From a virus (taxonomy: Duplodnaviria; Caudoviricetes), in the IMG/VR virus record IMGVR_UViG_3300032250_000449, positions 1 to 64,000 of that record: DNA of 64,000 nt; one strand, given 5' to 3'. The position numbers and the translations under genes were made by a program. Positions 1 through 64,000 of this stretch are shown piece after piece. The stretch's first letter is position 1; the number at the start of each line of letters is the position of its first letter. The notes under the pieces were generated by a model. The model was given only the letters and a program-made list of their open reading frames with translations, was not told where the DNA came from and did not search any database.

Positions 1-1544
1 ATCTGGCGCTTACCATTTGGATATACCACAACATGAGCATGATGCCAAGCACTTAGACCCTTGTTATATTCAAGGCGAAGAAGACTTGTAGTGCCTACAG
101 TGTAGTTGCCCTTGTCAATTACAGGAGAATGTGAATGTCCTGTAATTGTCTTCACTGGTAGGTTAGAAAACTGCTTAGACGAACCACGTGAACCATGCAC
201 ACCTACGTCACCATGATTGGATATTTCAATATTCGCAATCTTGTATGAACCATCACGACCAAGAAATACAGTAGGCGACTTTAGCTTGTCTTTAGCAAAA
301 AGCTCGAATGGTTCAGGTACTTCACCCGATTCTTCTCTTGCAAGCAGCATCCTATACCTTAGCTCATGAAAAAGCAAGGCGTTTTCGTAGTCAACATCAG
401 GATTGACAGCATCTAACCAGCGATATAAATGATCATTATGGTTAGCGGCAACAATGATATTGCTAGCAAAATTTGGTGTTGACCTATCAATAAAGTCAAT
501 TGTTTCAAGCATTTCCTTACGCATCGATCCACGTTTATCTGGTGAATGATGCTTCTCATACATCGTGAAGAAACTCTTCTTGTGATGATGACTGATGGCA
601 TACGAATCGAGAATATCGTGACGTACAATCTTCTCTGGCTTCAGAGAAGCAACAATTGAGTCTTGTGCAAAATATGTGGCAGCAAGAACATCTTCATCAG
701 AGAATATAGCGTGTTCATCACCAGTTACAAGACCTAGTGTTTTATCAACGCCTAATGTTACGCCTTCAGGAGTGTAATAACCATTAACATCAAAAAAGCC
801 TTCACCATCAAAATTTAGGTGACGAATAAAGAAATCACCCTCATCATCAATCTCTACTACAGCAGCAGACATTGAATGGTTGAATGCGGCCTTGTAACCC
901 ATCTTAGTTGTGCTATAATGCTTTTCAGTGACTGCACCAGTAGTAGTTACAATCGCTGGATACTTGTCAGCATTACGAGGAAGTGTCTTTAATGCGACCT
1001 GTGGATGCCCGATAATAAGCGAGGCACCCTTTGACATACCATCAACACCTGTCAATGGATTTTCTGTTGTTGCCTGTGTCTTTAGACCGCCAAGAGCACG
1101 AACACTTGCATTTGATATTAAATCAATATTGTTTTCCACAAGATATGGAACAATACTTGCAGGATAATCAACTTCATCACTGTTATTAATCATTGATGGG
1201 TTGCGATAGCGAATGGGAAAGATCACAAGTCGTGCATCACGAAAATCGCAATAAGTCTGAAGTGAGCGCAAAAACTTATCGTTTACTTCTGTGTTATTGA
1301 CAGCACATGTGAATACAAATATTTGTGATTTAAGAAGATCGTTGATAAAAACTTCATCACGAACGTAGTGAAGATCGTCATTAAGAACAAAATCTTCTTC
1401 TTCCACACCAGCATCATTTGTGGTTGTAGGTACTACAAAGGTTTTTTCACAATCTAAACACTTGTAACCTAATCCTTTCTCTTTACCCATGAAGCGCATT
1501 CCTAGCTTCTTTAGGTTATCAGAGTTACATTCTATACAATGCAT
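1..1544 (-). CDS. T5 A1-like metallophosphoesterase/nuclease with N-terminal Zn ribbon (3' end runs off window)
   Basis: Not in ORF track. Manual translation from ATG 1544 (GGAG RBS): MHCIEC..KCLDC, IRYRNP, GHPQVAL, TTGAVT, GDEH, NHNDHLYRWL, HGDVG.HGSRGS, GHSHSP, YPNGKRQ. The frame is consistent to base 1. Confidence 0.75.
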   Translation of the reverse strand, partial: MHCIECNSDNLKKLGMRFMGKEKGLGYKCLDCEKTFVVPTTTNDAGVEEEDFVLNDDLHYVRDEVFINDLLKSQIFVFTCAVNNTEVNDKFLRSLQTYCDFRDARLVIFPIRYRNPSMINNSDEVDYPASIVPYLVENNIDLISNASVRALGGLKTQATTENPLTGVDGMSKGASLIIGHPQVALKTLPRNADKYPAIVTTTGAVTEKHYSTTKMGYKAAFNHSMSAAVVEIDDEGDFFIRHLNFDGEGFFDVNGYYTPEGVTLGVDKTLGLVTGDEHAIFSDEDVLAATYFAQDSIVASLKPEKIVRHDILDSYAISHHHKKSFFTMYEKHHSPDKRGSMRKEMLETIDFIDRSTPNFASNIIVAANHNDHLYRWLDAVNPDVDYENALLFHELRYRMLLAREESGEVPEPFELFAKDKLKSPTVFLGRDGSYKIANIEISNHGDVGVHGSRGSSKQFSNLPVKTITGHSHSPVIDKGNYTVGTTSLLRLEYNKGLSAWHHAHVVVYPNGKRQ

Positions 1545-1559
1545 ATAATCTCCATTTTT

Positions 1560-1567
1560 TATAAATA
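1560..1567 (+). promoter_or_regulatory. T4-type late promoter TATAAATA for endolysin
   Basis: Exact gp55 consensus, 90 nt upstream of endolysin ATG. Confidence 0.75.
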
Positions 1568-1595
1568 GTCGGTTGAAATACTCATCCCATTATCA

Positions 1596-1624
1596 ATTCT
1601 ATATCATATTAAGCGAAAAGTCAA
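1596..1624 (-). promoter_or_regulatory. Sigma70-type promoter for A1-like gene
   Basis: TTGACT-N17-TAGAAT. Confidence 0.65.
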
Positions 1625-1657
1625 TACAAAATGTGATTGACATGAAAGGAATAAAAT

Positions 1658-2281
1658 ATGAATACACTTAATCCATTAGCACAACTTCAACAAAAGTGCG
1701 GCGTCTCAGCAGACGGTGTTTGGGGACCAAATACTTATAGAGCCGCACGTAGCTTCTTTAAACTAACAAATAATCAAGCGGCACATTTTTTTGGTCAATG
1801 TGCACACGAGTCTGGTAATTTGAAAATTTTCAGTGAAAACCTTAATTATTCCGATAAGGGTCTAAATCAAACCTTCAAGAAATATTTTCCAACAATTGAT
1901 TCGACCGCTGGTTATGCACGTAACCCAGAGAAGATTGCCAATAAGGTTTATGCAAGCCGTATGGGTAATGGACCTGAAATCTCCGGTGACGGATGGAAGT
2001 TCCGTGGCCGTGGTGCTATTCAATTAACAGGCAAAGAAAATTATCAAGCATTTTCTAATTATATTGGTCGCCCTGATGTTATGAGCAACCCAGATATTGT
2101 TGCCAGTGAATTGGCTTTTGAATCTGCTCTATGGTTTTTCCATAAAAATGGATTAATATCAATTGCCGATAAAGGTGTTGATGTTAATACTATTACACAA
2201 ATCTCAAAAAGAGTCAATGGTGGAACGCATGGATTGGATGATCGTATCACCAAAACACAACATTTTGCTAAATGGGCATAA
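1658..2281 (+). CDS. Endolysin, glycoside hydrolase family 19, with short N-terminal peptidoglycan-binding motif
   Basis: ADGVWGPNT; AHFFGQCAHESG; FRGRGAIQLTGKENY; VNGGTHGLDDR; AAGGA RBS. Confidence 0.92.
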   Translation: MNTLNPLAQLQQKCGVSADGVWGPNTYRAARSFFKLTNNQAAHFFGQCAHESGNLKIFSENLNYSDKGLNQTFKKYFPTIDSTAGYARNPEKIANKVYASRMGNGPEISGDGWKFRGRGAIQLTGKENYQAFSNYIGRPDVMSNPDIVASELAFESALWFFHKNGLISIADKGVDVNTITQISKRVNGGTHGLDDRITKTQHFAKWA

Positions 2282-2329
2282 TATACCTTACAGGGTATAA
2301 AACAGATATATACCTTACAGGGTATAAAA
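2281..2329. repeat. Two direct copies of 22-bp ATATACCTTACAGGGTATAAAA (internal dyad TATACC-N6-GGTATA)
   Basis: Copies at 2281-2302 and 2308-2329. Confidence 0.9.
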
Positions 2330-2361
2330 AAGGGGGAGTGTTTAGCTCCCCCTTTTCTTTT
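2326..2361. terminator. Bidirectional rho-independent terminator
   Basis: A-run, AGGGGGAG-loop-CTCCCCCT, T-run, between convergent genes. Confidence 0.85.
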
Positions 2362-2485
2362 AGCTTGCGAGGACCATACCATAGATCATAAGAATCATAC
2401 TCAAAATAATAAGCATAATTGTTCGTGAAACACGAATAACATTTGGTGTATCTTTTTCAAAGATATTTTTTAGAAAATTCTTCAT
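2360..2485 (-). CDS. 41-aa single-pass membrane protein
   Basis: MKNFLKNIFEKDTPNVIRVSRTIMLIILSMILMIYGMVLAS; directly follows hsp20 stop. Confidence 0.5.
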   Translation of the reverse strand: MKNFLKNIFEKDTPNVIRVSRTIMLIILSMILMIYGMVLAS

Positions 2486-2486
2486 T

Positions 2487-2942
2487 TCAATTACCTTCTT
2501 TGATTTCGATCTTTACTGACTTCTTTTCCTCTGGAATAAGTGCTTCCAGCACAATCTTGAGAATGCCATTGATCATCTCAGCATTCTTGACTTCCACATT
2601 ATCGGCAAGAGTGAATTTACGTGTGAAGGGACGCATAGCAAGACCCTGATAAAGGACTGTAGGCCAAGTCCAAGTTCCAGCAGAATCTTGTTCAGCTTGC
2701 TCACCTTGATGAATTTGACCCTTGACAATAAGATTGCTTCCATCAAGTTCAATTTCAATGTCCTGTCTAGTAAAACCAGCAACAGCCATTTCAATTGTGT
2801 ACTTGTTTTCATCAATCTTCTTGATGTTGTATGGAGGCCAGTTTTGAATTCCTGACGCCTTAAGTGATTGTTCTGTAGCTTCGTTAAGCTTCTTGACTAG
2901 CGGTTCAAAACCAACAAAAAAACGTTCATGTGCATTAAACAT
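2487..2942 (-). CDS. hsp20: Small heat shock protein Hsp20 (IbpA-like)
   Basis: PPYNI, IEMAVAGF, LYQGLA.RPF.RKFTL, NGILKI alpha-crystallin motifs. Confidence 0.95.
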   Translation of the reverse strand: MFNAHERFFVGFEPLVKKLNEATEQSLKASGIQNWPPYNIKKIDENKYTIEMAVAGFTRQDIEIELDGSNLIVKGQIHQGEQAEQDSAGTWTWPTVLYQGLAMRPFTRKFTLADNVEVKNAEMINGILKIVLEALIPEEKKSVKIEIKEGN

Positions 2943-2950
2943 ATATTATT

Positions 2951-3006
2951 CTCCTATTTAAGCGAGTTTTATTAATGTCACCCATTAGGCGTGACGTTTA
3001 TTTATC
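2951..3006 (-). promoter_or_regulatory. hsp20 leader: late-type promoter GATAAATA, 5' hairpin and ROSE-like SD-occluding hairpin
   Basis: Minus strand GATAAATA..GTCAC-GCCTAATGG-GTGAC..CTCGCTT-AAAT-AGGAG; UCGCU opposite AGGA. Confidence 0.6.
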
Positions 3007-3235
3007 AACGATAATTGCCGTAACGTTTTTCATCACGCTTTTTTTGTGCAAGACGTTCCTTATAGGTGATGAAGCTAATAACTAGTCCAGCACCAAGCAC
3101 AAACATTATAAGAATAAACGGTGCCCATATCATAGATAGCACAATAGAGACTAGCAGAAAACCTACTACACCAAGAGCAGGGATCATAATGTCCCTAATT
3201 GATTGAAAAAATAGTTCCTTATCTTCAAACATCAT
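3005..3235 (-). CDS. Hypothetical membrane protein (2 TM, basic C-tail)
   Basis: Hydrophobic segments; gene packing. Confidence 0.6.
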   Translation of the reverse strand: MMFEDKELFFQSIRDIMIPALGVVGFLLVSIVLSMIWAPFILIMFVLGAGLVISFITYKERLAQKKRDEKRYGNYR

Positions 3236-3419
3236 TAATATCCTTTACATTACGCTTCTTGAACAAATCATAGACAGTCCAGATAACAGTCCATCCAAGA
3301 ACAATAGCCGAAAAACCAAGCGTTCCAAAATGATCACCACTAACAATTAGATTAATAAGAGCACCTAAAGCCGTAGAAATGTATGCTATAGCAAAGTTTT
3401 TCAAAATCAAATTATACAT
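3225..3419 (-). CDS. Hypothetical membrane protein
   Basis: Start re-called at MYNLIL (GGAG RBS); two hydrophobic segments. Confidence 0.55.
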   Translation of the reverse strand: MYNLILKNFAIAYISTALGALINLIVSGDHFGTLGFSAIVLGWTVIWTVYDLFKKRNVKDINDV

Positions 3420-3420
3420 A

Positions 3421-3843
3421 TTAATTCTCCACATATATAAGTTCAACGCCAGATTCTTCAAACATCTGACGAGCAATATTCCAGTTAAACACATCTTGCC
3501 TTGTAGTTGGATATGTCACAACTCTTTTAATCCCTTTTTGAATGATACTCTTTGCACATTCTACACAAGGTTCTAGTGTCACATACAAAGTACATCCATC
3601 TACCATCATGGGAGCATTGTCAAGTGCATTTCTCTCAGCATGTGCCACAAATAGATACTTTGTTGGTCGATCATTATATCGTTCTTCAAGGTCTTCTACA
3701 CCACGAGGAAAGCCATTATAACCAACAGAGACCACACGCTTCTTGTCATCAACAATGACAGACCCTAGCTTTGTGCTAGGGTCTTTTGACCATGTTGCTA
3801 CATGATCACATAGATCAAGAAAACGCTTATTCCAATCAGTCAT
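3421..3843 (-). CDS. cd: dCMP deaminase
   Basis: SKDPST, GYNGFPRG, HAERNA, PCVEC; start MTDWNKR. Confidence 0.93.
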   Translation of the reverse strand: MTDWNKRFLDLCDHVATWSKDPSTKLGSVIVDDKKRVVSVGYNGFPRGVEDLEERYNDRPTKYLFVAHAERNALDNAPMMVDGCTLYVTLEPCVECAKSIIQKGIKRVVTYPTTRQDVFNWNIARQMFEESGVELIYVEN

Positions 3844-4054
3844 TATTTTTAGCCTTGTCTTTTGCAAGAGCAATCTGCATGTGTTTAATTGCAATTGATA
3901 TTAAAAGTCTTTCAAATAGTAAGAAAAGGCTTACCATAAGTGAAAGAGTGAGTATGTTTTTTGATGGTTCCATATTACAGATAGCAACGAGGTAGAATTC
4001 TCGTGCAAATAAGGCCATCAAAAAACATACTATAAGATTATATAAATTTGGCAC
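3836..4054 (-). CDS. Hypothetical membrane protein
   Basis: ORF packing; hydrophobic. Confidence 0.45.
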   Translation of the reverse strand: MPNLYNLIVCFLMALFAREFYLVAICNMEPSKNILTLSLMVSLFLLFERLLISIAIKHMQIALAKDKAKNND

Positions 4055-4056
4055 GA

Positions 4057-4350
4057 TTATTCTATATACCCACGGCTATCCTGATACGGTGCCTTTCTTA
4101 CGTGTCCTAGAACAACATCCTTAAGATAGTCGTCAGCCATTCTCACGATATCTTCGTCAGTTACTTCCATAACGTTTGAAATCTCTTCTCCCATATGAAG
4201 TTGCGAGATTTCACAACAATCAGGGTACTCATCGGGATATTCGCCATCATCTAGGCGCTTCCATTCCTTGATAGCACACTGCTCTGAATCGCCCTCAATA
4301 GCATACCTATTGATATAAGTTGAAATGGTTGTAATTACGTATCTTGGCAT
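4057..4350 (-). CDS. Hypothetical protein (paralog of 13268..13540)
   Basis: MPRY...RY...EISQ.H..E.I....E.TDE pattern shared. Confidence 0.65.
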   Translation of the reverse strand: MPRYVITTISTYINRYAIEGDSEQCAIKEWKRLDDGEYPDEYPDCCEISQLHMGEEISNVMEVTDEDIVRMADDYLKDVVLGHVRKAPYQDSRGYIE

Positions 4351-4501
4351 TCATCATCTCCTAGACATTCGTTGATAAATTTATTTACTGCAATTATATA
4401 TGAGGCACAGATATCCCTAAGTTCTTTATTTGTAGAACCGTTCTCTCTCATATGTGCCAATCCATATGCCAGCATATCTAATGATTCTTCAAAGAACTCA
4501 T

Positions 4502-4738
4502 TCACCATTCTGGTCCAAACGTCTTATCTGTCTTTGTATACACCTGAAACCAATCTACTCCATAAGCAGGACAGATGTGAATCTGTTCTGGAAGATTATT
4601 GATATCACGTTCACCACCTTGACCACAAATGAAGAAGATGTTTCCTAGCTTTTCAGCTAGTACTTCATGGTGAACAATTTCTTTCAAACGACGAAGCTCT
4701 TTCAGTTCGCCTACATAAGCTTCAACTTCGTGATTCAT
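4502..4738 (-). CDS. Hypothetical protein
   Basis: ORF with AAGG RBS in packed minus-strand operon. Confidence 0.6.
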   Translation of the reverse strand: MNHEVEAYVGELKELRRLKEIVHHEVLAEKLGNIFFICGQGGERDINNLPEQIHICPAYGVDWFQVYTKTDKTFGPEW

Positions 4739-4896
4739 TACCTTACAGCCTTTGCTTCACAGTCAATCAAAGCATCGCCTTCAGAATCTGAAATCTTTGT
4801 AAGTCTTTCTACTTCTGCCTTAAGTCTCTCTACTTCCTTTTCGAGTTCCTTGATTTTAGCAGTCATAATCTCTTCTGGATATACAATCTTCATGTT

Positions 4897-5145
4897 TTAT
4901 TCTCCTGTCACTTCACGAAAACGCTTCGTGGTTCCATCGTCATACTGTACCATGATTTCATCATCATTGACAGCAATAATAGCACCATGTTCTCTATTCA
5001 GCATAAGACCGTATGAAACGCCTTCATCAAAATGTTCTGTCATATCACCATGAGAAAAAACATTTTGTTCCTTGTTCCTATCCATTTGAACAATGGTCAA
5101 AAGAGAAATACAAAAACCAATAAAAATACCAAGAATAAAACTCAT
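4897..5145 (-). CDS. Hypothetical protein with N-terminal TM helix
   Basis: ATGA overlap with upstream gene. Confidence 0.6.
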   Translation of the reverse strand: MSFILGIFIGFCISLLTIVQMDRNKEQNVFSHGDMTEHFDEGVSYGLMLNREHGAIIAVNDDEIMVQYDDGTTKRFREVTGE

Positions 5146-5588
5146 TTTACAATCCTTTCAATAACAAACTCTGGACCTTCTACACGAACACGAACAAAAG
5201 GTCCACCACTTGTTCGAAGATAATCACGACCACCATCGATCATGTACTTGTCCTTTTCCACATAATTGTGACGATATCGTGACACAATCACCTCACCATC
5301 ATCAGTCTCAATACCTGTGATAGGATCAGAAAATGCTGATTGTGCGTCTGTAATCCACAGGTTATCATTTTGAAAAAATAATCCAAAATAATTGGAATGA
5401 CCTAGTTCACGATTAGGATTAGGTTGATAGAATACATCCACCGGATTGTCATTCCATGATTCACCGTTAAGACGCTTAGTGCACCAGTAGCCCATATATT
5501 TGGCGCTGTACATATGCTCAGCCTTCTTGATAGCGGCTTCCTTCAGCCAGTATCCATTCTTTGGTGTATTAATAAACATTTCACTCAT
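5142..5588 (-). CDS. Hypothetical phage protein
   Basis: SRYRHNY..MIDGGRDYLR motif; overlap packing. Confidence 0.7.
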   Translation of the reverse strand: MSEMFINTPKNGYWLKEAAIKKAEHMYSAKYMGYWCTKRLNGESWNDNPVDVFYQPNPNRELGHSNYFGLFFQNDNLWITDAQSAFSDPITGIETDDGEVIVSRYRHNYVEKDKYMIDGGRDYLRTSGGPFVRVRVEGPEFVIERIVK

Positions 5589-6330
5589 GACAACAAATCC
5601 TTTAATGCAGAAAAATCACGTTTAAGCTTGACCATATTTTCCTTAGCACCATCTCTCTTTATCATTTCGATAAATTTTTCAAACTGCTTTTTAACATCAG
5701 ACTTATCAAAATCAACCACATAAATGTAGTCGATATCATCATGATAAGCTTTTTCTGTGTAGTAGATACCCTTCTTAGGATTGATCCAATATGTCTCACT
5801 CATCATCCATCTCCAATTCAATAATACCTAATTCGACTAAATGATCAAGAGTATCAGCGGCATTGATCATGAGTCTTGCTGCATTTGACCAACCATCTCC
5901 CCCCACGTTCTTTGCTTGTACACGCAAACGTGAAGAAAGATTCTTGTAGCTATAGCCTTTAAGATTAACCGGGGTCATTACAAATTCCTTAAAATGGTAT
6001 AAATTCTTCAGTGGATAAACCAACAGGAGAAAAAACAGAATAGATACCGCCAAAGGACATGTTACCAATAGCATTCCATGCATCTTCGACAGTATCACAC
6101 TCTGTTCTTTCTGTACCTTTGAAAGAGTGAGTTATCACAATGTAGTTTGGCTTCTTGTCCATCACTTCTCTCTCCTAGCAATCCATGCAGACGCACATCT
6201 GTTCAAAGTTTCTGTGCAATCACCATCTAAACGTAGCAGTCGCTTAATACGGCGAGGGTTCATAGGCACAGAATTTTCATGTGCTGTAGCAGCATACACT
6301 TCACCCAATAGAATAGAAACCATGGATTGT

Positions 6331-6627
6331 CTAGACATTACGAACATCCTTATCCCACTCTACAAATCTAGTATACTTCATAATAGATTGTTTTTTAACA
6401 GCTTCAATGTCTTTTCCTAAAAAGTTGTAAGATAAAAAGAAATCTAATGATGCATAAACATCGCCAATTTCTTCAATAAACTTTTCATTTAGGTCGCCAG
6501 ACCAATGTGCTGTAGAGCCTTCTGAACCGATAATCTTACCGCATACTTGTTGTAGCTCACCAAGCTCTTCAATTAGCTTAGAAAGACCATTCCACTCGTC
6601 AGAACCAATACAATATGGCTTAGTCAT
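6331..6627 (-). CDS. MazG-like nucleotide pyrophosphohydrolase domain protein
   Basis: KLIEELGEL...EEIGDV. Confidence 0.65.
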   Translation of the reverse strand: MTKPYCIGSDEWNGLSKLIEELGELQQVCGKIIGSEGSTAHWSGDLNEKFIEEIGDVYASLDFFLSYNFLGKDIEAVKKQSIMKYTRFVEWDKDVRNV

Positions 6628-6844
6628 TCACATTCTCCAAATAAGGACACCACTTAGGTGTCATTGATGATTCAAACCAATACGACGATATATGTCTTTT
6701 AGGTTCAGCCGTACATCTTGCAGAAGTACCCGAATCACGCTCACCATCTGGATACTCTACCCAATACTGTGTTTCGAGAAACTTACATCCTTTACAGACA
6801 TATTTAACACTGACTACTTTAAATGGACCTTCTTGCATCACCAA
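6620..6844 (-). CDS. Small Cys-rich hypothetical protein
   Basis: CKGC...C...PKWCP. Confidence 0.55.
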   Translation of the reverse strand: MVMQEGPFKVVSVKYVCKGCKFLETQYWVEYPDGERDSGTSARCTAEPKRHISSYWFESSMTPKWCPYLENVND

Positions 6845-7029
6845 CTCCTAATAATTGCTTGACGCTCACAATTAGGACAATCGACCCATTCAGCACCATC
6901 AGGACCACCACCGTAATCAGTACCATGGCAAGACTTAACTTCCCTAAGCGTGTACTCAAGAATGGAAGCACAAGACTTACACGTAATGCGCTTTATTGCA
7001 CTTTCGTCTTTTCCTACTACTTTAACCAT
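6838..7029 (-). CDS. Zn-ribbon hypothetical protein
   Basis: CKSC...CPNC; GGAGG RBS. Confidence 0.65.
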   Translation of the reverse strand: MVKVVGKDESAIKRITCKSCASILEYTLREVKSCHGTDYGGGPDGAEWVDCPNCERQAIIRSW

Positions 7030-7080
7030 AATACCTCCATGTCGCTTCAGTTTTAGCCCTTACATTCCTAAATCCTTCCA

Positions 7081-7737
7081 TCAGCCCGGTCCACTTCCGT
7101 TACCCCAAGCGAACTTAGGGCCTTCATAGCCAGTTGCTTCCCAGCGAGCCTTGATACGAGCTTCGACTTCCTCAAAGGACAGAGGCTCATAGTTAGTGTG
7201 CTCGACAGAAACACACAGGTAGCGAGGATCGATTTCTGATTTACTCTCAGAAATACGTGTTCCATCTTCCTTATATCCAATCACATTACTTGGATCGAAT
7301 ACTTGACGCATAACCTCATTTGCATGAAGATGGCCATGCACGTTTACACGAAAACGATCAGTAACACTGTCAGGATGAAGTGGAATATGGCTCAGAATGA
7401 ACTTATCCACAAACACACGAACACCATACAGACTATCAAAACCAACGTCACGATAGTCAGCATCCTTGAATATATCATGATTACCACGAACCAGACGCTT
7501 CTTACCGTTCAGACGCTTCACATGATGTAGTGACTTCTTATTGATCACAACGTCACCCAACACATAAACTGTGTCGTTCGGTCCAACCTTAGCGTTGTGT
7601 CGTTCAACCATAGTCTCATCCATTTCTTCAGTTGAGGTAAACGGACGCAGGGGCGAACCATCCGGTCGCTTAAACTTAGCCCACGAATTTTCATGACCAA
7701 AGTGCCAATCTGACACCACAAATTTATTTCCAGACAT
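7081..7737 (-). CDS. Calcineurin-like metallophosphoesterase
   Basis: SDWHFGH, LGD, GNHD, SHIP, HGHLH. Confidence 0.9.
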   Translation of the reverse strand: MSGNKFVVSDWHFGHENSWAKFKRPDGSPLRPFTSTEEMDETMVERHNAKVGPNDTVYVLGDVVINKKSLHHVKRLNGKKRLVRGNHDIFKDADYRDVGFDSLYGVRVFVDKFILSHIPLHPDSVTDRFRVNVHGHLHANEVMRQVFDPSNVIGYKEDGTRISESKSEIDPRYLCVSVEHTNYEPLSFEEVEARIKARWEATGYEGPKFAWGNGSGPG

Positions 7738-7751
7738 AACGTCTCCTAGTT

Positions 7752-7759
7752 GATAAATA
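7752..7759 (+). promoter_or_regulatory. Late promoter variant GATAAATA for endonuclease gene
   Basis: One mismatch to TATAAATA, 24 nt before ATG; same variant recurs at 2999, 33444, 61363. Confidence 0.55.
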
Positions 7760-7760
7760 A

Positions 7761-7789
7761 CTTATATACGAAAAGGAATCAAATGTCAA
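7761..7789 (-). promoter_or_regulatory. Sigma70-type promoter for phosphoesterase, overlapping endonuclease start
   Basis: TTGACA-N17(contains GATTC)-TATAAG. Confidence 0.6.
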
Positions 7790-8385
7790 CACCCTACACA
7801 TATTTGATCGGATGGTCTGATCTTGATAAATGGTATTACGGAGTCAGATACAGTAAATCTGCACACCCTGATGATCTTTGGGTAACATATTTTACGTCAT
7901 CTAAATACGTTAAAGATTTCGTGAGTGAGTTTGGCTCACCGGATGTAATTCAAATTCGTAAAATATTCAACAACCCACAAAAAGCTAGAATATGGGAATC
8001 AACAGTATTAAAACGAATTAATGCGGTGGCTTCAGATAAATTCTTGAATAAATCATATTCGGATGGTTCTTTTTGTGCATCACGAGAGCATCTTACAAAA
8101 CTGGCTGAAAATAACCGAGGAAAAACATTGTCTCCTGAGCATCGACAAAAATTAAGTGCTGTTAGAAAGGGAAAGCCCAAATCAGCCAAACATAGTAAAG
8201 CTATAGCTTTATCTTTAACAGGAAAAGTACGCCCAGAAGCAGTACGTCAAAAAATAGGTGATACACGCCGAGCTAGAGGTATCAAATCATCTACATCTCA
8301 TATGAACGAAACTCTGTATCATTGCAAAGCATGTGATAAGACAATGACCAAAGGAAACTTCGTTCGTTGGCACTCGTCTCATTGA
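7783..8385 (+). mobile_element. Free-standing homing endonuclease, GIY-YIG (Seg-like) with NUMOD3 repeats
   Basis: YTY...YYGVR...YFTSS N-domain; GKTLSPEHRQKLS, GKPKSAKH, GKVRPEAVRQKIG repeats; inverted relative to neighbours; AAGGA RBS at ATG 7783. Confidence 0.8.
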
Positions 8386-8539
8386 TTGATTATTCATCCC
8401 CAATTAGGTGTACATTCAAAATAAGCTTGACGATGACCAGCATCCCATGCAGCCTTTGCTACTTGATCAATGAAAGCATTTTCATTCTCAAGATCAGGCT
8501 TGCATCCATATTCTTGTTCAAACCATTCTTCAAAGGTCA

Positions 8540-8983
8540 TTACATCACAGCATTATTAGAATCATATGTGAAATATGGAATGCCGATATCTGCACCAACA
8601 ATCTTGGTCCCACGACTAATCATATCGCCATCTTCATTATAACGACTAGCAATCTTTTCACGACGATCATCAAGATATACAGCTTGAGCAAAATCAGGTC
8701 CAGTAAATTCCTTTACGATTTCTACCACCAGTGGAATGAATTCCACATGATAAAAACATTCCTGAATACGAAGAGACAGCACATTACGATGAGTACGAGC
8801 TTCATCGATGGCAAAAATATTCATGAGACGCTTAAGCATACGCTCTTCGTTACCAGTTGGTTTCTTATCACGACTATATGAATACGTTTCCTTATTGAAA
8901 AACTTATCATTCAGAATAATATCGATGCACTTGGGATTGGGGTGCAGGATAATGGTAATACGTGAAGAATGCTCAATGTTCAT
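8540..8983 (-). CDS. Hypothetical protein
   Basis: ORF with AAGGA RBS. Confidence 0.6.
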   Translation of the reverse strand: MNIEHSSRITIILHPNPKCIDIILNDKFFNKETYSYSRDKKPTGNEERMLKRLMNIFAIDEARTHRNVLSLRIQECFYHVEFIPLVVEIVKEFTGPDFAQAVYLDDRREKIASRYNEDGDMISRGTKIVGADIGIPYFTYDSNNAVM

Positions 8984-9009
8984 AATATAATTCCTTTGTT
9001 TGTAAGTTT

Positions 9010-9038
9010 GTTTTACATCACTTTTATAAAGGAGTCAA
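9010..9038 (-). promoter_or_regulatory. Sigma70-type promoter
   Basis: TTGACT-N17-TAAAAC; GACTC overlaps the -35 box. Confidence 0.45.
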
Positions 9039-9511
9039 ATGATTTTTTCTTTATAATTAAGCCATCTGTGATATAACCCAACTTGTTTTCCATATGCATC
9101 ATGTTCCCATGGTGAATCATAATATACTGATTCATTATCTGATGCAATCCATTTTTGACCCATCCAAACATGACCAAGAGACAACTCATCAACATTCATG
9201 GCGAGAACATTATAAAGTTCACCCTTAGCAAACTGCTTAAGATGAATCATCTCATGTGCCAATGTATCAAAGATACTGGCATTTGTAAACTCTGGATTTA
9301 AATATATTGTAAATATTCTAGGATATTCTTCTTCGTCTTCAGTCACACAATGACCAGCACAATTCATATCAAAATCAATATCAATATCAAGTTCTATGTG
9401 CTCTTTGATATCATCTTCTAGAAGAATATCAGCATAAAACTTTGCTGCTTCTTCTAAAGCAACTAGAGTCTTGTTTGACCTAAGAGGTAATCCATAAACA
9501 TTAACAATCAT
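9035..9511 (-). CDS. Zn metallopeptidase-like protein
   Basis: TLAHEMIHLKQ (HExxH), PWEHDA. Confidence 0.8.
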   Translation of the reverse strand: MIVNVYGLPLRSNKTLVALEEAAKFYADILLEDDIKEHIELDIDIDFDMNCAGHCVTEDEEEYPRIFTIYLNPEFTNASIFDTLAHEMIHLKQFAKGELYNVLAMNVDELSLGHVWMGQKWIASDNESVYYDSPWEHDAYGKQVGLYHRWLNYKEKII

Positions 9512-9531
9512 TCATAATTCCTACTTTATGA

Positions 9532-9732
9532 TCAAACGATATCAGGCATCTTTGGATAGACCGCACTAATACCATGGCTGCGATCAATATATGCAACGAC
9601 CACTTCAAGTTCCCATTCGGGTTCTTCATCAGCAGTGATTGCGAAGTCTTCTAGATCACGTGCAAAACCATGGCTGATATAGTCCACAGCAGCAGCGAGA
9701 GCGGTGTCAGAACCAAAATAATCACTAAACAT
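9532..9732 (-). CDS. Hypothetical protein
   Basis: TGATG coupling. Confidence 0.55.
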   Translation of the reverse strand: MFSDYFGSDTALAAAVDYISHGFARDLEDFAITADEEPEWELEVVVAYIDRSHGISAVYPKMPDIV

Positions 9733-10031
9733 CAGTCTTTCTCCTCACGATAGTCGTTTCCAATTATGCTGGCAGCATAGTTCAGAAGCTCTAGCACATC
9801 TTCAGGTGTCTGTCTACCCTGAACATCATCGCCCTTATACTGGACAAAATCACCATTTGGAGCAAGCAACGCCGTCTCAGCAGTGCGTGATGGTGGTACA
9901 GCCTTATCACGATAGTCCATGATCCTAAGATCATAGTTATCACAGTAGTTGCCAGCACCAAACTGTACAGACACCGTGTATCCGTTGTCGAAGGTGATGT
10001 GAAATCCCTTCTGATAACAAGTCTTAAACAT
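9732..10031 (-). CDS. Hypothetical phage protein
   Basis: GFHITFDNGYTVSVQFGAGNYC; TAATG coupling. Confidence 0.7.
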   Translation of the reverse strand: MFKTCYQKGFHITFDNGYTVSVQFGAGNYCDNYDLRIMDYRDKAVPPSRTAETALLAPNGDFVQYKGDDVQGRQTPEDVLELLNYAASIIGNDYREEKD

Positions 10032-10372
10032 TATGCAGCCTTTCGTGCGTTGATGCGATCATCAATGTACTTGTCGAAACCATCCTTCGAAACTTCGTAG
10101 CCGTCACGCTTCAGCCAAGTCTTGATGTGCGGCAGAAGATAACCCTTCTCTTCAACAATCTTGAGAGGAGCAACACCAGCATCATACTCAGCAAAATACT
10201 CTTCAACCGTGAAGTTCTTGATGAGAAAGGTCTTGAACGAACCAGCACCATCCTTAGCATGTTTGAACCGAGCAATAAACTTACGTTCGCCCCAAGGGGT
10301 CATAATACCATTAGGAGCATAGTAGAGATAAGCACCATCCTGAAGAACGTTTTCCTTAGTGAACTTGGTCAT
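10031..10372 (-). CDS. Hypothetical early protein
   Basis: True start MTKFTKEN after AAGGA RBS; track extension is promoter DNA. Confidence 0.7.
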   Translation of the reverse strand: MTKFTKENVLQDGAYLYYAPNGIMTPWGERKFIARFKHAKDGAGSFKTFLIKNFTVEEYFAEYDAGVAPLKIVEEKGYLLPHIKTWLKRDGYEVSKDGFDKYIDDRINARKAA

Positions 10373-10378
10373 GGTAGG

Positions 10379-10429
10379 TTCCTTTCGTCTTGATGAACCT
10401 CTTCTATAATGATTCACGATTCGGGTCAA
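10379..10429 (-). promoter_or_regulatory. Early promoter/leader repeat copy 1
   Basis: TTGACC-CGAATCGTGAATCATTA-TAGAAG..CATCAAGACGAAAGGAA. Confidence 0.8.
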
Positions 10430-10442
10430 GAGCTTTTTTTAA

Positions 10443-10964
10443 TTAAGCACCAACTTCGTTGATAAAGTTCATGATCTTTTCGGCAGTTTCGGCATCGACC
10501 TTGCCAAAATCCCACTTCATGTGAACCTTACCCTCTTCAAATTCAGAAGCAAAAACAGCACAATCGCTGCTAGAATAGTTCGAAACAAAACGACGACCCT
10601 TGTACATACCAATGATACGCTCAACAATCGACTTGTTGGAAGTGGCCTTTTCCATACGAGCCTTGTCTTCAGCAGCCTGACGCTTCTTTACAGCAACATA
10701 TTCGACAACAACAGCCTTCACCGCTTCCAGATCGAATTCGTTATCCAGTTCCTTGCGAGTACGCAGGATGGTATCACGATTGCCACGACCACGATAAGGG
10801 CTAGACATGCGAAACTGGAAACGACCAGTTGCCTTAGCCCTCCAACCAGAGGTATACATCTCTGTAACGTCAACCGAAACCCAAACGCCATCAATCCGGT
10901 TGTCAAAGATACCAATTGCGTTGTAAACAGCTTCCTTAGCAGCTTCAGTGTTCTTGTAAGCCAT
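10443..10964 (-). CDS. Hypothetical early protein
   Basis: True start MAYKNTE after AAGGA RBS. Confidence 0.7.
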   Translation of the reverse strand: MAYKNTEAAKEAVYNAIGIFDNRIDGVWVSVDVTEMYTSGWRAKATGRFQFRMSSPYRGRGNRDTILRTRKELDNEFDLEAVKAVVVEYVAVKKRQAAEDKARMEKATSNKSIVERIIGMYKGRRFVSNYSSSDCAVFASEFEEGKVHMKWDFGKVDAETAEKIMNFINEVGA

Positions 10965-10970
10965 GATTAA

Positions 10971-11021
10971 TTCCTTTCGTCTTGATGAGACTCTTCTATA
11001 ATGGTTTGTGATTCGTGTCAA
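10971..11021 (-). promoter_or_regulatory. Early promoter/leader repeat copy 2
   Basis: TTGACA-CGAATCACAAACCATTA-TAGAAG..CATCAAGACGAAAGGAA. Confidence 0.8.
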
Positions 11022-11024
11022 CAC

Positions 11025-11061
11025 AAAAAAATACCCCTCTGAAAATTAATTCAGAGGGGGT
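11025..11061 (-). terminator. Rho-independent terminator
   Basis: CCCCTCTGAA/TTCAGAGGGG stem followed by T7 on minus strand. Confidence 0.8.
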
Positions 11062-11083
11062 GAGGATATCAAAAAAGGAAATA

Positions 11084-11485
11084 TTATTTTGAAGCAAGTA
11101 ATATTCTATTTCTCAATTCGGTTGAGCTATAGGTATGCCTTCTTTTACAATAATGGATAGGAATACCAAGACCAAATCCGGTGTGTGGTTTTTCAGCATA
11201 ATCTTCGCCCAAAAAACGAATATCAATTTCAGAGTTTGCTAGAAGATTTAACAAATCTTTTTCAGTGTCATATGGAATAATTTCGTCTACAGCCTCTAAT
11301 GATATGAGTTGTAGGTATCTCTCAAATGTAGACTGAATTGGTTTATTTTTTTCAGGTCTATCAATTGTTGGATCGGTATGAAGACCAACAACCAACCAAT
11401 CACAGTTTGATTTTGCTTCTTCTAGCATAAGAATATGCCCTGCATGAAGCAAATCAAACGCACCACATGTAAACCCTATCTTCAT
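11084..11485 (-). CDS. Cytidylyltransferase (TagD/glycerol-3-phosphate CT-like)
   Basis: GAFDLLHAGH (HxGH), SSTELR. Confidence 0.9.
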   Translation of the reverse strand: MKIGFTCGAFDLLHAGHILMLEEAKSNCDWLVVGLHTDPTIDRPEKNKPIQSTFERYLQLISLEAVDEIIPYDTEKDLLNLLANSEIDIRFLGEDYAEKPHTGFGLGIPIHYCKRRHTYSSTELRNRILLASK

Positions 11486-12003
11486 TGATGCTTACTCAAA
11501 AATTCAAGAATTTCAATAATATGAACATCAACTTGATGATCTTCGTAAACAATACCCTCACCACCAGCATTGGTGAAATGAATGATATTCTTACCATGAT
11601 CATCGATCAGAAGGGTCTTTGGACCAGCAAGAATGCTCTTGTCAGCACCAGATGATGTTGCACAGAAAGGAATTTTGTTCAACTGTGGAAAGTTCTTTTC
11701 CAACCAAGCCTTCTTCTGGCGAATTACTTCGCTGAAAGGTTCGTAGAATTCACCATGCGATGTAAGAATGGCAAGCTTTACCTTACCCAACTTATGGTAC
11801 TTGACAAGAAAGTCAACAAGAACAGATGCATTAGGCATAGGAGCCTGTGTATAAAAACCATTAGCTTCTACGTACTGAGGAAGCCACTTCTTAAAGAAAG
11901 CACCACGATTATCAGTGATATTAGGATCACCGCTAAGCTCAACGATACCAGCGTGAAGATCGGCTAGTACGCCGTCCATGTCAATAAAAATAGTAGGGAT
12001 CAT
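11482..12003 (-). CDS. 5'(3')-deoxyribonucleotidase, HAD family
   Basis: DMDGVLAD, ILTS, KKAWL, LIDD. Confidence 0.88.
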   Translation of the reverse strand: MIPTIFIDMDGVLADLHAGIVELSGDPNITDNRGAFFKKWLPQYVEANGFYTQAPMPNASVLVDFLVKYHKLGKVKLAILTSHGEFYEPFSEVIRQKKAWLEKNFPQLNKIPFCATSSGADKSILAGPKTLLIDDHGKNIIHFTNAGGEGIVYEDHQVDVHIIEILEFLSKHQ

Positions 12004-12443
12004 ACGATTCGTTCCTTATACTCTGTCTTTGGTGTATAAGGGAATTGTACAGGAACACGGCTATCTTTGCAAGTGAAATGTGACTTAAACTTTTCACCAG
12101 TTTCTGAATCAGTATACCAATCCCAGAAAACAATACCATCAATATCGTAGGCTTCACCGTTTTCCTTGAAAACACGACTACAACGCTTGTTCTGGTATAC
12201 ACCATCACCAACTTCATTCCACTCATCGTCTTCACCAGTGAGTGGTGAAAGTGGTTCATAACGAAGAAGCTTTTCTAGGCAATTGACTGCATAGTTTGCA
12301 GAGAAACCACTATGTCCTTCGTCATCAAAGGCTTCAACCATGCGAATAATATGTTCACGCATAGCCACATTCATTTCATCATCACTATCAGCAGTCATGC
12401 CAATACGATCAAGTTCACTCTTTGCATAATCAATAAAACTCAT
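12000..12443 (-). CDS. Conserved hypothetical phage protein
   Basis: GHSGFSA, PLSPLTGEDDEW, QNKRCSRVFK. Confidence 0.75.
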   Translation of the reverse strand: MSFIDYAKSELDRIGMTADSDDEMNVAMREHIIRMVEAFDDEGHSGFSANYAVNCLEKLLRYEPLSPLTGEDDEWNEVGDGVYQNKRCSRVFKENGEAYDIDGIVFWDWYTDSETGEKFKSHFTCKDSRVPVQFPYTPKTEYKERIV

Positions 12444-12448
12444 AATTT

Positions 12449-13147
12449 TTAATCCCATAATCCAAAATAATACTTTGCGAAAAGTCTGTGTCCGTTTTTG
12501 ATTCGCTCATAATGTGCTTTCTTTCTTTCATCATCAACCCAATAAGCTGGCTTGTTTGGGTCTTTCTGGTGATTGAATTGAATAGATTTCATACCCTTGC
12601 CATCAAGGCTTTCATCACCAGTGCTTTCAAACTTCATTTCAAGTTGATCAATATTATGATAGAAAATACTGTCACCATTATCATGATCGGTACACTGTTC
12701 AAATGCCCAAATCATCTCATCAAGAACCCAATTCCAACGATCAAAATGCTTATCGTCTGTATCCCATTCATTTTCTTTGGGACCAGCAGCAGTTGACTTA
12801 ATATGATCAGGAACATCCTCATCATCAACATTTGGAGAGCCGTGCATTTGTTCTTTAAGTTTGACAAGAACAGGATGAATGATAAGTGCTAATGTATGAT
12901 CAGCAGACCATACATCATAGTTATCGACACGAACCTTTATCTTACGCTTACGACGATTGCCCCAACGATTAATAGGAAGAACTAGGTCAAATAGCTTATC
13001 AAGAAATCCATATACAATTTTGTCGATACGATCATAATCCTCTTCATCACGATGATAAGTCTTATGACGCCAGACAGTATATGAAATTTCCCAACGACGA
13101 ATTGGGATTAAATCGCCTGAATAAGGTCCAATGTTAACACGCATCAT
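12449..13147 (-). CDS. Conserved T4-like hypothetical protein
   Basis: YDVWSADHTLA.II.P.L, W.WVLDEMIWAF, G.RLFAKYY..LWD. Confidence 0.8.
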   Translation of the reverse strand: MMRVNIGPYSGDLIPIRRWEISYTVWRHKTYHRDEEDYDRIDKIVYGFLDKLFDLVLPINRWGNRRKRKIKVRVDNYDVWSADHTLALIIHPVLVKLKEQMHGSPNVDDEDVPDHIKSTAAGPKENEWDTDDKHFDRWNWVLDEMIWAFEQCTDHDNGDSIFYHNIDQLEMKFESTGDESLDGKGMKSIQFNHQKDPNKPAYWVDDERKKAHYERIKNGHRLFAKYYFGLWD

Positions 13148-13267
13148 CTATCCTTATAATGTTCATATGCCTTCTTTGCACCAATGAATGCAAGTCCAGT
13201 AACACCAAATACAGCAAAAAATGCTACTCGTTTACCCCACTTAATACCTTCTGACTTTAGATTTTCT

Positions 13268-13540
13268 TTATCCATTGTCTTCAATCCTATGGACATATTT
13301 TTCCATTACATAGTTATCATCGAAACGACCAACTAGGTATGGGTGATCTTTAAAGTATAGAACGGGGATTTCTTCGTCTGTGATTTCACGGCAACTAAAG
13401 ATATTTTCATCAATATGATCTTGACTGAATTCAATAGGCTCATTCATTACAACACTATCCATGGCAATTGTTTCATTATCACAATCAACCACATAACGAA
13501 TACGATGCGTTACAACAGTTTCTACTAGATACTTTGGCAT
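13268..13540 (-). CDS. Hypothetical protein (paralog of 4057..4350)
   Basis: Start MPKYLVET directly after peroxiredoxin stop. Confidence 0.7.
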   Translation of the reverse strand: MPKYLVETVVTHRIRYVVDCDNETIAMDSVVMNEPIEFSQDHIDENIFSCREITDEEIPVLYFKDHPYLVGRFDDNYVMEKYVHRIEDNG

Positions 13541-13541
13541 T

Positions 13542-14114
13542 TTACTGCCCTCCCAACCATTCCAAAATGTTTTCAGGTGAAGTTTCTCCATATGGATCAT
13601 CTTCAACATCATGATTAAATCCGGGTTCAATAAACCACTTTTCAATCATGCCGTTATTCACGATTATAGCATAACGCCACGAACGATATCCAAATCCAAG
13701 GTTATCCTTAGCTACACTCATACCCATCTGGCGAGTGAATACACCACTTCCATCAGGAATTACAACAACATTTTCAAGATTTTGCTGCTTTGCCCATGCA
13801 TTCATAACAAATGCATCATTGACAGAAACACAATAAATTTCATCAATACCAAGATCATAAAAATCAGTGGCATACTTATCAAAACCGGGTAGCTGCATTG
13901 TCGAACATGTTGGTGTGAAAGCACCGGGAAGTGAGAATAGAACTACACGCTTTCCTGCAAAAAGATCAAACGTGGTTACGTCTTGCCAACGATATGGATT
14001 TGGACCTTCGATAGAATCGTCACGAACACGTGTCTTGAAGATAACTGAAGGAATAATTTTTGGAAGATAGTCTTCCATGGGATACTCACTAGCATTACCT
14101 AACATTATTGACAT
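13542..14114 (-). CDS. Peroxiredoxin (Prx5/redoxin family)
   Basis: LPGAFTPTCS, SVNDAFVM, PDGSG.FT, RSWRYA; start MSIMLG with AAGGA RBS. Confidence 0.93.
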   Translation of the reverse strand: MSIMLGNASEYPMEDYLPKIIPSVIFKTRVRDDSIEGPNPYRWQDVTTFDLFAGKRVVLFSLPGAFTPTCSTMQLPGFDKYATDFYDLGIDEIYCVSVNDAFVMNAWAKQQNLENVVVIPDGSGVFTRQMGMSVAKDNLGFGYRSWRYAIIVNNGMIEKWFIEPGFNHDVEDDPYGETSPENILEWLGGQ

Positions 14115-14143
14115 AATATATTTCCTTATTTCAATTAAAAAAA

Positions 14144-14225
14144 TGGCGCTCCCGGAGGGACTCGAACCCCCATACTCCAATTACAGCGTTAACGACCGCT
14201 TAGAAGGCGGGACTGATACGGGAGC
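14144..14225 (-). tRNA. Atypical tRNA-Arg(UCU)-like RNA, 82 nt, encoded CCA, no canonical D-arm
   Basis: Acceptor GCTCCCG/CGGGAGC-G-CCA; T-arm GGGGG-TTCGAGT-CCCTC; anticodon arm CCGC-CTTCTAA-GCGG only 8 nt after acceptor strand; 24-nt extra region containing CTGTAATTGGAGTA. Confidence 0.8.
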
Positions 14226-14236
14226 TTATGACAAAT

Positions 14237-14265
14237 CATTTAACGATTCGTTTCAGATTTGTCAA
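14237..14265 (-). promoter_or_regulatory. Sigma70-type promoter of the tRNA
   Basis: TTGACA-N17(contains CGAATCG)-TAAATG, 11 nt upstream of tRNA 5' end. Confidence 0.65.
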
Positions 14266-14273
14266 GAACTTTT

Positions 14274-14441
14274 TTATCCAATACGATTTAATCGATGAAG
14301 AAGATTTGAGATGTGACGCTGTTCTTCTGTGGTAAGATCATTGGCTACGTCTATATAAAAGTGTAATGATTCTTTGATAATCTTGATATCAGCAGGAGCA
14401 AACGTACCACCCCTTGCTTCCTTTGGTTTAGTATCTACCAT
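14274..14441 (-). CDS. 55-aa hypothetical protein
   Basis: MVDTKPKEARGGTFAPAD...NLLHRLNRIG; AAGGA RBS. Confidence 0.6.
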   Translation of the reverse strand: MVDTKPKEARGGTFAPADIKIIKESLHFYIDVANDLTTEEQRHISNLLHRLNRIG

Positions 14442-14456
14442 AACGAAAATCCTTTA

Positions 14457-14855
14457 TTACTTCTTCTTACCAATATTATACTTAGGTGTCAAGTGCCATT
14501 CGTTCTTTTCCTTGTGGGAAAGAATCTTAATCTGATTCATAGGAGCACGAACTTCATCTGCTTGCTTTTGATCAACAATCTTAAGCAATCCCCAATCCTG
14601 TAGCAGATTAGCAATCGTATTTCTACGACCTTTATCCTCATCAGAGAAATTGCTTGGTTTGCCGTCAAGAGCGAACATTTCCTTGAAATGTGTAATGTAA
14701 AATCTTCCTTGCTTATGCAAGATATGACAAGATTGATATAGTGTTTTGTCTTTACGTGACGCAATACCAATACGAGTGAGTGTTTCTCTAACCTTTAGGA
14801 AATCATCTTCTTCACCTAACTTTACCTCTAAAAGAGTATCAACAATATTTCTCAT
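14457..14855 (-). CDS. regA: Translational repressor RegA
   Basis: DDFLKVRETLTRIGIAS, LYQSCHILHKQG, HFKEMF. Confidence 0.96.
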   Translation of the reverse strand: MRNIVDTLLEVKLGEEDDFLKVRETLTRIGIASRKDKTLYQSCHILHKQGRFYITHFKEMFALDGKPSNFSDEDKGRRNTIANLLQDWGLLKIVDQKQADEVRAPMNQIKILSHKEKNEWHLTPKYNIGKKK

Positions 14856-14857
14856 AG

Positions 14858-15244
14858 TTATCCACCTTTATTCAACCTTCTTTTTATTTCATTTATTTGT
14901 TGCGGCGAAAGTAAGGATAAGGCGGCTTCAGCTTTTGATGTATTGTATTTGTAATACTCTTTTACTGCCTCAATATCACTATCTTCCTGTTTTTTCACCC
15001 ACTTTGAAAATCTTTTTTTGGGTCTGATACTATTTAGGAAATACTGATATTTGAGTTTATTATCGATATGATTGAATAAATTCATCTCGTTTGCATAAAA
15101 CAAGGTATCTGGAAAGTATGAAAGAGACTTATTAGTTAGATATGAGTTGTATGCAGATTCAGCCAACTCATCGTTTTCTGTTCCTGTCATCATGTCATTC
15201 TTGCCATATGTGATCGAAGTCACATAATCGAAAGGATTACTCAT
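14858..15244 (-). CDS. 62: Clamp loader small subunit
   Basis: LSYFPDT..ANEMN, RPKKRFSKW; synteny. Confidence 0.92.
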   Translation of the reverse strand: MSNPFDYVTSITYGKNDMMTGTENDELAESAYNSYLTNKSLSYFPDTLFYANEMNLFNHIDNKLKYQYFLNSIRPKKRFSKWVKKQEDSDIEAVKEYYKYNTSKAEAALSLLSPQQINEIKRRLNKGG

Positions 15245-15399
15245 CTAAAATTCTCTTTGATTGTTCAATAAAATATTCGGTAAGACCATCTACTTCTTCA
15301 AATTTTTTTTGGACTTGAATGCGAATAGGTTCAATCTTACGATCAAGCTTATTTTTTTCACGTATAAGCATCAATAAGTCTTTTACCAGTTGTTCATCT

Positions 15400-15597
15400 T
15401 CATATGTCATCATCAATCAACTTTCCATTCTTTTCAAGAATATTATGAGACTGCTCCATGACGTATGTGCACTTAGGACATACGTCATGGATTTCCAATA
15501 CGCCTTCAGCAGTATCAATCTGGAATGTCGTTGTCTTGTGCTTAGAATCAATTACACTATCACACAAAGGACATTTCTTACGCTTCCAGAAACTCAT
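15400..15597 (-). CDS. Zn-finger hypothetical protein
   Basis: CPLC...CPKC; ATGA overlap with gene 44. Confidence 0.6.
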   Translation of the reverse strand: MSFWKRKKCPLCDSVIDSKHKTTTFQIDTAEGVLEIHDVCPKCTYVMEQSHNILEKNGKLIDDDI

Positions 15598-16535
15598 AGA
15601 TACTCCAACTCTACCATCATTTCAGTCAAACATGCCATCAGATTGATTTCATGATCAGCAACAAATGCAGCTTGGTGCTGATATTTTGCCAAAATAAGAA
15701 CTAACTGTGGCACAGAATTCTTTACAACATGGTCGCTAGCAGTATCATACAATGTGCGGAAGATAGCAACACTATCGGTATCAGAGTTTTCTGCTACCCA
15801 CTTACGAGCATTCGTGAATTCCTTGTCCTTTAGAAAACCAATGAGAGCCTTGATAGACGTTTCCTTGAGATTAGCAAGGATACCGCTATCAATACGTCCT
15901 GTGGCACTATAACGCTGCAATTCATTAAGAACACGTCTCCAATCAGGATGGTGCTTCTTAATCAACTCAGCAACAACAGCCTTGTCATATTCAATTCCTT
16001 CTTCTTCAAGGATTGCACAAGAACGCTTCATCATTTGCTTAGCAAGATCAGGAAGTTCCTTCTTAGGAATCTTGAAGTCAATAGGAACACAACGTGAATT
16101 AGCAATAGGACCAATGATACGGTTTTTGAAGTTGCACGTAAGAATAAAGCCACAGTTCTTCGAAAACTCTTCCATAAAGTTACGAAGTGCTGGCTGTGTC
16201 GAGTTTGGATTTAGGTAATCGGCTTCGTCTAGAATGACATACTTACGCATACCAGTGAATGAAATTGATGAAGCGAACCTCATAATTTCATTACGTAGTG
16301 TGTCAATATTGCCGTTCAACGAACCATTGATAACGATATAATCAACACCAAGCTCTTCAAGCATAGCACGTGCTACCGTGGTCTTACCACAACCAGCAGG
16401 ACCAGAAAGAAGAAGGTTTGGAATATTCTTCTGCTCAACGAATGCCTTAAAGGTTTCTTTCAACTCAGCAGGAAGAATTGTGTCATCAATAGTACGTGGG
16501 CGATGACGTTCCACCCACAAAAATTCTTCTAGCAT
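15594..16535 (-). CDS. 44: Clamp loader large subunit (AAA+)
   Basis: LWVERHRP, GPAGCGKT, ILDEAD, SRC. Confidence 0.96.
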   Translation of the reverse strand: MLEEFLWVERHRPRTIDDTILPAELKETFKAFVEQKNIPNLLLSGPAGCGKTTVARAMLEELGVDYIVINGSLNGNIDTLRNEIMRFASSISFTGMRKYVILDEADYLNPNSTQPALRNFMEEFSKNCGFILTCNFKNRIIGPIANSRCVPIDFKIPKKELPDLAKQMMKRSCAILEEEGIEYDKAVVAELIKKHHPDWRRVLNELQRYSATGRIDSGILANLKETSIKALIGFLKDKEFTNARKWVAENSDTDSVAIFRTLYDTASDHVVKNSVPQLVLILAKYQHQAAFVADHEINLMACLTEMMVELEYL

Positions 16536-16544
16536 AATATATCC

Positions 16545-16892
16545 TTATGAGTAGTGAACAAATGAGATAACCTTCCATGGTCTATCAACCAGATGGGCAA
16601 ACGCCGGGAAAGTTTCAGCAAAGTCCTTTATATACTCTTCACGATTTTTGTCAAGATCATTAATGTCAACCTCAACAAAACCAGTTGGTGCTTCCCAACG
16701 CATACTCTCTGTTTCCAGAATAGAAACGCCAAAGACCATATATTCGCCCATCATACCATCCATAACGATATATGGTAGACTTGCACCATTATCTTCACTA
16801 TCAGCATAAGCATCTTCGTATGCGTCACTGAACTCATCAGTCCATTCAGTCTTAACGCCATACATTGTCATAAATCTTGTATCAACACCCAT
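16545..16892 (-). CDS. Hypothetical protein
   Basis: Start MGVDTR with GGAG RBS. Confidence 0.65.
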   Translation of the reverse strand: MGVDTRFMTMYGVKTEWTDEFSDAYEDAYADSEDNGASLPYIVMDGMMGEYMVFGVSILETESMRWEAPTGFVEVDINDLDKNREEYIKDFAETFPAFAHLVDRPWKVISFVHYS

Positions 16893-16908
16893 ATCAATTC
16901 TCCATAAT

Positions 16909-16974
16909 AAAAAAAGGTTTAAGAGATGGCTAGAAAGTATATTCACACTACACTTCTAGCACATTTCTTAAACC
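16909..16974 (-). terminator. Long imperfect hairpin plus U7 after gene 45
   Basis: GGTTTAAGA/TCTTAAACC, ATG/CAT, GCTAGAA/TTCTAGC, GTGTA/TATAC stacked stems. Confidence 0.55.
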
Positions 16975-16986
16975 GACACAATTAGA

Positions 16987-17646
16987 TTACTGGTTGAAAG
17001 AACTATCCTTCTCAATGGTAATCCAGTAGTCAATATCTTCGCCAGCGAAATGTGCAAATCCCTTGGCAGAGATGGCAACGTCATAGTCACCGGGTAGAAG
17101 TTTAATATTTTCGGTCAGAAAAATCAAGCTGAATTCGCTTGATGTTTCACCAACTTCAACACGAAATGAAGAGTCTGTAGGATTCTTCACGTTCATGGTT
17201 TGAAGATAAATCTTCTCACGATTACCAGTGACAGCAATTTGTGGTGAACCAAGTTGTCCCGCTGATTTCATCAAAAGTGCAAGAACATCACCATTAAGCT
17301 TGAACTCCACTTCACGTGAAGGAAGATTAATATCCTTATCTGGTGGGATAAGGATCATACTAGGATCAGCATAAATGTAGTTGAACATTCTTGAAACATT
17401 ACCAATCTGTAGATAAAAATCGGTAGGAGTTAGATCAGGATCATCTAGCATCGATACACAACCAAGAAACTGCGATAGATCGTGAATACAGAATGTGGCC
17501 TCGATTTCTGTGTCAAGAGTAGCCTTGGCCATAACATTCTTTGATTCTGACATAGTTTTTAGCGTCTTACCCTGCTTGAACTGAATGCCATTGTTGATCG
17601 ATGAAAAATTACGGATCACCTGTAGGGTCTTTGCACTAAACTTCAT
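16987..17646 (-). CDS. 45: Sliding clamp
   Basis: MKFS..TL..I.NFSSIN, F.I.DL.QFL, EN.KLLPGDY.V.IS. Confidence 0.95.
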   Translation of the reverse strand: MKFSAKTLQVIRNFSSINNGIQFKQGKTLKTMSESKNVMAKATLDTEIEATFCIHDLSQFLGCVSMLDDPDLTPTDFYLQIGNVSRMFNYIYADPSMILIPPDKDINLPSREVEFKLNGDVLALLMKSAGQLGSPQIAVTGNREKIYLQTMNVKNPTDSSFRVEVGETSSEFSLIFLTENIKLLPGDYDVAISAKGFAHFAGEDIDYWITIEKDSSFNQ

Positions 17647-17665
17647 AATATATTACCTTTCAAAA

Positions 17666-18830
17666 TTACTTCTTGAACTTCTTAAGCTGATTCGGATCAG
17701 CAGTAGCAGATGCACCAATTTGTGCAAGGTCTACAAGCGAACCACCAAAGACCATCATACCTACATGCTGTAGCTGCATCCAAGGGCACAACCAAACTTT
17801 CATACCAGCCTTACGTGTCCATTGACAGAACATATAATCTTCTGATAGATAACGATTGGTGTCTGGGCAGATAGGAGTATCAAAGTAAGCCATAATCTGT
17901 CTTGAACCATCAAAATGTTCTGTGCGAACATGATCAGGCGTATAAAGCTGTTGTGGATAAACAGCAGCAAACTTTTCAAAGGTCTGACGACGAATCATCA
18001 TGAAACCAGTACCAGCCTCAAGAACTTCAACAGGCTCACCTAGTGAAATTGAGCCATTTCCACCAGCAGGATTGAAAACATAATCACCTACATACTTTTC
18101 AAGGTTCTGTGGGTTTTCGTCAGCAAATCCCTTATCGACAGCAAGCTTGATCTTTTCCCATGAAATGCACTTCTTAGGATATGGACCGGCAAGAATGTCA
18201 TAATTATCATCATTCTCATTATCGCTCTGTAATGCGAGTAGAGCAATAACATCCTGTGCATTGAAACCGATATCGGAGTCAACAAACATCATATGTGTAT
18301 CACCAGAGCGAAGAAATTCATCGGCGCAATAGTTACGTGCACGAGTGATAAGCGATTCGTTGAACAAGAAGTAGAAACGAATCTGAATGCCATAGTGTGT
18401 GCATAGTGCTGAAAGGTCTGCTACTGAACGTGCAAACATTCCTGTACATTGTCCCTTTAATATTTAATACAATTCGCAACATTGTATCCATGGAGCTTTA
18501 TGTTTCCATAAAGAATAGACTATATCTTCAAACTAATATATTAATTTGTTGGGCGCTTCGGTTATCATTTGCTTATAACCTACTCCATAAAGGATAGTCG
18601 TTGAACCTTCTTCTTTTTTAGAAGCTTGGCTGCTGATTGTCCAATTTCTATTACTTTTTAACATTCGCACTCGTCATTTCTAACCATGCTGTAGTGAATA
18701 GAACTCTAAGGATTTTCCAGCAATTCACCCAATTTTAATACGGCTGATAATGTTAACCGTACATTGGTGCAGCGAAGAAAAGCTTACGCTCACGTAGTTT
18801 TTCAATCGGCACTTTAATTTCAATACCCAT
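17666..18830 (-). CDS. Glycosyltransferase-like (GT-A fold) protein, intron-split: exon1 18756-18830, exon2 17666-18454; 287 aa spliced
   Basis: Splicing restores ...FAAPMYG|GQCTGMF...; NESLITRARN, FVDSDI (DxD), GTGFMMI, LSEDY.FC. Confidence 0.85.
18455..18755 (-). ncRNA. Group I self-splicing intron (IA-like, no ORF), 301 nt
   Basis: P1 TACGGT/GCCGTA with U.G at the splice site; P3 TTGGGTG/CGCCCAA; P AATTGCTGGAAA; Q AATCAGCAG; R TCAACGACTA; S AAGATATAGTC; P9 CTTTATG-GAAA-CATAAAG; terminal G. Confidence 0.93.
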
Positions 18831-18914
18831 AATAATTATTCTCCTTTAATGAAACGACCAGTTTTTGGACATTTTTCTCTATATTTTAACCATTTTACAT
18901 TGTTCACACAATAT

Positions 18915-19538
18915 TTATTCTGAGAGGTTCATAGAAGCGCCAACAGTTGCATATGCAGCAGTTGACTTAGTTAGATCAGCATACATTGCTGTACGTGAAT
19001 TTACATCGTTTAGATCGAAGTTACGAAGCTTACCAGCAGCTAGACCAGAACCAGCATTATAGCGTGTAGCATCAAAGTTTGCACCAAGGAAAATTACTTC
19101 CCATCCCTTAGCAGTTACTTCAGCAACCTTTTCCTTGATCTTTGCCTGTGTGTATTCCTTTGAAGTGTTCTCATCACCATCAGTGAGGATTACAACAACC
19201 GTGCGCTTGGAATTCTTTTCCAACGCAAGATTGATTACATGACCAGCAGCGTCATATAGTGGAGTACCACCAGCAGGATATAGTGAAGAGGCATCAATAC
19301 GATCAAAGTATGCGATATCAGCAGCTTCAGCAAGTGGTACTAGACGAACACTAGAATTACCACCATACATACCATCACTATCAAAAGCAATGATAGTGAT
19401 ATCGCCACTGATCTTTTCCTTTTGAAGACCCTTAACATATTCATTAAGAGAGTCAACAGCATTCGTCCACTTTTCACCTGTCATAGAACCTGAACGGTCT
19501 AGAGCAACGAAAACTGAAAGGTCTTTATTCTTTGTCAT
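18915..19538 (-). CDS. von Willebrand factor A domain protein
   Basis: DRSGSM MIDAS, GTPLYDA, VILTDGDEN. Confidence 0.9.
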   Translation of the reverse strand: MTKNKDLSVFVALDRSGSMTGEKWTNAVDSLNEYVKGLQKEKISGDITIIAFDSDGMYGGNSSVRLVPLAEAADIAYFDRIDASSLYPAGGTPLYDAAGHVINLALEKNSKRTVVVILTDGDENTSKEYTQAKIKEKVAEVTAKGWEVIFLGANFDATRYNAGSGLAAGKLRNFDLNDVNSRTAMYADLTKSTAAYATVGASMNLSE

Positions 19539-19540
19539 AA

Positions 19541-19834
19541 TTAATCCTTTGTTTTTGGATGTTCAAGATCATGAACATGTAGTTGAATTATTGCGTAATG
19601 GATAACTTTCATAAGGTCTTTACGCCACTCATTTGGATCGCCCTTCTTACCATAACGCTGTGTGTACTTCTGCATATTGCCAATACAGAAGCCAGTTCCA
19701 TGGCCACTATCAATAATAAATTCTGTTGCCTGAAATCTGTTTTGTGAATAATGCTGACCATAAGTAGCATCGATATAATCTGAAATTTCCTTCAGAGTTG
19801 TTCCTTCATTGTACTTGTATTCAATATTTTTCAT
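19541..19834 (-). CDS. DUF3310/T7 gp1.7-like putative nucleotide kinase
   Basis: TY.QHY, GFCIGN..KY..RYGKK, DL.K..HY. Confidence 0.7.
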   Translation of the reverse strand: MKNIEYKYNEGTTLKEISDYIDATYGQHYSQNRFQATEFIIDSGHGTGFCIGNMQKYTQRYGKKGDPNEWRKDLMKVIHYAIIQLHVHDLEHPKTKD

Positions 19835-19835
19835 A

Positions 19836-20378
19836 TTATAACCCACCTATTTGGTTCATGAGAATGCGTGTTTCATTTGAAATTTTTGGTAATGTGATAC
19901 CTTTCTTTGCATTCTTCTTGGCTTGTTCAAGATGAATTAAATTAGCCCTCTTGGTATACACTATTCCATTAAGATGGTCAAGCTCATGTTGAAAAACACG
20001 TGCGGTCATACCACTAAACTTTTCGGTAATAATATTACCGTTAGGCTCAGTGTAACGAACACGGATTTCTTGAGGACGTTTAATTTTGACGAAAAGATTT
20101 GGATATGAGAGACACCCTTCTTCAAGAACAATTTGTTCATCGGATGCGGATAGAAGGATAGGATTGAAACAGACAATGATCTTTTCTGCCATCATCGCAA
20201 ATACACGATATGGTAAACCAATTTGGTTTGCAGAAATGCCAATACCACCCTTAGCTAGCATTGTTTCTGCTAGATCATGAGCAAGTTGAATTGGGTCTGT
20301 TGGGGGGTTTTGAAAATCAAACTTATCCAACTCTGTCTTTAGAATTGAATGATTCTTGTCCATTAGATCATGGATCAT
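19836..20378 (-). CDS. def: Peptide deformylase
   Basis: GIGISANQIG, EGCLS, QHELDHL. Confidence 0.95.
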   Translation of the reverse strand: MIHDLMDKNHSILKTELDKFDFQNPPTDPIQLAHDLAETMLAKGGIGISANQIGLPYRVFAMMAEKIIVCFNPILLSASDEQIVLEEGCLSYPNLFVKIKRPQEIRVRYTEPNGNIITEKFSGMTARVFQHELDHLNGIVYTKRANLIHLEQAKKNAKKGITLPKISNETRILMNQIGGL

Positions 20379-20408
20379 TATATACTCCTGTCAAAACTTC
20401 ATTATATA

Positions 20409-20445
20409 TCGCTACTACTATTTATACGACCAATAGTAGTAGCGA
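20409..20445 (-). promoter_or_regulatory. Late promoter TATAAATA (20419-20426) embedded in perfect 14-bp inverted repeat
   Basis: TCGCTACTACTATT-N9-AATAGTAGTAGCGA upstream of def. Confidence 0.7.
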
Positions 20446-20449
20446 CAGA

Positions 20450-20713
20450 TTATTTTTTCTTAATTGCAGTAAAATATGGTGTCCATTCACGATATACAGT
20501 GAATACACCTAGCAACTCAGGCTCATCTTCTGGTTCATCACGCTTCCAAAGATAGAATTCTAGCTCTGTGGCGCTATCCCAATTGCCGTTATCTTCATAC
20601 TCTTTGGCACAATCTTCTATGACGTTAGAGTAATCTTCATAATCATATTGATGGTTCCATTCGAAATAATCATCGAATACAGGATCATCTACTGTGTAGT
20701 AAAACTTTCTCAC
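20450..20713 (-). CDS. Acidic hypothetical protein
   Basis: GTGA overlap with upstream gene. Confidence 0.6.
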   Translation of the reverse strand: MRKFYYTVDDPVFDDYFEWNHQYDYEDYSNVIEDCAKEYEDNGNWDSATELEFYLWKRDEPEDEPELLGVFTVYREWTPYFTAIKKK

Positions 20714-20982
20714 TTGGCAAACTCCAATGATAGAATGCAGTAATTTTTATCAAGAGCAACACTTGATAATGCACATGGGGTATCACGTGATGTGATGTAT
20801 GTAATTTTCATACGTAGAACTTCACCAGTATATTCACCCTTGAAAGGATCATACTCTTCTAGAAAAAGCTCATCACCAACCTTATAATCACGATCAATCA
20901 TATCACGCATATCGTGCTTCTTTTCGCCTCTCTTAAATGCCTGAAAGAAAGGAACCCAACTTTTTACTCTATGCAAAGCCAT
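20710..20982 (-). CDS. ASCH/PUA-like (DUF3850) protein
   Basis: H.VKSW..FF.A...GEK..D.R..DRDYKVGD.L.L.EY. Confidence 0.75.
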   Translation of the reverse strand: MALHRVKSWVPFFQAFKRGEKKHDMRDMIDRDYKVGDELFLEEYDPFKGEYTGEVLRMKITYITSRDTPCALSSVALDKNYCILSLEFAK

Positions 20983-21328
20983 TATCATCATCCTCTGGTA
21001 GATAATCTTCATCTTCATATTCATACTCTGAATAATCTTCTTCAATACATTCGAGAGGATTGAAACCATTAATGGTCGGAAATCCGCCAGTAACTTCTAA
21101 TAGCCAGTTGACCTTCTCTTGATCATCGGAAACCAAAGTGATATGATCTTTAAGAACAGTTCCACTAATTTCAGAATGCTTGCCTAGCACTTCTCCAAAG
21201 TATGCTTCTTTACCAATAGCAGCCGCTACTTCTTCAGGTGTCGCAACAAATAACCCGTCTAGGCTACCCATACGACCACAATCCCAATAAAAACTATATA
21301 GATTTTTCATAATATTATCCTTTACCAT
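20969..21328 (-). CDS. Conserved hypothetical phage protein
   Basis: WDCGRMG.LDGLFVA, YFGEVLGKHSE. Confidence 0.75.
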   Translation of the reverse strand: MVKDNIMKNLYSFYWDCGRMGSLDGLFVATPEEVAAAIGKEAYFGEVLGKHSEISGTVLKDHITLVSDDQEKVNWLLEVTGGFPTINGFNPLECIEEDYSEYEYEDEDYLPEDDDNGFA

Positions 21329-23025
21329 ACTATCCTACTAAAGTTTTTGACTTTCTTAAACTTAATCTCGTGATCGAAACGATCCTTGACACGACTATTA
21401 TGTGAGATAACAAATACGTTAGAGCCTTCCTGTTTATTCAGGATTTCAAACAACGCATCTTCTGCTTCATCATCAGCAGGACCATCACACACTTCATCTA
21501 GAATCAACAAATTTGTTGCCACTGAATTGCGTAGTCTTGCTACTTCACGCCATGTAAACATTAGCGCCAAATCGATGCGAAACTTCTCACCTTCAGAGAA
21601 CGACTCGTATGAGAAAGTATCTCTGAAACGGGACTTTAAAACTTCATTGAACTCTTCGTCAAGGTTAAACTCACACAAAAAGTCCATATCAGCAAGATAT
21701 TTGTTGATCGTCTTGTTAATCACAGGGATATATTGCTGTACAATCTTGGTCTTGATGCCACTGTCCTTAAGGAAAACAGCAGATACGTCAAGGATTTCTT
21801 TTTCTTTCTTTAACTTAGACATTTCATCTTTATGTCCAATTAAATCGATCTTGTCCTTCTCATAATCACTATCATCTTCAATAGTATTTGATGTGTTACG
21901 TAAAGAAACAATTTCATTATTCAATTCTCTGATATTACGATTGTACAGAGAAACCTTCATATTATTATCTTGAATAGAACGATTGAGTTGAGTTATCTGT
22001 GCGTTTGTTGCTTCAATCTGCTTGATACGATTGTTAACGTCCTTAAGCTTTTGTTGAAGGTCGGACACACCACCAGTAATTTCTTCAAGCTTACTACTAC
22101 GCTTTTCAACCACACCACCTTTATAATCAGGGTCAATAGCCTGCTTACATGTAGGACATTCATCATGGTTACTGAAGAAATCAATTTCCTTCTTTAGTGC
22201 ACGAATGCGCTCATTTAATGTTGAACCCATCTCAAGGATTTTGTCCTTGCGTTTTGATACCTTATCTTCGTCAGCAATATCTTCTAGAAGAGTATCAACC
22301 TGTGACTGATAGTCAGTAATATTAATATTTAATTGACAACACTCTGCTTCAAGCTCTTGTATCTTTATCTCTTTCTGAGCAATCAATTCCTCAGTGTTTG
22401 CCTTGAGCGAATCAATATGCTTCTTATGAAGATCGATTTTGTTCTGACAAAGATCAATCGCATATTCTGCATCCTTTATCCTAGTTTTGTTTGCTAAGAT
22501 ATGGGACTTGAGAATTCCGTTCATAACAGAGAAAATTTGAATGTCAAGATAATCTTCTACAATCTTACGTCTATCTGGTGTTGTCAGACGCATAAAAGGA
22601 GTGTAGTTTGCTGAACCAAGCACAACAACCTGAGTGAAAGTCTTATGATTCATTTTGATATGATTTTTTTCAAAATTTTCTTGATCTTCTCTGGCACCTT
22701 CCTTATCTAGAAGCTTGCCATTGCATGTGATATCAAAGACATTTGGCTTCATGCCACGACGAATTTGATATTCGGTGCCATTAATAGTCATGTCTAATTC
22801 CACCAGCAACCCCTTATTGGTGATGGTGTTCATTAGCTGCTTGAGTGTGATATTACGGAATGGCTTATTGAAAAGAACATAACACAATGCGTCAAGAATA
22901 GTAGATTTTCCGCTACCATTCTTGCCAGAGATGAGTGTTAGGTCATTACGGATTAGATCAATTTCGGTAAACTGATTTCCTGATGATAGAAAATTCTGGT
23001 ATCGCAATTTTTTAAAAATTAACAT
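21322..23025 (-). CDS. 46: Recombination endonuclease ATPase subunit (Rad50/SbcC-like)
   Basis: GKNGSGKST, CPTC hook, FSEGEK, LILDE. Confidence 0.96.
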   Translation of the reverse strand: MLIFKKLRYQNFLSSGNQFTEIDLIRNDLTLISGKNGSGKSTILDALCYVLFNKPFRNITLKQLMNTITNKGLLVELDMTINGTEYQIRRGMKPNVFDITCNGKLLDKEGAREDQENFEKNHIKMNHKTFTQVVVLGSANYTPFMRLTTPDRRKIVEDYLDIQIFSVMNGILKSHILANKTRIKDAEYAIDLCQNKIDLHKKHIDSLKANTEELIAQKEIKIQELEAECCQLNINITDYQSQVDTLLEDIADEDKVSKRKDKILEMGSTLNERIRALKKEIDFFSNHDECPTCKQAIDPDYKGGVVEKRSSKLEEITGGVSDLQQKLKDVNNRIKQIEATNAQITQLNRSIQDNNMKVSLYNRNIRELNNEIVSLRNTSNTIEDDSDYEKDKIDLIGHKDEMSKLKKEKEILDVSAVFLKDSGIKTKIVQQYIPVINKTINKYLADMDFLCEFNLDEEFNEVLKSRFRDTFSYESFSEGEKFRIDLALMFTWREVARLRNSVATNLLILDEVCDGPADDEAEDALFEILNKQEGSNVFVISHNSRVKDRFDHEIKFKKVKNFSRIVW

Positions 23026-23028
23026 TTA

Positions 23029-24076
23029 TTAACCCATATACAAAGCTTCAGTGTACAGTCCTGTAAGATATTCGTTAAGCTCTGACTTATCTACTGTAAC
23101 ATCTGAATTGTTTATCACTTTACGTAAAATTGCTAGTGTGCTTTCAGCATCAGTAACATCATCCTCTTCTTCCATATTCAGAACAGTCTTCTGTTCGATT
23201 ATATTAAACTTGAAAGGATTTTGTTCTTCGATCTTGTGAACAAACTGTTCAAAGTTCGTTTCGTTGTCTTTACGCTCGACAACAAGTTTGATGACAGTAC
23301 CAGATAATTCTTCAAAGTCAATATCCATATTTTTGCTGTCATCATATGTAATGATGTGGAACATATGATATGGATTGGGAATAAAGGTCATTTCAAGGGT
23401 GTCTGTATCAAACACGTGAAATCCCTTTTGATCTTCATAATCAGCCCAAGTCATCTCATATGGAGTACCAAGATATGTGATGTTGCCCTTTGAAGAACGG
23501 TGATGATAATGACCAGAATAAACAGCATGGAACTTACTAAAGATATTACTGTCCATTCCCTTGTTCACGATAGAACCACGATGCATCTCAAAACCAGCTA
23601 GTTCTAGGTGCCCAAAGACAACACACTTAGGATCAGCAGCATCAATCATCTTCATGCATTGATCATAATTCTCATCACAAATCCATGGAAGAATTAATAC
23701 AGGAAGGTCTTCAAACGCCCATGAAGTAGGTTTAGAGAATGTACGAATTTTATTATACCCATAGAGAAGACTCTCTTGAGTGTTAATTTTGATGCTATTT
23801 TTGTGAAAGCTATCATGATTTCCCACAAATGTAAAGAGAGTAATATCTCTCTCATCCATCACATCAAAGAAATATTCCTTAGCTAAAGTAAGGGACTTCA
23901 GGTTGATCTGCTTCTTATTATCAAACAAGTCACCAACCTGAAGCACCTTATCAATATTATGCTCTTCTAGATATGGAAAAAATACTTCAGAGTAGAACCT
24001 CTTCATGTGGTCATGAAAATGCCACGAATCACCTCTTACTCCAAAAGTGTGTGTCTCCTAAAATTGCAATTTTCAT
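23029..24076 (-). CDS. 47: Recombination endonuclease nuclease subunit (Mre11/SbcD-like); +1 frameshift at 24043-24046
   Basis: MKIAILGDTHF lies in a different frame from GVRGDS...GDLFD, GNHD, GHYH; one extra T in CAC TTT T GGA. Confidence 0.9.
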
Positions 24077-24145
24077 TAGAGACTACCTCCTTTCATAAAA
24101 TAGTTAATGTTTTGGTACTGGTCCACTTTTGCCCCTTCTAATGAT

Positions 24146-24334
24146 TTATCTTCTTTGCTTATCTTGTTCTTTCTTCCAAGAAGCAAGAGCTTGCTCACAA
24201 TATTCTTTTGTAACTTCCAAAACTTGTGCTCTATTGAACTTTTCATTCTGTGAAGTACGACTATCCTTTAGTGTCTCTACCATTTGTTGTATGATAGCAG
24301 GAACAGAATTAAATCGACTCATTTTCATCTCCAA
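24146..24334 (-). CDS. Small hypothetical protein between genes 55 and 47
   Basis: ORF and position. Confidence 0.6.
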   Translation of the reverse strand: MEMKMSRFNSVPAIIQQMVETLKDSRTSQNEKFNRAQVLEVTKEYCEQALASWKKEQDKQRR

Positions 24335-24869
24335 AAAATTGTTCTAGACCTTTCTTTTTTGCGGTCTTTGTTTTTGATTTCGCTTCATACTTTTCAGATA
24401 ATGCAGACAGTTTATCCATGTCCATTGTCATCATAAAAGCATTAAAGTGAGATTGATCGTCTGGTGACATTTCTACTAACGTATTCATTACGAGAGAATT
24501 TTCCATAGACTTGTATCTGACATACGACTCTTTTTTCTCTTTGTCAATACGTCTTAAAAATGCATAGTACATTATCTGTGTAAAATATGCAAACGGATTT
24601 GTAGATTTGTCTGGATCAAAATTGTGTAAATATCTGAAACAATTTTCAATTGCATCTCCTATCATATCTTCACGATAGGAATAACCGATAAAGTTTCTGT
24701 TTGTTGAAAGATTATTAGCAATCAACCATATACATTTTCCGATATAGTTATTTGCTCTAGGAGGTTCAAGCCCTGCATCCTTAGCTTTTCTATATTCGTT
24801 GATATATTTTATCATCTCTGCGTATAGACGCTTATTATCTACATAGTGTTTATCTTCGTTTGTAGCCAT
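24309..24869 (-). CDS. 55: Late-transcription sigma factor
   Basis: HYVDNK, YIG.C...IA..LS, NPFAYFTQI.Y.AFLRRI.KEK. Confidence 0.96.
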   Translation of the reverse strand: MATNEDKHYVDNKRLYAEMIKYINEYRKAKDAGLEPPRANNYIGKCIWLIANNLSTNRNFIGYSYREDMIGDAIENCFRYLHNFDPDKSTNPFAYFTQIMYYAFLRRIDKEKKESYVRYKSMENSLVMNTLVEMSPDDQSHFNAFMMTMDMDKLSALSEKYEAKSKTKTAKKKGLEQFFGDENESI

Positions 24870-24878
24870 GTTTTTTCC

Positions 24879-25304
24879 TTAGTTAACTGAATCGTTACCA
24901 GAATTGAAATTGCGGATACGAAGTTCTCTAAGTACCTTTTCCATGCTTGTTTCAGCCATAGCCTCATTAAGTTCTTCAGTTGCTTCTTTGATCTGCCTCT
25001 CAATCTTCTTTTTTGTAAATTCTCTGGCAAAGATGATTGCTTTTTTATAATATTCAATCATTATTTTTGATGCTGAATAATATGTTATAACTGACTTACA
25101 TGGAATTGTTATAAATTCCTCATCTGACAATAACATACTATCACGTAACTTCATAGTAACAGCGCCATAACCGTCATAACCATCAACAATTGTCATTGGT
25201 CCTGTAATGTTAAAATATTCTACGTTGTTCTTTGAAGTTTCGTCTTCGCTATCAAGTGCTCCGATAATTTCTTCTCCTGAAATAAGCTTAAATACATAAA
25301 TCAT
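24879..25304 (-). CDS. Conserved T4-like hypothetical protein (Sm-like)
   Basis: KLISGEEII; position between uvsW and 55. Confidence 0.7.
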   Translation of the reverse strand: MIYVFKLISGEEIIGALDSEDETSKNNVEYFNITGPMTIVDGYDGYGAVTMKLRDSMLLSDEEFITIPCKSVITYYSASKIMIEYYKKAIIFAREFTKKKIERQIKEATEELNEAMAETSMEKVLRELRIRNFNSGNDSVN

Positions 25305-26782
25305 TTCAATTTTACCTTATATATTTTATAATCAAATTTTTCTTGATCATAGATGTTAACACGCTCTTCGAAGTGTTTTAGAGCAAAATTTTTGTTTGCT
25401 CCTTTAGTGAGGTTATCAACGATATCGTATAGATAAGCCTCATCTTTGTCTTTGTGTTGTCTTAGCATACGACCAATTGATTGAAGCACTTTGATCTTAG
25501 ATTTTAATGGACCAGCAGCAATCATATGGTGTAGTTTTTTAATAGAAACGCCCGTACTGGTAGTTCCTAATGATGCAATAAGAATTGCATTCTCTTCGTC
25601 TTCCATTGCTTTACGAATGGCTTCTCTATCTTTCACATCACCATCAATGTAAAAAGCGTTACTGTGATCTTTCAGAGCATCATAAAGAATTTTGCCATGA
25701 TCGACCAAACGGAAGAACAATAGTTTATTACCCTTCAGAGATAGTGCCAAGTTCTTAATAAACTTGGTTCTGTTGTGGTAATTGATCAAAAATTCCACTT
25801 CTTCTGAATAAGTCTTTTTTCTATTTTTTTGTGCGACCGGATCAAAAATAGGCTTATGGAATTCTTTGATAACGTCATCGGGATATTCAAGGACGATACA
25901 TTTTATTTTAATGTCTGATGCATGTCCTTGATCGATTAATTCTCTTGTTGTAGTTGTAACATGTGGAGGACCAAATAGACCTTCAATCGTGGCCTTATTA
26001 AGTTCAATGTTATCTAGGGTACCTGTTGTACCAAATCTGTATGGAGTGTTTTCCATGGCAGATAATATTTTAATGAGAGAGGTTGCTTTGCAACCGTGCG
26101 CTTCGTCACCAAAAACAACTTTGAATTGATCATACCATTGCTTGGGCATGGTAGATTTTCCGTTTTCAAGCGACTGCCACGTGGTAATAACAATATCCGC
26201 ATCAATGTTATTGTTTTTTTCCAACCCGCCTATAGAGGTTGCAATCTTTCCTTTGAAACCATATGAGCGAATGTCATCTTCAAACTGTGATACCAGACCA
26301 GTTGAAGGAACAATGATAAGAGATTTTTGTTTGTACCACGTTGCAATCAGGTATATCATAAATGATTTTCCTGATGATGTTGGTGATATCAACGTTCTTC
26401 TGCGAGTTCTTAAACACTTTACAACAGCTTCGACTTGATAGTCTCTTGTCTCAAGCCAATCTGGAAGCTCTAAAGATTCGATGTGTTCTAAGACTTCATT
26501 AACAGAAACATTATCATAAGTCATTTCTTTATCAAAAGAAAAACTATATCCAATGCTATCACAGTATTTTTTTATACGAAGAGCAAGACCAGCATAAACA
26601 AGCCCTGTGAGAGTGTTTACTAATCTTATATCACCATTCCATATTCTTGCTTTGTATTTTGGATGATATTTATAATTTTCAGCTTTATATGTAAGTATAT
26701 CGGATAATTCCATTAATATACCGGGATCGGCTCTTACTCTACAATGAACGTCATTTATGTATTCAAGATGTACATCAGTCAT
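25301..26782 (-). CDS. uvsW: DNA helicase UvsW
   Basis: RDYQ, PTSSGKS, DEAH, TGT, QSIGR.LR. Confidence 0.95.
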   Translation of the reverse strand: MTDVHLEYINDVHCRVRADPGILMELSDILTYKAENYKYHPKYKARIWNGDIRLVNTLTGLVYAGLALRIKKYCDSIGYSFSFDKEMTYDNVSVNEVLEHIESLELPDWLETRDYQVEAVVKCLRTRRRTLISPTSSGKSFMIYLIATWYKQKSLIIVPSTGLVSQFEDDIRSYGFKGKIATSIGGLEKNNNIDADIVITTWQSLENGKSTMPKQWYDQFKVVFGDEAHGCKATSLIKILSAMENTPYRFGTTGTLDNIELNKATIEGLFGPPHVTTTTRELIDQGHASDIKIKCIVLEYPDDVIKEFHKPIFDPVAQKNRKKTYSEEVEFLINYHNRTKFIKNLALSLKGNKLLFFRLVDHGKILYDALKDHSNAFYIDGDVKDREAIRKAMEDEENAILIASLGTTSTGVSIKKLHHMIAAGPLKSKIKVLQSIGRMLRQHKDKDEAYLYDIVDNLTKGANKNFALKHFEERVNIYDQEKFDYKIYKVKLK

Positions 26783-27216
26783 CAGTTGCCTTCTTGGAAT
26801 TTCATATAATCGATTGCGTTCTTTATTTGAAAGCCACGATTAAATAGGTTTTTGATAATAGATTCGAGTAGAGAGACTTTTTCATACTGAACACCAATCT
26901 TCAATGTCAGTTGAATAACATCCTTGTCTGCATCAATATATTGTTGAACATCAGAACGAATGATCTTGCCGATTGCAGGAAGTTCCCAACCCTTTTCTTG
27001 CGTTTCATTTGTTGGTCCTTGAGTATAGAATTCGTGTTTTTCCAACTTAAGAACCTTTAAATCAGATTCATACTTGCGAAGTGCGATTTTTTCGTTAGTA
27101 TATATTTCGGAGTATTTTTGATGGAGAGAAGAAATCTTTAAAGATTCTTCTCCAAGGTCCATACGATCAATTTTACTGTCTTCAGCCCATAGTGCGTAAA
27201 TCGAATCAAGTTTCAT
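26782..27216 (-). CDS. uvsY: Recombination mediator UvsY
   Basis: W.EDSKID, LHQKY, YIDAD, RGFQIKNAID. Confidence 0.92.
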   Translation of the reverse strand: MKLDSIYALWAEDSKIDRMDLGEESLKISSLHQKYSEIYTNEKIALRKYESDLKVLKLEKHEFYTQGPTNETQEKGWELPAIGKIIRSDVQQYIDADKDVIQLTLKIGVQYEKVSLLESIIKNLFNRGFQIKNAIDYMKFQEGN

Positions 27217-27250
27217 AATATAACCTTTAATGTCTTTAGTAATTGACGTT

Positions 27251-27279
27251 AATATATCAATCTTTTACTTAAATGTCAA
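27251..27279 (-). promoter_or_regulatory. Sigma70-type promoter for uvsY-uvsW operon
   Basis: TTGACA-N17-TATATT. Confidence 0.7.
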
Positions 27280-27749
27280 GATAATACATCAAAATAATAA
27301 CGATTAAATCTAAAGTTTACTGTTGATGTTGCGTATTGAATTTCTGGTAGAGTACTATCAAACTCAATAGGAGATAGTGAAGTTGGAAATACATCTGTAA
27401 ATCTTACATGAATTTGTGGCTGTAGGTTATTACTGAGAATGTAAACAGAACAATCAGCTTTGGTATTTTTATATTGTTCAAGATTATCTGGGTGTCCAAG
27501 GTTTGTTATCCAATTAAAAATTTCAAGATAATCCGCCATTTTCTCTCCCACTATAAACTTGATAGAGAGTTCATCATATGTTATGTTACCAGCATTAAAA
27601 TATGGAACAAACGGTGTTGGGTTTGATATGGCTCCTAGATTGATACCCGGTATCATAACAGTCTGTGCACGATATTCTAACTCGGGTGTTATGCTTAGTT
27701 TGAATCTAAAATTCAGTTGCGATAAATTATTTTGATCTGGGGTAAACAT
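27276..27749 (-). CDS. 3: Tail tube terminator / tail completion protein
   Basis: N.LS...F.F, IPGI.LG, F.V.E.M.DY.EI.NWI, F.D.FP.SLS; late promoter at 27822-27829. Confidence 0.85.
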   Translation of the reverse strand: MFTPDQNNLSQLNFRFKLSITPELEYRAQTVMIPGINLGAISNPTPFVPYFNAGNITYDELSIKFIVGEKMADYLEIFNWITNLGHPDNLEQYKNTKADCSVYILSNNLQPQIHVRFTDVFPTSLSPIEFDSTLPEIQYATSTVNFRFNRYYFDVLS

Positions 27750-27854
27750 TTTGTATTTTTCCTCTTGACTCTTCAGTTCTGGATTGATATAATCCATATG
27801 TTGGTATGAAATATTATATAGTATTTATAGAGAATCTTTATAAAGGAAACAAAG

Positions 27855-28040
27855 ATGATTCGAATTGAAAGACTAAGAGACACAGGTAACTGGACTACAA
27901 TGAGTACATGTTCAAGTGCTAGTAACTCTTTAATCAACAGTCTAATGGAAAGAGTTGCCAAACAGAAAATGAATGGTTATACCAATCGTGTTAGAGCTAT
28001 AGATGATTCGGGTAATCTGATCAACTTCTATAGTGGATAA
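27855..28040 (+). CDS. Hypothetical protein
   Basis: AAGGA RBS. Confidence 0.55.
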   Translation: MIRIERLRDTGNWTTMSTCSSASNSLINSLMERVAKQKMNGYTNRVRAIDDSGNLINFYSG

Positions 28041-28064
28041 TTGACTTTTTGTAAAGGAAATAAA

Positions 28065-28403
28065 ATGACTGAAAAGATTCGTTTCTCTGAATATGTGCGT
28101 CAACAGGTAGTAGAAGGAAATTTCTACGCTGCAAGGCCATATCGTTGGCATACTGATGGATGGATAGGTTCTGATCATAAATTTAGAATTTATTTTTCTA
28201 AGAAGAAGTTCTGGACAAAAAAGGTTGTAAAGCTTTCTCGCCAAACATCTGAACATCGTTTCACATACATCAATCTAACTGAAGATGAACAGAATATGCT
28301 TTGGGATATTCAGTATATTGCTGTCAAGCTTTACGAGGAAGCACAGAAGAAAAGTGACGAAGAACGCAAGAAAAAACTTGAAAAGTTGGAATGGTGGCCA
28401 TGA
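28065..28403 (+). CDS. Hypothetical protein
   Basis: AAGGA RBS before MTEKIR. Confidence 0.6.
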   Translation: MTEKIRFSEYVRQQVVEGNFYAARPYRWHTDGWIGSDHKFRIYFSKKKFWTKKVVKLSRQTSEHRFTYINLTEDEQNMLWDIQYIAVKLYEEAQKKSDEERKKKLEKLEWWP

Positions 28404-28576
28404 TCACTGATGGTGAATGGGTTTGTTCTCGTTGTATGGATTATAGGTCTGTATGTCAACTATGTGAAGGCATGGGTGAAGCCCTTATTCGTACACCACA
28501 ATGGATTAAAGATGAAGAAAAAAAGTTGACTGAAAGGATGACTAATCTTGATCCACATTTTCCTTTATATTACTAA
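28400..28576 (+). CDS. Small Cys-rich hypothetical protein
   Basis: ATGA overlap; CSRC..CQLC. Confidence 0.5.
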   Translation: MITDGEWVCSRCMDYRSVCQLCEGMGEALIRTPQWIKDEEKKLTERMTNLDPHFPLYY

Positions 28577-28578
28577 AG

Positions 28579-28605
28579 AAAAAGGGGAGAGGTTTCCCTC
28601 TCCCC
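28579..28605 (-). terminator. Terminator after major capsid gene
   Basis: GGGGAGAGG-GAAA-CCTCTCCCC-TTTTT. Confidence 0.9.
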
Positions 28606-28635
28606 AAAATCTTTTTGTCCGTAGACAACCTTAAC

Positions 28636-30018
28636 TCACATAAGATTGTTTACAAGGATACGACGATAATACTGGTTAGTATCTTCAGCAATAGTACCAG
28701 CGCCTGTATCGGTTAGACCACGTGCGAATGGGTTGGCTACCATACCATAACGTGTCTTGAAACCAATCTTTGGCTGGAATGTATCAGCGTTAACTGCACG
28801 AACCATTTGTAGTGGAACATATGGGCAGTAGAATAGACCAGCATCAAATGCTGAGCTACCCTTATAACCAACTACAAGGTAGTTAGAACCAGCATATGGG
28901 TCAATATAAACACGAAGACGACCGTTAAGAACACCAGCGAATGTATTACCTGTATCATCAACGTTTAGGTTGTTGCTGTTAAGAGCAGGAGCGTAATCAA
29001 GAACACCAGCCATCTGAAGAGCAGACGCAACGTCTGAAGAACAGATGATGATGTTACCCTTACCACGACGAGTACCCTTAGCGATTGCGTTAGCTTCACG
29101 CTCAACTTGGAACATTAGACCCTTGAACTTTTCAACTGACCAACGACCGTTTGAGTCGGTGTCAAGATCGAAAACGCCCTGAGTTGTTGTACCTTCAGCA
29201 GCACCACGAACAGCAGAAATAACTACTGTACGGATAACTTCACGGTTGATTTCAGCTAGAATTTCTGTTGACAGAATGTTTGAAAGTTCTGTCTCAGCGT
29301 CAAGACCATGAATTGCCTTAAGGTCTTGTGCTAGTTCTAGTGAGTATTCTGCCTTTAGCGCACGGCTCTTAGCAGTTACAGAAACCTTCTCGATTGAGAA
29401 AGCCATTTCTGGGAATACTGCGTTTGCGCCTGAACCTAGACCTTCAGCAGCAGAAGTCTTAATACCACCACCAAAGTTATAAAGGGTATTAGATGCGTTG
29501 CTATTCGCTGATGGATATAGACCAACGTTAAGGTTAGCACCACCAACATCAGTTGCACCACCATAACCAGCATCACTTACTGACATGTTAGCACCACCAC
29601 GACCTGAGAATGCAGTGTTAGCTTCATTGAAGAATGCTTCACCGCCACCTTGTGTAGCATAACGTGCTCTCATTGCGAAGATAAGTCCTGTTGGACCTGT
29701 CATTGGCTGAACGCCGCAGATATCATAAGCAACAAGGTTTGGCATGGCACGACGAACTAGTGAGATAAGAACTGGATCGAATGTATCGATTGAACCTGAT
29801 CCTTCACTTGATGAACCCATTGAGTTGATTGGCGCAGCTTCACTAAGGAAACCTGAACCACCCATACCAACAGAACGTGCTTCACGGATTGCGTTTTCTG
29901 TGTTTTCAAGAACTTGTGCAGTTACCGCACGGCGGTGACTGTCCTTGATTTCTGGAAGATCAGTGTGTTCAAGCACTGGCTTCCACTTGTTTTGAATTTC
30001 TTCTGCTAGATAAGTCAT
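28636..30018 (-). CDS. 23: Major capsid protein
   Basis: DPVLISLVRR.MP, GVQPMTGPTGLIFA, ELAQDLKAIHGLDA, FQPKIGFKTRYG. Confidence 0.98.
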   Translation of the reverse strand: MTYLAEEIQNKWKPVLEHTDLPEIKDSHRRAVTAQVLENTENAIREARSVGMGGSGFLSEAAPINSMGSSSEGSGSIDTFDPVLISLVRRAMPNLVAYDICGVQPMTGPTGLIFAMRARYATQGGGEAFFNEANTAFSGRGGANMSVSDAGYGGATDVGGANLNVGLYPSANSNASNTLYNFGGGIKTSAAEGLGSGANAVFPEMAFSIEKVSVTAKSRALKAEYSLELAQDLKAIHGLDAETELSNILSTEILAEINREVIRTVVISAVRGAAEGTTTQGVFDLDTDSNGRWSVEKFKGLMFQVEREANAIAKGTRRGKGNIIICSSDVASALQMAGVLDYAPALNSNNLNVDDTGNTFAGVLNGRLRVYIDPYAGSNYLVVGYKGSSAFDAGLFYCPYVPLQMVRAVNADTFQPKIGFKTRYGMVANPFARGLTDTGAGTIAEDTNQYYRRILVNNLM

Positions 30019-30066
30019 TTTTTTCTTCTCCCTTGAGTATTTTTTAAAAGCTTGTTTCAGCTATTA

Positions 30067-30074
30067 TATTTATA
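30067..30074 (-). promoter_or_regulatory. Late promoter TATAAATA (gene 23)
   Basis: Exact consensus in intergenic gap. Confidence 0.85.
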
Positions 30075-30087
30075 AAAACTTAGTTTT

Positions 30088-31203
30088 TCACTTTACAGAC
30101 TTAGAAATTGCTTTCATGTAGTGCTGCATGTGAGCAGGAACGGTGGTTGTTTTATCATCTTCACCTATTTCACCATCGATTTCTTCAGTAATAAATCCTG
30201 TTGTCTTTGGTGTCTTTTTACCTGAAATATTTTCTTTAAGAATTGTTAGTTTTCTGTTATATGTTTGAGCATCAGTAAATTCGATGCCTTCAGCAAGTGT
30301 ACGAAGCTTTTCTGCTTGAATTACAGAAAGTCCTTCTGAAATTTCGTCCAAAGCAGCTTCACGAGTCGCTTCATCGATGATTGCTTGTAGTTCAAGCTTT
30401 TCATCAAGTGTTTCGTTTAGCTTAAACTTAATTTCTTCAAGTTCAGACTTCATTTCAGCTACTAGATCAATCTTTTCATCTGGAACACGAATATAATGCT
30501 CTGAGAATAGACCATGTAGACCTTCAATAAAATCTTCAGCAATTTCAGCACGTAGTGAATTTTCTACTGCAAGCTTGTTTTCTTCAAGCCATTCTTTAAT
30601 TGCGTATTCAAGATATTGATCAAGCTTTTCTGTAAGATTTTCAAAAATTTGTGATGATTCTTCTTGAAGTTTTGTTTCAAACTCTTCTTCAAGAATAGCA
30701 ACAGTTTCTTCGAATTCCTCTTGTAGCTGAGCTTCCTTTAGAGTTGCACGAACATTTAGAGCAGCTTCAAAAATTGTGCTTGCCTTTTCTTTAAATTCTT
30801 CAGAAAGATCATTATCTGAAAAAATTTCATCCATGTCTTCTTTAACAGCACCACCAGTTGCAGCAGATGGCTTAGTCTGAATTGTTGCAAGGTTTTGCTG
30901 AGAATTATCTACAGCACCGGGTGCTTGATTTGGACCAAACTGTGCTTGCACTTGATTAAATAAATCAGATAAATCTTCTTTACCTAGCTGTGCTAAGAGT
31001 TGTGTAAATGTTGAAAGCATCTGTGCCTTTGATTCTGTACCACCTGAACCAGCACCCGGTTTAAGAGTGTCAGCAGCAGTGCCCTCAGTTACGTTGATAA
31101 TGATTTCTTGACTTGCTTCGTCTAGGTCATTGAACTCATCTTCAGTAAGATTTTGAGCAAATTCTAGAATTTCAGCTTCAGTCATAGTCTTTAGATCGAC
31201 CAT
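30088..31203 (-). CDS. 22: Prohead scaffolding/core protein
   Basis: LSEEFKEKA.TIFEAA, LD.YL.Y...EW..EN.LA; synteny. Confidence 0.93.
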   Translation of the reverse strand: MVDLKTMTEAEILEFAQNLTEDEFNDLDEASQEIIINVTEGTAADTLKPGAGSGGTESKAQMLSTFTQLLAQLGKEDLSDLFNQVQAQFGPNQAPGAVDNSQQNLATIQTKPSAATGGAVKEDMDEIFSDNDLSEEFKEKASTIFEAALNVRATLKEAQLQEEFEETVAILEEEFETKLQEESSQIFENLTEKLDQYLEYAIKEWLEENKLAVENSLRAEIAEDFIEGLHGLFSEHYIRVPDEKIDLVAEMKSELEEIKFKLNETLDEKLELQAIIDEATREAALDEISEGLSVIQAEKLRTLAEGIEFTDAQTYNRKLTILKENISGKKTPKTTGFITEEIDGEIGEDDKTTTVPAHMQHYMKAISKSVK

Positions 31204-31236
31204 ATTTTACTCCCTTTGTGTAGTTTATAGTATTTA

Positions 31237-31914
31237 TTAAAATTTGATTTTTGACATATTTTCCAAGTAATTCTTGAAAATCTTCAATTTATTTTCTTCA
31301 TTGAGTGATCTTGACTTAACTGATTGCTCAATTGTCTTTTTGGTTTGCTCAATTAAATCGATGGCTTTCCATCCCATTTTTTCATCATAAATCCAATCTA
31401 CTGATTCCATAACCCCGTTAACAAATGCATTTGGTGCAGAAGGATCAGCAACAATGTCAGCAGCAGTAGCTAGTCTGAAATCATCTTGAACTTCATTAAT
31501 GCCTTCTTTGTTAAGCACTAAAGAACCCATACCACGTGAAGAAACACCAAGACGAGCACCAGATTCAATTAAACCCTTAGCAATATCGCCCATAGGAGTT
31601 TTAGTGATTAGTGCTTTACCAACGTAGGCAGTGCCTTCTTTACGAAGAGAAACAATTCTATGTGAAACACGGTCTAAGTTAATCTGAGGACCATTTGGAT
31701 GGCCTAGCTCACCCAAAGCACTGTTTAATTCAACGCTTTCTTTCATGTAACGAGCAACTTCACGGTCCATGATAGGTTCTGGATAAATACGACCATTACG
31801 GTTCTTAATTGCCGACTCAAGGAAAACCCCTTCAATATAGAGGTTTTTTGTTCCATCTTCTTTTGCTTCTGTAACGTACTTTACGTCTTCAAAAGTTTCT
31901 GTAATAAGTTTCAT
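31237..31914 (-). CDS. 21: Prohead protease
   Basis: NRNGRIY, GELGHP, GVSSRGMGS, DIVADPSAP. Confidence 0.96.
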   Translation of the reverse strand: MKLITETFEDVKYVTEAKEDGTKNLYIEGVFLESAIKNRNGRIYPEPIMDREVARYMKESVELNSALGELGHPNGPQINLDRVSHRIVSLRKEGTAYVGKALITKTPMGDIAKGLIESGARLGVSSRGMGSLVLNKEGINEVQDDFRLATAADIVADPSAPNAFVNGVMESVDWIYDEKMGWKAIDLIEQTKKTIEQSVKSRSLNEENKLKIFKNYLENMSKIKF

Positions 31915-31925
31915 TTAATTACCCC

Positions 31926-32318
31926 TTAATTCTGGAAGTATTGAGAGTTAGCGGTTAGGTTTCCAACCTTCTGCACTTCAAGGAAACAATAGGCATTATT
32001 TGTACCAACAAATCTAATACCAAGATTTGCTGATTGATCTACAGTAAGAGCCATACCAGCACCAGCAAAATCAACGTATGTTGAAGTATCAACCGCCATG
32101 ACAAGATTAGCACCTCTATATACAGCAAGACCACCATCAGCGGCACTACCATCATGACCAAAATAAAGCTGAGTAATGTAAGCACCTGTTAGTACTTCAT
32201 CACCAAGTGCAATTGCGCTTACAGTACTATTACCCGCCATAGTGAGTGTTGTATTTGAATTTGTCACATGAATACTGGCAGAAGTACCTTTTTTATTTGA
32301 TGTAATAGTTACAGCCAT
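31926..32318 (-). CDS. Hypothetical virion protein
   Basis: In head operon; TAATG coupling. Confidence 0.7.
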   Translation of the reverse strand: MAVTITSNKKGTSASIHVTNSNTTLTMAGNSTVSAIALGDEVLTGAYITQLYFGHDGSAADGGLAVYRGANLVMAVDTSTYVDFAGAGMALTVDQSANLGIRFVGTNNAYCFLEVQKVGNLTANSQYFQN

Positions 32319-33148
32319 TATTCACCCCTACTATTTTCTATAGCGAAGTCGATAAGCTGATTAATGCCTTCGAAATCTTCGCATGTGTCAATCATTTTAA
32401 ATTGGTTGTCTTCATTTAGATTCGTGAATAGTGAGAATAGAAGTGCAATATGACTTTCTGAAAGACCATCAAGTTTCTTGGCAAGACGCTGTTCCATAGT
32501 AAGTGGCTTGATATCTGCTACTTCTGGCATGTACTTTTCGATAGTACGATTGATGATATCTTCTTTGGTGAATGAAGATGACATGACATTCTTATTTCTA
32601 GGAAGTTTATTATCTGGCTTTCTATTGATCAAAGGCTTACCAGCATTATTGTCAGATGGCTTTCTATTGATCAAAGGCTTACCAGCATTATTGTCAGGTT
32701 CGACTGCTTCATTCATGCCACGAGACTTTTGAACTCTCTGATAAAGAGTATCACCATGTTCATCACGAGGAACTGGATCATTCTTAGCCTTTGGTTTAGT
32801 TGCCTTCTGGAATGGCTTTTCACCTTCTGGATACTTGGCTGTGTCACCATAACTATATTTGTATGTTCTCATTTCTTTTTTTGGCTTAGCAAATAACTTA
32901 TCAATAATGCCTTCATCAAACATGTCTTCTTCGTATACTTTTTTATCATTGCTATCATCGTAACCATAGCGTGTCTTTTTACGATCAACAGGCTTGATAT
33001 TTGTTGCCTTGAATACATCATCGCCATTGGCTTTACCATTGACTTCATTACGATCTGGGTTTTCGGTAGTCACGTGCTTATTAACGAATTTCTCTTCGTC
33101 TGGTGATTTTGGCGTGAATAACTCAAACATTCTTTTAAGCGTACTCAT
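32318..33148 (-). CDS. Prohead core/internal protein-like (gp68 position)
   Basis: Charged; several hydrophobic-X-E gp21-type sites; position. Confidence 0.6.
   Translation of the reverse strand: MSTLKRMFELFTPKSPDEEKFVNKHVTTENPDRNEVNGKANGDDVFKATNIKPVDRKKTRYGYDDSNDKKVYEEDMFDEGIIDKLFAKPKKEMRTYKYSYGDTAKYPEGEKPFQKATKPKAKNDPVPRDEHGDTLYQRVQKSRGMNEAVEPDNNAGKPLINRKPSDNNAGKPLINRKPDNKLPRNKNVMSSSFTKEDIINRTIEKYMPEVADIKPLTMEQRLAKKLDGLSESHIALLFSLFTNLNEDNQFKMIDTCEDFEGINQLIDFAIENSRGE
32615..32697. repeat. In-frame tandem duplication, 41 identical bp, 42-bp period (DNNAGKPLINRKP x2)
   Basis: Direct comparison. Confidence 0.9.
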
Positions 33149-33413
33149 CTGTTCCGTCCTTTGTGTCTAAATCTAAATCGTCTAGGTCCAGATCAATATC
33201 ATCTAAATCAAGATCATCGATATCTATAGTATCGTCATTATCAGTTTCGTTATCTTCTTCTGGTGTTTCACCATAAATGCTATTTGCTAATTCAATCTTT
33301 TTATTTTCCAGCGCATCGACTGCCTTTTGACGTAATAGAGTGTCTAATACGTCAGCAAAGTCAACAGGATTTTTATCAATTGCTAGACCAATTAAATCAG
33401 TAGTATTTGTCAT
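33135..33413 (-). CDS. Prohead core protein gp67-like
   Basis: Small, acidic C-tail, directly after portal; GATAAATA at 33444-33451. Confidence 0.65.
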   Translation of the reverse strand: MTNTTDLIGLAIDKNPVDFADVLDTLLRQKAVDALENKKIELANSIYGETPEEDNETDNDDTIDIDDLDLDDIDLDLDDLDLDTKDGTDEYA

Positions 33414-33449
33414 AAAATTTTTCCTTTTAGTCAATCTATTATATATTTA

Positions 33450-35036
33450 TCACTTTTTATTATTTGAAGGATCGTTAGGATTTTTATCTCCATCACCTTC
33501 TACTGGCTCAGCATTTGGGTCTTGACCGTCTTGCATTTGCATCTCTGGTGGATTATATTGAGGATTTTGCATCTCAGCTATAATCTGCTCATCAATTTCT
33601 TCTATTTCTTCGTCTGACTGTCTTAGAACCTTACGCCTAATCCATTCATGTGAATAATACTTACCAGCAAATGCCTCAATTTGTTGTAGGGTGTTTATAC
33701 GACCAGCCAAAATTTCTGCTTCTTTCAACTCAGCAAAGTAATTGTCTTGAGCAAATTTAAAGCGAATTCTATTATTAATTTGATTCCATTCTTCAGGAGT
33801 GATAATACCCTTCAGAATAAGTTGGCGTTCAAGAATTTTTGTAAAAAGTATTGAAAACTTTATGCGAAGTCTGTTAATAAATTTTGCAAACTTTACTTCA
33901 TCACGTGTGATTTCAGTTGCTCTACCAAAGTTAAACTGTGCTTCTGGATCAAGACGACTGATTGGAACATTCAATGATTTATAAAGTTTCTTTTGGAAGT
34001 AAATAACATCGTCCATCTGACCAAGGTTTTGTCCACCGGGAAGAGTTGTTATTTCTGTTCCTTTACCACCTTCACGGCGAGGAAGCCAAAAATCTTCTAG
34101 CATGGTCATGAATTTACGATCATCTCTGATTTCGCCTGTGGCGCTATCATAGACTAATTTGTTCTTGAACTTGGTCATGATATCACGTAGGTACTGCTCA
34201 GCCTTCATCTTAGGAAGGTTGCCTACGTCAATGTAGAAAATACGGCGTTCTGGTGCACGGCTGATACGATAAATTACCAGCGAATCTTCCATGGAACGAA
34301 GTTGGTTGAGAGGCTTGATTGCCTTGTGGAGATATGACTGTACTAAATCTCCGTTTAATGATGTTATACCTGAAGTACACTGTACTATAGAATCTTTAGC
34401 AATCTTAAGACCGCCAATACTATTTGTTGGTAGAGAAGCATTACCAGAAGTTTTCGCAAACCCTTTATCATTATAGATAAAGTATTCTTTATTCGTCTGA
34501 TTAGCCATCTGATTATCTTCAAGCTTTTTTCTTCTTACTTCACGAACCTTACGAATTTTACGTGGATCGATATATCGAAGTTCTTGAATACCAAGATTTT
34601 GTGCTTTTTCATCAATAATTGCATGGTAGTATAGTCTACCGTCAACATACCAGCGGCGAAATATTTCATATGATAATTGATTAAATTCAAGAAGATTGAG
34701 AACTTCTTTAAACTCTTCTACAAAAATTTTCTTGACTTTATCTGGTAGTTCTTCTATATCATCAAGAATAAGTTCAACGGGTTCTGTTTCTGGTTCTTGT
34801 GTAATAACTTCATTAACGATATCATCAATAGCCATGTCAACTTCAGGATGCATTGACATTTCACGGTACTTATTAACGAGTTCTGCTTCGGTTCTAATAG
34901 AACCGTCTAGATCAACATAAGTGCCAAAAACACCACCTTCTGCTACAACAACGGCCCCATCGTCTGTTTGCTTTGGAGCAAAAGAGATGGGTTCCGGTGT
35001 CTTTTTCTTTATTTCAAAACCAAATAATTCAGCCAC
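33450..35036 (-). CDS. 20: Portal protein
   Basis: LFGF, RRWYVDGR, YRISRAPERRIFYIDVGN, EDFWLPRREGGKGTEI. Confidence 0.98.
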   Translation of the reverse strand: MAELFGFEIKKKTPEPISFAPKQTDDGAVVVAEGGVFGTYVDLDGSIRTEAELVNKYREMSMHPEVDMAIDDIVNEVITQEPETEPVELILDDIEELPDKVKKIFVEEFKEVLNLLEFNQLSYEIFRRWYVDGRLYYHAIIDEKAQNLGIQELRYIDPRKIRKVREVRRKKLEDNQMANQTNKEYFIYNDKGFAKTSGNASLPTNSIGGLKIAKDSIVQCTSGITSLNGDLVQSYLHKAIKPLNQLRSMEDSLVIYRISRAPERRIFYIDVGNLPKMKAEQYLRDIMTKFKNKLVYDSATGEIRDDRKFMTMLEDFWLPRREGGKGTEITTLPGGQNLGQMDDVIYFQKKLYKSLNVPISRLDPEAQFNFGRATEITRDEVKFAKFINRLRIKFSILFTKILERQLILKGIITPEEWNQINNRIRFKFAQDNYFAELKEAEILAGRINTLQQIEAFAGKYYSHEWIRRKVLRQSDEEIEEIDEQIIAEMQNPQYNPPEMQMQDGQDPNAEPVEGDGDKNPNDPSNNKK

Positions 35037-35055
35037 ATTATATCCTTATATTCAA

Positions 35056-35604
35056 TTAACTAAGTTGAGCCGGTCCACCAGATATGGTATAATAATCATA
35101 TGCAAAAGTTACTTGGAATCTTTCAATTTCATCAGTTCTGTTCCAATCAAGATCGATTGCAGAAATTTCTACTGGAAATAAACCAATAAAATTATATTGG
35201 CGTAGAATTTCTGTTTCTGATGACTTACCATATTGTAGAACTTGTGCATTTTGTTTATATCTGGAAGGATTAGAACCACCACCGGTATTCATAAGATTAC
35301 CAGCAAGTGAATTTATTCTATTGTGCCATTCTTCCATTGCATGACGAATTTGAAAACTTTCGTCATTGATGATATTTACCTGCCAAGCATCAAAAGTTCT
35401 GTCGCCAGCAACTATCATCTTACGTCCCATATAAGGAACTTCAATTCTACCAAGATTTGATGCTGGTAGTGTAGTTGATTCAATCATAAAACTAGTTATT
35501 GTATTTATGCCGGGATTAAATGGAGTTGCTAAGTCTACTCTGAAAAGAGTAGGACGAGCGCCACCACCAACCAGTTTTTGCGAAAAACTATTTATATCAA
35601 ACAT
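35056..35604 (-). CDS. 19: Tail tube protein
   Basis: GGARP.LF.V, LP.S.LG.I.VPY.GR...AGDRTF, F.VTFAYDY; late promoter at 35626-35633. Confidence 0.95.
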   Translation of the reverse strand: MFDINSFSQKLVGGGARPTLFRVDLATPFNPGINTITSFMIESTTLPASNLGRIEVPYMGRKMIVAGDRTFDAWQVNIINDESFQIRHAMEEWHNRINSLAGNLMNTGGGSNPSRYKQNAQVLQYGKSSETEILRQYNFIGLFPVEISAIDLDWNRTDEIERFQVTFAYDYYTISGGPAQLS

Positions 35605-35637
35605 TTCTTATGTTCTCCTTTATCTTATTTATACCGA

Positions 35638-37782
35638 TTAACCAACAATCTCAGAGAACTCAATGCCACTTCTAACAGCAACAAAGTTAAGCTGAATGTA
35701 GTTGATTGAACGTGCTGGCTTTACGTAAATATCGCCAACAAAACGATTGCTATCAATTACCTGTGCTGTATTGTTGCTCTCATCACATACAACCTTGAAG
35801 TCATAGATACCACGACGACCTTGAACTTCTCTTAGGAAAGGTTCAACAAGATTACGGAATTGTGCACGAGTGAATTCGTCGTTGAATTCAAACATTGATG
35901 ATTGTGCAGCATTAGAAATTGTTTTTTCAAGAACAATGAATAGTCTGCGAACATTGATACGATCAAACGCACTTGGCTTAGGAAGTAGAGTTTTATCGCC
36001 AAATAGGAATGTTCCTTGACCTTGCTGTGAAATAACAGGGTTGACACCATTCTTGTATAGCAAATCTCTTTGTGCCTTGTTTGGATTGAACGCTAGTCTA
36101 ACAATATTCTTGATTTGACCACGTGTTGTACCAGCGGGTGAATACCATGGATCACGAGTAGCATCTGTACGTACACAAAGACCGGCAATATCACCGTTCA
36201 ATGGAATGTAACGATATACATCATTATACTTGTCATATTGATACTTGTAACCACTATCCATAATTGCATATGATGAATCTCTTACAGAAGTTCTAAATGT
36301 AACAACATCATCAGCAGCAGAAAGTGAATTGTTAACAACATCATCAATATCTGGTGAAACAAATACAACACAGTCCTTACGAACTTCAGCAATATTATCA
36401 ATAACATAGTTTGCTAGTTGTGCTTTATTTGCAACACCACGTGCTTTACCTGTTATAATAAGCGAAACATCAGATTCTTCAGGAGCAACAAATAGATCAT
36501 ATGCTTTTGCTAGATCAGAAAACGCAACACCAGAAGCACCATCTGTCTCGTCCTTATCAGCACCACCAGCAAATGATAGAGTCAGCGGAGAAGGAACTGT
36601 GGTAGAATTTGTGGTCTGAACATTCAATGCAGTATTTGATGCAGCACCAGCACGATCAGCGCCAGCCCAAATATACTGTGAACGACCGTTGATTACGTTC
36701 TTGTAGTAGTTTGATGTTCCGTCTGAAAGTTTAGCATCAGTTGCACGTGATACACCTGAGAATACTTCAAGAACAGAACCCGGTGAATTTGTGAATTGAC
36801 CGTCTTCATCAATTACAACAACATGCATTTCATCTAGTTGTGCAGTATTGCTAGCAGTTTGTGCAGCAGTATTACCGTTTAGAGAAACCCAAGTAGAACG
36901 ACCGGGTGCCGAATCAACTTGTGTGTAATATTCCCAATAACGTGTCACAAATGGTGATGAGAAGTTAGATGCTAGTTTCATTGGCTGATCAAATTTAAAT
37001 GTAATTGATGCAGAACCAGTATTTACACCAGCGTTATTAACTACAAGTAAAGTTTTACCAATAATTTTCAGAGATTGTGTACCAACTGTGCTGTCACCAA
37101 CAACAATATAATCACCAATACTGAACTTATTTGATATAGCAACGGCATTTGAATATGGTGTATTACCAGTAAAGTTTTCTGCACTGCTGTTATATAGATA
37201 AAGTTCACCAGTTGTGTTACCAACATTTAGAGTGAATACTGTGTTTGTACTGTTAAATTTTTCGTCTGATGTTCTAACAGCAACATTAGTTGAATATTGT
37301 GTTGGGTTATCACATACTGATACCTTAAGGCTGTTACCCATTGCACCGGGACAACGAGCAATATAAGTTACTTCTGAACCATTGATAGATGATTGTTTTG
37401 TTGTGAAATCATATTCGTTTAGAATGGTGTATTGTGCACCCGCAGTGATTGTAGCTTGAGTGTTTGCTACACCAAATGCTGATGTTGTTACGCTTGCATT
37501 TGCTGCACGACTAATGTATAGAGCATTAGAATATGATAGGAAGTTAGCAGCAGTGAAGAATGTTTCTGGGTTAATTGATGTTGGTCTACCAAACTTATTA
37601 ACCAGATCGTTTTCAGAAGTTACAAGTGTACGAACACCCACTGGACCCCAACGAAACACACCAGCAAAAGCACCAACTGTGGTGTCTACAGCAGGAGTTA
37701 CTGTTGTAAGATCAATTTCTGAAATGTTGATGCCGGGACTAGTCTGAAAACCACCACCTGAACCAAAATTTTGTACGGCCAT
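35638..37782 (-). CDS. 18: Tail sheath protein
   Basis: SPG...EIDLT, PWYSPAG, FDRINVRRLF, FEFNDEFTR; late promoter at 37827-37834. Confidence 0.97.
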   Translation of the reverse strand: MAVQNFGSGGGFQTSPGINISEIDLTTVTPAVDTTVGAFAGVFRWGPVGVRTLVTSENDLVNKFGRPTSINPETFFTAANFLSYSNALYISRAANASVTTSAFGVANTQATITAGAQYTILNEYDFTTKQSSINGSEVTYIARCPGAMGNSLKVSVCDNPTQYSTNVAVRTSDEKFNSTNTVFTLNVGNTTGELYLYNSSAENFTGNTPYSNAVAISNKFSIGDYIVVGDSTVGTQSLKIIGKTLLVVNNAGVNTGSASITFKFDQPMKLASNFSSPFVTRYWEYYTQVDSAPGRSTWVSLNGNTAAQTASNTAQLDEMHVVVIDEDGQFTNSPGSVLEVFSGVSRATDAKLSDGTSNYYKNVINGRSQYIWAGADRAGAASNTALNVQTTNSTTVPSPLTLSFAGGADKDETDGASGVAFSDLAKAYDLFVAPEESDVSLIITGKARGVANKAQLANYVIDNIAEVRKDCVVFVSPDIDDVVNNSLSAADDVVTFRTSVRDSSYAIMDSGYKYQYDKYNDVYRYIPLNGDIAGLCVRTDATRDPWYSPAGTTRGQIKNIVRLAFNPNKAQRDLLYKNGVNPVISQQGQGTFLFGDKTLLPKPSAFDRINVRRLFIVLEKTISNAAQSSMFEFNDEFTRAQFRNLVEPFLREVQGRRGIYDFKVVCDESNNTAQVIDSNRFVGDIYVKPARSINYIQLNFVAVRSGIEFSEIVG

Positions 37783-37845
37783 TTATATCTCCTTTGAAAG
37801 ATTTTATTGTATGTTCTACATGTTTATATTTATAAAATATCGGAT

Positions 37846-39012
37846 TTAGAAGAACATCAAATCTCTGTTCGGATTACGAACTAAATCAATTATTTCATCA
37901 TCAGGTTGGCCATCGTCCATAAATCCAAATGGTGTCAGATCGTTCTCTAATTCTTCTTCTGTTTTATCTCTTAATTTCATTAATGTGTTAATATCAGTTA
38001 ATTCTTTGAAATACTGTTGGTCGGTCATCCATGCGAATAGTACCAAACCCATTACTAGATCATCATTACATCCCGGCTCAGCTTCGTAAGATGTTCCTTT
38101 TTTAGAAAATCTAGATAATTCGTGGATCGTGTCGTGATCGTTTATGATCAATTGTCTCTGTTCGACTAAAAGCTTCAGCATAGAACAACCAATAGCTTTT
38201 ACAGTCTTGGTTGTTCTAATTCCTCTATCAATCCCGCTTCCTTTACCAAAACCAGTTGATATTCTTTTTCCTCTTGCGCCAGCATTTTCTGTATATACAA
38301 TAGTTTCACACTCATAATCATAATATAATGAATCAGCGACTTGTGCGCCAACATCATTAATTTCTACTAGGATCGTAGCATTATTATATGCTCTTGAAGT
38401 CCTGTATATTGTTCCGCTATAATCAAGCGGTGTTACCATGTTGTTTTTGTATGTGCATACTTGTTGGTATGGCATAGTTGTAACATCGATTACCTGAAAT
38501 GCAGAGTAATCTAGTCCTTTTCCTCTTGACACATCGACAACGATAACATAGCTATGATCTTTTATTGGATCATAGTATTTATTCAAGCCGTCATGGGAAT
38601 AATTTGCATTTTGAGAAACAAGTGTCTTTAAAACAGCACCAGAAATGAGTGTACCTGATGAACCAAGGAATTGACAATTATGACTGACAATACCATTAGT
38701 ATAGTATTCGTGGTGTTTCTCAACTTCTAGAATATCATAAACAAATTCTTTTTGATGAAGAGATTTGTGTACATTGATAACCGGATCATACCCATCCTTA
38801 GTTGATAATAAATCATTATCATCAAGGCATTGGGCGGCTACAAACCCCCATGAAGTTTTTACAGGATGATCCAAAGTACATTTTAGTGTTTTTCCACTAA
38901 AAGTTGTGATGTCAGCGATGCCACTTTTAGTGGATTTTTTAACTCCAGAAAATACAGACCAACCAGAAGGAGTAAGTATTTCATATCTATTATTAACAGC
39001 GAGTTCTTTCAC
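37846..39012 (-). CDS. 17: Large terminase C-terminal part: 112-aa C-intein fused to nuclease domain
   Basis: GTG start with AGAGG RBS; ...YYTNGIVSHN|CQFLGSSGTLI; DVSRG.G.DYSA, DDLVM. Confidence 0.92.
   Translation of the reverse strand: MKELAVNNRYEILTPSGWSVFSGVKKSTKSGIADITTFSGKTLKCTLDHPVKTSWGFVAAQCLDDNDLLSTKDGYDPVINVHKSLHQKEFVYDILEVEKHHEYYTNGIVSHNCQFLGSSGTLISGAVLKTLVSQNANYSHDGLNKYYDPIKDHSYVIVVDVSRGKGLDYSAFQVIDVTTMPYQQVCTYKNNMVTPLDYSGTIYRTSRAYNNATILVEINDVGAQVADSLYYDYECETIVYTENAGARGKRISTGFGKGSGIDRGIRTTKTVKAIGCSMLKLLVEQRQLIINDHDTIHELSRFSKKGTSYEAEPGCNDDLVMGLVLFAWMTDQQYFKELTDINTLMKLRDKTEEELENDLTPFGFMDDGQPDDEIIDLVRNPNRDLMFF
38677..39012 (-). mobile_element. Split intein, C-fragment (112 aa)
   Basis: Block B T.DH (CTLDHP), block F VYD, terminal SHN followed by Cys+1. 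Confidence 0.92.
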
Positions 39013-39670
39013 CTGTTATATATCCTCTGATTAATTGACTTGTAGTGCCAAACTGTTCTGCGAAATATTTCGCATATAGGGTTACTTTATTTAATTTTTT
39101 TCCGTTTGATGATGTAAGTATAGAATAATCGACACCTGAAACCACCTTACATCTGTCTGTTTTTTTCACAGATGCTTTGATAAATTCATTATCAAACACA
39201 ATAGTGTCATTATTGAATGAATGTATTATGAATGCCAATTGTTCATCAGTAATTTTTTTAGTCGTAGATTTGCCTTTACGCTGTTCACTGAATAATTTTT
39301 TTGTTTTTTCACTATGATGTTTTCCTTTAATCCAAGGAATTCTTCCTTTGGCAGTTTCACTCATTTTCTTTCTTGATTGTTTGGTAAATTTATAACCAAA
39401 GGTATTAAATTTACAATCCTCATTAAGTCCTTTACCAGTAGGGGTCATATTTAATCCGTGGGAATATGTATCATATAGATTTATATAATATTCTTCCAAT
39501 TCCTCAGCTTGATCATAAGAATCTCCCTCCCAAAGTATTTCAATTGCACTAATACCACATTCAAATCTTTTTGATTTTTTATGCTGATAAAGTCTTTGTT
39601 TTGTATTTACGGTGATACCAACATATTCTAATCCGTCAGTTCTCGTAATCTTATATACTGAGACAGTCAT
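38993..39670 (-). mobile_element. GIY-YIG homing endonuclease with NUMOD3 repeats inside fractured terminase
   Basis: SVYKI...YVGIT...R..QH, E..YI, GLN.T..G; GYKFTKQSRKKMS, GKHHSEKTKK. Confidence 0.9.
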
Positions 39671-39679
39671 ATTTTTTAT

Positions 39680-39723
39680 CCTAGAAACACATAATACTAT
39701 TTATAAGAATGTGAATTTCTAGG
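39680..39723 (-). promoter_or_regulatory. Late promoter (39698-39705) inside hairpin that sequesters the endonuclease RBS
   Basis: CCTAGAAA-TT-CACAT..TATAAATA..ATGTG-TTTCTAGG-A. Confidence 0.75.
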
Positions 39724-39724
39724 T

Positions 39725-40630
39725 TTATACATCCATAGATAACCAATTATAAAAATCATCTACCCTAGTGTCAAATATTTCACCTGTAATAGTATCACGA
39801 ACAGTTATTATAGTGTCTCCTGCAACACACTCAAATTCCTGAGCAAACTTCTCAAGGTCAAAATCCATAGCAGCAATGGTTTCTTTATACCATACTTCAC
39901 CACGACCGGGAACACGTTGCCAAGGAACTTCAACATACTGATATCCGTTTGTGCCGTTCTTTGCGCCAGAGCATGTTTTGTAGAAGTGATTTAAACCATT
40001 TGGTGTGGATGTAAACAGAATCTTTGTTGTCTCACCAGATGATATGGTTGGGAAAACTGAAGCAAAGAACTCATCCCAATTTTCAACGAATGCAGCTTCA
40101 TCAATGTATAGCAGTGAAATCGACTTACCACGAATGGCAGAGGAGCTTGTAGCAGCCGCAAGAACCTTACAACCGTTCTCTAGTTCGATAGAACCCTTAT
40201 TCCACTCTAAAACTCCTTGCTGTAGCCAATCAGGAAGGCTTTCATATGATAGCTTGATACGGTCAAGGATTTCACGTGCGGCATCGCCCTTGTTTGCTAG
40301 AAGGGCAACTGTCTTATGTTCATTGAATAGAATGTAATGGAGAATGATTGCAGCCGCTGTAGTGGTCTTACCAGCCTGTCGAGATGTAACAACCGTAACA
40401 CGACGATTGTTCATCAGTTTTACCATGATTTCTTTCTGGTAATCGTATAGTACAATAGGGATCAATCCCCTGTCAACATGAACAATATGAATATATTTTT
40501 CAGCAAAATAAATTGGATCATCTTTACATTTTATAAACTCCTGAAGCATCTCAGCAGTCCATTGAATTTGTCTTCTCGCCTTCTTCAAAAGCGGGTTGCC
40601 ATTGTATCCCTTATTCGGTATTATTGCCAT
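39725..40630 (-). CDS. 17: Large terminase N-terminal ATPase part plus N-intein
   Basis: Y.GNP.LK, SRQAGKTT, YIDEAAF, TSTPNG. Confidence 0.95.
   Translation of the reverse strand: MAIIPNKGYNGNPLLKKARRQIQWTAEMLQEFIKCKDDPIYFAEKYIHIVHVDRGLIPIVLYDYQKEIMVKLMNNRRVTVVTSRQAGKTTTAAAIILHYILFNEHKTVALLANKGDAAREILDRIKLSYESLPDWLQQGVLEWNKGSIELENGCKVLAAATSSSAIRGKSISLLYIDEAAFVENWDEFFASVFPTISSGETTKILFTSTPNGLNHFYKTCSGAKNGTNGYQYVEVPWQRVPGRGEVWYKETIAAMDFDLEKFAQEFECVAGDTIITVRDTITGEIFDTRVDDFYNWLSMDV
39728..39829 (-). mobile_element. Split intein, N-fragment (34 aa)
   Basis: ...QEFE|CVAGDTIITVRD...DDFYNWLSMDV-stop (block A). Confidence 0.9.
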
Positions 40631-41033
40631 CTTTTTTCTTCATGTTTTCAAGCATCTGTTGAAGTTCAGCAGTCGATCCTACAAACAAATTATTGTTGAT
40701 TGTTTGACCGCTTTCTTCTGGCTTTTTAGCAACGAGTTTTGCTTTTTTGGCTTGTAAATCGACAAGACCCATGCTAATATCAGCGTAGGTTTTTATCATT
40801 GAATTAAGAACTTCATATGCTTTAGGGTGTTGTGATTGCTGAGCGATTGTAAGCATATCTTGAACCGCTACTTGACTAAGATCAATTGCATTTGTCAGGT
40901 TCTCACGAGCCTGTTCAACGTCTTCTTCTAGCTGCTCGTTGTCTGTTTGTACAACAGCAGGAACAAGGTCTTTCTTATCGTCAAATTGTGCCATTGGATT
41001 TAATCCCAAGGCATTGTCTAAGTATTTTGACAT
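40611..41033 (-). CDS. 16: Small terminase
   Basis: HPKAYEV, NNNLFVGSTAELQ. Confidence 0.93.
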   Translation of the reverse strand: MSKYLDNALGLNPMAQFDDKKDLVPAVVQTDNEQLEEDVEQARENLTNAIDLSQVAVQDMLTIAQQSQHPKAYEVLNSMIKTYADISMGLVDLQAKKAKLVAKKPEESGQTINNNLFVGSTAELQQMLENMKKKDGNNTE

Positions 41034-42091
41034 TAGTAATTCTCGTATAAGTTTAGAATGAAGCCGTAATCTGAATCGTATTGAATATTATCGTAGTTTT
41101 TAAGGTTATACACCGGTTTTCTTGTAATTGTACTAATTGTTCCAACTGCATTTGATTGTTGACCTCTGACGGTATTACCAACTGCTAATGAACCGTTTAC
41201 CATACTTGTATCAATATGAGTTGCATTGCTTTGTCTGACATATACGTAATTCAAATTATCAAGATAAACCTTTTCAGTTTGAATAAATTGTCCTGTAACA
41301 CCTGTTAAAGCATACTCAAAAATAGCATTATTTGAATGTGCTGGCTGACCATTTGAATATTGTGCAGGAAAGATTTCCATATTAACTTGTGATGGTGAGT
41401 TGTTTTGTGTAGCGTATTCCATTAAAATGTTTCCGGGAGGAATACTAATATTTGCATCAATCTCTTTAATAATACCGGTGCTAGCAGAAAGGGTTGGTCC
41501 AAAGAAATACCCCTTAATAGTAAAATTTAGCGTCCATATAATAGCTCTACGATTTATGAAATCACCTTCATAAGTGTCTTCGCAAACAATATTATCAAGT
41601 GTGATTGGTATGTCATGCTTGATATTCATCTCTGGTACAAGATTAAGGGTAGCAGACCACATAGGATTGAAATATGGTAGAATCTGCTCTATGATGTATG
41701 TACCATCTTCAGCATTCTTAACCATTATTTTTAGTGTAATGTCAATGTTATATGGAACAGGCATATATTGATAAAGAACACCCGGTGGATAATTCGGATC
41801 AGGTGTAGTTATTTTATTTGTTAGTGGAAGTTTTCTATTAGAATCGTATGTAATTCCTGTGATTTCAAATGCCATGCGTGGTAATTGCATAGCAATAGGA
41901 CGCTGTAGATCAGGATTTCCTTCTAGTCGTGCAAGAAACTTTTCATGAGGACCATAATTCAACGGCACTTTCATGTTTTGAACAAGATTGCCATCATTAT
42001 CATATCTGTTGATCCAGATATTATTGAAGAGAGTGCCAAAATAAATAATGTATTTTCTTAAAGTACCGTGACCAAACGTTGTGCTAAACAT
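41033..42091 (-). CDS. 15: Tail sheath stabiliser/completion protein
   Basis: FGTLFN, VPL.YGP..KFL, LPRMAFE, EQILPYF.P. Confidence 0.93.
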   Translation of the reverse strand: MFSTTFGHGTLRKYIIYFGTLFNNIWINRYDNDGNLVQNMKVPLNYGPHEKFLARLEGNPDLQRPIAMQLPRMAFEITGITYDSNRKLPLTNKITTPDPNYPPGVLYQYMPVPYNIDITLKIMVKNAEDGTYIIEQILPYFNPMWSATLNLVPEMNIKHDIPITLDNIVCEDTYEGDFINRRAIIWTLNFTIKGYFFGPTLSASTGIIKEIDANISIPPGNILMEYATQNNSPSQVNMEIFPAQYSNGQPAHSNNAIFEYALTGVTGQFIQTEKVYLDNLNYVYVRQSNATHIDTSMVNGSLAVGNTVRGQQSNAVGTISTITRKPVYNLKNYDNIQYDSDYGFILNLYENY

Positions 42092-42756
42092 TAAACATCT
42101 CCATTACTGAAAGGATCAACGTTAGACCAATCTATAATATCAGCACCATCTTGTTGAAACTCGACATTTGTTTCAAACACATCAAGCATAGCTGCTTCAT
42201 ATGCAGTATCGTCTGTAACGTTTGAAACTGTGTATTTTGTTTCAATCGAATCGATTTCATATATACCAGTATTGAAGAATTCATTAGAATATTCCCAAAC
42301 ATCACATGCAATATCCCAGAGTTGTAGATTTCCCATTTGATAGAAAATGGCCGTCTGGTTAACATATTTAATAACAAAAAGACGCTTCATCATTGTTGAG
42401 TAAATTAGATCACCTTCACGAGGTCTTTGAATTTCTGGTTGTTGTGTTGATACTTCTTTACCAAATGCTCTTCTAGCGATAGTAAATGTTACAGAATCTC
42501 TGATTTCTAGGTTGAACTTAGACAAGAATGTACCATCACCTTCATAAGAATCGTATGATTTAATGTACATATCAATTTCATATGAATTATTGTATGAAGA
42601 TAGAGTATCTTCGCCATAGATATCATCTTTTTTAACTAATTTTCTTGGAAGATAATAAACCGTGTGTCCATATATCGATAGGCTCTCATTGATCAGAGAT
42701 TCAATAAGGTCTTGTTCTGCATAGTTGTTAAAGTTGTCAAAATAGACGCTTGGCAT
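42091..42756 (-). CDS. 14: Neck protein
   Basis: EQDL...L..E....YG..V.Y.PR, SKF, RP.EGDLIY, DPF. Confidence 0.93.
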   Translation of the reverse strand: MPSVYFDNFNNYAEQDLIESLINESLSIYGHTVYYLPRKLVKKDDIYGEDTLSSYNNSYEIDMYIKSYDSYEGDGTFLSKFNLEIRDSVTFTIARRAFGKEVSTQQPEIQRPREGDLIYSTMMKRLFVIKYVNQTAIFYQMGNLQLWDIACDVWEYSNEFFNTGIYEIDSIETKYTVSNVTDDTAYEAAMLDVFETNVEFQQDGADIIDWSNVDPFSNGDV

Positions 42757-42790
42757 TTAATATTCCTAAGTATTTGATTTAATTGTATTT

Positions 42791-43534
42791 TTAACCTATC
42801 ATATCCGAAACCGGCAAACTGTAGCTGCTAATCATCTCTGCTTCCATCTTTTCGATTTCTTGCTGAGCATCACCTAAAATCTTTTCACCATTAAACTGTA
42901 CACCGCCCGGCAATGACATACCAGTGAACTTGGTGAGGTTGCTACCCCATTGATACTTGATCTTTGCAGTGCAGTAATTTTGTAACCAACGATCAGACCA
43001 AACTTCTGTATATATTTCAGGATCAACTATCTCATACGCTTCGACCAGAAGGTACTCACCAACATTCACTTTCGACCAATCCATGTCAACATATAGACGA
43101 TCTTTGTGTCTATTATATCTTATTGGTTGTTGACCAACCAGCAACTCTGAGATAAGTGAAAGATGTTCCATGGCCATATAGTAAGGGACCATAGAAACGC
43201 TTGTCAGAGAGTAAAGATCATTTAGAGCAATCTGATAGCGAATGTTGAATAAATCATCTGAGCGAATGCTAGGATCAGCAATAGGAAACACTCTCACAGC
43301 ACCAATTATGTTTTCTGGAAGTGTTATATATTTGTCGATTACGTTGTTTGCATCAATCTGATGTTTGTAATAAATCTTCTCACTACCATCAAAGTGATAG
43401 TCCCAATAATAACGAAGACATTCGTCAATACGATCATCAACTTGATCGTCATCAACGTTGATTTCGATTACAGGTTTGCCTAGCTTACGAAGGCAATATT
43501 CTTTGAAAGAATCTCTGGTTGTTGGAACTGACAT
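42791..43534 (-). CDS. 13: Neck protein
   Basis: YCLR.LG.PVIEINV, YH.DG, QWG.NL.KF.G..LPGG; late promoter at 43557-43564. Confidence 0.94.
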   Translation of the reverse strand: MSVPTTRDSFKEYCLRKLGKPVIEINVDDDQVDDRIDECLRYYWDYHFDGSEKIYYKHQIDANNVIDKYITLPENIIGAVRVFPIADPSIRSDDLFNIRYQIALNDLYSLTSVSMVPYYMAMEHLSLISELLVGQQPIRYNRHKDRLYVDMDWSKVNVGEYLLVEAYEIVDPEIYTEVWSDRWLQNYCTAKIKYQWGSNLTKFTGMSLPGGVQFNGEKILGDAQQEIEKMEAEMISSYSLPVSDMIG

Positions 43535-43568
43535 TTATTTTTTCCTAGTTTTATTGTATTTATATTAT

Positions 43569-46500
43569 TTAAAACATTTGTAAGAACTTACCATCAAACC
43601 TATACTGGAAAATAATATTGGCATTATTGCCTTGATTAAGATTCTGATTTGATGTTAAAGCTATAAACTTGTTAGGCGGATACTGAGGTGTAGTAGTAAT
43701 ATATGAAATATATGAATTTGATAGATTTATATAATTCTGACCAACATAATTAATAACTGTGTTACCATAAATCGATCCTGATATAGTGCAATTATTTAAT
43801 TCCAAATTTTTTACGTTATAAGGATATGCATTTTCTTGAAAATTAACCACTTTTCTTATGGTATTCATGTTTTTGATGTTGTTTATAGTTTTACCAGCCA
43901 TATAAATATTAGTGGTGTTACTAATAGCAATAGAATGTAGCTCTATGTCTATATTAGAATAATTTGCATTTGGATTGTTATCCTCAATATTTATTGGATA
44001 GTATTGATTATTATTAGGATTTCGTGATCCATAAAATTGTATCTTACCTCCTACACTGCTAGATAAAACGTTACAATATGTAGTAACATCTGACACTTCG
44101 TCATAAGAAGACACAACATAACTAGCACTAGGTATTACTGATCCTTGCATACCATGTATTCTTAATATACCACCCTTTAAATCTAGTGTTCCACCTCCTG
44201 AAATAAAAAACCCACCCTGTACAGTATATCCATTTAAATCAAGTTTTCCATTAAATATTGTAGGCAAGTCACCACTAGAGCCGCTAGTAGAATAGTTAGT
44301 AGAATTACCAAATGTTATATTGTTTAATAATGAAAGAGTTCCATTTGTCGTAGGGGTATTAAAATTAAGATAAAAATTAGAACAGGATAAACTTCCATCT
44401 TGTTTTCTTATTCTTAATGTTTTTGTGTCTTCGCCAGTATAAAATAAAACATCGTTTAATATAATACTATTGCAATTTGCATTACCATAAATTCTTGCAG
44501 TCCCCGATCCTGTTATATCATTTGTGTTGATATCGTATAGGTTTGCAGTCACCGCACCACCCACAATTATATTTGCTACATTTATGGTTCCATATACATA
44601 GGTAGTGCCAGTAAAGGTTACGGTATGCACAGCGCCTGTTATGTTATTATATGAACCTGATACAGAAGGAAGTGTAATCGAAGGACCATATGTAAAATTA
44701 ATATTTGCCCAAGAAATGTTAGAATATACTGCTTGTGGAAAAAAGGTTGCATTTATTTGTACAGGAGACTGAGTAGTTCCAGACCAAGGTGTTAAATATA
44801 TATTACTACTACTAGACGAAGTAATTGTTGTTGTATCACCAGCAATTGGCGGTTCTAATGAAATATTGGTCATGTAAACACCAAAACTAGTTACAGTGTT
44901 GCATTGCAGTCTTGTCTTAGGAGATATACATGTAATAGTTTGATTGCATAACAAATTATTTGTTATCTTAACTTCATTTGTCGAACAATCCACCTCTAAC
45001 GGGAATGTAATAGTATTTGGACAAGTAATAGTTATGGTGTTATTAGACACCGGATAAAATGAATCCTGAACAATAATTGTCTGTGAAGATGTAGAAGGAA
45101 GGGTCATAGTATTTGAAAATATTAAGTCACCATATACATATGATAACGTAGGAACACCAAAGGTTCTTGAAAAACTTCCAAAATCACTATCAAAGTTAAG
45201 ACCTGATGCCCTTCCACTTAAATTAAATGTAGTACTTGCGGTTGTACCTCTGACTTTTAAGTAAGGTCCACTACCATCACCGAACGCAGTAAGATCAGCA
45301 GTATATGTGCGTGATCCACCAAGAGTATGATTGCAATTGTATCTTACAACAGGAGCGGTGTCAACCAAATCGGTCTGAATAGTAAAGTTGGTATTTGTTG
45401 ATGGTATAGAAAGTAATGTCCCCGAAGATACTCCATATGCATTAACCATCATATAACCATCACCAAAATCTAACGATGCTGCGCTTGCGCCAGCAGATGC
45501 CGTATAGCCGGTTGTTTCTACATTATATGCTGATGTAGGATATTTATCATAAAAACGAAAAGCTCCCGAATTATGTGTTATCGTGCCGGTACAATAAAAA
45601 TTATCATATAGATATACATCACCGTCTATAGTTAAGCTTGCTACAGCATTAGCAGCATTGAAATTTTTTATTCTACATGTTCCACTCAATGTTATAGGAC
45701 TTAATGTTGAACCTTGTTTAAATATAAAAACAGGATATGCATTAAATCCGTCTATCTGAGGAATTATAGGGCCTGTGATAGATATAGAATTTGATCCATT
45801 ATAAGTCGATGTAATGAATAGAGTTACTCCACCATTACCGGTTCCTCCTGATAATGTCAGATTTGTTGTTGATGGATTGAAAATTGTACCAGAACCTGAT
45901 ATAGAAATAGACTTGCTATACCCACAATCTATATCTCTATTTAATATACCCGCTGATACAAATGTAGAGCAAGTAAGATCAGCAGTCAGTTTTAATTTAC
46001 CAGCAGTAAAGGTAAAAGTTCCTGTACATAAGCAAGAATCTCTTAATGTTAGACCATTTAATGTTCCAGTATCGGATGATACAAACCCAATATTAGTGCC
46101 TGTATATGTGCCTGATCCTATAGTCAATCCTGCAAAACTTCCATTAATAGTAGTTCCAACATACGATGGGTTGGTTGCATTTACGACTGAAAATACAGAA
46201 AATGTAAATGAAGTTACTGCATCCATTAAGAAATAAGGATATTTGCTTGAAGGCGAGTAGTCTGCTGTGTATATTGATGTAGTCGCACTAGTATTTGTAA
46301 ACTTAAATACCGGATTTCCAGCGCCAGCAAAAGTCAATGATAAACCAGATAAATTGTCTGGAATATAATATGGACTTGATGATGTGGATGTACCTGAGTT
46401 TGTTAAAGTAATATACGAACTTGTACCAAACTTTATTGTTCTTGCATTTGTATTTGATGCCGCAGTAACATATTCTTTAGCTGTTATAGAAACGTTATTA

Positions 46501-48281
46501 GTTTCTAAATCTAAAGTATCATTTGTATGTGTAAGAGTACCCATAGTTAATGCTTCAATAATATATAAGGTAGTTGCAACGCCAGCAGTGCCTACTGTAA
46601 CGCTTCCCGTTCCTACCCAAGAACCCGCACCCGCTGCTAGATTAGCATATCCAGTAAAAGTAGTGGTGCCTGTTCCAGACATAGAAAATATTGGAAGATT
46701 ACCAATACTGATTGTATTGTTGATTGTTATAGCAGTTGATGACGCAAATGAACTTCTTACTCTAGGTATACCACTAAATGTACAATTCGGATTAGTGAAA
46801 TTCCATATGTTTCCGCTTCCTGAAAGAACAAGATTATATGTTCCAGAAAAAGATAGTGGAAAGGCAATTGATGATGTTGCCGATGTAGTGGCTATAAAAC
46901 TAGAAGCATTTAAGACACCACCAGTAATATCTAAAGTTCCACCATCAAGTGTTACTGCACCACCAGTAAATGTCAATCCATTAGAGTTAACTTTAACTAC
47001 AGCATTATTTTGTATTGTAAGAGGACCAATACCTGATGTAGTTCCTTGCACAAAACAGGTACCAGTAGTTACACCACTGCTTGTTATAGTGACAGGACCA
47101 GTACCAGAATTAATAATAAATGTAGGATAGTTTGTAGGTGTAGATGCGTTTAGAGGGGCCAATATAATTGTTCTTAATCCACTTGATGCATATGACAAGC
47201 TTACAAGAGGTGTTCCGTTTATAGTATAACCACTAACAAAATTCCATACACTTCCTTGATCATTAAGTATCAAGTTTGTACCACTAGATGGAAAAGTTAT
47301 AGTTCCACTGTTTGGTCCAGTTATAGATGATGCCGTTAATACACCTGACGCAAGGTTTAAAGTTCCACCAGATATACTTACGATGGCTCCTGTGAGAGTG
47401 AAACCATTTGAAGCGACAATAACAGTAGTGTTGCTGCTTATTGTCATCGTAGAAGGACTTGTAGTTCCTCTAACATAACAGGCACCACCACCAGAAAAAG
47501 TCAATGTACCACTAGAAGCACCACTAAAAATAAATATAGGATAGTTTGTAGGTGTAGATGCGTTTAGAGTAGATACTACAATACTTCTTGCCCCGCTTGC
47601 TGAATGGGTCAAGTTTACAGTAGGAGTTCCAACTATTGATAAACCTGATGTTGAAACGTTCCAAGGACTGACACCAGTTAATGACATAGAAGAAGAAGCA
47701 CCAAATGTTAACGTTCTTGTTCCTGCCCCAGACGATTCAAAAAGAGTAGACGTAAGTGTAGTAGTACCTAAATTTAAATTTCCTTGCGTAAGAGAAACAC
47801 CACTAGCATTACTTACACGTAGGTTTCCTGTTAAATTAAATGTTGTCGTAGACGATCCATTAAATATAACAGCCGCTGCAATCAAGTTCGCATTAAGATC
47901 AGGATTTATATTATAACTTGAGCCTTGTCCATTGAATCTGAGAAAGCCATTTGAAGTCCATGCTACGCTTAGAGCAGCAGAAAGGTTCATATTACCAGAA
48001 ACTGTTAGAATACCACTGGTGCCAGCCATAGTTAAACCTACAACACCACTGCTACCACCAAATGTTATATCTCTACAAACTGCACCACCGCCTGCTGCGG
48101 GTATCGTGACAGAGAAATTTCCTGATGCTTTATAGATAATCACGTCATCATTAGCATTTGGTAGAGCAGCAGGAGCAGAACCACTTGGAACGCCACCATT
48201 GTCTGTTCTCCAATGTGATAATGTATTCCATGTTGCTGAAGTTGATGCGGCAGATGTACCAATCAAATATAGTGTTGCCAT
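43569..48281 (-). CDS. Very large S/T/G/N-rich virion protein (beta-helix adhesin/fibre-like, 1570 aa)
   Basis: Composition; degenerate internal repeats (LNASTPTNYP x2); position in late cluster. Confidence 0.7.
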   Translation of the reverse strand: MATLYLIGTSAASTSATWNTLSHWRTDNGGVPSGSAPAALPNANDDVIIYKASGNFSVTIPAAGGGAVCRDITFGGSSGVVGLTMAGTSGILTVSGNMNLSAALSVAWTSNGFLRFNGQGSSYNINPDLNANLIAAAVIFNGSSTTTFNLTGNLRVSNASGVSLTQGNLNLGTTTLTSTLFESSGAGTRTLTFGASSSMSLTGVSPWNVSTSGLSIVGTPTVNLTHSASGARSIVVSTLNASTPTNYPIFIFSGASSGTLTFSGGGACYVRGTTSPSTMTISSNTTVIVASNGFTLTGAIVSISGGTLNLASGVLTASSITGPNSGTITFPSSGTNLILNDQGSVWNFVSGYTINGTPLVSLSYASSGLRTIILAPLNASTPTNYPTFIINSGTGPVTITSSGVTTGTCFVQGTTSGIGPLTIQNNAVVKVNSNGLTFTGGAVTLDGGTLDITGGVLNASSFIATTSATSSIAFPLSFSGTYNLVLSGSGNIWNFTNPNCTFSGIPRVRSSFASSTAITINNTISIGNLPIFSMSGTGTTTFTGYANLAAGAGSWVGTGSVTVGTAGVATTLYIIEALTMGTLTHTNDTLDLETNNVSITAKEYVTAASNTNARTIKFGTSSYITLTNSGTSTSSSPYYIPDNLSGLSLTFAGAGNPVFKFTNTSATTSIYTADYSPSSKYPYFLMDAVTSFTFSVFSVVNATNPSYVGTTINGSFAGLTIGSGTYTGTNIGFVSSDTGTLNGLTLRDSCLCTGTFTFTAGKLKLTADLTCSTFVSAGILNRDIDCGYSKSISISGSGTIFNPSTTNLTLSGGTGNGGVTLFITSTYNGSNSISITGPIIPQIDGFNAYPVFIFKQGSTLSPITLSGTCRIKNFNAANAVASLTIDGDVYLYDNFYCTGTITHNSGAFRFYDKYPTSAYNVETTGYTASAGASAASLDFGDGYMMVNAYGVSSGTLLSIPSTNTNFTIQTDLVDTAPVVRYNCNHTLGGSRTYTADLTAFGDGSGPYLKVRGTTASTTFNLSGRASGLNFDSDFGSFSRTFGVPTLSYVYGDLIFSNTMTLPSTSSQTIIVQDSFYPVSNNTITITCPNTITFPLEVDCSTNEVKITNNLLCNQTITCISPKTRLQCNTVTSFGVYMTNISLEPPIAGDTTTITSSSSSNIYLTPWSGTTQSPVQINATFFPQAVYSNISWANINFTYGPSITLPSVSGSYNNITGAVHTVTFTGTTYVYGTINVANIIVGGAVTANLYDINTNDITGSGTARIYGNANCNSIILNDVLFYTGEDTKTLRIRKQDGSLSCSNFYLNFNTPTTNGTLSLLNNITFGNSTNYSTSGSSGDLPTIFNGKLDLNGYTVQGGFFISGGGTLDLKGGILRIHGMQGSVIPSASYVVSSYDEVSDVTTYCNVLSSSVGGKIQFYGSRNPNNNQYYPINIEDNNPNANYSNIDIELHSIAISNTTNIYMAGKTINNIKNMNTIRKVVNFQENAYPYNVKNLELNNCTISGSIYGNTVINYVGQNYINLSNSYISYITTTPQYPPNKFIALTSNQNLNQGNNANIIFQYRFDGKFLQMF

Positions 48282-48293
48282 AATATATTCCTT

Positions 48294-51200
48294 TTAGTTA
48301 TTAGCTACTGCCACAATATCCCACTTATCATCAGTTGCATTATATATACAACCTATATAAAGTGCGTTAGATGTTGGGCTAGTGGCAGCAGGAACAGTTA
48401 CGCCCATGTTTCTATATTTTTGGGTTGACGAATCAAATGTTAATGTTCTTGTTGTTCCATTGTCTTTTATTCTAAACATCAATCTTTCGCCCTGAGAAGG
48501 ACTTCCTATAGGAGCTTCTATATTTAAAGTTGTGCTTTGAGCAGTAATGACATACATGTCATACAAGCTTATATCTGGTGAGAGAAGAGAAGTACTCACT
48601 TGTGTATTTACTCTTGGCGTAACTCTTTTATTGGTTAATTGTTGTGTTGTTGATAGAGTAGAAACAACGCTTGTATCAACAAACACACCTGTTGAGTTTG
48701 CAATAATCCCTGTATTTGCATTTACATTCATATGTGTTGTATTAGAATTTAAACCATTTCCTGATAGTAAACCACCAGTAAATGTAGACCAATACACACC
48801 ATTTGTGCCATTCGATGTGAGGATTTGACTTGTTGATCCTAATGTACCACTAGAATCAATGATTCCTGCACCATAATTTATTTTGAGAAATGCATTAGCA
48901 TTAAGAACTATATTTGCATTATGTGTATGAGTCGCCGTATTAGTAAACGTATAAGAAGCAGTGGTATTGATAAAAAGATCAGTATTTGCTAATAATGCTA
49001 ATGAAGTCCAGTAAACATTACCAGCACCATTTGATGCCAGTATTTGTCCTGCACTTCCTTCAAACCCACGTGAATCATATATTTTGGCACCAGTATTAAA
49101 AACTAAAGCACTCGTGTCGCTCAAAACTATGTTTGCGTTATAAGTGAAAATTCCACTAAGTGTAAAGTTTGCTGATGTATTAACTACATACGAAGGAATT
49201 ATATTTCCTTGTAGAGTTCCGGTAATAATATTAGTTGCATTTGTGTAGTATGTTGCTGGCTGATTATTTAATTTATTAGCATTTTCAATGGTGCCGGTAG
49301 TAGTTGCAAAAGATGATGCTGGTTGACCGGCGAGATAATTAGAATTATTTGCAAATAGAGCAGAATTTGAATTTAATACAGTACCAACAGTCGAGTTGGC
49401 AAAACCAAAAGGATTTGATGCTTGATAGAAGTATGAAGCAGGATTGCCCTGTAAATAATTAGAATTATTTGCATGTGTTGCAGTATTTGCATTATTGACA
49501 TTAAGATTTGCTTCAGATTTACCATTTAAATTGTTTGAATTTAATACAGTACCAACAGTCGAGTTAGCAAACCCAAAAGGATTTGATGATTGATAATAAT
49601 AAGAAGATGGTTGACCATCAAGATTAGTTGCATTATTTGATGTGCCAACAGTCGAGTTGGCAAAACCATATGGGTTTGATGTTTGATAGAAGTATGAAGC
49701 AGGATTGCCCTGCAAATAATTAGAATTATTTGCATAAATTGCATTATTTACACTTAAGTTACCTTCCGTCTTATTGTTCAGTTTATCAGCGTTTACAGCA
49801 CTGTCTGCTGATGAAGCAGAGTCTGCTCTAGATACATGTAGTTCTGATTCTTGCTTTCCGCCTAATAAATTTGAGTTATTTGCGGTGTATGAAAACTCTG
49901 CATTTGTAGAATATACTGCACTATTGACATTGAGATTTGCTTCAGATTTACCATTTACATTATTTGCATTAAAAGCAGTACCTAATGTACTATTGGCAAA
50001 CTCAAAAGGATTTGATGTTTGATAATAATAAGAAGATGGTTGACCATCAAGATTAGTTGCATTATTTGATGTGCCACTAAAGTTTGTAGGAGTAATCGTT
50101 GCATATTCAGTGTTGTTGCCAACGAAGATGGTATTTGCCATGAAGTTGGAAATACGAAACGAAGGATGCGACTGATTTATATAGACTGAGATATCTGGTT
50201 CTGGTATATAACTGTCAAATACTTTCCACGTACCACTGTTGTGGTCTCTGAAGAAACCAGCGTGATGATATGTTCCATCATTATATCCAGCAGCAAAACC
50301 AAGGTCAGGATTTACGTCTGTCTTTCCTCTCGCTGATCCACCACTTGTATATGAGTAATTATATGCATTTGCTATTTGAAAGTGTGTAGCATTTGCAAAA
50401 TGAATATTGTGATATGTTCCATTCCAAGAGGAAGGATCAACACCAAATACAAAAACGTCCCAACCAGACGAAAAGTTGTTGTCCGCAGTAAATGTGACGT
50501 AAGTACCATTACCAGAGATATTTGTAATTCCTGCTAATATACCATTATTAAAGTATATCATATTATCAGTAATAGAGAAGTTGTTTGCTGTGATTACTGT
50601 AACACCATTAGCAACAGAAAGAGTGCCAGATAGAACAAGATTTTTAAATTCAACGTTAGCAGAAGTTGTAACGTCTTGATTCATTCTGTATGGTAGTCTA
50701 GGCTCTGATAATATACCAGTGTTTATGTTGGTTGCATTGGTATAATATTCTGGAAGATTTCCTCCAAAATGATAAGCATTGTTTGATGTGCCAGTATATA
50801 CAGATGAATTTACAGTAGCAGAACTTGAGAATGATATAGCGTTTGATACTGAAAGATTAATCAATCCATTCAAATCGGCTCTGAAAGCACTTCCGTCACC
50901 AGTAGTAATAGTAAACGTATTGTTTGAATTATTAAAATCATATGCAGTAACACCAGCAACCGCAGTAACTGTTGCTGTATTAACTCTACCATACTGATCT
51001 ATAGTTAGAACAGGAATAGATGAAGAGTTTCCGTATTGTCCTGCTATAACAGTTGTTGATGGAAGACGAGCTTCATTCAATGTACCAGTGTTTATGTTGG
51101 TAGCATTGGTATAATATGAGGGTAGATTGTTTCCAAAATATGTAGAATTGTTTGCAGTATATGCAAATTGTGTATTTGTCGAGTATACGGCTGAGTTTAC

Positions 51201-51431
51201 ATTAAGATTTACTTCAAGTTTACCGCCTAGTAATGAAGCATTATTAGCAGTATATGCAAAAGAAATGTTAGAAGTCCAGTATCTAACACCATTAGTATTT
51301 GAAGCTAATACTTGACCGACAACACTAGGGTTTCCTAGAGCCTTCTCAAGTTCTGTTGGTAAAATATATCCAGATACATTAAAGTTTGTATTTGTAGTCT
51401 TAATAGCACCAGATAGAAAAGAAAATGCCAT
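48294..51431 (-). CDS. Long tail-fibre-like protein with repeats
   Basis: GQVLASN, IDQYGRV, repeated LDGQPSSYY / GKSEANLNVN / YYTNATNI.TGTL. Confidence 0.8.
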   Translation of the reverse strand: MAFSFLSGAIKTTNTNFNVSGYILPTELEKALGNPSVVGQVLASNTNGVRYWTSNISFAYTANNASLLGGKLEVNLNVNSAVYSTNTQFAYTANNSTYFGNNLPSYYTNATNINTGTLNEARLPSTTVIAGQYGNSSSIPVLTIDQYGRVNTATVTAVAGVTAYDFNNSNNTFTITTGDGSAFRADLNGLINLSVSNAISFSSSATVNSSVYTGTSNNAYHFGGNLPEYYTNATNINTGILSEPRLPYRMNQDVTTSANVEFKNLVLSGTLSVANGVTVITANNFSITDNMIYFNNGILAGITNISGNGTYVTFTADNNFSSGWDVFVFGVDPSSWNGTYHNIHFANATHFQIANAYNYSYTSGGSARGKTDVNPDLGFAAGYNDGTYHHAGFFRDHNSGTWKVFDSYIPEPDISVYINQSHPSFRISNFMANTIFVGNNTEYATITPTNFSGTSNNATNLDGQPSSYYYQTSNPFEFANSTLGTAFNANNVNGKSEANLNVNSAVYSTNAEFSYTANNSNLLGGKQESELHVSRADSASSADSAVNADKLNNKTEGNLSVNNAIYANNSNYLQGNPASYFYQTSNPYGFANSTVGTSNNATNLDGQPSSYYYQSSNPFGFANSTVGTVLNSNNLNGKSEANLNVNNANTATHANNSNYLQGNPASYFYQASNPFGFANSTVGTVLNSNSALFANNSNYLAGQPASSFATTTGTIENANKLNNQPATYYTNATNIITGTLQGNIIPSYVVNTSANFTLSGIFTYNANIVLSDTSALVFNTGAKIYDSRGFEGSAGQILASNGAGNVYWTSLALLANTDLFINTTASYTFTNTATHTHNANIVLNANAFLKINYGAGIIDSSGTLGSTSQILTSNGTNGVYWSTFTGGLLSGNGLNSNTTHMNVNANTGIIANSTGVFVDTSVVSTLSTTQQLTNKRVTPRVNTQVSTSLLSPDISLYDMYVITAQSTTLNIEAPIGSPSQGERLMFRIKDNGTTRTLTFDSSTQKYRNMGVTVPAATSPTSNALYIGCIYNATDDKWDIVAVANN
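49330..50075. repeat. Near-identical coding repeats within fibre gene
   Basis: NNATNLDGQPSSYYYQ x2, ANNSNYLQGNPASYFYQ x2, SNP.(G/E)FANST.GT x4. Confidence 0.85.
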
Positions 51432-51433
51432 TA

Positions 51434-51898
51434 TTAAATAACTCCAATGTGCTCAGCAGATAGTTTTTCTTCCGCAGCGGCCCAAACATCAAAAGTATTG
51501 TTTGCTTCTGCTCTTATCTGTAAACGGTCTCCATTTGTGCCAGCAGCATTCCTTTTAAATAGACTACGCCCCTGAATAGGAAAAAATAGAGTATCATTAG
51601 GCGGAATAACAACTCGACCAAAATCAACCACCACATCTGCTTCAGTTTTTAATATTACTTCAATCCATGCTAAATTTTCTGTTTTATTTTTAACAGAGAG
51701 TGGTGTAACAAAAAAGATTTCACCGGGACGGATAGCTCTTGTACTATCTGTAGGGTCTCTTGTTGTATAATTTTGCGAAGGATCAGGAACAGAGAAGTCA
51801 GGAGCCTCTGCAATTGTCGTAAATGATGTTGTGACATTAGCCAACGATACAAGTATTGCCTTACCTGTTGATGGCGTTTTACATGTTATTCTAGCCAC
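51434..51898 (-). CDS. Small virion protein (paralog of 58675..59115)
   Basis: L.V.N, IPPND, GDRLQI pattern. Confidence 0.7.
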   Translation of the reverse strand: MARITCKTPSTGKAILVSLANVTTSFTTIAEAPDFSVPDPSQNYTTRDPTDSTRAIRPGEIFFVTPLSVKNKTENLAWIEVILKTEADVVVDFGRVVIPPNDTLFFPIQGRSLFKRNAAGTNGDRLQIRAEANNTFDVWAAAEEKLSAEHIGVI

Positions 51899-51900
51899 TT

Positions 51901-53535
51901 TTAAAAACTCCTAGATATGGCAGTGCGTGTTGCAATTCTATTGACAGCTTGCTCAAATGGAGGACCACCCAATTCGCCAGTATCCGAATTAATTTCTAGA
52001 CCACCAACGAAAATAGCGTTACCTTGATCATCCTGTCCAGATGCAATAACTCTCCCATTATTTATCTCAAGAATACTATCCTGAATACTTGCTTGATTTC
52101 TTACTGGTGGAATTTTTGTAAGAGCAACACCAGCCAATACGCCTGTAAATGTATGACCAATAGCAGTAATCGTAGAAGGTTCTACTCTTAAGTTTGGTGA
52201 AGTTAATGATGTTGTTAAAGCAGTAACAAGGTTTCCTACAATAATATCAGAATTGGCGTTTACATCAGGTAAAGCTTGAATTTGGTCTCTCATGAATTCA
52301 AATGAGTAAATAAAAGCGTTCTGTTTATCTGGTGTGTATACTTTATTTCCATTATAATCAAATAAACCTTTAGCAAAATCTTGCATAGGTTTTTCATTTG
52401 CAGTTTGTAATGTCCAACTTATGCATTGTAAGAAGGTATTTGAATCTCTTCTTGTAAATGCTTCGTCTTCTGCATTCCATGTTGTAGTATATCCGTTAGA
52501 AACAAGATTTGCCCATAAATTATTAATGATTGTTCCACGTGAATTATTTATAGAATTTGCTGATGTTGCTTGTATGGATAATGTAGTATTTGCTTCTTCT
52601 GGATAAAGAATATATCGACCACCAGTAGCAACCAATGTATAGTCACCAAACTGTGTCGAGCAAGATGAAAGAATAATCTGACCGCCATTAGCTGCCATGA
52701 AGTGTCTATGACACCAAAGCGAAACTGCGTTTACCGCATTGATCAAAGCACCATTCTTAGCAAGATATCCTATACCATTATGTGTAACAGGAGTAGCACC
52801 CCATGTCATGATGTTAGGATAAATGCTATATGGAGAGCACACAGCGCCGTCAGCTAGAACAACACCGGCACCAACCGCTACATATGGATTGCTATTGGCA
52901 GCATCTAGTGGTGGCGGAATATAAGACCATGATGGAGGTGTTCTAATAGCAATCTTGTGAGCGTATGGAGCACGTGTGATGACTGCACCGGGACGAAATG
53001 AAATAGCAAAACCTTCTGTAGGATTATCTAGACTATCAAGCTGCCATTCTTCAAACAACGGACCTTCTATAAAACATCCAGAACCCATTCTGAATACGTT
53101 GCGTTGCTTGAAACCAGCCTTTGGTTTAAAGATTACTGTTCTATGCACTGCACGAATCATACAATTGTCAGGCATATCAAGATGCCCCTCAGTCTCATAC
53201 TCACCCGGCCCTATATCGATAAGAGTGATTAGACCGTTTCGTGTAGTAGCCTCTTGAAGCGCCTTTTCAATAGTTGCAAATGCAGTATCCCATGATATAC
53301 CATCATTAAGATCAGAACCATTTTTTGATACAAAGAATGCATTTCCTACAGGAACCTTACCAACAAACTCAACTATGGCTTCTGTTGGATCATTAGTTTC
53401 ATTAAGATAAGAACGTTTGGTGTAAAGTCTACCATCATTTGTATTAATTGCAATTTCGCCCAAGCTAAGATTATTAGCTTGGGGCTTTTTACCTTTTACA
53501 TTACTGCGTTTAAAAAATATTTGATTATTTGCCAT
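51901..53535 (-). CDS. Fibre/spike-like beta-helix protein (paralog of 59117..61336)
   Basis: L.LGEIAINT.DG.LY; VSKNGSD.NDG; PGEY. Confidence 0.75.
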   Translation of the reverse strand: MANNQIFFKRSNVKGKKPQANNLSLGEIAINTNDGRLYTKRSYLNETNDPTEAIVEFVGKVPVGNAFFVSKNGSDLNDGISWDTAFATIEKALQEATTRNGLITLIDIGPGEYETEGHLDMPDNCMIRAVHRTVIFKPKAGFKQRNVFRMGSGCFIEGPLFEEWQLDSLDNPTEGFAISFRPGAVITRAPYAHKIAIRTPPSWSYIPPPLDAANSNPYVAVGAGVVLADGAVCSPYSIYPNIMTWGATPVTHNGIGYLAKNGALINAVNAVSLWCHRHFMAANGGQIILSSCSTQFGDYTLVATGGRYILYPEEANTTLSIQATSANSINNSRGTIINNLWANLVSNGYTTTWNAEDEAFTRRDSNTFLQCISWTLQTANEKPMQDFAKGLFDYNGNKVYTPDKQNAFIYSFEFMRDQIQALPDVNANSDIIVGNLVTALTTSLTSPNLRVEPSTITAIGHTFTGVLAGVALTKIPPVRNQASIQDSILEINNGRVIASGQDDQGNAIFVGGLEINSDTGELGGPPFEQAVNRIATRTAISRSF

Positions 53536-54377
53536 TAATAGACTCCACAGTCAATAATACCATTAAAATAGGTTGCAGTATTGGCTGTTATTGCAAGCGC
53601 AGAAAGGGTAGCATATGTGGCGGTGTCTACATCAAGCTCTGCTTCAAGTTTACCATTTAAATAAGTTGCAGAATTTGCATATATCGCATTATTTACGTTA
53701 AGATTTGATTCAACTTTACCACTTATATAAATTGCGCTGTTTACATTAAGACTTCCTTCAGCTTTACCACCCAAGTATGAAGAATTATTTGCATATATCG
53801 CATTATTTACGTTTAGGTTCGTCTCTGTCTTACCGCCCAAATACAACGAAGAATTTGCATATATCGCATTATTTACGTTAAGTGTGCCTTCTGATTTTCC
53901 TGATAAGTATAAGGCACTATTAGACGTAATGGCATTATTTACATTTAATTGATCCTCAGTCTTTCCTCTTAAAAACTGAGAATTGTTTGCTGATCCGGCA
54001 ACACCAGATGATGAGTTGACAAACCCGTAAGGATTAGTATTTAGATAGTAGTTTTGTAGAGCACTATTTGCAGCAAAAAAGGTGTCGGGTTTATTGTTTA
54101 AGTATAATGCATTATTAACCGAAACGCTACCAGTGGTTGAATTTGTTATAAATGCCGATTTTACATCGTATTGATTAGTAGTAGCATTCCATATTAAAGT
54201 AGCACCATCAGTACGATTAGTCAAATTCAACCCAAGATCATCAATAGTATGAATCTCTTGAATTTGGTTCTTCACTGTAATAGGATCAGTAGACTGAATA
54301 TTTCCGTCTACTTTATTCACCTTTACATTAAATGAAGTCTCAGTTAATTTAACAGTAATGTTGTTTAAATCTGTCAT
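53535..54377 (-). CDS. Fibre-like protein with ~18-aa tandem repeats
   Basis: YL.GK.E..LNVNNAIYANS repeated about 6 times; C-terminal IDCGVY. Confidence 0.75.
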   Translation of the reverse strand: MTDLNNITVKLTETSFNVKVNKVDGNIQSTDPITVKNQIQEIHTIDDLGLNLTNRTDGATLIWNATTNQYDVKSAFITNSTTGSVSVNNALYLNNKPDTFFAANSALQNYYLNTNPYGFVNSSSGVAGSANNSQFLRGKTEDQLNVNNAITSNSALYLSGKSEGTLNVNNAIYANSSLYLGGKTETNLNVNNAIYANNSSYLGGKAEGSLNVNSAIYISGKVESNLNVNNAIYANSATYLNGKLEAELDVDTATYATLSALAITANTATYFNGIIDCGVY

Positions 54378-54700
54378 GTCTTAGTGACCTGTGGATAAAC
54401 GGTCACAATCCCTTCTACAATTCTACTTTTTACGCCAGTGGATGAGGTTAGCTCACAATCATACACATATCTACCGGGACTGATTGAATTTGAGTTGCTA
54501 GAACTTAAAGATAGAGTTACAGCACCGTTTGATATTGTTACACCAAAATCATAAGCAGTGAGAGATGTATAATGCTTACGAAATTGTGCTTTACCAGTAT
54601 ATCCAGTGAGAACTATGGGCGCATTGTTTCCGTCAGTTACATTAACTGTTACTCTAAAATCAGTACCCTGATCAATATTGATGTTACTTTTAGTAGCCAT
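54374..54700 (-). CDS. Conserved small virion protein (BppU-N-like)
   Basis: NI.IDQG.DF, LTGYT..AQ.RK, GRYVYD, R.VEG.V.V.P.VT. Confidence 0.8.
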   Translation of the reverse strand: MATKSNINIDQGTDFRVTVNVTDGNNAPIVLTGYTGKAQFRKHYTSLTAYDFGVTISNGAVTLSLSSSNSNSISPGRYVYDCELTSSTGVKSRIVEGIVTVYPQVTKT

Positions 54701-54714
54701 TTTACTCTCTTATA

Positions 54715-55233
54715 TTATACCCCGTTAGGATATTTATCTTTAATTTCATCCATAATATTTAAGAGTGCTTGAAAACAAGCTCTGGCTTCTTCAGTTATAT
54801 CGTCTCTTGTTCTATAAGTTTGAAGAACTGCTATTGAGGCTTTACGATCTTCCCATTCAAGATGTTTGGTTGGGAATCCTTCTAATCTTCTACGCATAAT
54901 CTCGCCACCCATAAGATGTGCGCCTGTTAGAACATAGATAGCACCGTCAATAGCCTTGTCATTGTTGAGTGTCTTGATATATTCCTGTGCGGCTCTAAGC
55001 TCACCTACCATAACATCCATACAAGACATGTCTTCAAGAATCTGATACGATCTTAATATTTCATTTGGAACATGAAGATCGATCACATTATGGATTTGGA
55101 ATAGTGCTCTAAGCCACGCAGCATACCACACACGAGGAGGATTACCTGTTGCCATGGCACCACCTACCTCATGTGCTTCACATGCGTGATGAAGGTCTCT
55201 CGTTTCTTCCCATAGTGGTTTTACTGTTGTCAT
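54715..55233 (-). CDS. Heme oxygenase-like protein
   Basis: LWEETRDLHHACE (proximal His helix) and YVLTGAHLMGG (distal helix); ATGA overlap with upstream gene. Confidence 0.7.
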   Translation of the reverse strand: MTTVKPLWEETRDLHHACEAHEVGGAMATGNPPRVWYAAWLRALFQIHNVIDLHVPNEILRSYQILEDMSCMDVMVGELRAAQEYIKTLNNDKAIDGAIYVLTGAHLMGGEIMRRRLEGFPTKHLEWEDRKASIAVLQTYRTRDDITEEARACFQALLNIMDEIKDKYPNGV

Positions 55234-58200
55234 GGTGTGTTGTCCGAATTTATGGTAAATGGTACCCATTTTGCTCCTTCAACCTGATCAATCAAGTATG
55301 TTTTAGCATCATATGTAAGATTATAAGGACCGCCAAAATCTGCTGTTGAATATGTGTTCTTAAAGAATTTATCTGACATACCACCAAATTCTACAGATGG
55401 TTGATTACCAGCTAAACTAGCTTTATTTGCAAATGATATCAAAAGTCTGGAAATATTAGTATTACTCATTTTACTGTTAGTAAATATAGAACCCATTTTT
55501 ACGCTTGTTGATGATACCTTTAATGTCCAACTTGAGATATCTTGATTAAACTCATTCGGTATAATAGTACTTTGACCTTGGAACATTGATGCAAAGGTTG
55601 AAACATTTGATACATTCCAAGCTGCAACATTTTGATTAAATGTGTTTGCGCCTTGGAACATAGAAGACATATCAACTACACTACTAGTATTCCAATTTGA
55701 AATGTTTCCATTAAATTGATAATTGTTTCTAAACATATTTTGCATGTTGGTAACTTTAGATGTGTTCCATGTTGATATGTTACCACTAAATGTTGTGTTA
55801 TTAAAAAACATAAGTAACATACTAGTTACATTACTAGTGTTCCAATTAGACAAATTTAAATTGCCAATTTTTGGTGCAATACTATTCAAACCAGATGAAT
55901 TAGTGCCAGAAAACATATTTTGCATGTTGGTAACTTTAGATGTATTCCATGTTGATATGTTACCAGAAAAAAGCTGAGCATTTTGGAAAGTGGTAGACAT
56001 ATTAGTTACATTACCAGTGTTCCATGAATTTAAATTCTGATTGAATGCTCTTGCTGAATTGAACATAGAAGATATATCGGTAACTTTAGAAACATCCCAC
56101 GTATTAATACCTTGATCAAATGCCCACGCACTACTAAACATACTACCCATTGATGTTACATTACTAGTGTTCCATGAGTTTAAATTCTGATTGAATGTTC
56201 TTGCATTTCTAAACATACTTTGCATGTCAGTAACTTTAGATGTATTCCATGTTGATACATTACCATTGAACGTAGTAGGAATAGAAGAAGTTGTTCCGTA
56301 AAACATGCTCGACATAGTAGTCACATTACCAGTATTCCATGAATCTAGGTTTTGATTGAATTTTATTGCATTTTGGAACATAAAACTCATATCAGTAACT
56401 TTTGAAGTATCGGTAAAATATAAATTACCATTAAAAGAGCTTGCCCCGCTAAACATTTGGAACATGCTGGTAACGTTACCAGTGTTCCAACTTAATGAAC
56501 TATTAGCTCTAGTTGCATTTAAAAACATATTAGACATACTAGTAACTTTAGATGTATTCCATGTTGATACATTACCATTGAACACAGTAGCATCTCTAAA
56601 CATGGTAGACATATTAGTTACATTACCAGTATTCCACAAATCTAGGTCTTGATTATATTTACTTGCACCATAAAACATTTGCGACATGTTAGTGACACTT
56701 GACGTATTCCACGATGAGATATCGCCAGTAAAAAGTTTAGCATTTTGGAAAGTGGCAAACATACTAGTTACATTACCAGTGTTCCACAGATTTAAATTCT
56801 GATTAAAAGAATTTGCTAAATTGAACGTCTGCCCCATGTTAGTAACTCTTGATGTATTCCATGTTGATATATTTTGATTAAATTTCAAAGTATTTTGGAA
56901 AGTGGCAAACATATTAGTAACTCTTGATGTATTCCATGTCGATATATTGCCATTAAAGTTTGTTGCGCCATCAAACATTTGTTGTAATGAAGTTGCAGAA
57001 GATGTATTCCATGTCGATACATTACCATTAAATAGTGTTGCGTTTCTAAATGTACTAATAAAGGAAGGAACGCTTGAGGTGTCCCATCTATTCAAATCTT
57101 TATTGAATGATGTTGCTCCTTCAAATGTGCTTGACATGGATTGATTGATACTTGATGTATTCCAAAATGAAATATTTGCATTAAAATTTCTGGCATTTTG
57201 AAATGCGCTTGGTATCCAATTAAGACTTCTTGTGTCCCATTTTGAAATGTCTTGATTGAATAATGTACAATTTTGAAAAATTGCAGATATATCGGTAACT
57301 TTAGAAACATCCCAATCTCTTACAGAAGGTGAGTTAAACGAATTTGCCCCAGAAAACATGCTCCAAAGACTAGTAACATTTACTGGTAGATATGCAGGAA
57401 CATCTTGTAAATTTATACAATTTCTAAATGCACCAGAAAGATTTGTGATGTTTACGTTTGCACCAAACGACTGACAATTAACAATCATAATTTGTGAATT
57501 TGCTAGGTTCTCGGTTAATCCAGAAACAATTGAAGTTGAAGTACCAAAATGTGTTATACTTCCACTCACTTCAATTTTATAAATTCCGTGCTCTTCATAG
57601 GTATGATCATGAGAAATAAGAGTACCATTATTTGAAACTATCTCAATATTACCATCACCCCAATCAATGGTAGCTGTTGTTCCATTGGTGCCATTGATTG
57701 TCACATAGAATTTTTTTTCATAAGATGGGTCTGTTGTAGGATTTAAGTTTGTATCAATATAAAGAACCAAATTTGGATATGGAATCTTAAATTGACTCTT
57801 TTCAGAATACTTTGAAGATGCTACACCCGGAAGAACATAACGACCTTCCCACTCATACATTATATTAGGATCAAGATTAAGATTTGTAACTGAAAAGAAA
57901 TTATTTGGTGTAAGGTTAGTACCAGATTTTTTCATCATATCATTGTCAAATTCATAAATTTGAAATTCAGCATAATTACTAAGACTGCTACCAAACGATA
58001 GACCAAAAGGACTTGAAAAATCAGACAAAGTAACACGTGTTGCTTCTGCTCCAATCAAAGTAGCCGAAGATGGAGTGTCAATCAAATAATCAGTAAAGAC
58101 TTGTTTCTGTGCCTTAGATTTAGCAGAAGGTTCTGTTGGTAAATCTGTTAATGGAGCTTGAACAGGAACGTCTGGATCAGCATAAAAATTACCATAGTAT

Positions 58201-58673
58201 TCAGCTTGCCAATAGAAGGTATCGCTCAAGTATAATTTGAGTGTGTTGCCATTATCAGTGTCTGTTAGTGTTAAACCATCAACACCATCAACACCCTCGG
58301 GTCTAGCTAAAGTGAGTTGTGCGCCGTCTGTTGTTGTTATTTTAATTTTATCAGTCATGTCTGGGTTTAGACTAATATAAAATGAAGTTCTTGTATAATA
58401 TATTTTGCCTTCATAATTGACACCGGGAGTAAACGGTGTTATACGAAGAAGTCGTCTATCGGCTTGTGTTACAGCCTCAATCGCTGTTGGTCTACGAATA
58501 ACTGGTGGTTGAAGAGGTTCCCATGCTAAACCGTCAGAAATATAAACAGCATTATCATCAGCAAAAGCCAACGATCCTTTATACAATGTTGCATCAATAA
58601 TGTCTAGGTTGGCTGTTAATCCAGAGCCAATGAACTTTTCTTTGCCTGACCCATATTTTAAACCACTATTCAT
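55230..58673 (-). CDS. BspA/DUF285 leucine-rich-repeat protein with PKD-like domain
   Basis: IDWGDG...HTY...G.Y; more than 20 copies of ~25-aa FN.N(I/L)S.WNTS.VT.M..MF. Confidence 0.9.
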   Translation of the reverse strand: MNSGLKYGSGKEKFIGSGLTANLDIIDATLYKGSLAFADDNAVYISDGLAWEPLQPPVIRRPTAIEAVTQADRRLLRITPFTPGVNYEGKIYYTRTSFYISLNPDMTDKIKITTTDGAQLTLARPEGVDGVDGLTLTDTDNGNTLKLYLSDTFYWQAEYYGNFYADPDVPVQAPLTDLPTEPSAKSKAQKQVFTDYLIDTPSSATLIGAEATRVTLSDFSSPFGLSFGSSLSNYAEFQIYEFDNDMMKKSGTNLTPNNFFSVTNLNLDPNIMYEWEGRYVLPGVASSKYSEKSQFKIPYPNLVLYIDTNLNPTTDPSYEKKFYVTINGTNGTTATIDWGDGNIEIVSNNGTLISHDHTYEEHGIYKIEVSGSITHFGTSTSIVSGLTENLANSQIMIVNCQSFGANVNITNLSGAFRNCINLQDVPAYLPVNVTSLWSMFSGANSFNSPSVRDWDVSKVTDISAIFQNCTLFNQDISKWDTRSLNWIPSAFQNARNFNANISFWNTSSINQSMSSTFEGATSFNKDLNRWDTSSVPSFISTFRNATLFNGNVSTWNTSSATSLQQMFDGATNFNGNISTWNTSRVTNMFATFQNTLKFNQNISTWNTSRVTNMGQTFNLANSFNQNLNLWNTGNVTSMFATFQNAKLFTGDISSWNTSSVTNMSQMFYGASKYNQDLDLWNTGNVTNMSTMFRDATVFNGNVSTWNTSKVTSMSNMFLNATRANSSLSWNTGNVTSMFQMFSGASSFNGNLYFTDTSKVTDMSFMFQNAIKFNQNLDSWNTGNVTTMSSMFYGTTSSIPTTFNGNVSTWNTSKVTDMQSMFRNARTFNQNLNSWNTSNVTSMGSMFSSAWAFDQGINTWDVSKVTDISSMFNSARAFNQNLNSWNTGNVTNMSTTFQNAQLFSGNISTWNTSKVTNMQNMFSGTNSSGLNSIAPKIGNLNLSNWNTSNVTSMLLMFFNNTTFSGNISTWNTSKVTNMQNMFRNNYQFNGNISNWNTSSVVDMSSMFQGANTFNQNVAAWNVSNVSTFASMFQGQSTIIPNEFNQDISSWTLKVSSTSVKMGSIFTNSKMSNTNISRLLISFANKASLAGNQPSVEFGGMSDKFFKNTYSTADFGGPYNLTYDAKTYLIDQVEGAKWVPFTINSDNTP

Positions 58674-58674
58674 A

Positions 58675-59115
58675 TTATCTTACCTCTGTATATGATTCAC
58701 GTTGATTTATAATAAACGAAAAATGCACTACTGCATCATTTGATGTTGTTAGATTGCTTGCACATGAAACCTGTAACTTTTCACCAGATAAAAGAACTTG
58801 TCTATCTAGACCAATAAAAATAAAATCGTTCACAGGAACTGGTGCTTTATTAACTACATAATATTCGCCTCCATCTATTCCTATAATTCTAACAGAAGCC
58901 GTAATATCATTCTCTTTAATATTTGATATTGTAAGACCGGTCATAATTGCTGCTGTATTGATTGTGTATTGTGCTTTTAATGCAGTGGCTGGTACTACGT
59001 ACTTAGGAACGTCCAAAATAGTAAAAAAGCTGTTTCCTTGAAGCTGAACACGATTTACTTCAAATAAGTTTAGTGGTGGGTTCGATGTAACGATTGTATT
59101 GCTTGTAACTGACAA
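58675..59115 (-). CDS. Small virion protein (paralog of 51434..51898)
   Basis: LTISN, VPVND, GEKLQV. Confidence 0.7.
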   Translation of the reverse strand: MSVTSNTIVTSNPPLNLFEVNRVQLQGNSFFTILDVPKYVVPATALKAQYTINTAAIMTGLTISNIKENDITASVRIIGIDGGEYYVVNKAPVPVNDFIFIGLDRQVLLSGEKLQVSCASNLTTSNDAVVHFSFIINQRESYTEVR

Positions 59116-59116
59116 A

Positions 59117-61336
59117 TTAGCCTCCTACGCCAATAATTAATGGTAGTGTGATATTCTGAACGCCTCTAGAAAATGCTTGACCTTCAATTGTACTGCGCTC
59201 AAAGTCAACTCTTAAGTCTTTACCTAGATATGTATCTCCTCGCTCTGTGGAGAAGGTAGCATAGATAAGACCACCACCGTTTGAATATAGATTTGTTGTT
59301 GGGTCTGGTGCCACACCAGTAGCTCTTTGGCCATATGGTAGAGCATTATAATTAATACCAGAACCAGCATATGAAAACTGTTGAGATGTGGCTTCAATTC
59401 TTGATTCGAAAGGAATTGTATATGTCTCAGGGGTTGACACGACATTACTAATAAGACTAAACAATTCATTAATCATATTGTTTGCACGAGTACCAGCATT
59501 AATCTGTGTATTTGCAGTGATGCCTCTAAGTGTATCCCTCACTATGTCCCATGAATATAGAAAATATGGTTTTAGTGATGAAGCAAATACGTAGTCTGGT
59601 GGTGTTGGCGCTGTTGCTACAGAAAGTATGGTTGTATTTGTTGATGGCGATAAATTTTCGTTTAAATTATAGCCAACAGCAAATGTTCCTTTTGAATATT
59701 GAACAATTATAGTGTTTGTATTGCTGTTAACACTGTATACTATACCATTAGCAACATAACTATGCGTAGTATTGCTACTATAAACAAAATTTTCTACATC
59801 AAACCCTGCGGTATCCTCAACTTGAATTGAATATCTAACATCAGCAGATGGTCCAATTGAATTGGCTGTAAATAGACCATATGTGAAAAATCTTGCGCCC
59901 TGATCTTTACCGGATTTAATGTCATCAGCAAGCTCAGTTAATAGTGTAGTCGTGTCTCTAGCAGTTAATGTGAGATATGTAGGATTTGAAGAAATGGTTG
60001 TCCATCCATCAATTGCCTCATATTTTGTCATCAACGACGAAACAATTGTTGATATATTATTTGAAATGTAATTTGCTAGGTTTGAAGATACGCTAAGGTT
60101 CTGAGCGTTTGCTACTCCATCGATCTTGACAGCATATCTAAATCCTGTAGAAACGAATGCATAGTCACCGAATGTGCTATTTGAGTTTGTTGTTGTAATC
60201 TGACCACCAGCATGTGCCCAAACACCAACTCTTGACCAGTTAGTAAATATAGAAACTAGCTGAACAAGAGCATCGTTTACTACTGCATAACCAACCCCGT
60301 TTGGATTGACCGCAGTGAATGAGTCAACAACAACCGATCTTAATGGTGAATCTGGGTCTAATACAGCACCATCAGCATATAGATTGCCCCCACCAAATGG
60401 GCATAGCGGATTTCCTGCCTCACGATCAATAGGTAGTGACATTTGCTCGTATGTGAAATCATGAATTTGTGTACTATCTGCAATATACGGAGAACGAGTG
60501 ATATATTCGCCCGGTTTAAATGCGAAAGCATAACCATACTTTGGTGGACCGCCCTCTATAGTGAATGGCTCGTGTTGTAATCCCTTGAAGGTAAAACCAC
60601 GAACTTTTACACCACTTGATAGAAGGAACATATTGTTTGGTGATGTAGTTTGGTTCCACGAAGGATAAAGCGTAGTCACACGAACGTCATAACCATATAG
60701 AGCACAGTTTCTAGGAACCACCGTATTTGGGCCGACTGAGTATTCGCCGGGATGAACAATAACTACGCATGGATTACCATCAGCAGCGGCAGCTTCAAGA
60801 GCAGCGCCTACTGTGGCCTTTGCTTTGTAAACGCTTTTACCATTATTACTATCAGAACCAGACATTGTAACATAGAAAGTACGAGCGATATCTTTCTTAG
60901 GAACGATTTGTGTTAAAAGTGACTGAATTATACCAGTGTTTGACCATGATCCTGTACCAGAACCACCAACCTTAAGATAAAAATCATTGTTTAATACAAC
61001 AGGGTCGCCATAAACAAGAGCAAGTGTGTTTGCATTATAACTAAGATTTGCATTAAGAACTGCGGTATTGGCAGCAAATATATCAACCTTTCCAAGACCA
61101 GCAGCAGAAAGAACGTCAATAGCCTCTTCAAGACCATTAACGTTTGGAATGTCCATATTACCTATAACAATTTTACCAATCTTGTCAACCGCAAACTTAC
61201 TAAACCCTTCAATTTGAAGATCAATAAGTCTTGAGTTGATTGCAGAGTTGATATCTGCTACATTCATCTTAATGGCAGAATACTGAAGAATGTTATCATT
61301 CCATGTATCCGTCATATTATAAATTTTGCTTGACAC
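59117..61336 (-). CDS. Fibre/spike-like beta-helix protein
   Basis: FYV..SGSD.NNG, PGEY, ITRSPY, SNSTFGDY, FSYAGSG..YNALP; GATAAATA at 61363-61370. Confidence 0.78.
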   Translation of the reverse strand: MSSKIYNMTDTWNDNILQYSAIKMNVADINSAINSRLIDLQIEGFSKFAVDKIGKIVIGNMDIPNVNGLEEAIDVLSAAGLGKVDIFAANTAVLNANLSYNANTLALVYGDPVVLNNDFYLKVGGSGTGSWSNTGIIQSLLTQIVPKKDIARTFYVTMSGSDSNNGKSVYKAKATVGAALEAAAADGNPCVVIVHPGEYSVGPNTVVPRNCALYGYDVRVTTLYPSWNQTTSPNNMFLLSSGVKVRGFTFKGLQHEPFTIEGGPPKYGYAFAFKPGEYITRSPYIADSTQIHDFTYEQMSLPIDREAGNPLCPFGGGNLYADGAVLDPDSPLRSVVVDSFTAVNPNGVGYAVVNDALVQLVSIFTNWSRVGVWAHAGGQITTTNSNSTFGDYAFVSTGFRYAVKIDGVANAQNLSVSSNLANYISNNISTIVSSLMTKYEAIDGWTTISSNPTYLTLTARDTTTLLTELADDIKSGKDQGARFFTYGLFTANSIGPSADVRYSIQVEDTAGFDVENFVYSSNTTHSYVANGIVYSVNSNTNTIIVQYSKGTFAVGYNLNENLSPSTNTTILSVATAPTPPDYVFASSLKPYFLYSWDIVRDTLRGITANTQINAGTRANNMINELFSLISNVVSTPETYTIPFESRIEATSQQFSYAGSGINYNALPYGQRATGVAPDPTTNLYSNGGGLIYATFSTERGDTYLGKDLRVDFERSTIEGQAFSRGVQNITLPLIIGVGG

Positions 61337-61382
61337 TCGTTTTCCCTTTTATTTGTATTCTTTATTTATCAAATTTATTTAA

Positions 61383-62753
61383 TTAATTTCCAACAACAAA
61401 CCAATAATGATTACGTGCAGTGCCATCATTATAAATTGTAAATCCTGTATTGGTTAAACCGGAAACAGCAGAAGAACCCTGTGGAGAGCCACTACCAGTT
61501 GTCGTATCTTGATGTGTTAGTTGCACATTCCAAACATTAGTAAACAAAGCAGAGGGGAATGTAATAGAAGCAGAAGAGTCTGATCCAACAAAAGCTGTAC
61601 CCCATGCCATAATTATTCCATTTGGTAGTTTTGTATATCCACCATTTGATACTGCGCTTGTTGTGAAATCAGATGATGTTAAGAATTTACTTGAACCAGA
61701 GTAAATAGTACCATTACTATTAAGCGCAATTTTACCAGTACCGCCTTTACTTGCCGAATAAATTTTTATGCCGTTTGTGAAACGCATAGAGGCATAACCA
61801 TCATTTAGATCGGCAATATCACCAGCGTCAGAAATACTGATTCCGCCACCAAGAGCATTTGCAGTAGATATCGAAAGATTACCAGTCAATGAAGCAGTTG
61901 CTGCGGCAAAAGAACCTGTAGTAGAAGAATCACCAGACCATGACCATTCACCAGTACTATCTACTGTAACAGTTCCATAAACTGTCGATCCAAGATAATC
62001 AGTTACTCTTAATTTTGCATTACCGCCATCAGCAGCACGAAGATTTATACCGCCCCTAGTACCAGAGGCAGGAGTAATAGATTCAATGTAACCGGGTGTG
62101 CGGAAAACATTTTCGTTCAAAACAAAAACCGTATCTCCTGTTATCGAATATGATGTGCCAGTGATTGCAGTAAATTTACCAACATTTGGAGTAGTTGTAC
62201 CAATACCAGCGGGCGCTTCCCATGTTTTTGAATTTAATTTTGCTGTATTAGCAGAAGTAAGTGTTGCAATATATGCCGAATCAACAGCGACACCAGCAGA
62301 ACTAACCTTTATACCATCGCTTGGTTTTACAGTCAATGAACCAGAAGAAGTTATATCACCATTAAGACCATTACCACCCTGAACTCTTGTAACTGTACCA
62401 AGACCAGCATTAGTCCAATACAAATATCCACCAGTACCAATCGCTAAAATTTGTCCTGCCACACCAATTCTATTGTTAGCAACAATTCTTGTAGTAGGAC
62501 CAAAAATAAATGTTGTGCTGTTTGCAGAAATACAATTTGCAACTTGGAATGTATTCGATGTGAATACATTGTTTGTGCTAAACCTGCCGTGAAGAGTAGC
62601 ATTACGAGGACTTGTAGTTGATCCAGTGATGCCACTAGTACTATTAGCAGTCATAATCTCATTAGACAATGATTCAAAAAGTTGATTGGTGCGAGTTACC
62701 CACGAACCAAAGGTGTCTACTTGAATATCAACATTGGCAATTTGTCTAGCCAT
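61383..62753 (-). CDS. Tail fibre protein with C-terminal GYxKLPNG.I..WG tip domain
   Basis: DTF..W...TN N-terminus; IG.TTP..G.FT; GYTKLPNGIIMAWG. Confidence 0.8.
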   Translation of the reverse strand: MARQIANVDIQVDTFGSWVTRTNQLFESLSNEIMTANSTSGITGSTTSPRNATLHGRFSTNNVFTSNTFQVANCISANSTTFIFGPTTRIVANNRIGVAGQILAIGTGGYLYWTNAGLGTVTRVQGGNGLNGDITSSGSLTVKPSDGIKVSSAGVAVDSAYIATLTSANTAKLNSKTWEAPAGIGTTTPNVGKFTAITGTSYSITGDTVFVLNENVFRTPGYIESITPASGTRGGINLRAADGGNAKLRVTDYLGSTVYGTVTVDSTGEWSWSGDSSTTGSFAAATASLTGNLSISTANALGGGISISDAGDIADLNDGYASMRFTNGIKIYSASKGGTGKIALNSNGTIYSGSSKFLTSSDFTTSAVSNGGYTKLPNGIIMAWGTAFVGSDSSASITFPSALFTNVWNVQLTHQDTTTGSGSPQGSSAVSGLTNTGFTIYNDGTARNHYWFVVGN

Positions 62754-62940
62754 AATTTTTCCCGTTTAATACTTGATTAAGTAAATTTTTGATTTCTTTA
62801 AGTTCACATTCTAGGCAATTCATTTTATTCTGAAGGCTATCTGCTTTCTTCTTTTCTTCACGTTTTGCCAAAATCATTTTATAATAGTTGTCATCATTAT
62901 TTATAATAGCACCAGTGCTATCATCTCGTATAAATGTCAT
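62746..62940 (-). CDS. Conserved small T4-like protein following VrlC
   Basis: RD..TGAIIN...Y...L.EIK.LL. Confidence 0.75.
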   Translation of the reverse strand: MTFIRDDSTGAIINNDDNYYKMILAKREEKKKADSLQNKMNCLECELKEIKNLLNQVLNGKNYG

Positions 62941-64000
62941 GCTGACACACCTATTACTTGAATTTGATCTATCTTTGGTATAACATATGTTGAATCTGAA
63001 AGGAATACAATTTTAATTTGCATAGAATCAAAAGTATCAACCTCAACAAGAGCTTCATTGTAATACCTTGAGATGTTGTTATTCATTGGATTGTTGAAAG
63101 CAATATTTGGATATTTAGCTTTGGCAACCGACATACCGTCACTTACAACACTATTACTTGAAATTGGAGAGCCTAGTGTAATAAATGTTGCACCAACTTC
63201 CTTAGCAACGGCAATTGTATAATTCTGTGGAAAAATTGAACTATAAATTTTAATAACATCGTTGTTGGAGAGATATGACTGTGGATTAACGTTAGCTGCT
63301 GCTACATTCGTATTAGCATATACTGTTTTAAACACACCCGGAATGTCAATAGTTTCTGATGCAGTAGGAAGCCCTAATTCATACTCAATAAAATTATTAG
63401 GGTCTTCACTAGAACTATATGTACTTGCGCTTGTTATATACTCTAGTGGTGTCCATGATTTATCATCAAATGGTTCTGGGTCTTGTGAGTTATGAACCTT
63501 TGCATATACTTTAATTTCTGTTCCAACTGGACGATATGCTGTCATGAATACACGAATATCTTCAGCAAAACGATCTTTAGCAAATACTACCTTTTTGGCA
63601 ATGTGACGAGCAAGAGCAGTTCCATTACCGCCAACTTCACTATCATATGCCACTCCATTTGAAGTAAATGTATAAGTATTTGAAACCAAATTTTTGATCG
63701 AATATAGATCGATTTGGTTTCCTTCAATTGAAGGAGATGTGTAAAAGTTTGAAGCAGATGTGTTTAATTGAAGCTGTGCATCTATTTTAACAGACTTATT
63801 GTTAATAAGTAATGATGCATCATTATATAGATTATTATTCATAATTTCTTGTGAACGAGAAAGAATTTGTGCATCATATTTAGTGATGTTCTTTACTCTT
63901 ATATCATTAATTTCAATCCATTCATCACGCTGTCCTGTGTAACTATATGTTCCCCCGTTGTTTTCCGCAGCAGAGAAGTTGATATCAATCTTACCAGCAG
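62937..64000 (-). CDS. VrlC-like large baseplate/virion protein, C-terminal part (5' end outside window)
   Basis: Open frame to window end; A.HI.K.V, AYRP....I.VY.K, F.EYE, F...QIKIV. Confidence 0.75.
   Translation of the reverse strand, partial: AGKIDINFSAAENNGGTYSYTGQRDEWIEINDIRVKNITKYDAQILSRSQEIMNNNLYNDASLLINNKSVKIDAQLQLNTSASNFYTSPSIEGNQIDLYSIKNLVSNTYTFTSNGVAYDSEVGGNGTALARHIAKKVVFAKDRFAEDIRVFMTAYRPVGTEIKVYAKVHNSQDPEPFDDKSWTPLEYITSASTYSSSEDPNNFIEYELGLPTASETIDIPGVFKTVYANTNVAAANVNPQSYLSNNDVIKIYSSIFPQNYTIAVAKEVGATFITLGSPISSNSVVSDGMSVAKAKYPNIAFNNPMNNNISRYYNEALVEVDTFDSMQIKIVFLSDSTYVIPKIDQIQVIGVSA

What the first reader, a model, noticed from the sequence alone, without database searches (positions are those of the whole stretch)
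14144..14225. Internally rearranged tRNA-Arg(UCU): D-loop relocated behind the anticodon arm
Seen: the minus strand reads GCTCCCG TA TCAG TC CCGC CTTCTAA GCGG T CGTTAACG CTGT AATTGGAGTA T GGGGG TTCGAGT CCCTC CGGGAGC G CCA. It has a perfect 7-bp acceptor stem, canonical T-arm, encoded CCA and its own promoter. Only 8 nt separate the acceptor from the anticodon arm, so there is no D-arm in the normal place. The variable region is 24 nt and contains CTGT-AATTGGA, which reads like canonical positions 10-20 (stem strand, A14, R15, G18, G19, A20). Its CTG can pair with the CAG left just before the anticodon arm, rebuilding a D-stem with swapped strand order. Established: A20, C35 and A/G73 are the bacterial ArgRS identity elements, and all three appear to be kept. 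Inference: this is a functional tRNA or tRNA mimic with re-wired topology that keeps the L-shape elbow. It could decode AGA while evading host tRNA-targeting defences, or act as a decoy. I know of no description of this architecture, and cloverleaf scanners may miss or mis-call it.
Basis: partly seen in the sequence, partly recalled or inferred. Interest (0 to 1): 0.9.

Follow-up and report, generated by a model that had tools for sequence, protein, structure and literature searches.

The report
Phage arginine tRNA with rewired D-arm
This 82-base gene in a T4-like phage is very probably a working arginine tRNA (anticodon UCU) with every standard tRNA part, but half of its D-arm sits after the anticodon arm; many unrelated phages share this non-cloverleaf layout, gene finders mostly miss it, and I found no paper describing it.

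Summary
The element (window 14144-14225, minus strand) has a 7-bp acceptor stem, T-arm, UCU anticodon arm and encoded CCA, but no D hairpin. ARAGORN finds nothing, and Rfam gives only a sub-threshold tRNA-Sec match.

It is not a one-off. I collected 56 distinct homologues, 54 of 82 nt and two of 81 nt. blastn found 264 phage records, including Felix O1, Vequintavirinae, Sugarland-like, N4-like and jumbo phages.

The displaced D-loop (UAA-NN-GGAGUAU) varies only at the equivalents of D-loop positions 16 and 17.

All members carry Arg anticodons: UCU in 55 and ACG in one. All keep C35 and the A20 equivalent, and 54 of 56 have a purine discriminator.

The helix stack from anticodon stem to D-loop has 10 layers, as in a cloverleaf tRNA.

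The gene is syntenic downstream of regA in four other T4-like contigs. It is the only tRNA-like gene on this 93-kb contig, where AGA makes up 41% of Arg codons.

Charging and decoding are inferred, not shown.

Earlier reports from this scan reached the same reading of this family on other phage DNA. I found it in no paper.

The parts
14144..14225 (-). Whole gene: rewired tRNA-Arg(UCU), 79 nt plus encoded CCA
   Evidence: Sequence read. Scores 98.3 bits against family model R1.
14219..14225 (-). Acceptor stem, 5' strand (RNA positions 1-7)
   Evidence: Pairs with 72-78. All 7 pairs show compensatory changes, and 99.5% of cells are paired across 56 sequences.
14217..14218 (-). U8 A9, invariant as in canonical tRNA
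   Evidence: Invariant in alignment A2.
14213..14216 (-). U10 C11 A12 G13: D-stem strand equivalent to canonical positions 22-25, placed directly after position 9
   Evidence: Positions 11-13 pair with 40-42 in 56/56 sequences. Pair types: CG/UA at 11-42; UA/GC/AU/CG at 12-41; CG/GC/UA at 13-40. The mapping to 22-25 is inferred from connectivity.
14212..14212 (-). Position 14, equivalent to canonical 26; faces position 39 (equivalent to 44)
   Evidence: The 14/39 combinations are A.C 34, C.A 9, C-G 5, U.G 3, A-U 3, A.A 1 and U.A 1; mutual information 0.85 bits. This resembles the non-Watson-Crick 26.44 pair (inference).
14195..14211 (-). Anticodon arm (positions 15-31); anticodon UCU lies at 14202-14204
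   Evidence: All 5 stem pairs covary. The loop is Y-U-UCU-A-M. C15.U31 is a mismatch in this subfamily, 14 of 56.
14188..14194 (-). Conserved 7-nt bulge C-R-U-Y-A-A-N (positions 32-38) between the anticodon stem and the returning D-stem strand
   Evidence: C32, U34, A36 and A37 are invariant; position 33 is G or A and position 35 is U or C. Its role, possibly base triples in the D-stem groove, is inferred only.
14183..14187 (-). G39 (equivalent to 44) plus C40 U41 G42 U43: D-stem strand equivalent to canonical positions 10-13
   Evidence: Pairs with 11-13. U43 and U10 are invariant and face each other as a 13.22-type non-Watson-Crick layer (inference).
14172..14182 (-). Displaced D-loop AAUUGGAGUA (positions 44-53) plus U54, the equivalent of position 48
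   Evidence: Invariant except positions 46/47, which are UU, CU, GU, AU, GC or one base deleted. A50 corresponds to the ArgRS determinant A20.
14155..14171 (-). T-arm (positions 55-71) with loop UUCGAGU
   Evidence: 98.6% of cells paired; three pairs show compensatory changes; loop positions T54, T55, C56 and A58 are invariant.
14144..14154 (-). Acceptor stem 3' strand (72-78), discriminator G79, encoded CCA
   Evidence: The discriminator is a purine in 54 of 56 members, and CCA is encoded in 35 of 56.
14237..14265 (-). Promoter-like TTGACA-N17-TAAATG, ending 11 nt upstream of the mature 5' end
   Evidence: Read directly. Both hexamers are conserved in L011 while the spacer has 3 changes. The consensus scan did not call it. 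Status: plausible, unverified.

Best explanation
This is a phage-encoded arginine tRNA that reads AGA. The core of its L-shape is built from the normal parts joined in a different order.

Proposed layout:
- After U8-A9 the chain runs straight into the strand that is normally the 3' half of the D-stem.
- It then continues through the anticodon arm and a conserved 7-nt bulge.
- Only then does it form the 5' half of the D-stem, which pairs back around the anticodon arm.
- That strand leads into an intact D-loop, which connects directly through a U48 equivalent to the T-arm.

Consequences for shape:
- The anticodon stem (5 layers), a 26.44-like layer, and 3 Watson-Crick pairs plus a U.U layer make 10 stacked layers. 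A cloverleaf tRNA has the same number, so the anticodon-to-elbow distance should be preserved.
- G18-G19 can still dock on the T-loop.
- A20 is still presented to ArgRS.

Proposed function: the RNA is transcribed from its own or an upstream promoter and trimmed by RNase P and 3' processing. Host ArgRS charges it through A20, C35, U36 and R73. It then supplies AGA decoding for a phage in which AGA is a major Arg codon.

What is shown: the conserved architecture, the covariation, the identity elements and the genomic setting.
What is inferred: the three-dimensional shape, processing, charging and use on the ribosome.
For: 1. Family size and uniformity. There are 56 distinct members, 54 of 82 nt and two of 81 nt, with no indels except one D-loop base. 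The model separates members (74-105 bits) from ordinary tRNAs (34.5 bits or less).

2. Covariation. All four helices covary, with 98% of cells paired against 67% in shuffles and 36-47% when partners are slid. The new helix 11-13/40-42 is 100% paired, with compensatory changes at all three pairs.

3. D-loop behaviour. The displaced D-loop varies only at the 16/17 equivalents.

4. Anticodons and identity elements. The anticodon is UCU in 55 members and ACG in one (L056); both are Arg. C35 and the A20 equivalent are invariant, and the discriminator is a purine in 54 of 56. This is the bacterial Arg identity set (PMC9976931).

5. Genomic setting. Members sit in tRNA gene clusters, mostly a few to a few hundred bases from ARAGORN-called tRNAs on the same strand.

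6. Missing canonical gene. None of the 8 loci with 8 or more ARAGORN tRNAs contains a canonical tRNA-Arg(UCU). Felix O1 has none either, although its genome paper expected one for the over-used AGA codon.

7. This phage. It is the only tRNA-like gene on the 93-kb contig, where AGA makes up 41% of Arg codons, 15.2 per 1000.

8. Synteny. The gene lies downstream of gp44-gp62-regA in L011, L013, L036 and L037. Their gp44 identity to the window falls as low as 53%, and the stems differ by compensatory changes.

9. Distribution. It is phage-restricted: 264 phage records, none in 5,426 complete E. coli genomes, and 4 MAG contigs among 185,579 species genomes.
Against: - There is no direct evidence of a mature RNA, charging or decoding.
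- Thermodynamic folding does not predict the 3-bp helix (1 of 56 MFE structures). For the window element the fold is no more stable than shuffled sequence, z = -0.65.
- One locus (L019) carries an ordinary-looking tRNA-Arg(UCU) 9 nt downstream. Simple replacement is therefore not universal, although that copy has a mismatched anticodon stem.
- The window subfamily has a C.U mismatch at the top of the anticodon stem.
- The role of the conserved 7-nt bulge is unexplained.
- No three-dimensional model was made.
Confidence: 0.68

Rival explanations
1. A tRNA mimic or decoy. It folds like a tRNA and may even be processed, but its role lies outside decoding. It might titrate or trigger a host factor such as an anticodon nuclease or another tRNA-directed defence, or serve a phage enzyme.
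For: The architecture is odd yet strictly conserved and restricted to phages. One phage (L019) keeps an ordinary-looking tRNA-Arg(UCU) beside it. The invariant 7-nt bulge suggests an extra interaction surface.
Against: A decoy has no obvious need to keep the complete ArgRS identity set, the U33/A37 anticodon-loop signature, a purine discriminator and encoded CCA. It also would not need to switch only to another Arg anticodon, ACG. Canonical tRNA-Arg(UCU) is absent from the large clusters that hold this gene, which fits substitution rather than addition.
Confidence: 0.2
2. A D-armless, flexible tRNA of the mitochondrial type. The segment after the anticodon arm is merely a long variable region, and the 3-bp helix is incidental or only transient.
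For: ARAGORN in metazoan-mitochondrial mode draws part of the element as an arm-lacking tRNA with a tct anticodon. MFE folds do not contain the 3-bp helix.
Against: The helix is paired in 56 of 56 sequences, with 33 cells changed on both sides. The 'variable region' has the exact D-loop conservation pattern, including G18-G19 and A20. The T-arm is full-size and canonical, unlike in D-armless mitochondrial tRNAs. The layer count equals that of a cloverleaf (inference).
Confidence: 0.06
3. A local hairpin with a GUAA tetraloop (38-41 with 46-49) forms instead of the long-range helix. ViennaRNA predicts this for the commonest variants.
For: MFE structures of L002 and L003 contain this hairpin. 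It is possible in 71.6% of cells.
Against: Between 6 and 25 of 56 sequences break each of its pairs, and there is essentially no compensatory change. In the window element only one of its four pairs (38-49) could form. It competes with a helix that is never broken.
Confidence: 0.03
4. A decayed tRNA pseudogene, an assembly artefact or a one-off rearrangement.
For: Gene finders reject it. Some Felix O1-like phage papers label certain tRNAs as 'pseudo'.
Against: There are 56 distinct intact homologues of near-identical length (82 nt, two of 81 nt), with compensatory changes in every stem. They occur across unrelated phage groups and in independent assemblies and isolates.
Confidence: 0.01

Closest known systems
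Canonical bacterial and phage class I tRNA-Arg(UCU) (Rfam RF00005), e.g. E. coli argU, phage T4 tRNA-Arg, or the ordinary copy at L019:1522-1598
   Same: 7-bp acceptor stem. T-arm with the T54-Psi55-C56-A58 signature. 5-bp anticodon stem with a 7-nt loop holding U33 and A37. UCU anticodon. D-loop motif A14-R15-YY-G18-G19-A20...A21. U8, A9 and U48. Purine discriminator and CCA. Located in phage tRNA clusters.
   Different: There is no D hairpin between positions 9 and 26. The two D-stem strands are swapped in order along the chain and enclose the anticodon arm. The D-loop leads directly into the T-arm. A conserved 7-nt bulge replaces the ordinary variable loop. The element scores below threshold with Rfam and is not called by ARAGORN.
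Metazoan mitochondrial D-armless tRNAs, e.g. mt-tRNA-Ser(AGY/UCU) (PMC4013460, PMC7609411)
   Same: No hairpin at the D-arm position, and a UCU-type anticodon in some. They are accepted as functional tRNAs despite not being cloverleaves.
   Different: Those tRNAs have lost the D-arm and its G18-G19 elbow contact, and they rely on specialised mitochondrial factors. Here every D-arm element is retained and merely reconnected, with a full canonical T-arm. The setting is bacterial cytoplasm.
Circularly permuted tRNA genes of Cyanidioschyzon merolae (from my own knowledge; not checked here)
   Same: tRNA parts are encoded in a non-standard order.
   Different: There the permutation is at gene level and is undone by processing, so the mature tRNA is a normal cloverleaf. 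Here both termini are normal and the permutation is internal, so the mature RNA itself should be non-cloverleaf.
Viral tRNA-like structures such as the TYMV TLS (from my own knowledge; mentioned in PMC9976931)
   Same: An L-shaped tRNA mimic built with a chain topology different from tRNA, and recognised by host tRNA enzymes.
   Different: Those structures are 3'-terminal parts of RNA virus genomes with a pseudoknotted acceptor arm, and they are not used as decoders. This is a stand-alone gene in dsDNA phages with a normal acceptor stem and anticodon loop.
tRNA-Sec (Rfam RF01852)
   Same: It is the best Rfam match, because that model tolerates a long extra region after the anticodon arm.
   Different: The score is 23.8 bits against a cut-off of 47. 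The element has no 8- or 9-bp acceptor stem, no 6-bp D-stem, no UCA anticodon and no extra-arm hairpin.

Membership tests
Canonical cloverleaf tRNA (RF00005 / ARAGORN definition) | 7-bp acceptor stem with discriminator, with or without encoded CCA | tested here: met
   Positions 1-7 pair with 72-78 in 99.5% of cells and all pairs covary. G79 and CCA are present.
Canonical cloverleaf tRNA (RF00005 / ARAGORN definition) | T-arm: 5-bp stem and 7-nt loop with T54, Psi55, C56 and A58 | tested here: met
   Positions 55-71 with loop UUCGAGU. The loop positions are invariant in A2.
Canonical cloverleaf tRNA (RF00005 / ARAGORN definition) | Anticodon arm: 5-bp stem and 7-nt loop with U33 and a purine at 37 | tested here: met
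   The loop CUUCUAA has U33 and A37, both invariant across the 56 members. The stem has 5 bp in most members; in the window it has 4 bp plus a C.U mismatch.
Canonical cloverleaf tRNA (RF00005 / ARAGORN definition) | D-arm hairpin between positions 9 and 26 | tested here: not met
   Only 5 nt (positions 10-14) separate A9 from the anticodon stem.
Canonical cloverleaf tRNA (RF00005 / ARAGORN definition) | Reaches detection thresholds of standard models | tested here: not met
   ARAGORN gives 0 genes. There is no Rfam gathering-level hit. Only 2 of 39 homologous loci were called by ARAGORN, as odd 91-96-nt tRNA-Arg genes. A few GenBank records label it 'tRNA-OTHER'.
Bacterial tRNA-Arg identity (ArgRS substrate) | A20 in the D-loop, directly after G18-G19 | tested here: met
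   GGA at positions 48-50 is invariant in 56 of 56 members. The determinant is as listed in PMC9976931. Its spatial presentation could not be tested.
Bacterial tRNA-Arg identity (ArgRS substrate) | C35 and U/G36 in the anticodon | tested here: met
   C at the middle anticodon position in 56 of 56. Position 36 is U in 55 and G in one, the ACG member L056.
Bacterial tRNA-Arg identity (ArgRS substrate) | A/G73 discriminator | tested here: met
   G in 33, A in 21 and U in 2 of 56 members.
Bacterial tRNA-Arg identity (ArgRS substrate) | Actual arginylation by ArgRS | not testable with these tools
   Needs an in vitro charging assay, or an acid-gel or periodate assay from infected cells.
Mitochondrial-type D-armless tRNA | Loss of D-loop elements (G18-G19) with a reduced or atypical T-arm | tested here: not met
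   G18-G19 equivalents are invariant, and the T-arm is full-size and canonical.
tRNA-Sec (RF01852) | Score at or above gathering threshold; 8/9-bp acceptor stem, long D-stem, UCA anticodon | tested here: not met
   23.8 bits against a cut-off of 47. The acceptor stem has 7 bp and the anticodon is UCU.

The most novel reading that the evidence does not exclude
A natural, widespread elongator tRNA that works on bacterial ribosomes without being a cloverleaf. Its strand-swapped D-arm would be selected in phages because it keeps ArgRS, EF-Tu and ribosome recognition while escaping something that recognises the ordinary D-arm or variable-loop core. That could be a host tRNA-targeting defence or a phage-induced attack on host tRNAs.
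Probability: 0.2. Interest if true: 0.95.

Novelty: new variant of a known kind. Interest (0 to 1): 0.82.

Why it matters
The cloverleaf is treated as universal for cytoplasmic and bacterial tRNAs. The known exceptions (mitochondrial armless tRNAs, tRNA-Sec, tRNA-Pyl, allo-tRNAs) shorten, lengthen or lose arms. I know of none that reorders the strands.

A conserved family that keeps every tertiary-contact element but connects them differently would show three things:
- The L-shape, not the cloverleaf connectivity, is what the translation machinery requires.
- Such a tRNA offers a natural scaffold for orthogonal tRNA design.
- Standard annotation systematically undercounts phage tRNAs.

The third point has a concrete example. 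The family would fill the 'missing' AGA decoder in Felix O1-type and many other phages. In this T4-like phage it would be the only tRNA on the 93-kb contig.

Members occur in cultured E. coli, Salmonella and Klebsiella phages, so the question can be tested directly at the bench.

Tried and rejected
- **Mis-spaced pattern.** One collection scan used a wrong spacer of 10 N instead of 9. It returned only unrelated chance matches, so the scan was wasted. The corrected pattern recovered known members and new variants.
- **Single-sequence folding.** Neither the window element nor the 56 members recover the 3-bp helix by MFE folding. RNAalifold also omits it. The helix rests on covariation, not on energy.
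- **Alternative GUAA-tetraloop hairpin.** Tested and rejected.
- **ARAGORN options.** Standard, relaxed (-ps) and mitochondrial modes were tried. Only the mitochondrial mode draws anything, a partial arm-lacking tRNA that ignores the real T-arm.
- **Literature.** Searches by exact sequence words found no papers. Keyword searches and reading found no description of this architecture. The review of non-canonical tRNAs (PMC7609411) mentions neither phages nor permutation. Fremin et al. 2023 (PMC10690425) list a candidate RNA, DNAVirus_2961, that sometimes overlaps ARAGORN tRNA-Arg calls. It may be this family, but no supplement was available to check.
- **Search for 'Undet' tRNAs in phage genome papers.** The hits were irrelevant.
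- **E. coli chromosomes and prophages.** No match.
- **Megablast of 10 kb around the element against GenBank phages.** No match, so no close cultured relative of this phage was found.

Full report
**1. The observation**

Numbering the RNA 1-82, the parts are:
- a perfect 7-bp acceptor stem (1-7 with 72-78)
- U8-A9
- U10-C11-A12-G13, then U14
- an anticodon arm (15-31) with loop CUUCUAA and anticodon UCU
- CGUUAAC (32-38), then G39
- C40-U41-G42-U43
- AAUUGGAGUA (44-53), then U54
- a canonical T-arm (55-71, loop UUCGAGU)
- discriminator G79 and an encoded CCA

No hairpin lies where a D-arm should be. ARAGORN finds no tRNA in the window or anywhere on the 93-kb contig. Rfam has no gathering-level match; the best hit is tRNA-Sec at 23.8 bits against a cut-off of 47.

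The promoter-like TTGACA-N17-TAAATG at 14265-14237 is present. Its hexamers are unchanged in a close relative while the spacer has changed. However, its second hexamer is weak and the consensus scan does not call it. A run of seven T follows the CCA.

**2. It belongs to a large family**

blastn against GenBank phages found similar sequences in very different phages, and the records left them unannotated. Pattern scans of IMG/VR, together with the GenBank loci, yielded 56 distinct sequences. Of these, 54 are 82 nt and two are 81 nt.

A query from a Felix O1-like phage matched 264 phage records. They include:
- Felix O1 and wV8
- Vequintavirinae
- Klebsiella phage Sugarland
- N4-like BASEL phages
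- jumbo phages of the PBECO4 type
- a Streptomyces phage

Most records leave the site blank. A few label it 'tRNA' or 'tRNA-OTHER' with exactly the 82-nt bounds.

A covariance model built from the alignment gives a clean split. Members score 74-105 bits, with one copy per locus, and ordinary tRNAs score 34.5 bits or less.

The family is essentially phage-only. There is no match in 5,426 complete E. coli genomes. Among one genome from each of 185,579 prokaryote species there are four matches, all on metagenome-assembled contigs.

**3. Structure from comparative evidence**

On the 56-sequence alignment, 98% of cells in the proposed structure form standard pairs. Column shuffles give 67%, and sliding the partners gives 36-47%.

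- pair 11-42: CG 55, UA 1
- pair 12-41: UA 35, GC 11, AU 8, CG 2
- pair 13-40: CG 45, GC 6, UA 5

A competing local hairpin with a GUAA loop, which energy minimisation prefers, is broken in 6 to 25 sequences per pair. It has essentially no compensatory change and cannot form in the window element.

Positions 14 and 39 co-vary as A.C, C.A, C-G, U.G or A-U in 54 of 56 sequences. I read this as the counterpart of the non-Watson-Crick 26.44 pair (inference). U10 and U43 are invariant and face each other like a 13.22 layer (inference).

Counting layers gives anticodon stem 5, plus 14.39, plus three Watson-Crick pairs, plus U.U. That totals 10, the same as anticodon stem plus 26.44 plus a 4-bp D-stem in a cloverleaf. 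In a cloverleaf, strand 43-44 is collinear with strand 10-13 across a nick, and 25-26-27 is continuous. The family simply closes that nick and opens the D hairpin elsewhere. This part follows from textbook tRNA geometry and is not a computed model.

**4. The displaced segment behaves as a D-loop**

A scan that did not require this segment returned six versions of it:
- UAAUUGGAGUAU
- UAACUGGAGUAU
- UAAGUGGAGUAU
- UAAAUGGAGUAU
- UAAGCGGAGUAU
- a one-base-shorter UAAUGGAGUAU

Only the two positions equivalent to D-loop 16 and 17 vary, and these are the variable positions of real D-loops. The equivalents of A14, R15, G18, G19, A20 and A21 are invariant. So is the U that precedes the T-stem, which is placed to make an A15-U48-type Levitt pair. 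U8 and A9 are invariant too.

The 7-nt bulge C-R-U-Y-A-A-N after the anticodon stem is conserved and has no counterpart in the cloverleaf. I suggest it lies in the D-stem groove in place of variable-loop nucleotides 45 and 46. That is a guess.

**5. Identity and use**

- Anticodon: 55 of 56 members have UCU. The one exception (L056) has the loop CUACGAA with anticodon ACG, also arginine.
- Identity set: C35 is invariant, position 36 is U or G, the A20 equivalent is invariant, and the discriminator is a purine in 54 of 56. These match the bacterial arginine identity set A20, C35, U/G36, A/G73 (PMC9976931).
- CCA is encoded in 35 of 56 members.
- Setting: members lie inside tRNA gene clusters on the same strand as the neighbouring tRNAs.
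- Missing canonical gene: none of the eight loci with 8 or more ARAGORN tRNAs holds an ordinary tRNA-Arg(UCU).
- Felix O1: the record annotates 22 tRNAs, with Arg(ACG) but no Arg(UCU). Its genome paper noted that AGA is over-used and that a tRNA for it 'might have been expected'. The family member sits at 25951-26032 of that genome (L067:1498-1579, 98.8 bits).
- Counter-example: L019 has an ordinary-looking tRNA-Arg(UCU) 9 nt downstream, although its anticodon stem has two mismatches.

**6. This window**

The contig is a T4-like phage. The gene order on the minus strand is gp45 clamp, gp44 and gp62 clamp loader, RegA, a 55-aa ORF, the tRNA, and then a redoxin-family gene whose ATG lies 30 nt after the CCA.

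The same gp44-gp62-regA neighbourhood, with the tRNA downstream, occurs in four other contigs. Their gp44 identity to the window ranges from 99% down to 53%, and their tRNA stems differ by compensatory changes. This indicates vertical inheritance under structural constraint.

The contig has 36% G+C, and AGA makes up 41% of arginine codons in ORFs of 120 aa or more. No other tRNA is detectable on the 93 kb.

**7. Interpretation**

The best explanation is a functional arginine tRNA with a strand-swapped D-arm (confidence about 0.68).

The main rival is a tRNA mimic with a non-decoding role (about 0.2). It is disfavoured by retention of the whole ArgRS identity set, by the anticodon-loop signature, and by the complementary distribution with ordinary tRNA-Arg(UCU).

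The pseudogene or artefact reading, the mitochondrial-style armless tRNA and the local hairpin are each contradicted by the comparative data.

A plausible origin is a tandem duplication of the internal segment 10-47 followed by reciprocal loss. That would yield exactly this internal circular permutation. This is inference and was not tested.

Why the design persists is unknown. Resistance to tRNA-directed nucleases is an attractive idea, but nothing here supports it.

**8. Novelty**

I found no description of this architecture in the searchable literature:
- Exact sequence words gave no hits.
- The review of non-canonical tRNAs mentions neither phages nor permutation.
- Several keyword searches gave nothing relevant.
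- A 2023 catalogue of candidate viral structured RNAs lists one motif that sometimes overlaps ARAGORN tRNA-Arg calls. It may be this family, but I could not check it.

Earlier reports from this same scan describe the same family on other phage DNA and reach the same reading. They are not independent evidence. I re-derived the family, the covariation and the Felix O1 point myself.

I class the finding as a new variant of a known kind: a tRNA with an architecture I did not find described.

Noticed in passing
window 18496-18834 (-): Group I intron (Rfam RF00028, 98.1 bits, full-length model match). It lies between a 207-aa ORF with a VWA domain (18915-19538) and a 257-aa ORF with no Pfam match (17666-18439), just upstream of the gp45 clamp gene. 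The two ORFs may be exons of one split gene.
   Followed up: partly
window 12000-12458 (-): 152-aa ORF matching Pfam PF25185, type I Thoeris inhibitor Tad3 (E = 9e-41). It is an anti-defence gene candidate about 1.7 kb downstream of the tRNA.
   Followed up: no
L002:1588-1947, L066:688-1197, L065:694-1041: In several enterobacterial phages an HNH endonuclease or endonuclease VII gene starts 9-21 nt after the rewired tRNA-Arg. This hints at homing-endonuclease-linked mobility of the locus. No such gene is adjacent in the window.
   Followed up: no
L019:1522-1598 (-): An ordinary cloverleaf tRNA-Arg(UCU) lies 9 nt downstream of the rewired one in a 154-kb phage contig. Its anticodon stem has mismatches at 27.43 and 31.39, so it may be decaying, or the two may have different roles.
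   Followed up: partly
L056:579-660 (+): The only family member with a different anticodon. It has loop CUACGAA (ACG, Arg), and the otherwise invariant C11-G42 pair is changed to U-A. It comes from a 139-kb isolate-type record.
   Followed up: partly
L061:2109-2182 (+): ARAGORN calls a tRNA with anticodon CUA (labelled 'Pyl'), i.e. an amber-suppressor-type tRNA, on a 231-kb phage contig that also carries the rewired tRNA-Arg.
   Followed up: no
window 19836-20378 (-): Phage-encoded peptide deformylase (PF01327, E = 5e-37).
   Followed up: no
window 14195-14211 (-): In the window's subfamily (14 of 56 members) the top pair of the anticodon stem is a C.U mismatch, leaving 4 Watson-Crick pairs. 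A 2026 paper links 4-bp anticodon stems to relaxed decoding in bacteria (PMC13092985, seen, not read).
   Followed up: no
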